A DNA stretch of 49,547 bases, the filler included, from Bipalium vagum (Eukaryota), in NCBI GenBank assembly GCA_037834085.1. It is 3 parts of 3 records of this genome, joined end to end, with 100 filler letters (N's around TTAATTAATTAA, not from the genome) between each part and the next. Parts side by side here need not be neighbours in the genome. Positions count along the whole stretch, not along the records: positions 1 to 16,377 come from JBBMKC010114408.1; 2 more parts are not named here. One strand, 5' to 3'. The first letter of the stretch is position 1, and each line of letters opens with the position of its first letter. The position numbers were made by a program, and so were the translations under genes. This document shows, in pieces, positions 1-49,547 of this stretch. The notes under the pieces are model-generated. The model searched no databases, was not told the origin of the DNA, and saw nothing but the letters and a program-made list of their open reading frames with translations.

Positions 1-30
1 AAAGCATAATTTAATTTTAAGTTTTTTTTT

Positions 31-102
31 CGAAAATAAGCCCTTCCGATAATACACCCATGGGCTTATTATCAGAAGGGCTTATTTTCGGAAAACCCCG
101 GT
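31..102. repeat. Palindromic terminus of a probable Tc2/pogo-like DNA transposon or MITE running off the window start
   Basis: Inverted repeat 31-54 / 67-90 with 23 of 24 matches (CGAAAATAAGCCCTTCYGATAATA), followed by ...GAAAACCCCGG-TA. Confidence 0.45.
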
Positions 103-1863
103 ACTTTATTTAAAATCAATAAGGAAGATTAAAAACTTAATAGCAGAAAAATATTTTAAAAATTCAGAAAAAAAAGTAGTTAGCCGAAGAATCTCGTAAA
201 ATAATTGATAAGACTAAAATTGTCTAGGTTATATTAAATCAGTTTTTATTTGATCATCTGATTTAAATATCATTCCAGGAAAAATGAAATATAAAATACT
301 TCTAACAATTATCGATTTATTTTAGTAATTTTTAAAAAAATCAATAGGAAAATAAATAAAGATATAGTGATCAGAAAATTTTTTGGTCACCCTTAAAAAT
401 AGTTATTTCGAAATATATTGATTTTTTACTGAAATCATCTTATTTTTATTAAAATTATTAAGTATTGAAAAAAATTTTAAGTTAAAAAATTTATTATTTG
501 ATTAAATATTTATTCATAATTTTTTGAAGCTCAAGTTTATTTACCACTATGACAGATTTTAAATAAATGTTACATTTTATTACATTTCAATAATCTTTTT
601 AAAAATTATGTATGAGGTTATAAAGACTAAAGGCAAAAAATCAAGTTTTATATTTACGAAACAAAGGATGGCGTTAAACAAAAAATCACAAAAAGGTAAT
701 TTAGCTACGACTTACGTTACGAGTATTTGCAGAAAAAGATTACTTAGAAAGCCAATTAGAAAAGGACAGAAAACTAACAAAAATGTGGTCTATAAGTTAA
801 GGTTGGAATCTGAAGAATAGTGGTGCAGAAAATTTTGATTTTACTTTTTTAGCACCAATGTTATTTTTGTGTATTTGATTTGAATCAACCGGACAATGAT
901 TCTCATCATCAATTACAAAGAATTTCCCTCAACCGAAAAGAACAGAAATATTTTAATATTCAACCTTTTCTGTGCATCTGATATTGTGAATTTTGAAATT
1001 TTTAATTTAAACAACGCTAGACGTACACTTGTGTTAGGATCGCGTTTTTCGTGGTCTTATTTCTTTTTATTAAATATTATTTAACACGACTATTATTTGC
1101 GAGACATTTTTGTAATTGAAAATCTATATTTTCATGATTTTGTGTTGATATTTTTAAAAAATTGTTCTCATCATACGCTATTTTATTTCCCTCATTATCT
1201 ACAATGAATCTTAACCATAATAAAAATTTTATAGTCAGGCTAAACGTAGTTGGTTAATATGAAAATATTAACAATTATATAAATATCTAAGAAAAAGAAC
1301 TAAAAGAATTTTGATCGAAATTTGAAAGTATAAAATCAATTTAATCAGTTTTGCTCAAATAACAAAGGAACAAATTAAATTATTTTTTAATAACTTATTT
1401 TTCTCTCTTTTTTTCTTCATGGTTTTTAGATTTTAAATATGATAAACATATTAATTCTGTTTGTAAATTTGCTTTTACAAAAACCTCAATTATAATTTAA
1501 CATTTAGAGTATAACATTGATCAAATCTTTGTGAATTACTCTTTTTAAAGATTTTTTGTTTAAATTTAAATTTTTATTTCATTATTTTAAAAAATTTTTC
1601 TTCATTTTTTGAAATATTGTTTATATTTTTTCAAAATTTGTATTAATTATCATAAAACAATACAGAAATAATGTTTTCTAACAATTTAAAGATTCCTTTT
1701 ATAATTATAAAAGGAAGTTTAAGAATTTTTAAAATATTTTTTTGGGTTTTTATGTTTTTTTCTAAATTAGTTTTCAGATTTCTGGTTTTTTTTCATTACT
1801 CAACAGAACTAGAAATATTTAATAATTACACAACAACAACAACAACAATGTTCATAAAATATT

Positions 1864-2540
1864 TCACTTTTCAAATGTATAATTTTTAAATAGAAAAAAG
1901 TCTTTAAAAATAAAATGAACAATGAAAAATGTAACAAAATGAAAGAGCAATAATTCAGAATACAGGATAAAATAAAATTCCACACTTATAATAGAATCCT
2001 TCATATTTATATTGAATATTTGGAAACTAATATTCTTGGACAATTCTCCGTGTTTGTTGAAAGCCGTGCATGTATATTTATAATTCCCATTTCTATCCCA
2101 GTTTCGTATAACGATTGAAGAATAATCAACTAATAAAAATGAATCTCCTTTTTCTCTAGTCCAAACTATAGTTGGTTCTGGAAAACCTTTCGACGAACAA
2201 GTGATGATACTCTTAATTGTAACTACTGGCTTTGATCCAGTAATTATTAAATCATACGGCAGACTTTCCACTGAAATATCCTTGTAAGTACTAACAACTC
2301 TGCTTGTACCGGTAGTACATGTCACTCTGACATAATTTCCTAAATGTTTCTTAGTTAACTTTATCTGCAATTGACCTTTCTTTTCCTCTATCAGTTGACC
2401 ACCTCTCTCTATTTTAAAATCAAATAATAAACCAGCTTGACATTCTTTCAATTTGGAGATACAAGAAATAGTTTCATCAACCAGGAACAAAACTTGTTCG
2501 TATGGATTTATTAGTAAAGGAGGCGGAGATAATAGACAAG
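1864..2540 (-). CDS. Ig-gene probable last exon: Ig-like domains 7-8 plus hydrophobic C-terminal tail
   Basis: Acceptor atttccag (phase 1). Canonical I/C2-type motif CSSKGFPEPTIVW...YTCTAFNKHG. TGA at 1864-1866 follows an F/I/L/V-rich stretch. Confidence 0.85.
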
Positions 2541-5500
2541 CTGGAAATGAAAAAAGAATTTTTCATCTTTTCCTTCATATCATTTTTATGTATATTAAAA
2601 AAATATATTTTGTCAAAATTATTCGTAAAAACCAATTAAAATTTCAGTTCATTTTAAATTGGATTTGCTCAAATTAAAAATTTTTTATAAAAGTTTAAAT
2701 ATTTGAGTCTTTTTTGTAAATAGTAAAATAACAGCAAATCTTTTTTTAAATGAACTTCTTAGGTAAATATTTGAAATTAGAAACTGAAATATCAAGCTTT
2801 CTATTCGACGTACTTTTGGCTATGGAAATGCCATCTTTGAAAAGATAAGTGCAAAGAAAGTATTTCATTTGTTAAATGAAGGTAAAACATTTAATAGAAA
2901 ACAACATCTTTACAACATTTGAATTGTTTTTAAAAATAAAACTTGTTTTATTTGATTTTTATCCGTGCTGATTTTTATTTTTTAAAATTTGTGGCTATGG
3001 ATGAAACTTGAGTTTATTACCATGATCATGAATCCAAAGATAAGTGCAGAAAATGGACTGCGGGTAGTAGTTCAACATCAAAAACAGATTAGTCAAAAGG
3101 TGTTCGTATCAGGTTTTTGAGATTCAAAATTAATATTTTTGATTTGCGAGTTCCTAAATCTCTCCAAGAAGAAAAACATACAGATAAATATCCATGGAAG
3201 CCCAATACCTAATACTAAGGATGGTACCGATACTTCGATGTAGATAGGGGGTTTAAATTTGAAAAAAATTATCATCATACCAAAGAATCATTGACAAATC
3301 TGATGAGCATAAAACGTAAAAGAGACCTATATCCTTGGGCATTGACTTGTTTAAGAAAGCATGTAATGAGTACGTGCAAAGATCGCGGTGGTCCAAATTT
3401 AGCATGGTAATACATTATTTTGATAAGTACCACAATATTAACATAGTCTTTCAACTAAACAACAACAGCAGAACCATTGCTATCATCCAAACTAGAAATA
3501 CGAGGGTGAATCAAAAAGTAAAGATACAAGCTTTATATATAACATATTTATAAAATATACAGACAATTATTTTTCAACATAATCACCACTTTTTCGATGC
3601 ACTTCGTCCATCTGTCAACTAACTTCTGCATTCCTTTAGCAAAGAAGTTTTTGTCTTTCGCTTTCAAGATATATTGAACCGCATTTTTCACTGCATCATC
3701 ATTGTGAAAATGTTTTCCTCGTAATTCCTCTTTCATGGGTCCAAATAGGTAATAGTCACAGGTTGACAAATCTGGGCTATATGGAGGATGTTCCAATAAC
3801 TCAAAATTTAAATTTCTCAGGGTCTGCATTTTCAGTTGAGCAGTATGAGGCCTTGCATTGTCATGCAGAATAATTACGCCTTCAGAGATCATTCCTCGCA
3901 GCGTGAACTTTACTGCTAGTTTTAGTTTATCCCGCAGAATTTCACAATATCTTTCACTATTCATAGTTTCATCGAATTGTTTAAAGTGAGTCAATAATGG
4001 ACCATCAGAATCCCAAAAGACGGTCAACATTAATTTACTAGCACTCTGTCGGGTTTTGAATTTTTTGGTTTTTGGTGAGCTTGGGTGTTTCCATTCCACC
4101 GTCTGCCTTTTACTTTCAGGTTCATAATGATGTACCCATGTTTCGTCACCAGTGATTATTCTCCTTAGAAATGTTTCATCATTCTTGTATTGATCAAACT
4201 TTTGCATACAGAGTCGTTTGCAGCTTAGTTTTTGATCTTCAGACAATTGTTTCGGTACCTATCTGGCACAACCTATTGTATCCCAGCTCTTTGTGAATCA
4301 TTGAATAAGCTGATCCATAACTGACATCAAGTTTAGAACAAATTTCAGCAACTGTAAGTCGCCTGTTTTTCTGATCATTTCTTCAACTTGTTCAACTGTT
4401 TTCGATGTTTCAGGTTTTCCGGACCGATCTTCATCCTTTAGGCTTGTTCGTCCATTTATGAATTTGATTACCCACTTATTTACGTTTTGTCGGTTAAAAC
4501 AATTTAATCTGTATTGGGAAAGCATTCTTCGATGAGGAAACATCTTCTGCATGCAAAAAATGAATAACAGTCCTTTGTTCTTCTTTGGTGCAATTTTTTA
4601 AAACAGGCTCCATGTTTTTTATCTAAAATTGATATAAAAAATTCCTTTAATCAATATTTCTACGATCAGTATTTCGTATTTAATTGTAGCAAACAAGTTA
4701 AAACGTATTATGGTTTTACTGCTTATCTATGACAATAATTAAACGCTTTGTATCTTTACTGTTTCATTCACCCACGTAAAATCAAATTATTTGACAATTT
4801 TGCAACTCACTTGCTATGTTTTTTCTTATATGAAGAAATTGGAGAGAAGATGTTTGAGATTTTGGTAAATTGTGCAGCTCAGGAATACTGTAAAAACAGT
4901 TGTCTTAAATGGTCGCCTAAACTAAAACCTGATGAACGAAATCCTATTCAGAAGTATTGCACTAATTATTTACCAACAAATAAATAATTGAAAAAAGCCG
5001 GTGACTGTAGAAATTGATATAGGAAAGAATCTTTTCAAGTCATAACCTAATTCCTGATATACAGTTGGCCAACAAGAGGCTTAAAAGATACCTCAGTTTT
5101 TTTTTCTCGAGTCATTTTTGCGGTATGCGGTTTTTCATTATCATGCAATAATATAATGCCTTTTTTGTTGAGTAATGCCTTCTCAGTTTTTTACAATGTT
5201 GACTCATCACAGTTTAGATACTTTGGCATTTCCATTCTCGGCATGTCCAACTAAAGTCTTCAAATAAAATTGTTGGTCCTCTTCATGAGGTATCTTAGAG
5301 GACCTCATTGCTTTTACTGAACCTTTTGAACCATCGCTGGGCACCTCGACCCACAGACCATACCCTTGTCAAACCTTTATTAATTCGCTTGGTTGATTCA
5401 GTGCCCTTCAAACCTACTTTGAAATCTTTTTGATTTAAAAATTGGAGTCAGATCAGATCGAAGAGGGTTCAAGAGTATTTTTTACTTAATTTTTTAATGA

Positions 5501-8500
5501 AATATCAACAAAAATATATTTAGTGTAAAATGAGTTTAACTTTACATTATATATTTTATTATAACAAGTTACCGTAACCATTTTTAAATTGTTTATTATT
5601 GTGCTTTACATTTTTAATGGTACGTTATTTTTATTTTAAATTTTAAATATTTAATAAATTATTTAAATTAAATTATTAAAAATGTTATATAATGTATTTT
5701 TGATTTAATGAGGTCAAAACTGACAACTCCTAGTTTGTTACCTTATAATTATAAAAATGGGCATAAAAATATTTGTATACTGATAAATTTAAAATAATAT
5801 TTCTCAATACAAATTACTCCTATCTTAAATGAAAATAGGGTCAACTGGTCAAATGTTGGCGTAACTGTAAATAAGTTTTCAAAAATTAATTAAAATTTCA
5901 AAAAAATTATAATAATAATTAACAATCTAACATTTGATATTTAATTGGACTGCACTGACCATCAAATCTTTTTCTTTTCGGTCTTTTTCTTCCATATAGC
6001 ATTTAACAAATGTTGCCGATCTAGTTATATCTTTTCCCTCAAATGAATCAGGAACTTGGATTTGAGTACCTTCATATAAGAGTATTCCTGGGTTATCGGG
6101 CTTGGCAGACCTATCTCTGTTTGCATAAAATTGAATTCGTGCAGGTAGACAATAGTAGAGGCTGTCTCCGTCCCAGGACTCTTTTCTCGGTTCTGTAGAC
6201 CTCCGTCGCAATATACAGCATTTGATAATATTTCCCGGATAAATTGTTTCGAATGGAATGTCATAATTATATTTGAATGTATAATTGACTGCGGTATCAA
6301 TGAAATTTAACAATAATAGTGAGAAAGGAAAATATTTACCTACTACTGTAATATCCATTTCCCGCTTGCAGTCTTGACTTGTCAGACAACATAAACGGAA
6401 AGACCAAGCCTTATTCTTGTAGTCTATATCTCTATATATTGGAATTCTCGGTTTCCAAGTAGTTTTGTTATATGGATCGGAATTGTTTTTAGTTGAAATT
6501 TCATATGTTACAGAAAAATCAGTAAATATCAGTTTCGCTGGTAGAGGGATATTTAATGTATAAAAAATGGTTCTCTTTTTACCTATACACATTACAGGGT
6601 CACCCAGGCTGTAGTAATATATTGGAATAAAAGGAGTTATCAAAACTGAACCTACATTTCAAAATAATTCGTATAACATCGTTTATTATAAAAAAATTTT
6701 AAACTTTACATATTCACATAGTTAAAACAATTAAACATTTTTCTGTGGGCTCTGATAAGATAAAGATGATAAATTATACTTTTTTCAGTAAACAAATTAT
6801 TTCTCTTTTTGATTCTTACCATTTATGAGGAAAACTATTTCTTTTCTAAACTGATAGAGAATGAGAAAATACATTCTTTCTGTGGTTGAGATAAATGTAA
6901 GAGAAGATTATAAATTTTTGTGAAAAAATGTTAGTTATTAGCAATGCTTAATTTTAATAAAATAAGCTTTCATAATCCGGCTCGGCTCCCATTATTAATT
7001 TAAAATATACAGGGTTTTTCACAATGTTTAATAACTTTGTCAAAATGTTTTTACTAAATACAAAATTATTATTATTGTTTTAAAAAGTTACGATGGAGGC
7101 TACAGTTTGGTAATTAATGTCCAACTGTTGAAATTTGTTTCAAAGACTTTCCTTCATCGTCATTACAATACATACGATGTAATACCTGATTCACATTTAA
7201 GACAAACAATTGTCCTTATTTCGTTTTATTTTGCCATTTTTAATTGTAGTTTTGATAATTGTAATAATGATAAAAATGAATTTCGTTAAAAAAATTTTAA
7301 ATTATTAAACATTTTGAAAAAGTTATTAAGCATCTCGAACATTTTATTAAAAATTCTGATAAACCCTGTATTAAGAAGTTTCTTGAAAATTACCAAAGAT
7401 TTTATAAATGGTCTTTAGAAAAACCATTTTTTATCACAAGATAAAACAGAAGAACTGTAATTTGGTTAAATAAATTAAAAAGTTTGCCTTTACTTTATAT
7501 AAATATATTTTTTTGAAGGTTATGAACATAAATTGAAAATATAATTCTTTTTTAGTCATAAGTAATCATAAAGAATCTTCTTTCAGTTCGATTGCTAATT
7601 TATAGACATCATTTTGCATTGAACATTTAAGACATTCTCAGCCAAGATCATATGAAAAGACATACAAGGTGTGTCCAATAAATTCCCGGAATGGAGCTAT
7701 TAAAATATACACAAAAAAGACATTTGTTTTTTAATATTTTTCAAAATAGTCTCCTTCCACATCTATGCACATGTGCCATCGCTTCTCTCATGACAGGAAA
7801 TATTTTTTATATTCACTTTTAGGAATTGCTAATAATTCCGATTTCGATTTTTCTAGTGTCATTTCTGGTATCAAAGCTTTTTTCTTTTAGTGCTTTGTAT
7901 TTCTTCCTTTTAGTTTTTTGTATATTCACTACTTTATATTACTAAATTTATTACTATATTACTATTTTATATTTCTGAAGATAAGAACAAAGTAATACCT
8001 GAAATGGTCTTGGTGTGTAAATTACAAAATTGTTTCTAGTATGTGTTATTCAACAAATATTTAATAATTTATCAAATGTTTTATTTAGTTAAAGGTCAAA
8101 CCCACTAAAATCATTAATAATCCTATCATCCTTGAATTGAACAAAATGTTTTCCGAAAACATTATTTTGTATTAATGTTATTATGACAATGAATAATACA
8201 GTAGAGATATGAGTTATTTATTAATATTATTATTTCCGATGTTATTTTTTAAAAAACATAATGTTAAGCAAGTTACTTATTTTACAAGAAATGTAAAAAT
8301 ATTTTACCGTAAATTTGAAGAGGAAATTTTATTTCTGTCACTATTCTGTACCCTATCAATCCTCGACAATAATAATCTAAATTCATATCTGAATCGGATA
8401 TGATTTCTAACAAGGCTTTTCTATTCGATTCAAGCCTAATAACCTTTTGTAATTGTGATATTGAGCAAGAATCACAATTCCATTCAACCGTTAAATTCTT

Positions 8501-11500
8501 TAAATTGGAAACACATTCAAAAGTAAATCCTTTCAAATGCTTCTCGATGGGAGTAGTAAAGTTTGGATAAATATTATAAATACTGATAAGTGTTTTTTCT
8601 ATTTAAATTAAAATTAATTAAATTAAACAAAATAATTATTAATAAAAATTATTAGTTTTCTTATTTTTCATTTCATTTAATCTAAATACCAACTGACCAA
8701 TCTTAATCAATGGGTTGAAATACAATGAAACTCCGTTAATCCGAAAACGGTTGTAAATATATTATATATATTATATATATATATATTATATAATATTAAT
8801 ATAATAATAATTTAATAACTAATAATAAAATCTGATAATTCTATAAAAACTTATATATATTTTTTTTTATTTTTTTTATTTATATAAAATAACTACAAAA
8901 TAATTGATCAACACAAATTACACATTCAAAACAAATGTCCAAAAGAATACACGTATAACAAGTAATCACAGTAAACAAATTGATCATGACTCTAACCACA
9001 ATTAACTCAAGTTTCACAAAAATGAAATAAATATGAAACTGTTGATGATCACAAATTATTAATCAAAATTTTATCTATTAGTCAACTTTAGAAAAAAGAA
9101 AATTAAATGAATAAAACGCTTACCGCTTTGCTCACGGTGGGTCCTCGAGTCGTTAGATGACTTCAAACTTTTACCAATTTAACAATGATATAACATTTAA
9201 TTTTTGTGTAGTTTTTTTAAAATTATCATTAGAGTTTATATTGACATTCACGGGATTTTGTAATTTAGTGTAAGTCATGATTGTTGCAAGGAAATATCGC
9301 AGCTTTAAAAAGTTCCTGATATTACACCATGTTTTAAATGACTAAATTTTTTCCAAATTAGAGGAGACATGACGAGAAGTCTCCTTCACGCAGAACAATG
9401 TACAAGTTGATTGCACTGCTTAAACAGGAGAGATAGTCAGTTTTTGGTTAACCAAAGTACTGGACGCCCATGTGAAATTTCTGATAAATTTAAAGATAAA
9501 TGTGAATCTTTACTGCGAGAAGGTCGTCGAATCACAACGCTAGCATTGGCTGAAGCTGCTAGTGTGAGCAAAGGAACCATACAAGCAATCCTGTATGAAT
9601 TGGGGGTGAGAAAGGTGGCGTCCAAATTTGTTGTCCGTTTTCTTTCACCAGAGATGTACGAGAATCACCTGAAATGGTCTCAGTCAAACCTCCTTCTTTT
9701 CCAACGATTTGATATTATGCACTTCTGCGTAATATCAGGTATATGAAGAAACATTTGCGTGTCAAACATTTTGCAAATGCTGAAGGTATAATAGAAGAGG
9801 TAGAAAGTTTTAGTTCTCAGTGATCAGTCCTCAGATTTCTTCGAAAGTACATTCTCTGAACTCATCAAGCGTTGGCAAAAGTGTTTGGATTTAAATGGCT
9901 CTTATCTTGAAAAATGATGTCTGCACATGTTATATCTTATTGTGTAAAAGTTGAGTGTTTCCTAGCTATTGCACAGATCACATATTTATATAAACCCAAC
10001 ATTAGTATTAAGCTTGTGTTTGAATTTCAATTAAAATGCACTACGAACAATGTTCTAACCTAATTGCAAAAATCTAATAAATTAAGAGATCTATTTATAA
10101 TAAAATTAAATATCAAAAATATAATAGAACTAATTTTTTTAGCTTAAATTTCTTAATTTAAACGGTGCAAAATATATTTCTTAATATCTAATTCAATCAA
10201 ATTAAAAATTAATAATTTTTATCAAAAATTTTATGTTATATATGTAAATTCATTAGATTATAATAATAATTTAATCGATCTTACTTCCAATTTCAAGTAC
10301 TACTGGAGTTCGCATATTTTTATTTTGATCAAAGCATACCGCAAAATAAAAGATAATATTTGATTTATTTGATTTATTCAGGGAGACATTTTTACTCAAA
10401 ATATATGAAGTTCGATATAATTCTGAAAGAGGTAACTGAGATTCGACATGAGTAAAAATTTGTATATTATCTGTTGGTACCAAGCAAGCCAAGTTCATTA
10501 AGTTATTTGTAATAGGCGTAATTTCAGAAATTGAATTTGCTAAAATGTTAATTTTAAGTTATTTTTTTAAAGAAATTTTTTAATTTAATAATTATTTTCT
10601 CTACCACAATTAAAATTTTGAAAAACAGTCTATTATGGCAATTACATTCTTAATTATATATTAATAATTTTTGTTTTAATCAGGTGCCATTTCTGTCTAT
10701 AATTTGATAAGTAGTTCAAATAAATTAAAATTTTTTTATGAAAGTTAGGGACCTAAACTGCAGGATTACCCTAGTTACATGTTATGAAACAATATTATTT
10801 ATAAATTAATGCAAACTTATTGGAATAACTTGACTTAAAAAGTCCTTGATTAAATTGAATTTAAATTATACAGTTTAAACAAATTTTTGATTTTCACAAA
10901 AAATTCTATTACCTTTAAACCGAAACTAGTTTTACAATCAAAATTTAATTTTTTAAATCTTCATGGAACTGTATTAATTCAAAGTTTTATTGAATTCGAA
11001 TTAGAAGAACAGATTTTATATAGTGCCAAAGTTTTATATAGATAAGTGACAAACAACCTGTATAATGAAGGTATTTTAATTAATAATAATTAATTAACAA
11101 AGAAATAAAATATTACCGACACATTATAATATTTCGGTAATATTTCATTTTTTTGTACCGAAAAGTGACAATAACGAGTCAAATAGTGAACTATAACTCA
11201 TAAGGTCTGATAGTTATAGTTAATGTTCTATCATAACCAATAATAATAATTTTCAAAGATTTGATTGTTAAAATTGTTTACTTAATAATATTATGTCAAT
11301 TCCATGAATTTCCAATGGCTTAGAAGCGAACTCTTGGACAAAACAGCATAAATGAGCAGCTATTGGGGGTTGAAAATTTGGTTGTGAATTAATAGTTAAA
11401 CGTTTTGCAACAGGTTGGAGTAGACTTTTATCACTTGAATTAATCAATTTTATCATAATTTCTGGCTGGTATACGGCAGGTGAAATTTCGAAACGGATAT

Positions 11501-14500
11501 TTGTATTCTTAAATGCACATTGTATAGTTTCCCCAACATCAAACTGAGTACGACCCGGGCGTCTATTAGCATCAATAATCATCAGCTCATATTTTGCTAG
11601 ATAATAAAGAAATAATTTTAAAAATTTTAATTAAATATTTATTATTTTTTCAAATAAAAATCAAGTAGGATATTCTAATTTTCAATGCTTGATTTTTATT
11701 TTCAAGAATCCTTTATTGTATATTTGCATGATTGACATGAAAATTTACATATTATGTTCTTAGAAAAATGTACTGTCAAATGAGTACACCCAAGTTTACC
11801 AATCAAATGAAAATTGAAGAAATTCGTGAATATGCAAAGACTGGATCTACATGAGACTACGAAAAGTGAATTTTTAAGTTTATTATTATAATTGTAAAAA
11901 AATTATACGAAAGGCAGTTCCAGTTGTTGTTTTCTGTCCTTTTGCTGGTAATGTTGAAACGGTTTTCATAAATTAGAATAATTTATGAGTTCATCGGTAA
12001 ACCAGAATTTTTTAGTATTACTGTTTTTATTGATAATAGAAGTATGTTCATACTACGACCATGAAAAACAAAAGAAAATAATTAATAAATTTTGTATCTT
12101 TTCTTAATTTTATTTACATCATCTGAACTGTTGATTGGCTGCTCTTCTTTAGTTGGTGCTCAAGCCCTGAAGTCGTGATTCACCAAGATATTATAGTTTG
12201 TGGACTATTTCATGGATTTGATGTTTAGAGTTTAAGTTAGAGATAAGGTTATTTTCTTCATTTGGATTTCGTATTCTGGGTCCCAGTATCAGACTGATCC
12301 AATATTAATCAAGTCTAATGAAATTTCTGTGTTACTTTTGCGGAGACTTCCACCTTCAGTTCAACCAAATCAACCAAATCCTTCGAAATAATAACATTGA
12401 TTTTAAACATTGATCATTTATTGATTTATTTTGTGTAGTTTTACTTTTTATGTACAAAAAATATAATTTTGTGTGATTTTATAAACTTAATTATTTAATT
12501 ATTACATTTAAAATTTCAAAATAAACAAGTACAAACAAACAAACAAGTACAAAATAAAATATAAAATTAATTAAAAAATAATCATTTTGATGATTAATTT
12601 GTAAAATATTCGGAAAAAATTGTTTAGTAAGATAAAGTTACTATAAATAATTTTTTCAACAAAATTTTTAATAAATATTTCTAAAAATAGATTTATAGCG
12701 AAAATTTTAAAGGTAAAACCTAAAAATAGTACCATAAGGTACTAAATTTAAAAATATAAAAAAATAATATAAATACTGAAGCAATTCAGTAATAGGTCAC
12801 AAACGAAAAATAATATAGACGCAGAGAAAGCTTTCGAAAAAAGGGATCAAGCGAAATCGACGACAAAATCATCAAGCAAAATTAACAACAAAATCAGCGA
12901 CGAAACCAACAAAGCCAGGAGGTAACGAACGGACAAATTCAAAGTAAACAAGTGGTTTATAAGCACAAAGGAGAATTTTTTTCAAATAGTAAAATTTATT
13001 CCTATTTTTGTTAAGTTTATTAGATTTGACTAAAAAACTATTTAAACTATTATTATTAAATTAAATAAAAATATCATATTTTTTGATTTCACACTGCTTG
13101 CAGGTGATTTGATAATCAAATAAATATTAGTAATATAAAATTGAAACTACTAATTGGATAACGAATTATAATTTGTTAATTTAATTAAACTTTATAAGTA
13201 AATACTAAAGGTTGGACAGCTTCTTCAACACTTTAGGATCAAATAAACTTATGTTTTTTACTGATTTCCCAGTATTTTCTTTTTTCGCGTCCTTCACGTC
13301 AAATAGGACGGAGAACCGAATTTTTATCTGAGGCCCCTTGAGAGTAGGATACCGAAGGGTGATCTGACTTTTCTTAGCAATCTTCACATCTCGGGTTTTA
13401 GCTCAAAAACTATTTTTACCAATAATAAATGTTACATTTATTTTAAAAATATATTTTAGTGAAAAAATTTGTTATTTTAATTTATCTTTGTCACGTTTTG
13501 CAATCGAATTTATATTTAAGTTGTCACTCAAAAAATTTACTCCGTTCATACGCACACTAAAACCTTCAGAGTTGTAAACAGTTTATGTTAAGTTGCTCGA
13601 AAGTCCAATATCGGTATTTTTAAATACAACAACACTTTTTTCAGCAACACTTTCAACACCAATTTTATCTGCAAGGTTAATTGTATTTGAGTTTTTTTTT
13701 ACTGTTATTCTAGAAGTTTTTTGGACTGTCATGTGAGAATTTCAGGTCTAAAATAAGTATTGTGTGTTTGTCAGGGTTCTGAATCACAAAGTCTAGCCGG
13801 AATGTAGTATCAAATTCTGACGTGACTCAGTCATTGTCCACAACATGAGTTTTCTCTGATGAATACAAAGAGTGAGACTAAAAATTGCTCTCAGATTAAG
13901 AAAACTAAGAATGATAACAGAAGAAAACATGGGTACTCAGTGGATAATAGTTGTTCGTTTGTATGATCATACATTAGATAACGATTATTTAGTGTAATGT
14001 TTATGTAATATGGATTATGAATAAAAGAGTACATATTTGAATAAAGGAATACATTTAGTATATTTGATTTAGAGTTACTAACAAACCAGTCGATTTTGCG
14101 AGACTTATCATTTTTAATTGATTCTATTCGTAAATAACAGTGTTGCAAAACGTATAGTTGCAAGAATAATGCAGAATGAAAGGATATTTAGAAAAATACA
14201 AAGACATTATTCAGTTGCATTAGTTCATGATTGTAAGAATATTGTTTGGTTAGCCAAAGGCACGAAACCCTATTATAATAATAGTGATGATAATAATAAT
14301 ATTATTATTATTAATATTAATAATAATAGATATATTTTTCTGTAGTCATTGTTAAGTAATAATTCAAAATCAAAGCAATAATTATATATTTCATTAAATC
14401 CGATTAATCAAACAAACTTTTCAAACTTGGACATCACCTTTTATTAAAATTAAATTATTTTATTTTATTATTTACTTTTTAAAAATTTACTAACATATAT

Positions 14501-15092
14501 ATTATATATTTAAAAATTTTAAAAAACGTTACATTATAATTTTTTAAACTTTAAATTAAAAAAATTTAATAATTGTTAATTTAGGCGTGAGGTCTAATTT
14601 TAAAAAATTCAAGGAAACTAATTTTTCGAATCACTCCTTATAATGATAATAATAACAAATAATGATAATAAATAAAAATTATGGTAAATAATAATTATAG
14701 TAAATAATAATAATAAAAATAATATCAAATTCCCAAATAACACAAATTTATAGAAAGAATTCACTTACTTTCGATAAAAAATTTAAATGACGACTGTATT
14801 TTATACTCTCTTTGATTCAAAATATATGTGAGTGAGCATGAATATTGATTTAATTCTTTTTTAGAGTTAACAACTGTTGATATTACATCTAACTCAATTA
14901 TTAATGATTGGCCTTTGGTAAAGTCGGAGTAACTATTAGACAATATTTTATTCCATTCAATTTTAGTTTTCCATCTAACATTTATTACACACGGAATTTT
15001 TTGACCATGGGATAAATAAATATCTGGAAGATTAACAGATTTATTTCTTTGATAATCGCTATATAAAGCCAAAACTTGCAATTTTGGATATT
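1864..15092 (-). CDS. Multi-exon gene for a cell-surface glycoprotein with >=8 tandem divergent Ig-like domains and a C-terminal hydrophobic segment (5' end incomplete). Exons: 14769-15092, 11282-11596, 10285-10539, 8308-8598, 5932-6651, 1864-2540
   Basis: All five introns are GT-AG and phase 1. Internal exon lengths of 324, 315, 255, 291 and 720 nt are all multiples of 3. Junction codons ACA, ACA, AAA, GGT and TCT contain no stop, giving about 860 codons of continuous ORF. Each repeat has an Ig B-strand Cys and F-strand Cys. The last domain is canonical (ITCSSKGFPEPTIVW...GNYKYTCTAFNKHG). Many N-x-S/T sequons are present. Confidence 0.85.
2988..3155 (+). mobile_element. Decayed mariner transposase fragment
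   Basis: FVAMDET*VYYHDHESK...W and KVFVSGF*DSKLIFLI resemble the mariner motifs T(G/M)DETWV..YDPESK and KVMASVFWD; in-frame stops. Confidence 0.6.
3501..4776 (-). mobile_element. Full-length (1276 bp) DD34D mariner element with a frameshifted transposase, in the last intron of the Ig gene
   Basis: TIRs of about 30 bp (CGAGGGTGAATCAAAAAGTAAAGATACAAG vs CGTGGGTGAATGAAACAGTAAAGATACAAA), each flanked by TA. Motifs TGDETWVHHY, HDNARPH and YSPDLSTCD with exactly 34 residues between the last two Asp. ATG at 4613. The ORF is broken into several frames. Confidence 0.95.
5040..5480 (-). mobile_element. Internally deleted mariner remnant
   Basis: AQRWFKRFSKSNEVL*DTS*RGP (HTH/GRP region) joined to ILHDNEKPHTAKMTREK (HDNARPH region). 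Confidence 0.7.
5932..6651 (-). CDS. Ig-gene exon, Ig-like domains 5-6 (SVLITP...LGDPVMC...FRLCC...PGNIIKCC...TFVKCY...QLNIK)
   Basis: Acceptor aaatgtag, donor T|GTTAGA, phase 1-1, 720 nt open frame. Confidence 0.8.
7010..7368. mobile_element. Tc1/mariner-type MITE (359 bp)
   Basis: TIR CAGGGTTTWTCASAATKTTTAATAA at both ends, TA on both flanks, no transposase. Confidence 0.7.
7665..7890 (-). mobile_element. 3' end of a mariner element
   Basis: SELLAIPKSEYKKYFLS*EKRWHMCIDVEGDYFEK (mariner C-terminus), followed by a TIR-like TA-CAAGGTGTGTCCAATAAATTCCCGG. Confidence 0.7.
8308..8598 (-). CDS. Ig-gene exon, Ig-like domain 4 (KTLISI...FTFECVS...TVEWNC...LDYYCRG...PLQIY)
   Basis: Acceptor ttaaatag, donor G|GTAAAA, phase 1-1, 291 nt, C...W...YYC pattern. 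Confidence 0.85.
9270..9917 (+). mobile_element. Internally deleted mariner (HTH region fused to C-terminus, catalytic core lost)
   Basis: STGRP...RRITTLALAEAASVSKGTIQAILYELGVRKVASKFVVRFLS, then MKKHLRVKHF...LIKRWQKCLDLNGSYLEK*. Confidence 0.75.
10285..10539 (-). CDS. Ig-gene exon, short Ig-like domain 3 (NSISEI...MNLACLV...FAVCFD...VVLEIG)
   Basis: Acceptor cattttag, donor A|GTAAGA, phase 1-1, 255 nt. Confidence 0.8.
11282..11596 (-). CDS. Ig-gene exon, Ig-like domain 2 (KYELMII...FDVGETIQC...AHLCCFV...IDIILL)
   Basis: Acceptor tattatctag, donor A|GTAAAC, phase 1-1, 315 nt. Confidence 0.8.
14769..15092 (-). CDS. Ig-gene exon, Ig-like domain 1 (YPKLQV...GQKIPC...KIEW...QYSCSLTY...FKFFIE)
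   Basis: Acceptor ttttgcag, donor A|GTAAGT, phase 1-1, 324 nt, C...W...YxC pattern. Confidence 0.85.
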
Positions 15093-15384
15093 CTGCAAAA
15101 TTTTAAGATACAATAGGAATAAGAATAAGATGAACTCAGTAGATTATCAAAAACTAGCAAAAAATCAAAATTTTGAACAATAATAATGATTATAATAATT
15201 ATTATAATAATAATCATCATGCGGAGACTCAAAAAGAAATAACAATTTTATGATGTTTATAAATGATTTTTATAAACATTCTATGTGATTTTAATGATAT
15301 AATTCTTTACTTATTCTTTTGCATTCAGTTTCATTCATGTGTATGTAAAATAAGAACCTCTGTAAAACAAAAGCATGTAAAAAT

Positions 15385-15411
15385 TAATAAAATAAATAAT
15401 TGATAATAATA

Positions 15412-15442
<31 letters not shown>

Positions 15443-15485
15443 ATTATTATCAATTATTTCAATATATATATATATACATATATAT
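15385..15485. repeat. (AAT/ATT)n and (TA)n microsatellite
   Basis: Direct reading. Confidence 0.8.
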
Positions 15486-16324
15486 AAAGATAGAAACAAT
15501 CGGGTTACTAATAATAGAAATTAAGCTAAGGAAAAATATACAAACAGTTAAAATAGGAAAAAGAAACAATCAACAAAATTATACAAGGAAAAAATTAAGT
15601 TTTAAAAATAGACATTACATATCTCTAAAAAATATATAAGGTCAGCATACACTTGACTAAATCGCACAAAAAACAAATAACAAGAATAAACCATTTCAAT
15701 ATATTGACAATATCACGAGGCAAAAGTCACGATGACAACGGAAGTTCATCATCAGTATAAATTAAACCAACAATTGAGATGACAAAAATAAACAAGACGA
15801 CGAAATCAATCAGACGACGAATTAACTATTGAAATTAACTTAAAAGTTTAGATCGATTTAAAACGTAATATTATATTATTTATTTATTTATTATTAATCT
15901 TGGCAATTTTGCATAAAGTTGAACAAGAGATCATTTTAAATTCCCATATCCTCTTATAATCACTAGTAATCAAATACTAGGATTATTTATTCTCTTTGAT
16001 TACATCTTCTTATTCTTCCATTTTTGTTCACAATTTACACAGCAGTTAGGGCTCCTAAATTGTTTTAGAATCTTTCCACACCTTACAAGATAACTGTAAC
16101 GGATAACAGAGTTTCTTATTAAAATCAATTGTAATTACCAATTTTTGCAAATAAACACATTTGTTAAAGATCGATTTTGTTTTTCTTTGAAATTTTATTG
16201 AATTTTATTTGTTCCAAATTACACACTATAAAGCCTTCTGATTTGCAACTATTTTTTTAAATTGTCTACATAGGAAATTAGATATTCTTAACTCCATAAA
16301 ATCATTTAGCTTTAGTAAAAACTT

Positions 16325-16336
16325 AATAATAATAAT

Positions 16337-16377
<41 letters not shown>
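16325..16377. repeat. (AAT)n microsatellite abutting an assembly gap
   Basis: Direct reading. Confidence 0.9.
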
Positions 16378-16477
16378 NNNNNNNNNNNNNNNNNNNNNNN
16401 NNNNNNNNNNNNNNNNNNNNNTTAATTAATTAANNNNNNNNNNNNNNNNNNNNNNNNNNNNNNNNNNNNNNNNNNNN
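16378..16477. other. Assembly gap with artificial six-frame-stop spacer
   Basis: 44 N + TTAATTAATTAA + 44 N = 100 nt, identical in layout to the second gap. Confidence 0.95.
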
Positions 16478-16873
16478 ATCGAAAGGGGGTGGTCTTCCAC
16501 CACGATAACGCAAGGCCACATATCAGTTTGATCACTCGCCAAAAATTGCTCGACATTCGGTGGGATGTTTTGCCACATCCACCCTATAGTCCAGATCTTG
16601 CCCCTTACGATTTTCATCTGTTTCGCTTCTTGCAAAACTCATTGAAGGGTATAGCGTTTAGTAATGAGGGCCTTATCAAAGAGCAGCTTGAGAAGTTCTT
16701 TGTAGAGAAAAACGCAGACTTCTATCTGCGAGGAATAATTAAGCTACCACAAAGATGACAGATGGTAATTGATCAAAACGGGGAATACATAATAGACTAA
16801 TTTGTTTTTGTTATATTAAATAAATGTGTTTATACTGTGTAATAAAAACGCACTGACTTTTTGAACAACCCAA
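16478..16873 (+). mobile_element. 3' half of a DD34D mariner (5' part lost in the gap)
   Basis: RKGVVFHHDNARPH...HPPYSPDLAPYDFHLF...KLPQR*QMVIDQNGEYIID*; TIR ...CGCACTGACTTTTTGAACAACCCAA-TA. Confidence 0.9.
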
Positions 16874-16879
16874 TATATC

Positions 16880-17381
16880 CATTTTTCATCATTTGGGTTA
16901 TTAAATAAATGGCGATAGATAGACAAACGGCGTTCAGCTTGACTTAGCGTCAAGTCATGCGGTACTTTAGAAACGCACTTTTATCCCTTGTTATGTTGAT
17001 GTAGATGACGAACCACAGATGGTGATGTTCCGATCTCAGCCGACAATCTACGCGTACTATTTGATGGGTTCATTTCTATGGCTTTGAATTCTACAGTGAT
17101 GGGACATCCACTGCGAAGATAATCATTGAGGTCCATGTCACCCTTGTTGAATTGCAGCATCTATTACTCTGAAATTCTGTTTGCTAATTTATCCATGCTT
17201 TTTTTCTGAATAAATATATACACACAAACTAAATAAAACGTAACATAATTAAAAGTATCTTACGCGTCTCTTTCTCAGCTTTCAAATGGTGTGCAACTTG
17301 TTAATATTTAAACCAATTATATATTTAAAGTTGCTTTAAAGTTTATATAGAAAAAACACACGAACTTATGAATCAACCAAA
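16880..17381 (-). mobile_element. 5' part of a decayed mariner, tail-to-tail with the preceding element
   Basis: QFNKGDMDLND..RSGCP...STRRLSAEIG...KVPHDLTLSQAERR; TIR-like CACACGAACTTATGAATCAACCAAA-TA at 17357-17383. Confidence 0.7.
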
Positions 17382-18044
17382 TAATAAATTGTATCTTATA
17401 ATAATATTATAATTATCAATTTTATGAGAAAGACGAATCTCGCTAATGAAAAAAAATATATATTGTTAAGATTTTTCTGGAATTATTTTTTGATAAAAGA
17501 AAATTATAAAATTTAATGCAAAGAAGAAAGATAATGATTTAAACAAAATTTAGTTTGATTAAGAATCCAGCTCATTTATTCACATATAAAAAAATATCAA
17601 CGTTATCTTCAGTCTTAATCTTCATATATTACTAAACTGAAATGAATTAAATTATAATCAATAACAAAGAATAAAATATATTGATTCACAGATAACCATC
17701 AAAGATCCGTTCTATTTTAATCGGAAATCAATATTAAAATTGAATTCTCATTAAATAAATTTTTTAAAATCAAATTTAAACAAGCAGCCCCATTGTATAT
17801 AGAATATAATTATAACTTTTAAATGGTAAAATATACTTATCCAGAAAAAAGTACTTCAAAAAATTAAAAATTGTTTCTTCACAATTTCCTCATGACAGAC
17901 TACTAACAATGAGATTATTAGATTTAATGACAATAAATCCACCCTTTAGTTTGATTACAAATGTCAACTGACATTTGTTTAGTTTTTTAATATATTTTGG
18001 ATTGCATAACATTCCCAGTTATTATTAATGGTTGATTAATTAGT

Positions 18045-18395
18045 GTACGATATCTCTTTGAAATTATCAAGCAGCACATTATTCCAAATACTTAAACACA
18101 AAACATGATAATACAAAGCCGCACACTGCAAAGTTAGTGATTGATGCTTTTTGTTCCACAAATGAATCAGGTCTTCCATGGTCAGAATGTCACCTATCAA
18201 ACATAATTAAGATGGTATTGGTCAGTGTGTCAGACAAAATAAAATCATATAGCAACTACAGAAGAACGAATGACTAAAAAAAATAATAGAAAATGAGAAT
18301 TAATATTACAAGAGAATTTTCAAAAAATTATTTTAAGCATGAGGAAAGGACTACAGGAATGTATTGACAAAGGAAGAGGCCGTATTAGCTATTAA
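18045..18395 (+). mobile_element. Tc1-type transposase 3' remnant
   Basis: RYLFEIIKQHIIP...KHDNTKPHTAKLV...LPWS...SMRKGLQECIDKGRGRISY*. Confidence 0.7.
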
Positions 18396-19709
18396 TTGTG
18401 AAATAGTAATAATGTTCATATGATGAATAATACAATTGTTTTATTGAAATATCGCTTTATAATGTGTAGTACTTTTGGTGAATAAGGATATTTAGCTTCA
18501 ACTCAATCTATATTTGATTGCATTGGATAAAAAGCATTATAAAATTAAATAAATTATTATAAAGTTTCTTAAAATCATATTAAAAATATTGATTAAATAC
18601 GAGGAATAATATTTGAAGAATAAAAAAAAGAAAAAAATTTTTTATTTATTAAATCAATTTTCGTTAATATTAATATATTTGTCTGCGCTAATTAAACAAA
18701 TAAATAAAAAGAAAATTTTCCATATTTTATTATAATTTTGCTCAATTTGCAAAACAATGGATGCTTAATTATTTTTTTTCATTAATTGGATCTTGATAAA
18801 ATATTTTTAATTAATAACAGAATAATATTAAATATATCATATTTTATAAGTATAAGTGCATAAGATGGAATGATCAATTTTCTGAATTGATTTTAAAATT
18901 ATAACATTTTTTTTTCAATTAAAATATGTAAATTTTGGCTTTTTATTGTCAATCAACAGATTCTAAAGATTTAATTAAATAATTTAATAAATTATAATTT
19001 AATTTAATTGATATATCCAACTATTTTTAACTTAAATATAATACAAAAATTACCATTAATAAAAATAAAAATTAAATTAAATTTAAATCATAAAAACATA
19101 TAAAATACAATAATATAAAAAAATAATAAACGAAAATATTTCTCTTTAATTTATTGGTTGATATTTATAAAATTAATAAAGAATAAAAATGACTTAAAAA
19201 TTATAATTAAATTAATGATAGTTTCTTTATTTATACTTATTTGTATCATTTCCAATAAATTTAATATATATTGCCTTTAGTAACATTATTCTCAAAAAAT
19301 AATATATTCCAATTTAAATAATATTTTTCATATAGTTTTTCTCATTTGAAAAATATTAACAAATGAAAACGTATATCAATTTCCAATGTTAAAGTGAAAA
19401 TTATCATTTAAATATATTATATAACTAATATATTTATATATATTTATTTATATAAAGGAAATCAGTTCATATGCTTTTGAACAAATTTGCCATCATATAT
19501 TAAATTTGACCGACAATTTATACCATGTGTTTATTTTGACGATTTTTTTGGTTCAAAACATGATCCAGAAATTCAAATATTCTGTTATTTTTATTCAGTT
19601 TCATCTGGTCCAGTACATCTAAGAAGCTGTTCTTTGAAAATCTCAGAAAAATAAAACAGGTTTATTAAATGTCTCCGTTTCTTAGTTCGAATTACGGAAG
19701 GAGATTTTA

Positions 19710-20095
19710 ATGGAACAGCAAATAAATATCACGTTTTGCTCAAGATTCTTTGTAACGGATACCGAAATATAACAGAGAATAAATAATGTTATCGATCATT
19801 GTTAAAATGCTTTGAGGTGCAAGAATATACTTAATTGGTAATCAATATGTGACTTGTAGACTCATTTCAAAAAACCCTAATATTTCTGGGAAAGTAAACA
19901 GAATATTTTGACAAAAAAGTTGGAGAAACGGACAATTTGCCCATGTTTTGTGTTTCATTTGGTGAAAGACGATTTAGACGAGCCAACAGTGATCAAAGAA
20001 TATAACGTTTCTTTATTGTCGGGTCTGTGGAAAAGTATTCAGCGAGTTTGACGAAAAGTCATGTATGTTTGTATGACAATGTACAGAGCACACAC
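19710..20095 (+). mobile_element. Highly decayed, internally deleted mariner
   Basis: MEQQINITFC..., ILTKKLEKRTICPCFVFHLVKDD, TVIKEYNVSLL..L.KSIQRV and LYDN resemble successive mariner motifs. Confidence 0.55.
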
Positions 20096-20316
20096 ACACA
20101 CTACGTAAATATTTTTTCTGTGTTCCCCCCCCCCCAGTATGTCGCTCGTATACTTTAATATTTAAAATCAGATCAGATCATAAAAATTAATATATATCTC
20201 CGAATCAAATTTAATACCGAATCTGTTAATACCACGTAAGTAAAATCTAGTAGGATTATTTATGAAAATATTGATTAACCAACAATTACTGGGCAAAATT
20301 AGATTAAATATATATA

Positions 20317-21581
20317 CAATCTGATACATTAAATTGTCCAGTAAAAAATTACAACATTTATATTATATGTATATTATATTTATATACAGAAAACAATATA
20401 TTGTTAATATTTAGTATATCCTCCAGCTGCATCGGTTATTTCGAAAAGCCTTCGCTCCATAGAATCTACAAGGCTGTACCCGTAATCCAAAAATCCTGAC
20501 ACTTGCTGAACAGTCAGATGTAGTTGGCTTTATGAGAATATGATTAAGCTGGTGTTTCATGCACCCCCACACATTTTAGATGGGGTTAGCTGATTGCTGA
20601 CCACGGCAGAAGAGGTACGTCTTGATCATCAAACCAATGTCTTGTAAATTTGGCAGTATGGATTGGTGCATTGCCTTGCTGGTAGAATTCTAGGTTGTTC
20701 ATTTGATCGACGAAAGGAAGGAGGTTCTGTTCTAATAGCTCAATATATTCTTCAGAATTAAGCTGCTGTTGAGTAATTACTGTAACCATTTCTAGAAAAC
20801 GATCCCCACAACATGTAGTGACATGAACTTCTGCTTGGAAAATGGGTAACAAACCGATCCTGAAGTCTAGTGCTTTCCCAAGCCATAGGAACTATTGTCT
20901 ATTATTCATCTGGAACTTTGATTCATCACTGAAGATGATTGCTGACGAGTTTGTTTGGCGATGCTGTTGTGCCAACAAGAAACGCGCTGCTTTTTGAGCC
21001 TTTGAAAGGAATAACTTGTGTGCTGGAGAAAAAAACCCAATATCCTTCGAGCGGCGATTGATCGTGTCATATGATACTTTTTAGATTGCAGACAAGTCTG
21101 ATGCTACTTTCTGAGTTCCTCTGAAAGGGATGTTGTTTTAAATATCTCGCAATATGCCTGTCAAACTTATTTGTTGTTTTTCGCAATCTCTTACATTTGG
21201 TACGGTTTCCTTCATGTAGTAGATCATTATTAATATTTCGCTAGCAATATTTAATGACATCAGACAGTGTCAGATCAAGAGTACTGCTATCTCTTCATAT
21301 ATCCATTCCGCATGTTTGCGTAATGCATAAATCTGTCCTTTGTTAAAAGGCGTTAAATCGAAATGACACATAATTTGACGAGTATACGGGAAATTAAACT
21401 AAACTAATACTCTAGCTGAATTATGAAGCAAAATACACTTACGTGGTTCTACAAAATGAATTGAAAAACTTTATATTAGAATTGACAACTATAAATAATC
21501 TGATATATTTATTTAAACAAATTTATTTAATTGAAAAAGTATTGAATATTTTGTACTGGACAATTTAATTGTATCAGACTG
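20317..21581 (-). mobile_element. Full-length (1265 bp) decayed Tc1-like element
   Basis: TIRs CARTCTGATACA(A)TTAAATTGTCCAGTA, each flanked by TA. Motifs IFSDESK, QQGNAPIHTAK and LPWSAIS*PH. Multiple stops and frameshifts. Confidence 0.9.
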
Positions 21582-23087
21582 TATATATACATTATTCATC
21601 ATTATTAAGGAAGTTTTACTATGAAAAAAAACTGATTATGTTTATCCTTCAGTACAAAAAATTATGGTAGAAGAGATATAATCACGGAGAAGGAAGAAAG
21701 TTGCTGCACTTTGAAATAGGAGTAGTAAACTTCTTTCTTCTGAAATTTTATTATGAAATTTACTCAAATGTTATAAAATTAGTTAACTAAACATAAAAGT
21801 ATATTAAATCAAGCTGAACGTCAGAGGTGACGAAGGCCACATATCTAAAAGTAAATCAAAGATAAAAGAAGATCATCATGATAGTTGATATATATTTACT
21901 CCAAGCTCTAGGGCATATTGTCAATTCCAAGGTTCAAAAGAAAGTATAGACTGGAAGGTATACGGTTATCTTTTTAAAAATCGTTATTAAAATTCAATGT
22001 AAGAAAATAAAGGTACTTATCTACTAAAAATAAATAAAAGTAATTGTACCATTATCTTTTTCATTAAAAAAACTGTTATTAAACAAAATGAAAATTATTA
22101 ATTCAAAATCAAATCAATTTTAAGAAAATAATTTATCAAATTACTTGATTAAAACACCTATATCATATAAATAAATTTACACAAATAAATATATTATAAT
22201 ATCAAATTAGGACGAAAATGCTGGTGACCTTTATATTTGGCCCAGCTAATAATATTTTGATTTATAAAAATTTATACAAATAATTTCAAATTTAATATTT
22301 TTAAAAAATTAATTTTCGGGAATTAAAAAATAAAAAAAAATACATGCATATTTTAATAATAAAATCAAAAATAAATCAATATTATTTTTATTTTTGGTTA
22401 CATTTTAATATAATTCATTTTTTATAAATCAAAATTTTTTAACTTAAAGGAATAAATAAGATAAAGAAAATATTTGAATTATTTTTAAATATTTATATAA
22501 ATAAAATTAATGATCATAATTAATTACATCACATCACGCACTTTAATAAGTTTATGACAATTAAAAATTTTTTTTATTATGAGACCTTAAAAAGTTATTG
22601 TCACTTCTAGAAAATAAATTAAATGACAGATTAAAATTTTTAAAAAGTTTTTAAAATAAAAAAACGAAAACTGACCGTTTTATTTTTAATTATTAATAAA
22701 ATTTCAGTCATATTTTACGATTTATTTCATCTTATTGAGGATTTTGAAAATAAAAAATAAAAATTATAAATGAAATAATTTGCATAAAATTGGAAACTTT
22801 TACTATTAAAATTTAAGTGATGATATTACTATAACTATAATATTATTATTTTAATATTTGTTCAATTATTGTATTAAAATTAAAATGAATTTTCTTAAAA
22901 AAAACATTTAGGTTTAACCTTCTGTGTAAATGATTAAATAATAATTTAAAGTTTAAAAGTTTAATTAATGGATTTTTTAAAATTGAAGTTAGTTATAGTT
23001 AAATTAAAGAAAAATCGAATTTCTTTAATATAAGAAAAAAATCCATTTCTGATTATTGAATAAATTTTATTATCAAGTCTTTATTTC

Positions 23088-23149
23088 CGTTGTTTTCAAA
23101 CGACAACGACATGCATAATGATAACCTCACAACCAAAATCATGTTATAA
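23088..23149 (-). other. Candidate signal-peptide exon of the Ig gene (needs a non-canonical GA donor)
   Basis: Acceptor tttttatag. In frame with the upstream micro-exon it reads MDSYNMILVVRLSLCMSLSFENN. The phase-1 donor position reads G|GAAATA, not GT. Confidence 0.2.
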
Positions 23150-23968
23150 CTATAAAAAGCATTATAAGAATATAATTTATTTATTTATTTGAAATCAAAT
23201 AATAATTTAAATAAATTATCAAAATTAATTAATTATCACTAAAGTTCTCATAAATTAATTAATTTCTTTCTATTTTTGTGATCGATGCGAAAAGAAATTT
23301 ACATTTTAGTTTCAAATTTTAATTAAATTTTTATCGCAAAAAAAGATAAAATCTATTTATGCTTCCGATCAGAAAAGTATTATTTTAGAATTCTGTCAAT
23401 TATTTTTGATTTAATGAAAATCTTCATTATTCTTCATTGTTCAAATATAATTGCCATTCATTAAGGCTTTCACATACAGTTCGCATCAACTGAACATCAC
23501 ATTTAAGGCTTTTAAATAAATATTATAAATTATTTTTGAAAAGATTAATAACATTACAATTATCCCTATTTAAAAAACGTTCAAATTAATTATATTTGTT
23601 TTAAAATGATATAATCAATTAAATTTATATTGATTACATGTCAAAATAAAATAATAAATAAATATATCAATGATATTGAATTATAAATTAATTTAATATC
23701 GTTAATTTATTTTTTTATTGATTTATTTTAATTTTTGTCAATATTTATAAATTCATTGTATTTTTATCACATGTTTTAGAAAAGATTAATTAATTTTATT
23801 TTTTCTTCAAATTAATGTTTTGTAACATGAAATGTATTTGAATTAAATTACTAAAAAATTATGACATGAAATATGTTTATTTATTTATAATCAAATATTA
23901 TTGAGATAAAATTATTTCGATGGTCATTAATTTTTACTTAAGAATAGACAAGACTCTCTAAAACTAAC

Positions 23969-24004
23969 CTGTCCATATTAATCGTGAACGCTGGATAATT
24001 TTGT
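23969..24004 (-). other. Candidate 36-nt exon, possibly the first coding exon of the Ig gene
   Basis: Strong sites tttttgcag| ... CAG|GTTAGT; ends ATG GAC AG. Confidence 0.4.
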
Positions 24005-24668
24005 CTGCAAAAATAAATTGAACTTTACTGATATTTTTTGAATTTTTTTATTAATTTTATAAATAAATTAGATATCGAGAAAAATTTCTTTCAATTTGGA
24101 ATTAATTTAAATAAATTTTTTAAAGGAAATAATAATTTTAATAAATGATTCAATTAAATAATTAATATGTAATCGAATAATTTTTTATTTTTTATTAATA
24201 AATTTAAGTTTAAAAATTATTTAATTAACCGATATTAGATAAATACTATATTCTATTTCCTCAAATTATTAAATAATTGAATTGAAAATTTTAAAAAAAA
24301 TTAAAAATTAAACACAAATAAAATTATAAGATATTATAAATTATTATAATATATATATTGTTGTTTATTCTGAACATGTAAACGACAGTTTACTATTGGA
24401 TCAATAATGACAATGAAATAATGAAAATATTTGATTGAAATATGATTTAATATATATGTGTGCCTATTGGCCGGTGTGTGAAGTCGGCAGATAACTGACA
24501 GATAATGCGTCAATTAAATCAAAATAGATTCAAATATCACCCTATCATGTAATATACAAATTGTTTAAGTCACTTATTTTAACTTATTAAGTAAATCAAG
24601 ATCATTAAAATGATAAATAGAAATAAGATAAACAGATCAGTATTATTAAATTATTTACATTTTCAGAA

Positions 24669-24960
24669 ATGACTCTCAAGAATTGTATTGTAAATTTTTA
24701 CAATGAAAACATACATTTAAGAAAAATCTTTATTGCTAGGCATTTCATTGATGAAGGCATACTCAAATCATATAGTGTTATCTTTTGTATTATTGATGAT
24801 GCTCTCCATATTTTTTATCTTAAATACTGCTCAATAGTGATGAGTTAGAATTCAAGCTTCCATTACATTGCCGATTATTTAACTTCTACTACTTATCAAC
24901 TATGACTTGAGAATGAAAAGAAATCTCTACAGATGAATTAGCATGGAATCGAAACATTAA
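24669..24960 (+). mobile_element. Decayed Tc1/mariner-superfamily remnant
   Basis: MTLKNCIVNFYNENIHLRKIFIARHFIDEGILKS resembles the N-terminus of invertebrate Tc1-like transposases (FY....K.FTV.HF..EG...ST). Confidence 0.4.
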
Positions 24961-25819
24961 TATCAGGTAACAGGTGACGAAAAGTGAATTTTCTAAGGAT
25001 AAAATTTGCAACAAACAATCAAATCACAAATGCTTAATTAATAACATAATCATTTATTTAATACTTGAACAAGCTTCAATTAAATTAAATGTTTCAGGAA
25101 TTGTTTTAATAAAGTCATTTTGTGGCTTAAGTTAAAACTCCTGAGGAAATTACACGAAAAATTCATTAATTCTGACGCTCTTGGCTGCTCTGAAATGGCT
25201 GTTGCAGAAAAGGAAACACAGAAGTGAAAAATAAAATATTTCTATTCTTGAAATTTGAGCATCTTTTTATCCAGTAATAATAATCAGTAAAATAATAAAT
25301 ATAAATAATAAAAAAAATCACTTTGTAAAGAAATTTTTAATTTATCAATATATTTGGAAATAATGCAATATTAACAATTTTAAATCTCGAAATATTTATG
25401 AAATCCAAATTGGAAATCCGAATAAATAGGCCAGAGATCTGTTCAAAAGATAAAAACTGATCTCTGCTAAACAAAATATAATAATTTATTATATATGTAC
25501 CATATATTTTTAAAGAATTATATTAAATTAAAATCGTAATATTTGATTTTATGCTAGCAGGATTTCCGATGTCAGATGTCAAGCGCTACACAACGAATAT
25601 TTATTTTCACTGAATTTAATTTCTTATTTTATTTGTTGGAAAAATCATGCATGTGGATTTTATATTTATTTTCATTATATATACATATAATGGAAAAATA
25701 TTAAAAGAAAAAATATTAAAATGTTTATTTTCAATATAAAATTTAATAATTTTAATTTGATATTTAATAATCATTGGTAAATTATAAATTTAAAACAATG
25801 ATTATTTTTTATTTTATTT

Positions 25820-26000
25820 GATTAAATATTTTTATTTATTAATTATTTCCTTTTCTTGATTATTTTATTTTATTATTTATTTTATTTTATTATTTATTTT
25901 ATTTTATTATTTATTTTAATTTGGTTATTTTATTTTAATTTGATTATTTTATGTTATTAATTAATTTAATTTGATTGTTTTATTATTTTATTATTTTTAA
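25820..26000. repeat. Low-complexity (TTATTTTA)-type repeat
   Basis: Direct reading. Confidence 0.7.
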
Positions 26001-27055
26001 TAATAAATTATAATTTTTAAACAGCTGCTTTCTTTTTAAGCAAAATTGCGGCAAGACTTTGTAGGAGTAATCATATAAAGTTAGAACCATTTATAAATAA
26101 AATAATTTTTTTTACGAATGAGTCATCAAAATTTTTGATTTTATTAATGTTCCTCAGGAATTTCTCCAATATTTTTGCCAGTTTTCTAAGAATGATGCCA
26201 AGCCCAAACTATATAATGAATGTTATACAGGTTTTTCAAAACAAACTTCTAAAGTTACCTCTCCAGAAAACTTGGTTGGATAGGCTAAATCATTGTTAAA
26301 AGTAATGTGAATGTATTTTCATCACATCATTTCAAAGTACTTAAAATTATTATTTCTTATCCCAGTGTGAATATACAAAGATTTTAAATATAGTGATGAG
26401 TACAAAAACCAAACAATATTGATAATTTTGATCACTAGACACCTTAAATTCAATATCATATTGATAAGTCTGTTTCTGACTTCCTACTATGAAGAAGAGA
26501 TGAAGAATTGTAAAGACCATTTTCAAAGCAGCATTTCAAATAAACTGAATTGGATTTTCTGAAAACCTCTACCCATAGAATGTTAAAATGATTGAGTTGA
26601 CTCAAAAATCAAATATTATCACTATTATTTGCCTTATTTCCTTCATTATTGATTCAGCAAAAATTGCAATTTCCTCTTTTAATGGTGTTAATTTTCAAAA
26701 AGTTAAATGTTTTCTTAAACTTTATTATGCTTATAAATAAATTTTATAGATATTCTATTATTCTTATTTATTCTAGTTATTCTTAGAATTGAGGTAGGCT
26801 TTCAATCGGTTTCCAAGACTTCGCAACCAGCACGAAGACACTCAGTCGAAATTTTATCCACATCTCGAAAAATTGAAACTTTGAGTAAAACCAAACTGGT
26901 ATGTCGAGTTGAATTTACCGCTGACTGTAACACGTCCCAAACACGAACATACAGATATGAAATCATATCTGTATGATGGCCAATCGGCGACAACTACGAA
27001 ATCAGCAAAATTGATTCGACAGCACTCATAATCCATATAATTTGTGAAGCCGTTA

Positions 27056-27574
27056 AAGAGTTATTCGATTTAATAAGTATCATCATTCAATTTAAAAAGG
27101 TTCATTAAAAAAGTGTGAAGTTCGATTGTCGCAGCCATCTGTGTCCCGAAAACTTAAGAAATTAGGATTTACAAGAGAACGATATACCAAAATTTCTGTA
27201 GATAGAAATTCTGAAGCTGTATAAGCAAAAGAGCCACCTGTGCGACAACCGTAGGTCAAATCCATCAAGATAAAATAGTGTTTTTGGATGAATCGGGATT
27301 TAATGATCATTTACAAAGACATTACGGTTATTCGCCAATCAATCAAAAGGCATATAAGACGGTTGTAAGCAACAGGAAAGTTAACAAAAGCCTGATATGT
27401 GCTATAAGCAAAAATGGAATTGTAGCATTCGAATATCGCATTACGAGGTGCATATAACAAGAATTTGCTAACATCATTTATTGAGGAAAAACTTGCATCA
27501 TATTTTCTAAAAAATTGTAAAAATTAAACACTTGTTAAATTGAATAATGACACTTATTAAATTGAATAACCGTG
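27056..27574 (+). mobile_element. Internally deleted IS630-like (IS630/Tc1/mariner superfamily) element, 519 bp
   Basis: TIRs of about 45 bp (consensus CACGGTTATTCAATTTAATAAGTGTCATTATTCAATTTAACAAG), each flanked by TA. Peptides VRLSQPSVSRKLKKLGFTR and IVFLDESGFNDHLQRHYGYSPINQKAY...SLICAISKNGIVAF...GAYN. Confidence 0.8.
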
Positions 27575-30500
27575 TAAGTCATAAGATTCAATTTGATCGT
27601 TGAAATATTGTAACATTCTAAATTCACACATTTTGCATGAAAATAACAATTTGTTACTTTAATTTAATAATAATTATTTTTTCTCTATTATTTGTAAATA
27701 GAAAGAAAAATACAGAAAATTCTTTTTTAAAATTAAATAAAAATCTTGTGCCAGTTATGAGGTACTGACTTAAAGGAAATTTGTAGATACCCGTCAAAAT
27801 ATTTAAGTTTCGATAACGATCAGATAATTATATTTAGGCAAAATAGTTTACCACAGCCAGAAATCAAGTTTCCTGGATAGGAAGTCGTTGACATTGTTTT
27901 AATCATATTACTGGTTTAAGTTGGTTCCCAACTGTAAGAAAACGGTTATTATTGCTTGCTAAAAATGCAAAATGGAATATTTCATTTAAGAATTAAATCT
28001 TCAAATAATTCTACATATCAGGTAAAGATTTTTTCTAAGAAATCCCTTTAAAATGACATCCTGGTTTGAAATTTAAATAGAGATTTTTAATTGGAAACAT
28101 CAATATTTATTAAAATTAGCTTTAGTCTTTTTGGATAATTTCTTTCTCAGATAATTCTTATATTTTCACCGAATGAATGATGTTTTGGTACCACGTCAAC
28201 CTTTCAATTCTATTATCATCTATAAAAAAGATGTTTTCTTCCAGCGACATATTAGGAATACCAGTGTCTTTTTGCTTTTGATCTTGATTTCATAGTTATC
28301 AATTATTTTTATAAAGTAACCAGATCCTTGCTTTCTACATGCTGTATCACGTTCTAAAAATATTCCTCAAGTTTCTGGCATCAGTAATTCTTTCAAAGTA
28401 AAATAGTCTTGTTTCACCTTTTATATTTTGACTAGAGTGTTTTATATTTCTATAAAATATACTTATTATTCTTTTGTTTGGATTATCACTCGTGTAAAAT
28501 AAATATAATATTATTATTTTAAATATAAAAGTATTCTGCTTGAGTGGCAAAAGAGGATTATTTTTATTATAATTGCGTGAGTTCGATTCTAGTTATTAAC
28601 CTATTCTTTATTATCCTAATTAGTATTTCATTGGTGATATATTCCCGGAATTTGGTTGAAACGTATGGATGGGAAAAAATAGCATTATCACAGAGAAGCA
28701 CAAAGACATTGTGCGATTCGAATAGGTGTTGCCTATTCATCGTACTGCGTGATTAATATTGACATTTTATGTAATTTGAGATGACGGTTAATAACCTTAA
28801 AGTTGTCAAATTAAATTAGTTAATTAATAAGGTTGTCAAATTTAATTGGTTATATAAACAAAGGAAACGTAGATTTTATTGGTATATAAAGTCATTCTAG
28901 TAATTAGTCAAAGGTAAATAAGTGGAATCTAAATGTAGATTTAACTTTTTTATTTAGATAGAAGAATACTGGAGAAAGAATCCGAGTATGGTAATACAAT
29001 CTGATGAAACAAAGATAAATCACATCCACACAGACGAAGAACGACATATTACATACAGGTTGTCAGATTTAATTCGTCCAATATTAGTGCTGCTTTATGT
29101 TATTTTAATCTAGCCATATTAAAAGAGTCAGTCACATAAGCCTAACAGGTTATTATTAAAATTTTAAAAATTTATGTTAAAGTAGCTATTTACGAATTTG
29201 ACATTTTTAATAAAACCACACAAAATAGAAAATTATTTTCAAATTATGGCATGGTGATGGTATTATATTTCATAATTATATAAATAATTGTAAAAATTAA
29301 AATTCTCAAGTTCTTAATCAAAACATAAATGAATTGAAGAGAGTGTTATGTTTCATAATTATGTAGATAATTCTAAAAAACAATGAAGCTCCTAAAAGTA
29401 TTTAATTATAGAATTATTTTTAATGAATATATTAACTGGAACACAACGGTATTCCTTAGCGCACCCATTTTATTTTATATTTTTAATTTCGAGTTAATAT
29501 CATATCTCAGACTTCAAAACTTTTAAAACAAAACCCCTGTTCATAATTAAGTAACTTAAAAGTTACTTCGTCGTCTAACAACCCTTGAATGATATTACCA
29601 ACAATTACATTGAGTAGGTAATCTGACACTAATCAAAATGTCATTGTTGTGATTTCAATTAACTACCATAACTTCAACTTTATTTAAGGGATTTATCTCA
29701 ATTAATTCGAAATATGATTATTCTTGTAAGACTTTTTTCTATTTTAATAAATAAAAGAATGAAAATTTTTATATTGTTTTAATTATTAATTAATTATTTT
29801 ATACTTATTTATTTTTAATATTAATAGTAATTTAATAAATTTAATTAATTGTGATATTTAATTTATAAATTATTTAATCACTTAAAGTTTATTTTTAAAT
29901 TATAAATTCAATTTTCGTAACTTATACTTTTATTTATGCTAAATTTTTATTATTTAAAATAATTTATTTTTTAAGAATATTTCTATAAACTAAGTTTTAA
30001 AATCAATATACAAAATCACTGTGTAATTCATAATCAATGTGATGTTAAATTAAAATGAAAATCATTTAATAATTTTAAAAATAAGGAATTAAAAATTGTA
30101 AATTTCTGCTTGTGAGAAATTTTCATTTTTAAAAGTTTTTTAAAAAATAATTAAATTAATTTCATAATTAAATTTTTGTTATTAATCTTTGTAAATATTT
30201 TGTTGAACTTCGATATCACTGCAGACCTTTTGTCAAGGTTTATTTAATATTTCTTATGTCATACAATTTTTAGAATCAAGACTAACAGAGTAATTTTTAA
30301 TAAGGGGAGTGTTTTATGAGAGTGCAGCGACCTTAATAGCGACCACTTTCATTAGATTTAAATAACATACTATATAATTACAAAAGTAAATCTAAAAAAT
30401 AATATTAATTTGACCTTAAATTAATCATTTAAAACAAAAACAGCATGCTTCAGCTATATCGAATAAGATCCAAATATTTAATCAGGTACGATCACTTTTC

Positions 30501-32140
30501 ATAGCTACTTAACAATCTTTTGTAAATAAGTATGATGTTCAATCTAGACTTATGAGTTCGAACAATACAGATAACGTAGCCGTCACTGATATATTTAATT
30601 ATAAATCATGTAATGCTTAATGCATTCCTTAACAAATTAATAATAATGTGTTTTTTAGTTTTAATTTAATTATAATTTGTTTATTTTCAAGTCTCCTTAG
30701 GTCTGCTTCTTCCATTCTTTCCTGTTTTGCTTTAAAGAGGATGCAATCTGTATTTATCTTTTTCAATGGTATATTATTACTATTGGTATTATCATTATTA
30801 CTGGTGATATTATTAATACTTTCACAATTTTACAGTTTTTAATAATAATATCAAATTTATAATATTATTATTATTTAATTAATAAGATGATGATGATTTT
30901 TTCATTTTTATCACATTACAATACTAACCTTTTACTGATATTTTACTTTTATTAATGAGATCTGATTCTCTTGATCTGATGAAAAGTTTCTTGTCTCAGT
31001 AATTAAGGACTTAAATTAAATCGATATAATTCAGGAAGTTAAAAAAATTATAAAAAAATAGTTTGAAAAGAAATTGTATTTGTCAATCACATCAATTGTT
31101 TGCTGAAAAATCATTGAAAATTCAAGCTTTACATCATCAGTAAATTTAGATAATTAATTTGCTCTGTTTTTGGTCTGAAACCATGATCAAAGATAAGAAT
31201 CATTTTGTTTATCTGTCTTACAGTTTTTTCTGCTAACTTTGATAAATGACAATTTTCAGTAATTGATTTCTAATTTTTACAAAACCAAAATTAAACTGTA
31301 AAAATTATACTTATTATTTGGTTGTCTGATTAGAAATGTCGTTTTTTGAATAAAGATTATTTATTATAAAAACCACAATAAAATATTTTAATCCAATATA
31401 TGATCTCTACAAAGATCAATGATAGGTCCTCCAACATTCACATAAAGAATAAATGCCCTTTCAAAAAATCTGTGTGTCGCGACCCGAAGAAACAATTAAT
31501 TGATAATAAAAATAATAATATATAGTCAAATCTCGTTGCTATGTCACTGTCACTATTATACCGCTTTTACTAGGTCCGACAAATTTAAATACAAAATAAA
31601 TTTACTATGCTATCCCCTGCTCTTGCTACTATGCCACTATTGTGACTGTTAAAAGACATGAATCGTAAAAAATCTATTTTTACGTGTAAAAGTCAAACAC
31701 GCTATGCTTCTTCCAGATAAAAACTACGACCTAATCACAATACTTACAACGATAAGTCTTCAATCGAAGCTCATAAGAGACACACAGAAGCGGGAGCATA
31801 CTCACAATAGTGACATCATTTTTTCAAATTCAACCAATAATATCAGTTCAGAAGAGCAAGAGGAGATTGCAGAGGAGATTCTGTGCAGTGAATAACAAAT
31901 AAACGACGATATAACTGACGAGGAGTTTTATGCAACAGAAAAGGGGGAATCTTGGTGTGATACAAGCGTGCAATCCGTTAAATAACGAGAGGGTTCGCCA
32001 AAAGAGGATGTGCCTGCTGACGATTCTTGGGAGCTTTGGGCTGATAAATAACTTGAGAAAATAAATCCGTTTTTACAAACCCTTACTCATAACTCTTCCT
32101 CTGTCACAACAGGTGGCATAATAACAAGATACTGTATATA

Positions 32141-32211
32141 CAGTCCCCGCCAAAAGTTTATGATCACCTTTATTTGGCTATGCAAAATGAGAAATGTAGA
32201 TCTTGCTGCGT
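32141..32211 (+). mobile_element. Tc1-type TIR truncated by an assembly gap
   Basis: TA-CAGTCCCCGCCAAAAGTTTATGATCACC matches the CAGT...CAAAAGT style of Tc1 ends; runs into the gap. Confidence 0.5.
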
Positions 32212-32311
32212 NNNNNNNNNNNNNNNNNNNNNNNNNNNNNNNNNNNNNNNNNNNNTTAATTAATTAANNNNNNNNNNNNNNNNNNNNNNNNNNNNNNNNN
32301 NNNNNNNNNNN
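32212..32311. other. Assembly gap with artificial six-frame-stop spacer
   Basis: 44 N + TTAATTAATTAA + 44 N. Confidence 0.95.
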
Positions 32312-32834
32312 GTCAGAATTGTTAACATTAAAACAATTTCTTACAACAAATATATTTTAAATTTAAATATACACAAGAATAAATAAAGCTACATGCACAT
32401 TTATGAAGGGTAATAATCATGAAGTTTATGGACGATCACCAAGATACTAGAAATGTTATTGATAATCACAAAGTTAGATAAGTTTATGGATAATCACAAA
32501 AAGTTTATCACGAATTTGATGCCGTTGCTGTTGTCGAAGCTTTACTTGGTCGTAGTCTCCACAGAATAAAAACCTGGAATTAAAATGATCTTTAATTACA
32601 ATATTTTCATTTTATTTAAAATATCGGATAATTTTTTTTCTACCTATTGCAATACTGTAGGTCAAATTATTCACCTTAGGTGATTAGCAGGTCATTTTTT
32701 AAAAATTGCACAAATTAAACTTATATTAAGATTATTTTATATAATAATTCAATATGTGAAATCAGTACGATTAAATTTTAAACTGGGCCTTAGAATTAGA
32801 AATTGAAATTTATATCTTTTCAATTATGTACAGA

Positions 32835-32993
32835 AAAGTTAGACAAGGCAGCACAATATACACTGATGAGGCAAGAGTATATCGTGACTTAAACAAAACA
32901 TGGAGACATCAATCGGTTTTTCATAAATATCAATTTGTTGATTATTACTGCAATGTTCAAATTCAGAATGTCGAAAGCTGCAACAGGATTTAA
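32835..32993 (+). mobile_element. Merlin (ISXO2/IS1595-like DDE) transposase fragment
   Basis: KVRQGSTIYTDEARVYRDLNKTWRHQSVFHKYQFVDYYCNVQIQNVESCN matches the V..GS.I.TD...Y..L...H.TVNH...FVD...GVHTQ.IES motif. Confidence 0.75.
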
Positions 32994-34089
32994 GAAAGGC
33001 TGAAAACTATGCATGAAGGTGAATTTCTTCTTTTTTTGTAGGTCATAAAAAAACATTGTTACTTTTAGGTTAAAAAAACATTGTCTAAAATTTTTTAACT
33101 GTATTTATTGTTGTCAGAATTATTATTAATATCTGATCAACTTCAATTCAACCTAATTTTATTTCGCCAGTAATTGTGAATGACTTAGTATAAACTATTG
33201 TTCACGGAACAGTAATAACTATCTATTTATTTCTACTAATCAATTCTTATAAATACACATTAAAGCTCGAAACTCTAATATTAAATAACTTTCATTTTTT
33301 CTTAATTTCAGATCAATTTCTTTTATTTCTCATAATTAGCATACTTATTATGGTATCGATTGTATAATCTTCAAAGTCTTTTGAGATATTGATAGAAATA
33401 TCGTACGAGAAGATTCTCTACTTTTATTAACCGAAAATTTTGTGGTATTCTCACAATGATCATTTGTACACAATATCGATTCTGTAATTAAAAATATAAA
33501 TTATAAACTCTGTTATTTTAGTTTGCTTTTTTATAAAAATACACGAACACGATTTTTTAAAAACCTTCTAAACGTTAAGATCTCAGTCGACTTTTTGATA
33601 ATTAACTTCACTTTTTGAGAAAACTAACACGTTAATAGATAAATGTTTCACTTATGACGAAGACAGTGATATTGAAAATTATAATAAGAAAAGGTAGTGT
33701 ATATCATATAAATAATCATAATATTTAATTTCATATTAATAGTCATAACAAAATAATCACAATAATATTTTTAAAATATTATAATTAGCAATGTGACTAA
33801 CATAAAATAAAAATATTATTTTTATTACTTTCATTTTCATTATGCCCGGATTCGAGGCTTTTAGTGATGCATTATTGATGAGATGAATGATGCGATATAA
33901 ATGACGGAAAGTTGATCAATAGGTTGTTCTCAGTCAAATGCTGAATCCATAATTAAAGCTCCCAGAGCTCCATTAGTTAATGAAAAAGAGGAGATAAAGG
34001 GAAATGAATGAAGATATGTGAAAGGAGATGGTTGAACGGGTACTATTTGCCTTTTTAGACTCAATTGAATGCGTTCAAACTGAGTCCAT

Positions 34090-34277
34090 TTAAGGCTTCC
34101 GGTTTTCACATTTTTCAATAGAAAAGAAAAAGAGAACATCACTGGTGGATATCGAGAGTCACGTAGTTGAAAAAGTGATTGGCAAATCACAAGGAGTCTT
34201 TGAACTTCTACTTAATTGAGTGCTGAAACTGCCTCTAAAAAGAAAAAGCTTTAGAAAGTTCTGTGAGCAGAATAATT
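34090..34277 (+). promoter_or_regulatory. Probable promoter and non-coding first exon of the CCDC117-like gene
   Basis: GC-richer island with an ETS-like CTTCCGG, a TCACGT and an ATTGG (CCAAT). Perfect donor GTGAGT at 34278 and acceptor ttattctag at 34672, upstream of the ATG. Confidence 0.4.
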
Positions 34278-34700
34278 GTGAGTAGGAGATTTCAAAAAGT
34301 TTTAAGAAAATGTTGGGAAAGGTCTTGTGACCAAATAGATTTTAAAAAGATTTTGAATTTCAAGAAAGTTTGAAGAGAAATTAATAAGATTTTGAGGAAA
34401 GATTTTTTTAAGTAAAAAATTTTGAGAAGATCTTAAAGACTTCGAACAGTTTTTTAAATTCCATATCACTGAAAAAATTTTATAATATCAACATTACTTT
34501 AATATTTTATTGCGTATTCTTATTTTTAAATTTAAAATCAATCGTAATTTATTATTAATAATTTTTTCAATTTTCATTATATAATATATATATTTAAGTC
34601 TAGAAATTCCTTTTCTAGAATTTATTTTTTCGAAAATATTGTTTTAATAATTAGCTTAATTACTTATTCTAGGTTGTATTTTTCAAATTTATTTGATTTA

Positions 34701-35303
34701 ATGAAATCTTCTTTTTTAACTAACCATTGTAGTGATATTCGCAGTTCTTTTAACACTCCGTTAAAAAGAAAACGAAATATATGTTCATCTGAATATGATG
34801 AAACTAAACGAAGACGTATCGCTGGTGTAATAAATGATGAAAATATATGTTGTGAAACTTATGATCAAGTCAACTATGTACCTTTTCCAAATCAAGCTAA
34901 AATAAATGGTGTGATTATTGAGGAAATATTAGAAGATGAATTGGTTGATAATAAGGAATCCACTCAGATGTCAATTGATGAATTGTAATATTCTTATATT
35001 TCTATTCTAATTTAAATTTCATTTAGTCATGAAGTTATTTTAGCTCCTGAGCTGATTAAGTATCTCGATAATTATCCTCTTCAAATGCTCAGAAACAAGT
35101 AATATTGTTAATTACGTTAATATCTTTGAATCATTAATTTCAGAAATACAGATAATAGAGCTCTTGTCTTATATAAGCCTATCCAAAGTATATACCAGGA
35201 AAAAACAGATTTAAATGTGAAATTTATTGACGATCTATCATTTAATTTAAAACAACCAATCAATGAATCTATGGAAGAATGTAAAGACGTTGAAATGGAA
35301 TAA
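34701..35303 (+). CDS. CCDC117: CCDC117-like small acidic nuclear protein, 3 coding exons (34701-34984, 35027-35098, 35144-35303), 171 aa
   Basis: Introns of 42 and 45 nt (GTAATA...TAG/CAG) keep the frame. Features: basic KRKR...KRRR, acidic EEILEDE, VILAPEL, the family-like ALVLYKP (cf. MELVLWKP) and C-terminal DVEME. AATAAA at 35319. The symbol is from motif recall, not a search. Confidence 0.65.
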
Positions 35304-35667
35304 GTTTCTTATTTTGTAAATAAATTGATTATTTGAAATATTTTATATTGTTTTTTTTGAGTCGATTATTATCATAAAGTTTTGTAATTGTTGAATAAAT
35401 AAATTATTGGTTAATTAATTTTTTATTTATTGTTAATAATCTACTTGTGAAAAAATTTGAACCACTTTTTTGTTATTGGTTTATTTTGTTGATACTTTTC
35501 ACATGTTGCAGTTGTAACTGAATAAGTTATTACAAAAGATTTTTTTTCATTAGTGATAACATCGAACTTATCTAAAGCTAGTGAGTTCGAAAGATTCTAA
35601 ATATATATTGTTCTTCTATAAAATTTTCTCGATAAAACAGAAATTGGTTGAAATGTGATTTATTTGT

Positions 35668-35966
35668 AATTCTGAAAATCTAGAAGCTGGTGTTTCATGG
35701 AAATACTCTCCTGCGTAGACAGATCGTTTGATAACTCCTAGTAGTCTGCAGCTTTCAGTGCCTTGGGCAACCGAATCAGATCATCGGAGTCGAAGTTATT
35801 GAAGATTAATGTTCTTTTGTATGAGGGTCGGAAATCATGTTGATATTTTGTGCCAGAGTTTATATGTCCGTTAGCATAGTATCGGAGCCGACCACTTGAT
35901 GGATATGTCTCGAGTGCCAGATTGTCTAGCATATGTACATCTGGTCATTAGAAAATGCGATAGTTA
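35668..35966. repeat. Copy A of an unidentified GC-rich ~300-360 bp element
   Basis: Collinear blocks shared with 47798-48153, e.g. CCACTYGATGGATAKGTCTCGA, CTGGTCRTYAGAAAATGYGATAGYTA and TTCTGAAAATCTRGAARCT. Confidence 0.75.
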
Positions 35967-36239
35967 TATCAAAATAGATCCGACGAGTGAGACAGTGACT
36001 TTGTTTTTTGACTGATTCGTTATTTATGAATTATCTGGCTTTAGTTTTGAACTAAATATTAAGCATAAACTTTGACAGTGGAAAGAAAGAAAAGACTTGA
36101 AAGAAACTGTAAATTGATTCAAGGCATTGTTAGACATAATTATAATAATGTTATCCAACTAACGTAACTAAAATTTCATTAACAAATTATCGTAAGATCT
36201 GTATCATAGACCCAATGGAATTAGAAAATTAATATCCGT

Positions 36240-36720
36240 GCAGGATGTTTTTTTTCAGGAAATTAGGTTTAAGGGAAAATTGTTTTATTAAAAATATAGG
36301 ATTTAAGGAAAAAAGATATTTCCCATTCTTAATACTTGTTTCCACCAATGAGAACATTTTTCGTGGAAATATGAGACATGTCTGCTTATTAGTGAATTTT
36401 ACCATAATTCCTAAAATCGGACTTCGTCGTAAAAATTTTATTTTAATTTACTGGAAATTTTTCGATATCAATCAGTAAAAACGGTAATAAAAAAAAGTAT
36501 AATTGAAACTAATTTGACAATATTATGGTAGGATCACATAATTTCTTCAACACAAGAATCTCGTGTATTTCTCTAATTCCACTGTGCATCAAAACACGAT
36601 TTTTAAGTTTTTTAGGAAGTTGTATACATCTCAAAATAATTAAGGTATGTTGTAAAGTCTTAATAATTATTTATTCCAGCCGGTTTCATATAAGACGTCC
36701 AGATGAATAATTTAAATTGT
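36240..36720 (-). mobile_element. Very decayed mariner-like remnant
   Basis: Fragments SSGRL, IHEILVLKKLC and KFLRR occur in mariner order. Confidence 0.35.
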
Positions 36721-38759
36721 AAAGTTCTTAATTTAGTATTCTATTTATGATTGTTTAATGTATTTAATGTTAACAATTATTTATTAAATAACAAATAAAT
36801 ATAGTCTTTTTGTTTTATATATTTTTATTCACTGAAATTAATTCGTTCTGTAGAAAATCGTCGAATATGCTTCCGAACACTTCTAAATCTATCCATTTCC
36901 ATTTTACTACAATCATACGCAACCAAGACGGCCATCTCATTTATTGTATTTAAGAACATCATGATTATTAGCATCTTTGACATCCAAGAATCACTGCAAA
37001 TGCCGATTTTTATTCCTCGGTTACGTCTCTTGTCGATCCTCTGACTTTGTTTTTCTGCAGTCATACTGTACATTTGTTAAATGGTAACTCCGCTTGTTCG
37101 GTTTGTCTGCTTCTTGGCCCGTTTTCCCCACTGGAAAGCTTAACAGACTTTGTCAGCTTGATATTATTGCAGCCACTGGAAAATTTTAATTAATTTATAA
37201 GCTCTGTGCCTTGGGTTGTATGTATTTCACCTACCACCCTCTGGATTGTTCTGATCCACTTGTTTCAAAATCAACATTTCAACAATCAACTCTTTGGAAC
37301 CTTTTATTGTCGTACACGTGATGAATTTTCTTTTCAGTCACCTCCAAAAATGACTGTTATTATCAAATCCCTTTTTAGTTCTTTTCACACCGACTATTCA
37401 GGCGATAATATCTCTTTGGATACTAACAGTTCCCCTCCATCTGCAGTCTCTAACCAAACTGAATCTGAATTATGAATTTCTGTACTTGAGACTCAAACTT
37501 CTACCATGGATATTTTCAAATAGTCGTGTATTTTACTGACTGACTTGATTGTCTATTTAAAAAGCTTTTAATAATATTTCTTTATCAGCATTACACCCAT
37601 AATCCATAAAATATTCGTCGATTCCAAAATGCTGAGATTCCCACACTATTACAATAAGCCATCACTAGTTAGCGAGCTCACTTTCTTAGCTCTCTTACTC
37701 TCGTGTAATACTGTACTTCGAATTTTTTATCTGTAACCCCAATCCTTTTATCAATCCCTCACAACATCGCCTGTACCTCTTTAACTGTCGTACACTAAAT
37801 TCTACCTTATAAGATTTGATAAGGTTTACGACCTCTCAAGTATGGCAGGAGTTGTTACTAATTATAATATTTATCTTAATAGATAAACAATTTTATCTTT
37901 GTTTCTTGGGAGTTTTTTGAATTCTCACTTTAATGTCCCAAGAAGTTCACTAGTATTGTCATGATTCAGATTCATCAGGACCATTGTTATATTGCCATTG
38001 GTATCTAATTTTCTTCCTACGATTCCTTCTACTTATCAAATTTATTTCTTTTTTCATCATTATCACAAGGTAAAAAAACACTTGGATTACGATGAAAAGT
38101 AATAGTCACCAAATAATGTTTAGATTTTAATATTAGCAACACTAAGTCTATATGACTCAATATCATTTTTATCGCTAGGTACTATTATAATTCTAAGGCA
38201 ACTCAAATAATATATAACTAAAAGAAATATATATCAACATCAATTCAAGAAGAAAACCACGAAAAATCAATTCTAATCACTCACTATCTCATGATCATTT
38301 ATAAGTTTTTCAAAACCTCCAAGAGTATTATAAAAAAATATAACGTCAACTGCTTCCTAATCGCGTGTTTGAATCCAGACTGGGTAGATTTAAATTGATA
38401 AAATAGAAAGAGATAATGATAACAAAAACAAAAGTATTAATCAATAGATAAAAACACAATCCAAGAAATATAATTAAATAAATGGCCAATCACAGAATTA
38501 TAAAATTAATAATGGAAATTAAAATTTTTACCGCTATCATTAATCAATGATGAAATAAGGAACAGTAACAAACAGAAAAGGAAACATGTCACCAGAATGG
38601 AAAAGATCGGGACTCTGGACCAGCAACGAGCTCCCTTACTGATATTTACCTGAATTTTTGATAGTGATAGAGTAGTTTGCGATTTCGGTCATATGGTGAA
38701 TGACATCGGAAAATAATGAGAACGAAGGTAAATTAAGTTGCTTTTATAGAAATATACAG

Positions 38760-39360
38760 AGATATTTATATGACTGATTTATGGTGCATCAATTTAAGTG
38801 TATCTAATGGAGTAGACTTTATTGTTAACGGAAATTGTTTTCCATCTGTTGTTAGAAGTCTGATATGTGAACATTTTGAAGGTCGAAATTTCAGATGAAG
38901 CCAAGGTGATATTTCCACAGCTTGGTCTATTAGTTATTGCATGAAAGGTATACTTGTGTTTAGAAGAACGATATCATCTGCATAAGCCAAACAGCTCAAT
39001 CTGATTTCATTTAACAAGGGGTCCCGAATTGTCCTCTAGGTCCTTTTCAGGTCACCTATAGATTCCCAAACTCGCTGGGTCTCTTTGGTAAATCCTTTTG
39101 CATGTCTATAATAAAGAATAAAAAAACTACTGGAATCTTAGGCTCCTGAAGTCATCTCTGCAAATATCTTCAAGCGAATAACAACTTCGGTAATATGTCT
39201 TCAACTGAAAATGTTCTCTCCTATTCTTGGTGGCTTTCTGGGAATATCCGTCTCTTTATGTAGTCGTAGAGATTGGTCTACGATCACCAATCCATGCGCT
39301 TTGAGACGGCTTTTTCCCCTAATAGCCATTAATTCTAACGTTATCTCCGCTCTGAGATAA
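38760..39360 (-). mobile_element. Decayed non-LTR retrotransposon reverse transcriptase
   Basis: DPLLNEIRLSCLAYADDIVLL...LHLKFRPSKCSHI, with YADD at 38973-38984 and a downstream L.F.P.KC motif typical of R2/NeSL-type RTs; stops present. Confidence 0.8.
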
Positions 39361-41479
39361 AGGTAGTCGAAATAATAAAAATAAATAAATTTATTAAAAA
39401 TAAAATTTATAGTCCCCAGGATGGGGCACATCTACCTTCAGAAAATAATAACTAAGCAATATATCATTATCTCGACGATGAGATTTTTATATATTGCTTT
39501 TTATAATATTTTTAAAATTTCGATTTGTTTCATTAATATTAATATTATTAATCTCTTTATTTCACGTTTTGTGCATTTGGCAAAACCAACATACAGAATG
39601 GACAATAGAAAAATAGATTACATATTTATTCAAATTCAAATTTAAGCTCAGAAGTCGAACTTTCAAAATATATTAAACATAATAGAAAAATAAACTTGTC
39701 TTGAGTCAAAACAGATCCAATGTAACTAAGAAATTTAGTCCAAGCAAAATTTCTACTCTCATTGACATGTGCACGAGGCTGGAGTGAATTATCTTCAACC
39801 TTATCGGTCTCATGTCATGATTGCAAATATCGATAATAACAACTTTGAGAAGATAACGTATAGATCAGCAAAATTTTAGGAAAGGCGATAATTTTGCCAC
39901 TGATATAAAAAAAACTTACTGGAAAGAATGGGTTTTGAAATTTTTTGGAACTGAAATTTGAATGCCATTTATCAAAATGAGATGATATTTTAGAATTTAT
40001 TTAGAAATTTATAACTTTAAAAATTATTCTATTATTTTCTTGAATATTAAATATAGAAAAAAATTGTAAATCATTCATATTTAAAATTTTGATCTAATAT
40101 TAATGAAATGTGGGATTTCAAAATATCTTTTTTTAAATTTTATTTTAAAAAATATTGAAAATTTCTGTAATAAGATTATTTACTAATTTCTATAAGATCT
40201 CTCCATTTTTATAGATAAAAAAGTATTTTCGTAGTGATTTTTTATTGATTAAATATAAAATTATTGTGTAAATGGATAAATAAGATTAATATTCTACAAT
40301 AGTTTGGAAATCGAATTCCAAATCTGTCAAAATAGAGCACCGAACATTTTGTCCAAAATTTAAGAGGGTTCATGAAAACAAAAGTCAATATTTAATTTTT
40401 ATTAACAAAATTTAAAGGTGCCAAAAGTGAGGTTTCAGTATATTTTATAAAATGTTTTTTAGGGTTTTAGGCTTCACTTGCTTATTCAGTTATACATTGG
40501 CCCTTATGGCTTATCGAGGTATCTGAGCCGAAGTCGGCTTGAAGTTATTGTTTTCTGTTTGTAAAATTATTAACGCAATTTTAAAATTTCAGATTTTAAG
40601 ATTCTGTTTTTGGTCCTTGTTATTTAATAATTATTTAATAAGACCTTAATAAAGCCCCACAACATTTTTGCAAAACCGAACCTACACCAAAAGAAACTGA
40701 TGATGCCTATTTTTTGATCTGCGTCCAGTCTAATTCATCATAACTAGTTAATGAATTCGTTCAAAATAATTACGGAAAAGATATACTCAGCAAATTAAAG
40801 AAATGCACATAAAACATCAACAACGTCAATCCTATAAAAATTAATCCTTTTACTATAAATGATGTATCTATTTAAATATTTTTAATTAAGTTAAAAATGT
40901 TAAAAAGGAAAATTTTCGAAAAACTGTTTCGAAAAAAATTGTATTAAAAATTATATAAAATTTAGTGAAACAAAATCAAAAATATCGAGTTGAAATTGTG
41001 CCAAAGAAAGAAGTTCACAAAATCTGTACAAATAATACCAGGCACCAGAGTAGGGTTTTCAATGTAAAATTTATAAAAAATATTCACAACAACAAATAAT
41101 AAATTGATCTCAACTCGCAAATGTTTATAACAATCAATAAATATAAAAATGAATCAAATATTTAACTTTTTATATCTCTTAAAAGTGTAAGTAATGTGTA
41201 AATAACAAAATACAGTTACCTGGTTACCAATTTTTTAAAAAATTATGGTTTTTACGGTTTAGCTGGTCTTTTGGTTGCGTTTATGATTATACATTTAACG
41301 TGCAGACATCAGATGCTCACATGGTATGTCAAAAGACAAATTTTCAGGGATTTATTGAAGTGCTACTAAAGTGGAATGAAATCAAGAATTTGTACGTAGT
41401 TGTCGGTAGAACGTTTTATTTTGTGTTCTTTCTATCTGTTAATCATAAGGGGAAGTAGGTACATATAGAAATGAAATGT

Positions 41480-41941
41480 TTTCACGAAGAAGCATGATGA
41501 AAAAGTTGTTTAAGATTATGGTGAGCACCATTATTTGTATATTTTAATTCAAGATATTAGAAGATAGTTAATGTATCAACACTGAAAAATAAAAAACAAA
41601 TTAATTGACCATCTGAGCCTATGGGCAAGTGAAAAGCAAACCAATTGGTGGATGGATGATAATGCTCCCTTCCAGAGATCTAAAGAACTTCACAATACAT
41701 GCTGGCATTAAATTATTAAATGTTTACTCATCTGGCTTCAACATACAAGGTCGCTTCTTGTTCAGAAATTATGAGACATAATCAATAAGACAACATTTCA
41801 AGACTTTAAAATTAAAAAAAAGTTTTAAGAATATCGTCAAATTTGTAAATACTCTGACTCCTGGTATGATCCAAGAGGAATGCAACAAGTGGCTAAAATA
41901 TTTTGAAAAGAATCAAATTCAACGGAAATCGTATTTCTTAA
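41480..41941 (+). mobile_element. Decayed Tc1/mariner catalytic-domain remnant
   Basis: NWWMDDNAPFQRSK...YSSGFN....FLF...TPGMIQEECNKW resembles QDNAP.H.S / YSPDLN..DFFLF. Confidence 0.45.
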
Positions 41942-42214
41942 ACTTTAATCATTTTCCTTAATAGTTTCACTGATTTTCAGATACTCAAAACGACAGTGAA
42001 TGTCAGCAGCAAAAAAAAATATGACCATTTTAGTGAAAGATGCACTGATGTGTGAAGTTAGTTTAGCTTAAAAAGATCATTTTCGTTCTCTGGAAAAGGA
42101 GATTGTTATGACAACACATGATTAAATATTGTTTCAAAAACAAAGTAACAGTAATGAAACTGGACTAGAAAATTATGAAGAACCCGATGAATTCATCACC
42201 CAAGCTGATTATCA

Positions 42215-42550
42215 TTTCTTTCGATCAAAGCAGAACATTTTATGAGATGCACGGTTCCAATCGTTCGATATCATCCATACATGAAAAATAATACAAATTC
42301 AAGTTTTGACAAAATGATGCATAATTGGTCCAAATATTCAAAAAGTACTTTCTGTGAATTTTATTCGACTGCCGTAAGGATCCATTGATTCGATGTTCAA
42401 CAGATTCAAAATAAGCCAACTTCAAGAATTTAACAATTGCTCCTTTGCTTAAACTATTTCTAAATCTTTGAAAATTTCTAATGCTGTTTCCGACTTCCAA
42501 CCAATATATGACTTTGATATTTCAATAATTTGTTTTCACCAGACCTTTTC
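42215..42550 (+). mobile_element. Possible Mutator-like (MULE) transposase remnant
   Basis: IL*DARFQS...IQIQVL...AVSDFQ...ICFHQ loosely follows the MULE DGTF / DFE / C.FH order; several stops. Confidence 0.3.
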
Positions 42551-44281
42551 ATAATGAAAATTCATTAACACTCGAAAAAACGATTGGTGAATTATTGATA
42601 ATTGGAAAAAATTTAGACGTCAACCCAAAGTAAAGTTTTGTCACTTACCGAACAAATCAAGAAGTAACGAACTTTTTCGACAAAGAGAAATTATCGGTAA
42701 GAGGGATCCTTTTTCACCGTCAGAGTCTTCTTATAATGAAATTAAACAGACTTAGCAAATAATCAATTTTTAAGTTTTATGTATAAGAATGATTTTGTAA
42801 AAGTAATTTTGCTGATGAAAAGACCAGGGATAATAACTGATGACAAGGAAACACATCGGAATAAATTCTTTGAAAAATTTTGAATGACACTTTAAGGTTG
42901 TATGAAAAATCACGAGTCTCTTATTGGAAGACGGTGAATGTTGATTAACTCAATGATATTTTTCCACTTTTATATATATTACTAAAAAAAATTTTGACCA
43001 AGTGACGGTCAAATGTTTAACAACTCTAATATACCTTTCTTATTTAACAGTAAATCGATCGTGTTGTGTTGCAATATTTTTTTACATTTGTATAATTGTC
43101 CATTAATAAATACATTTTTAATTATAATCGATTATAGAAAAATTCGTCAATTAGATTTTTCAGCTTTCGGAAATCATTTGATAGAAGAAAATTCGGATTT
43201 TACCCAAAATTTAACAAATCATTTTTTTAATAACATGAAGATATTAACAATAAAAATCGTACTATTTATTTGAGAGTTAATTGATTTCATTTTTCTGGAT
43301 GTTAATAGTAATCAGATTTTAATCAAATTTTTCGAATACAAAATTTCTTCTAAGTCAATAAACAATTTATATTATTATAGAAGTCCGTTGAAAACCCATT
43401 ATACACTGTGATTTTTATTTGGTTTACCACTCTTCAAATTTTACATATTAATATGATATAAATATAACTTTAATCTATAAAGACCAAAAGTTAAATAAGT
43501 ATCAATTCTATTTACAGCTAAAAAACTAAATTTTGTCCTCAAATTTAAGGATCATTATGATAATTATTTTGACATTCTCTTTATTCGAATGTCATTTAGA
43601 AATAATTAACTCGTGACATTATTTTTCGTAATAAAAAATATTTTAAAAATTTTAATTCATTAAAGTTTTTTAAGTTTTAAATTTTTAAAGAGTTTGTTTT
43701 GATGATCATAAAGTAAAGTGATGTGAAAAATAAGTAAGTTTCTAATAACAGACTGTTAATAAAACTTTATTTTGGTTAAGATTACATTTGATGAAATTTG
43801 AATCATAAATTTAATTAAAATTTATGTAAATTCTATTTGGAGAAGAATTTCAATTAATATAAGTAATAATTTTTCTATAAAATGACAATGTAATTCAATT
43901 TAGACAGAAAAATCTGAAAACGATAGAAAACCTTGATAAAAACGATATAGTTTTACAGATTATATTCTAAATATCTAATAATTCAATTAAAGAGAATGTA
44001 GTTTTGGATGAAAGTTAATATTAAATATATTATTAAAAGTTAATTATAATTAAAGTCAATTAATATAAGAAAGTATACAATTTTTCAAAATTTTATTTTA
44101 AATGTGAACTATTTTCAATTCCAGACAACTATAAAATTATTGGTTAAAAATAAATATGCAATGTGTTTCTTTTCTTTATTTAAATTAATTAATTTAATGG
44201 CTTTGTTTCAATTAAATAAATTCAGAGATTTTCAAAAATTAATTCAATATTATAAATTTTAAAATACAACATATTTAGACG

Positions 44282-46126
44282 ATGGACAACTCTGACTTAT
44301 TTTTGTATCAATCAGATAACGGAGGAACAGAAGATCAAATGTATATTATTGCTGACGATAGTAATATGCAAATGGAAGAAATCCCAAGTTATGGTATAAC
44401 AGATAGTGGAGAAAACATAATCCAGGTAAAATTTAATTATTTAATAAAGCATCTCCATGCATTGTTTACATTAAGATCACTGAAAGTGATGGCCAGCTGC
44501 CTGATATCAACGCGGATTCCTATATACTGTATGATGAAAACGGACAGGCATATATAGTTGAATCAAATTCCATAGAAAATAATTCAGATATCAATAACAA
44601 CTTAGATATAAACAATGGGAATAGTAAACTTGTGACATATCGGTGCCCATCCTGTACACTATCTTATCAGAATGCTAACGCGTTTACCAAACATATGCGA
44701 GAAAAGCATTTTGTGAAGGTATTTACTTGTAGACAATGTGAAGATTTCTTCGAAAATCTCAGCCTTTTGTTTCTTCATGCTCGTCGAACGCATGTTGATC
44801 CCAAGAAGCCACGTAAAAACCCGTCAAATTTTAAATTCCACTGTCCCGATTGCGATTATATGACCAACAATGGCGGTACCATGGAACATCATCGTCGTGC
44901 CCATTCTGGAGTGAAACCATACAAATGTGACATTTGTTTCAAAATGTTCGCCCAGAAAGCCAACATGAAGACCCATAAGAACCGACATATTCACAAAGAT
45001 CGAATATTCCGCTGCGATACTTGTAACAAGTCGTTTAACAGCCACGACATTTATTTAGCTCACTTAAGAACGCGCGAGCACGAGTTACAGGAGCATTTTC
45101 AGATGATTGTGACATCGAAAATTAGAATTAGGTGTATGGGTTGCAATGAAGTCTTTGAAAATTACTTTTACGTCAATAAGCACTCCCGATCCTGCGAAAT
45201 CCTGAAGAGCCTGGAAGTCAAGTATTGGTGCATACAGTGCGACGAAGGCTTCAGTAACTCAACGGCTTTGAAACACCACTTGAAAAGTCACGGAGGGAAT
45301 CAGATCATCACGTGCCCTGTTTGCGGGGAGCGCGGATTCCCCGGTTTTAACCAGCTCAATCATCACATCACCCGGGCTCACGCACTGAAAGTCAACAGGC
45401 GGAATGTGTGTCGTTATTGTGAAATGACATTTGAGAGCAAAGAACTTTTGGACGATCATATTGACGATATGCATCACTCGGAAAAGAATGCCCGTCAATC
45501 TCGTGGGGCTGCTGGTCGATTACGATGTCAGTTTGACAATTGCGACTTTACATCCAACTCCGTCATGCTGATGGACCGTCACCGGGACCAGCACATCAAC
45601 AACACGCTGCCGCTGAATCGTGGGGAAGTCAAGCCACGAGGACGCAGACGAAAAATGATGCCGACCATTCAGTTGTCAGATTACGAGAAACAGGAAATGG
45701 TGCTCGACTCAGAAATCGAGCATTACAGCTCAACGGTGGAATATAACGAAATTTTACGCGATGAAGAATACGATTTGAATAACGATTTTGTCAAGAGCGA
45801 AATGGTTGTGTCGACTTTCAAAAAAGTCAAGCAAGCATCATCACCAATCAAACCGAAAGAAAGTATCGATGATATGGATATTGACGATTTGGAAAGATTG
45901 GCAACATCGTTTGGTAAACTTTTCCTTTTTATTTTCTTTTTTGACTTTTGTTCCAGTTGAAAAACATATACCAACGCCAAACGAAGGTAAAAAGAAAAGA
46001 GGGCGTCCCCGTAAGACCCCGGTGCGATTCGAAGATTATGAGGTATCAGATTTGGAGGCCTTAGCCGGTTTTAAACACCCAGTCGTCAAAGATGAAAACT
46101 TTGAGACCAATGGGTGGTACAACTAA
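44282..46126 (+). CDS. Zinc-finger transcription factor, 583 aa, with 10 fingers (9 C2H2, 1 C2HC) and a C-terminal AT-hook. Exons 44282-44425, 44476-45913, 45957-46126
   Basis: Introns of 50 nt (CAG|GTAAAA...TAAG, phase 0) and 43 nt (G|GTAAAC...TTCCAG, phase 1) join three ORF-track fragments in frame. HSGVKPYKC linker, acidic N-terminus and KKKRGRPRK are present. Confidence 0.9.
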
Positions 46127-46902
46127 ACCTTAAAAAGGATTCTTGAGTTTCAGTTCGAGACAATGTGCTCACAGTAGTTTTACACTATTTATTATTGTCA
46201 CATCGAACTGATTCTCGAAATATGTCGAGTGTTTTATACAATAATACTTTGATTTGTTGGTTTAATGTACTTATTAAATTGTAAAGATTTTATACCAACT
46301 TTTTTAAGTGTTTGTGTACACCTGTTTGGATCGATTGTAATCTCAAGCCTTCAAATAAACTTGTAAATGTTGGAATTTGACTTGTTATTTATATAGAATA
46401 TTTTTCTTAAGACTATTGAAATCGACAATTTCTTAATATTTCTTTTAAATTTAGTATACAAAAATATGATACTCAGGATCGAAATTTGTTATTACCGTGC
46501 ACTGATAGCTTATTTGAAATACGCGTCCAAAACTAGGCTTCCAGGGAAATCTGAAAAGTTATTTAATTGAGTAATATGAATTAATAAAATAGAGCGTGAT
46601 GGATATTTCTTACATAACAATTATTTATTATTTCACAATACTTTCATTAAAATTATCATTCATTGTTTTCATTAGATTACATTTCTGTTTTTTAAAAAGT
46701 TTATTTTTAAAACTAATTACTTGGTATTATTTTTAAATTAATTTTATCATACCATAAATTAATAAAGGAAATTTTAAAATTGTTTTAATGTATTTTTGTT
46801 TTTAACTAATTTAGCAAATAATTAAATAAATATTTGCAGGGAGCTCTTTCTGTTTTATGTCTTGCGTTACATCATATGATAACATATTCCTTAAATATGA
46901 CT

Positions 46903-46912
46903 GTCACGTGAC
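46903..46912. promoter_or_regulatory. Perfect palindromic E-box GTCACGTGAC (USF/TFE-type site)
   Basis: 10-bp GC-containing palindrome in very AT-rich DNA, just upstream of a candidate first exon. Confidence 0.35.
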
Positions 46913-47053
46913 TTTATTTCAATGTCTCATTACGGTAGTAATTAAAATTTTTATAAAAATCTGTTTAAGAAAAATAAATATAGAAATAAAATTTTTTTAA
47001 TTATGTGGAATCAATGATTTGTTAACTTTTTAGTTCATATTAACAGAATATCA

Positions 47054-47075
47054 ATGAAAGGGTCTAAATGGAAAA
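47054..47075 (+). CDS. Candidate first coding micro-exon (MKGSKWK) of a gene continuing downstream
   Basis: Acceptor tttttag at 47033, ATG at 47054, perfect donor A|GTAAGT at 47076 (phase 1). Confidence 0.3.
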
Positions 47076-47797
47076 GTAAGTTATATTTTACTTTTAATCT
47101 TAATAGTAAGAAAAACTAATGCACAAAAGTTTCATAGACTCTTTGGTTAGATTATTTTTAATGAATTGATTTCTTGTTAGCTCAATTTTTTCATATTGTT
47201 TTATGATTTTTATTGAAAAGATTAAGGATTAGTAGCAACTTTAATAACTATCCAAGAATTTAGATCTTTAAACAAGTGGTAAAGTACAAGTTGTTTAATT
47301 TAAAAATCAAAGTATTAAAAATGTAATCAATTTTTTTTATTTTCTACATTAATATTTCTCGAAAATTTAGTCATGATGAAAATTCTCTATCAAATCTATA
47401 AAAAAGCAATGTTTTATTATCTATATCTCATATTTAGAAAAGTTTCTTGTAAATTGTAAGGGATATTTAATTAAATTCTATCAATGAAAGTATTGATTTG
47501 CTTTAAAATTGTGTCAAATTATTTTAAATGAGATATTAAAAGAAAAAAGCAATAAATTAAAATATGGTGAACTTTTTAACCATAGAAAGCTTTTTTCTGA
47601 ATTATTCGTTGCAATTACAAAGAGTGTAGCATAATTTGTTTGATTTGTGATTGGATAAGAATTATATAATTAATTATTATTACACCACAAGGGTTTATTA
47701 ACTAATTGTGTTTTAGTTAAATCTAATTAAATAGAGAAAGTCATAAAATTGAAAAAGGATGAAATTTGATTTAACTATTGCATTTATAAATGCTCTT

Positions 47798-48153
47798 ATT
47801 TTCTGAAAATCTGGAAACTTTTACACTCCATGGATCCACTCCTCCATCAACTGTCAATCACCAGATACCATCTAATAGAATGAGTAATGCTGTGGAGTTT
47901 GGTTATTTGGACAGCCAGATCGGATCATTGAAGCCGGAGTTGTCACAGGTTGATGCTTTTGGTATAAGGGATAGGAATTCCAGTTGGTATTGGACCCTGA
48001 CTTTGTGCTCCCATAGCGTCGTTGACGATCGTTGGATTGAAGACGTCTGCCACTCGATGGATAGGTCTCGACACCCTGCGTCGATTGGCTTGTCAGGATG
48101 GAAGGTATGTACAGCGGGTAACATTTCCTGGTCGTCAGAAAATGTGATAGCTA
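47798..48153. repeat. Copy B of the unidentified GC-rich element
   Basis: About 45-50% GC island homologous to 35668-35966; imperfect terminal inverted repeats (16/20). Confidence 0.75.
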
Positions 48154-49547
48154 AATAAAACTAAAGCAATGAAATATATTAACTAGTTTAATAACACCTG
48201 AGATATTTTTTATCTCGTTTCCAAAAATATGGCTGAGTTTTGGAAAAAAGTAGAAATCGAATAATTTAGTAGTTAATAATTTTAATATTTACCAAGCTTG
48301 TTATTATCTGACCCCAAGATCTTATAATTATTGGGTTAATGAATATGAGTTAGGGTAGTTCAATAAATCAATATAAAGACTCCAATTAATATATAAATTG
48401 ACTAATATAATAATATAACTTATTACAATGTGTCCTGATAAATCACGACTTATGGATAACACGATAATTATTTAAGCTTATTATTATTTATTATTTTCTG
48501 TTAAATCTTTATGATTTACTAATTCAAAGTTTTATTTAATGTATTATGTATTACATGTATTTATCAAATTATGTAAAACTCCTTGATAAATAATCATATT
48601 ATTTATGGTGGATATTTGAAAAATAAAATTAACACTATACTAAGATTTATTTTCTTGTTTGCTTTTCTACTAGTGAACTCTTCTTTTTATATTTGCTGTA
48701 ACTTGTAGTTGTGGCAGTAATTGATTGAACTTGTGATTTCTCAGAACAATTTGCAGTATTGCATATAAATTACAATCCCTGTTTCTTCTGTTTATTAAAT
48801 TTTTTTCGTAAAACTTTCATTATGAAATTATGGTTGTCTATATTTTTTACTCTCTTTTTATAGGGAATTTTTAGCATGATAAAAGATTCTAGCAACAAAT
48901 GATACTGAATATAATTTTTTCATCTTTTGTTATCATGATTTTATTTCTAACTTAAATTACTATTAATTCCTTATTTTAATATTCGAATTATTTTTAGTGG
49001 ATAATTTTTTCGCATTAATTACTTTAATTATTTGTTACGTTTTTAAATTTAATTATTATTTCACTGAATTTTACTTTATTATTATTTTTATTGCACAATC
49101 TTCGCTGTTATTGTTGATTATGTTAAGTTCCTAAAAATATGGGCTGATTTTAAAAGACTTGACTCTGCTTTTAGGTCACTTAACAAAGTATCTGCTATCA
49201 GAAGGAATTACGGATGAACGTTGAAGCACTATAATACTCACTGACAATATAAAAATCGATCGAAAACGAAACAAATTTTTAAAACTAAATCTTTATTGAC
49301 AAGGTTTTCAATGGCAAGGATTAATAAGATTTTATGCTGATTGATCAGATTCTTTAAACACAGGCTTAGCCTAGTGTGTTAAAGCCCTCAGGAAGTTTGC
49401 CAGCCAACGGCTGTGCAAACTATAAACAAAAAAGGAAGAAATGGAAGGACAAAAAACTTTTAATTGATCTACGGTGAAGCACCGAGTAATTATTTACGAG
49501 AAGTATTAATTAAAAGTTTACGTCAATCGGTTAAGATTGCGCAACTG

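Follow-up and report, generated by a model that had tools for sequence, protein, structure and literature searches.

The minus strand between positions 1864 and 15092 of a 49,547-nt stretch of Bipalium vagum DNA (the window, meaning the whole stretch that was analysed) carries a scatter of open fragments, and it raises the question whether these form one gene and, if so, to which family of surface proteins its product belongs and what role it may play.

Gene model and the missing 5' end

The spliced multi-exon gene behind 1864..15092 is real. An earlier note had joined six fragments into one stop-free frame through five phase-1 introns, and this join holds: all five junctions are canonical GT...AG and phase 1 exactly where they had been placed, the five exons upstream of the terminal one measure 324, 315, 255, 291 and 720 nt (all multiples of 3), and the translation runs for 859 aa to a single terminal stop. 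The exon count was nevertheless one short: the 720-nt exon contains a further, sixth intron, 51 nt long and in frame (6339-6289; GTAAAT...CGCAG; phase 1), and at its place the alignment with homolog P0097 has a 17-residue gap. Since this intron splits the exon, the corrected model consists of seven exons and six canonical introns, with 842 codons (842 aa) free of stop or frameshift:

14769..15092, minus strand: exon 1 of the recoverable part, domain W1 (splice sites and frame; Ig profile against shuffles)
11282..11596, minus strand: exon 2, domain W2 (frame; family repeat profiles against shuffles)
10285..10539, minus strand: exon 3, domain W3 (splice sites and frame only)
8308..8598, minus strand: exon 4, domain W4 (matches tapeworm domain 6)
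6340..6651, minus strand: exon 5, domain W5 (alignment to P0097)
6289..6339, minus strand: 51-nt in-frame phase-1 intron (GT...AG ends; gap in P0097)
5932..6288, minus strand: exon 6, domain W6 (alignment to P0097)
1864..2540, minus strand: terminal exon with W7, W8, stalk, membrane helix, 14-residue tail and stop (Pfam; homologs)

All six internal exons are phase 1-1 and all seven acceptors are phase 1. With two domains and the membrane helix sharing the terminal exon, one-domain cassettes do not make up the whole gene. Between 1801 and 15200 of the minus strand five phase 1-1 exon candidates of at least 240 nt were counted, against a mean of 0.03 in 200 block shuffles (maximum 1 in any shuffle), and the same five loci are the only such candidates on the whole minus strand of the window. 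GC content is lowest at codon position 3 in every one of the seven exons, while codon-usage scores ranked the true frame no better than the other frames.

As exon 1 starts on an acceptor, it cannot be the gene's first exon. The missing 5' part is likely situated within the following gap or past it:

16378..16477, no strand: assembly gap 1.3 kb upstream of exon 1, made of two runs of 44 N with a 12-base spacer between them

Upstream of exon 1 neither the exon scan nor the profiles revealed a convincing start or signal-peptide exon in the window. Two candidates were rejected, namely a piece at 33351-33500 (E=0.03), which lies past two gaps and lacks the opening motif found in several domains, and an ATG at 15220, which reads into a poly-Ile repeat and would require a poor donor. 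The introns themselves contain transposon pieces:

3548..4597, minus strand: broken mariner transposase inside the last intron (3551-4258 matched by Transposase_1 and DDE_3 of Pfam)

The part at 4301-4597 has no Pfam match and is assigned to mariner by position only. A 98-codon frame at 13891-14187 was not accepted as coding, having no Pfam match and a length about that expected by chance.

These transposon pieces, the start codon not found in the window and exon joins predicted from sequence would all suit a gene that died or was truncated recently, or exons united only in silico. Such an explanation is highly improbable in view of the 842 open codons and six canonical introns, and the missing start is accounted for by the assembly gap.

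Domains, membrane helix and tail

The recoverable protein comprises eight domains, of which the last, W8, is a clear I-set-like Ig domain (Pfam score and cut-off 31.4 and 30 for Ig_3, 30.3 and 27 for Ig_2, 25.5 and 23.7 for I-set), while none of the seven others (W1-W7) rises above the Pfam Ig cut-offs. With a generic Ig profile four of the eight (W1, W4, W7 and W8) outscore all 200 shuffles. In an Ig domain one expects a pair of Cys on strands B and F, separated by some 45-75 residues, and a Trp on strand C 10-15 residues past the first Cys. Cys pairs spaced 43-73 residues are present in all eight domains, on a predicted strand assignment, and Trp stands at the C-strand place in W1, W4, W8 and possibly W6, is lacking altogether from W2, W3 and W7, and comes later in W5.

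W1 (107 aa; Cys34/Cys85, Trp, Y-x-C) scores 7.8 bits with the generic profile, above 200 of 200 shuffles. W2 (104 aa), which carries the opening motif, gives no signal with that profile and exceeds all 200 shuffles on two family repeat profiles built without it. The weakest supported domain is W3 (84 aa; Cys18/Cys68), with an under-cut-off match to Pfam LIF-R Ig-like (E=0.12). W4 (96 aa) contains W-x-C-x-x-C; W5 (103 aa) shares 34% identity with P0097 across 50 aa, and W6 (118 aa) 28% across 117 aa (E=2e-10), where P0097 continues from the W6 counterpart into the next domain in agreement with the predicted splice. The opening motif, ascribed earlier to most domains, was seen in only four of eight, by a pattern written after the sequences were seen, and in none of 1041 open pieces elsewhere in the window. 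The domains other than W8 are probably also Ig folds, each stabilised by its Cys pair, and further disulfides specific to the family would add to these. The protein also carries 12 N-glycosylation sequons.

1909..1971, minus strand: predicted membrane helix (hydropathy 1.96), spanning residues 190-210 encoded by the last exon

A comparable helix is present in all six homologs examined. W8 is the domain nearest the membrane helix, and Pfam found no FN3 match in the window exons or in the tapeworm proteins described below. The tail has 14 residues (8-10 in tapeworms) and no ITAM or ITIM, motifs seen in none of seven tails. A GPI anchor is less likely, as polar tails of 8-35 residues past the helix favour a membrane span. 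No signal peptide was found in the window; the N-termini of tapeworm proteins P0152 and P0170 are hydrophobic. The multi-Ig surface protein outside any named family that the earlier note described is borne out as a predicted type I membrane protein of repeated Cys-pair domains ending in a clear Ig.

The short tail, together with one Glu and two His in the predicted helix, the Glu and His being kept in P0001, brings to mind a ligand-binding subunit that pairs with a signalling partner through polar helix residues, like short-tailed immune receptors. This is unlikely, since of the helices examined those of P0016, P0098 and three tapeworm proteins lack Glu and His, and adaptor pairing usually proceeds through a receptor Lys or Arg.

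Relatives among flatworms

The gene had been called an orphan, but it has relatives over its last four domains and membrane helix, and full-length tapeworm proteins share its layout. Identity over the last exon is 25-57% (P0001 57%, P0016 31%, P0097 31%, P0098 25%, tapeworm proteins 26-33%). The tapeworm set includes Schistocephalus solidus A0A0X3PGW2 (P0170), Spirometra KAL7057384.1 (P0152) and VZI04163.1 (P0075), and Dibothriocephalus latus VDN39199.1 (P0151); these are unnamed "Ig-like domain-containing" entries. The Spirometra and Schistocephalus proteins have 1019-1045 aa, a signal peptide, about ten domains and one membrane helix. Common to them and the window protein are the last two domains, stalk, helix and short tail, the W-x-C-x-x-C domain four places ahead of the last, the opening motif (5 of 10 tapeworm domains) and the detection by Pfam of the last domain only. 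They differ in possessing the signal peptide and, on the N-terminal side, roughly two domains beyond those of the window part, and in domain 8, which lacks Cys. Collinear anchors are W4=C6 and W8=C10, with W7=C9 weaker; profile-profile alignment of the shallow domain sets was negative except for W4-C6.

In a tree the window protein clusters with seven homologs, set off from seven generic Ig regions with 99/98 support, with the caveat of long branches and of the seven having been picked by similarity. The family profile gives P0170, left out of its construction, 272 bits against 44 bits for the best generic protein. Among proteins of 570-2000 aa it matched 2 of 6086, P0075 and one domain of a fish CD22, and a search with P0152 matched 2 of 7997, both tapeworm. 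The 10 best named Atlas feature matches of P0170 all fall in the Ig clan (0.92), as they likewise do for a third of shuffled proteins. The 239-aa exon found none among 394 longer-protein candidates and none in the Atlas, the relative P0097 (325 aa) being outside the length range. No trematode or taeniid appeared among 10 named matches from the best 150 of 521, and 14 metagenome loci were rejected as relatives, being generic Ig or IGFBP-like domains of at most 30 bits. The literature searched assigns no function to the tapeworm proteins, and six Schistocephalus accessions had no match in the supplements of proteomics papers, including the accessible part of PMC8609239. On sequence similarity the gene is a member of an unnamed, unstudied flatworm family that belongs to no named one.

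It is rather improbable that the gene is a strongly diverged ortholog of one of the Ig adhesion proteins conserved among animals (nephrin/NEPH, contactin, L1, Dscam, Sidestep or the like). The closest PDB structures are indeed Ig adhesion proteins, with neurofascin, contactin, Robo and Dscam nearest to the last domain, but these matches span that one domain, and the missing FN3, the tails of 8-14 residues and the gap between the profile scores of P0170 and the best generic protein all speak against it.

The earlier note also envisaged a polymorphic self/non-self receptor. Identity among tapeworm proteins is spread evenly over the chain, at 64-78% for 9 of the 10 domains, with no hypervariable outer domain. 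Between Spirometra records 12 of about 930 and 2 of 303 sites differ, and between two from Schistocephalus 4 of about 980; within one genus the tapeworm copies resemble one another at about 99%, in few individuals. Neither tblastn nor profiles revealed a paralog or alternative exon in the window, in any intron, the gene's own contig being only about 16 kb. Together with the lack of ITAM, ITIM and FN3 matches, this makes an allorecognition role unlikely, and allele-specific cell-cell binding in the manner of Hydractinia Alr1/Alr2 is very doubtful. On its side stand Ig-like domains that have diverged strongly and carry additional conserved Cys, like those of the Alr proteins in the accessible part of PMC9546547, the non-tapeworm relatives that are only 19-39% alike (one pair excepted), and rejection in planarian chimeras, the sensor of which goes unnamed in the accessible part of 10.1101/2025.03.28.645876. 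That the family multiplied and diverged in free-living flatworms into a polymorphic, partner-signalled code behind rejection of planarian genotypes, with tapeworms retaining one slow copy, is a long shot; if true, it would be an independently evolved Ig-based histocompatibility molecule, and a polymorphic protein required for chimera rejection would name the planarian self/non-self sensor.

Proposed role and comparison with known Ig systems

The product is probably a fast-diverging, flatworm-specific, single-pass membrane protein of the Ig superfamily with at least eight tandem likely-Ig domains and an adhesion or spacer role. Its binding partner would be carried by an opposing cell or by matrix; the lost 5' exons would supply a signal peptide and about two domains, after the tapeworm proteins, and with about 4 nm per Ig domain the chain may reach some 35-40 nm off the membrane. 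The outer domains would do the binding, and signalling, if any, would depend on a partner protein. The phase-1 exons that carry one domain each may record growth by exon duplication, and they would permit skipping, which itself is only a possibility.

Since animals commonly have divergent multi-Ig proteins encoded by phase-1 exons, the surprise is modest. With this locus a gene model becomes available for a family of large flatworm surface proteins in which Pfam recognises a single Ig domain, common to this AT-rich, likely free-living and probably planarian flatworm and diphyllobothriid tapeworms, usable as an RNAi and localisation target and including a possible parasite surface antigen.

ICAM-5, CD22/Siglec and CEACAM types are type I membrane proteins with Ig-only ectodomains, tandem Ig on phase 1-1 exons and N-glycosylation. 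The window protein resembles them in its predicted layout, tandem likely-Ig domains, exon phase and sequons; it departs from them in having no orthology, W1-W7 under all Pfam Ig cut-offs, a very short ITIM-free tail and extra Cys. L1, contactin, NCAM, Robo and nephrin place FN3 after the Ig domains and have a long tail or GPI anchor, whereas here and in the tapeworm relatives Ig stands beside the helix, with no FN3 match and a minimal tail. Arthropod hypervariable Dscam combines a multi-Ig ectodomain, tandem mutually exclusive exon arrays, FN3 and a long tail; the multi-Ig ectodomain on modular exons is shared, while alternative-exon arrays (in any intron), FN3 and the long tail are not. Hydractinia Alr proteins, according to the accessible part of PMC9546547, consist of V-set, I-set and Fn3-like modules, are encoded by clustered genes with tens to hundreds of alleles, and many carry ITAM or ITIM. 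The window protein differs in its at least eight domains, in lacking an FN3 match and ITAM/ITIM motif and in showing no cluster in the window; since the Fn3-like part of Alr is also missed by Pfam (same source), it is the domain count that carries the difference in layout. As far as that source goes, both are alike in being single-pass proteins with extra cysteines and Ig domains too divergent for standard profiles.

Gene model and its surroundings

Within the window (GC 26.7%) the candidate multi-Ig gene (1864-15092, minus strand) had been described in the earlier note as a stop-free frame of about 860 aa. All five splice junctions claimed for it (14769/11596, 11282/10539, 10285/8598, 8308/6651, and 5932/2540) proved to be GT-AG and phase 1 on the minus strand, and the joined exons of 324, 315, 255, 291, 720, and 677 nt give 859 codons and a stop. 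A blind scan of the entire minus strand for phase 1-1 exons of at least 240 nt returned precisely the five claimed loci, while shuffling the gene region locally 200 times yielded a mean of 0.03 such exons (maximum 1), and the third codon position has the lowest GC in seven of seven exons. The gene model is thus no product of chance.

The 720-nt exon contains a further in-frame, phase-1 intron of 51 nt (6339-6289, minus strand; GTAAAT donor, CGCAG acceptor), and in alignment the homolog P0097 has a 17-residue gap at this site. The revised model comprises 7 exons, 6 introns, 842 aa, and 12 sequons. The gene stands as an observation, refined by the extra intron, the absent start, and a rarer opening motif, while its interpretation holds in part.

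Exon 1 opens on an acceptor, and neither the exon scan nor profiles found a start or signal exon upstream of it in the window. The gap at 16378-16477 follows a TAA repeat; the 5' end was therefore likely lost there, and sequence past the gap may be non-adjacent. This gap and that at 32212-32311 are identical, each of 100 bases, with a palindromic spacer of 12 bases (stops in every frame) between two runs of 44 N; the window probably consists of three contigs joined together, so neighbours across the gaps may be unreal. Side observations in this region and the other features of the window are as follows.

Side observations and other features of the window
15093-15220, minus: ATG 130 nt ahead of exon 1, followed by poly-Ile that an ATT repeat encodes; possible as a signal exon only if spliced from a poor donor across an intron of 43 nt
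13891-14187, minus, intron 1: 98-codon open frame that ends in a hydrophobic stretch and may have a phase-1 acceptor; conceivably an alternative last exon, yet its length and codon score match chance
about 23970-24005, minus, past the first gap: possible 36-nt phase 1-1 micro-exon, good acceptor, GTTAG donor (by eye)
44279-46126, plus: multi-exon C2H2 zinc-finger gene, 507-codon open frame, at least 6 fingers; exact sequence absent from the protein collection
9411-9746, plus: decayed mariner/Tc1-like transposase pieces (by eye)
16426-16758, plus: similar piece (by eye)
20586-20891, minus: similar piece (by eye)
27215-27457, plus: similar piece (by eye); of four run against Pfam, the only one above cut-off (DDE_3, 27215-27454)
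about 5100-5400, minus: similar piece (by eye)
about 7700-7900, minus: similar piece (by eye)
about 38900-39300, minus: broken non-LTR reverse transcriptase-like piece, YADD-like motif by eye
about 34700-35300, plus: small gene that looks spliced, acidic at its end and with a basic KRKR stretch; nothing in Pfam matched

Domains and fold

After revision each internal exon carries one domain (W1-W6, counted from exon 1), and the terminal exon carries W7, W8, stalk, helix, and tail. The opening motif (I/L..P...(Y/F)..G(D/E).I.C-like), which the earlier note claimed for most domains, is present in four of eight by a pattern composed after the domains were seen, and among 1041 open pieces of the window no other has it. 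A Cys pair 43-73 residues apart occurs in every domain, Trp is absent from three, and extra cysteines, such as that at the start of W7, are common to the gene and its relatives.

W8 is above the Pfam cut-offs for Ig_3, Ig_2, and I-set. On a generic profile of 350 Ig domains, from which family sequences were left out, W1, W4, W7, and W8 exceed all 200 shuffles; W2, W3, W5, and W6 fall short of this, as do 7 of 10 tapeworm domains. On two family repeat profiles built without it, W2 outscores every shuffle. For P0170 (Schistocephalus solidus), Atlas features suggest the Ig clan (0.92), which is weak evidence given the rates of the tool itself. On this sequence evidence W8 is an Ig domain, the fold is supported for four further domains, and W3, W5, and W6 would presumably share it.

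Relatives and isoform-like records

The named relatives are flatworms, and the gene encodes a divergent membrane protein of the Ig superfamily, from a flatworm family not yet characterised. FYMINK is 0.35-0.39 in the set of non-tapeworm homologs P0001, P0016, P0097, and P0098, like the AT-driven composition of the window, and 0.26-0.33 in tapeworms. A planarian host is quite probable, in keeping with the low GC, the mariner elements, and an intron of only 51 nt. No paper on the family was found in the full-text literature, which omits most subscription papers and was searched by text, not by sequence; PMC12090676 names other Ig-like accessions, and the six Schistocephalus accessions are not in the supplements of the proteomics papers checked (one nearly empty). 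The Schistosoma genes Smp_164760, Smp_171460, and Smp_035040 are listed as IgSF in PMC9016452, and a trematode ortholog may exist.

The six Schistocephalus records span 722-1064 aa: one stops after domain 8, two after domain 7, two are without a signal core, and none skips a single inner domain. Since the UniProt entries for this species combine predictions from genome and transcriptome (PMC8400842), these variants may reflect alternative splicing or intron retention. Those ending after domain 7 run on with Cys-Lys, which, judged from protein letters only, would fit a phase-1 GTAAG donor read through at the domain border. P0174-P0177 are without a membrane helix or signal core, as possible secreted or cytosolic splice forms.

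Proposed function and comparison with allorecognition proteins

A long chain of disulfide-held domains with one membrane helix and a short tail would be an adhesion or spacer build. The outer domains would bind a partner in the matrix or on an opposing cell, and signals would pass only via another protein, a reading that we infer with somewhat better than even confidence.

The earlier note had suggested a polymorphic self/non-self protein, by analogy with Ig-like allorecognition proteins of invertebrates, and this appears very improbable. Non-tapeworm relatives are 19-39% alike, apart from the pair of the window and P0001 (52-64%), and the contig of the gene is too short to exclude a paralog cluster, both of which would suit such a protein; however, Spirometra records differ at only 12 of ~930 and 2 of 303 sites, and two Schistocephalus records at 4 of ~980. 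Between these genera identity is 64-78% in nine of ten domains and 37% in domain 8, which lacks Cys; a hypervariable tip is not seen in this comparison.

In planarian chimeras a rejection-like response is described, with no sensor named in the available text (10.1101/2025.03.28.645876). According to PMC9546547, the Alr allorecognition proteins of Hydractinia lie in a cluster, exist as tens to hundreds of alleles, contain an Fn3-like domain, and often carry ITAM/ITIM; none of these marks was found for the gene described here, with no FN3 match, no paralog or exon array within the window, and tails too short for ITAM/ITIM (0 of 7).
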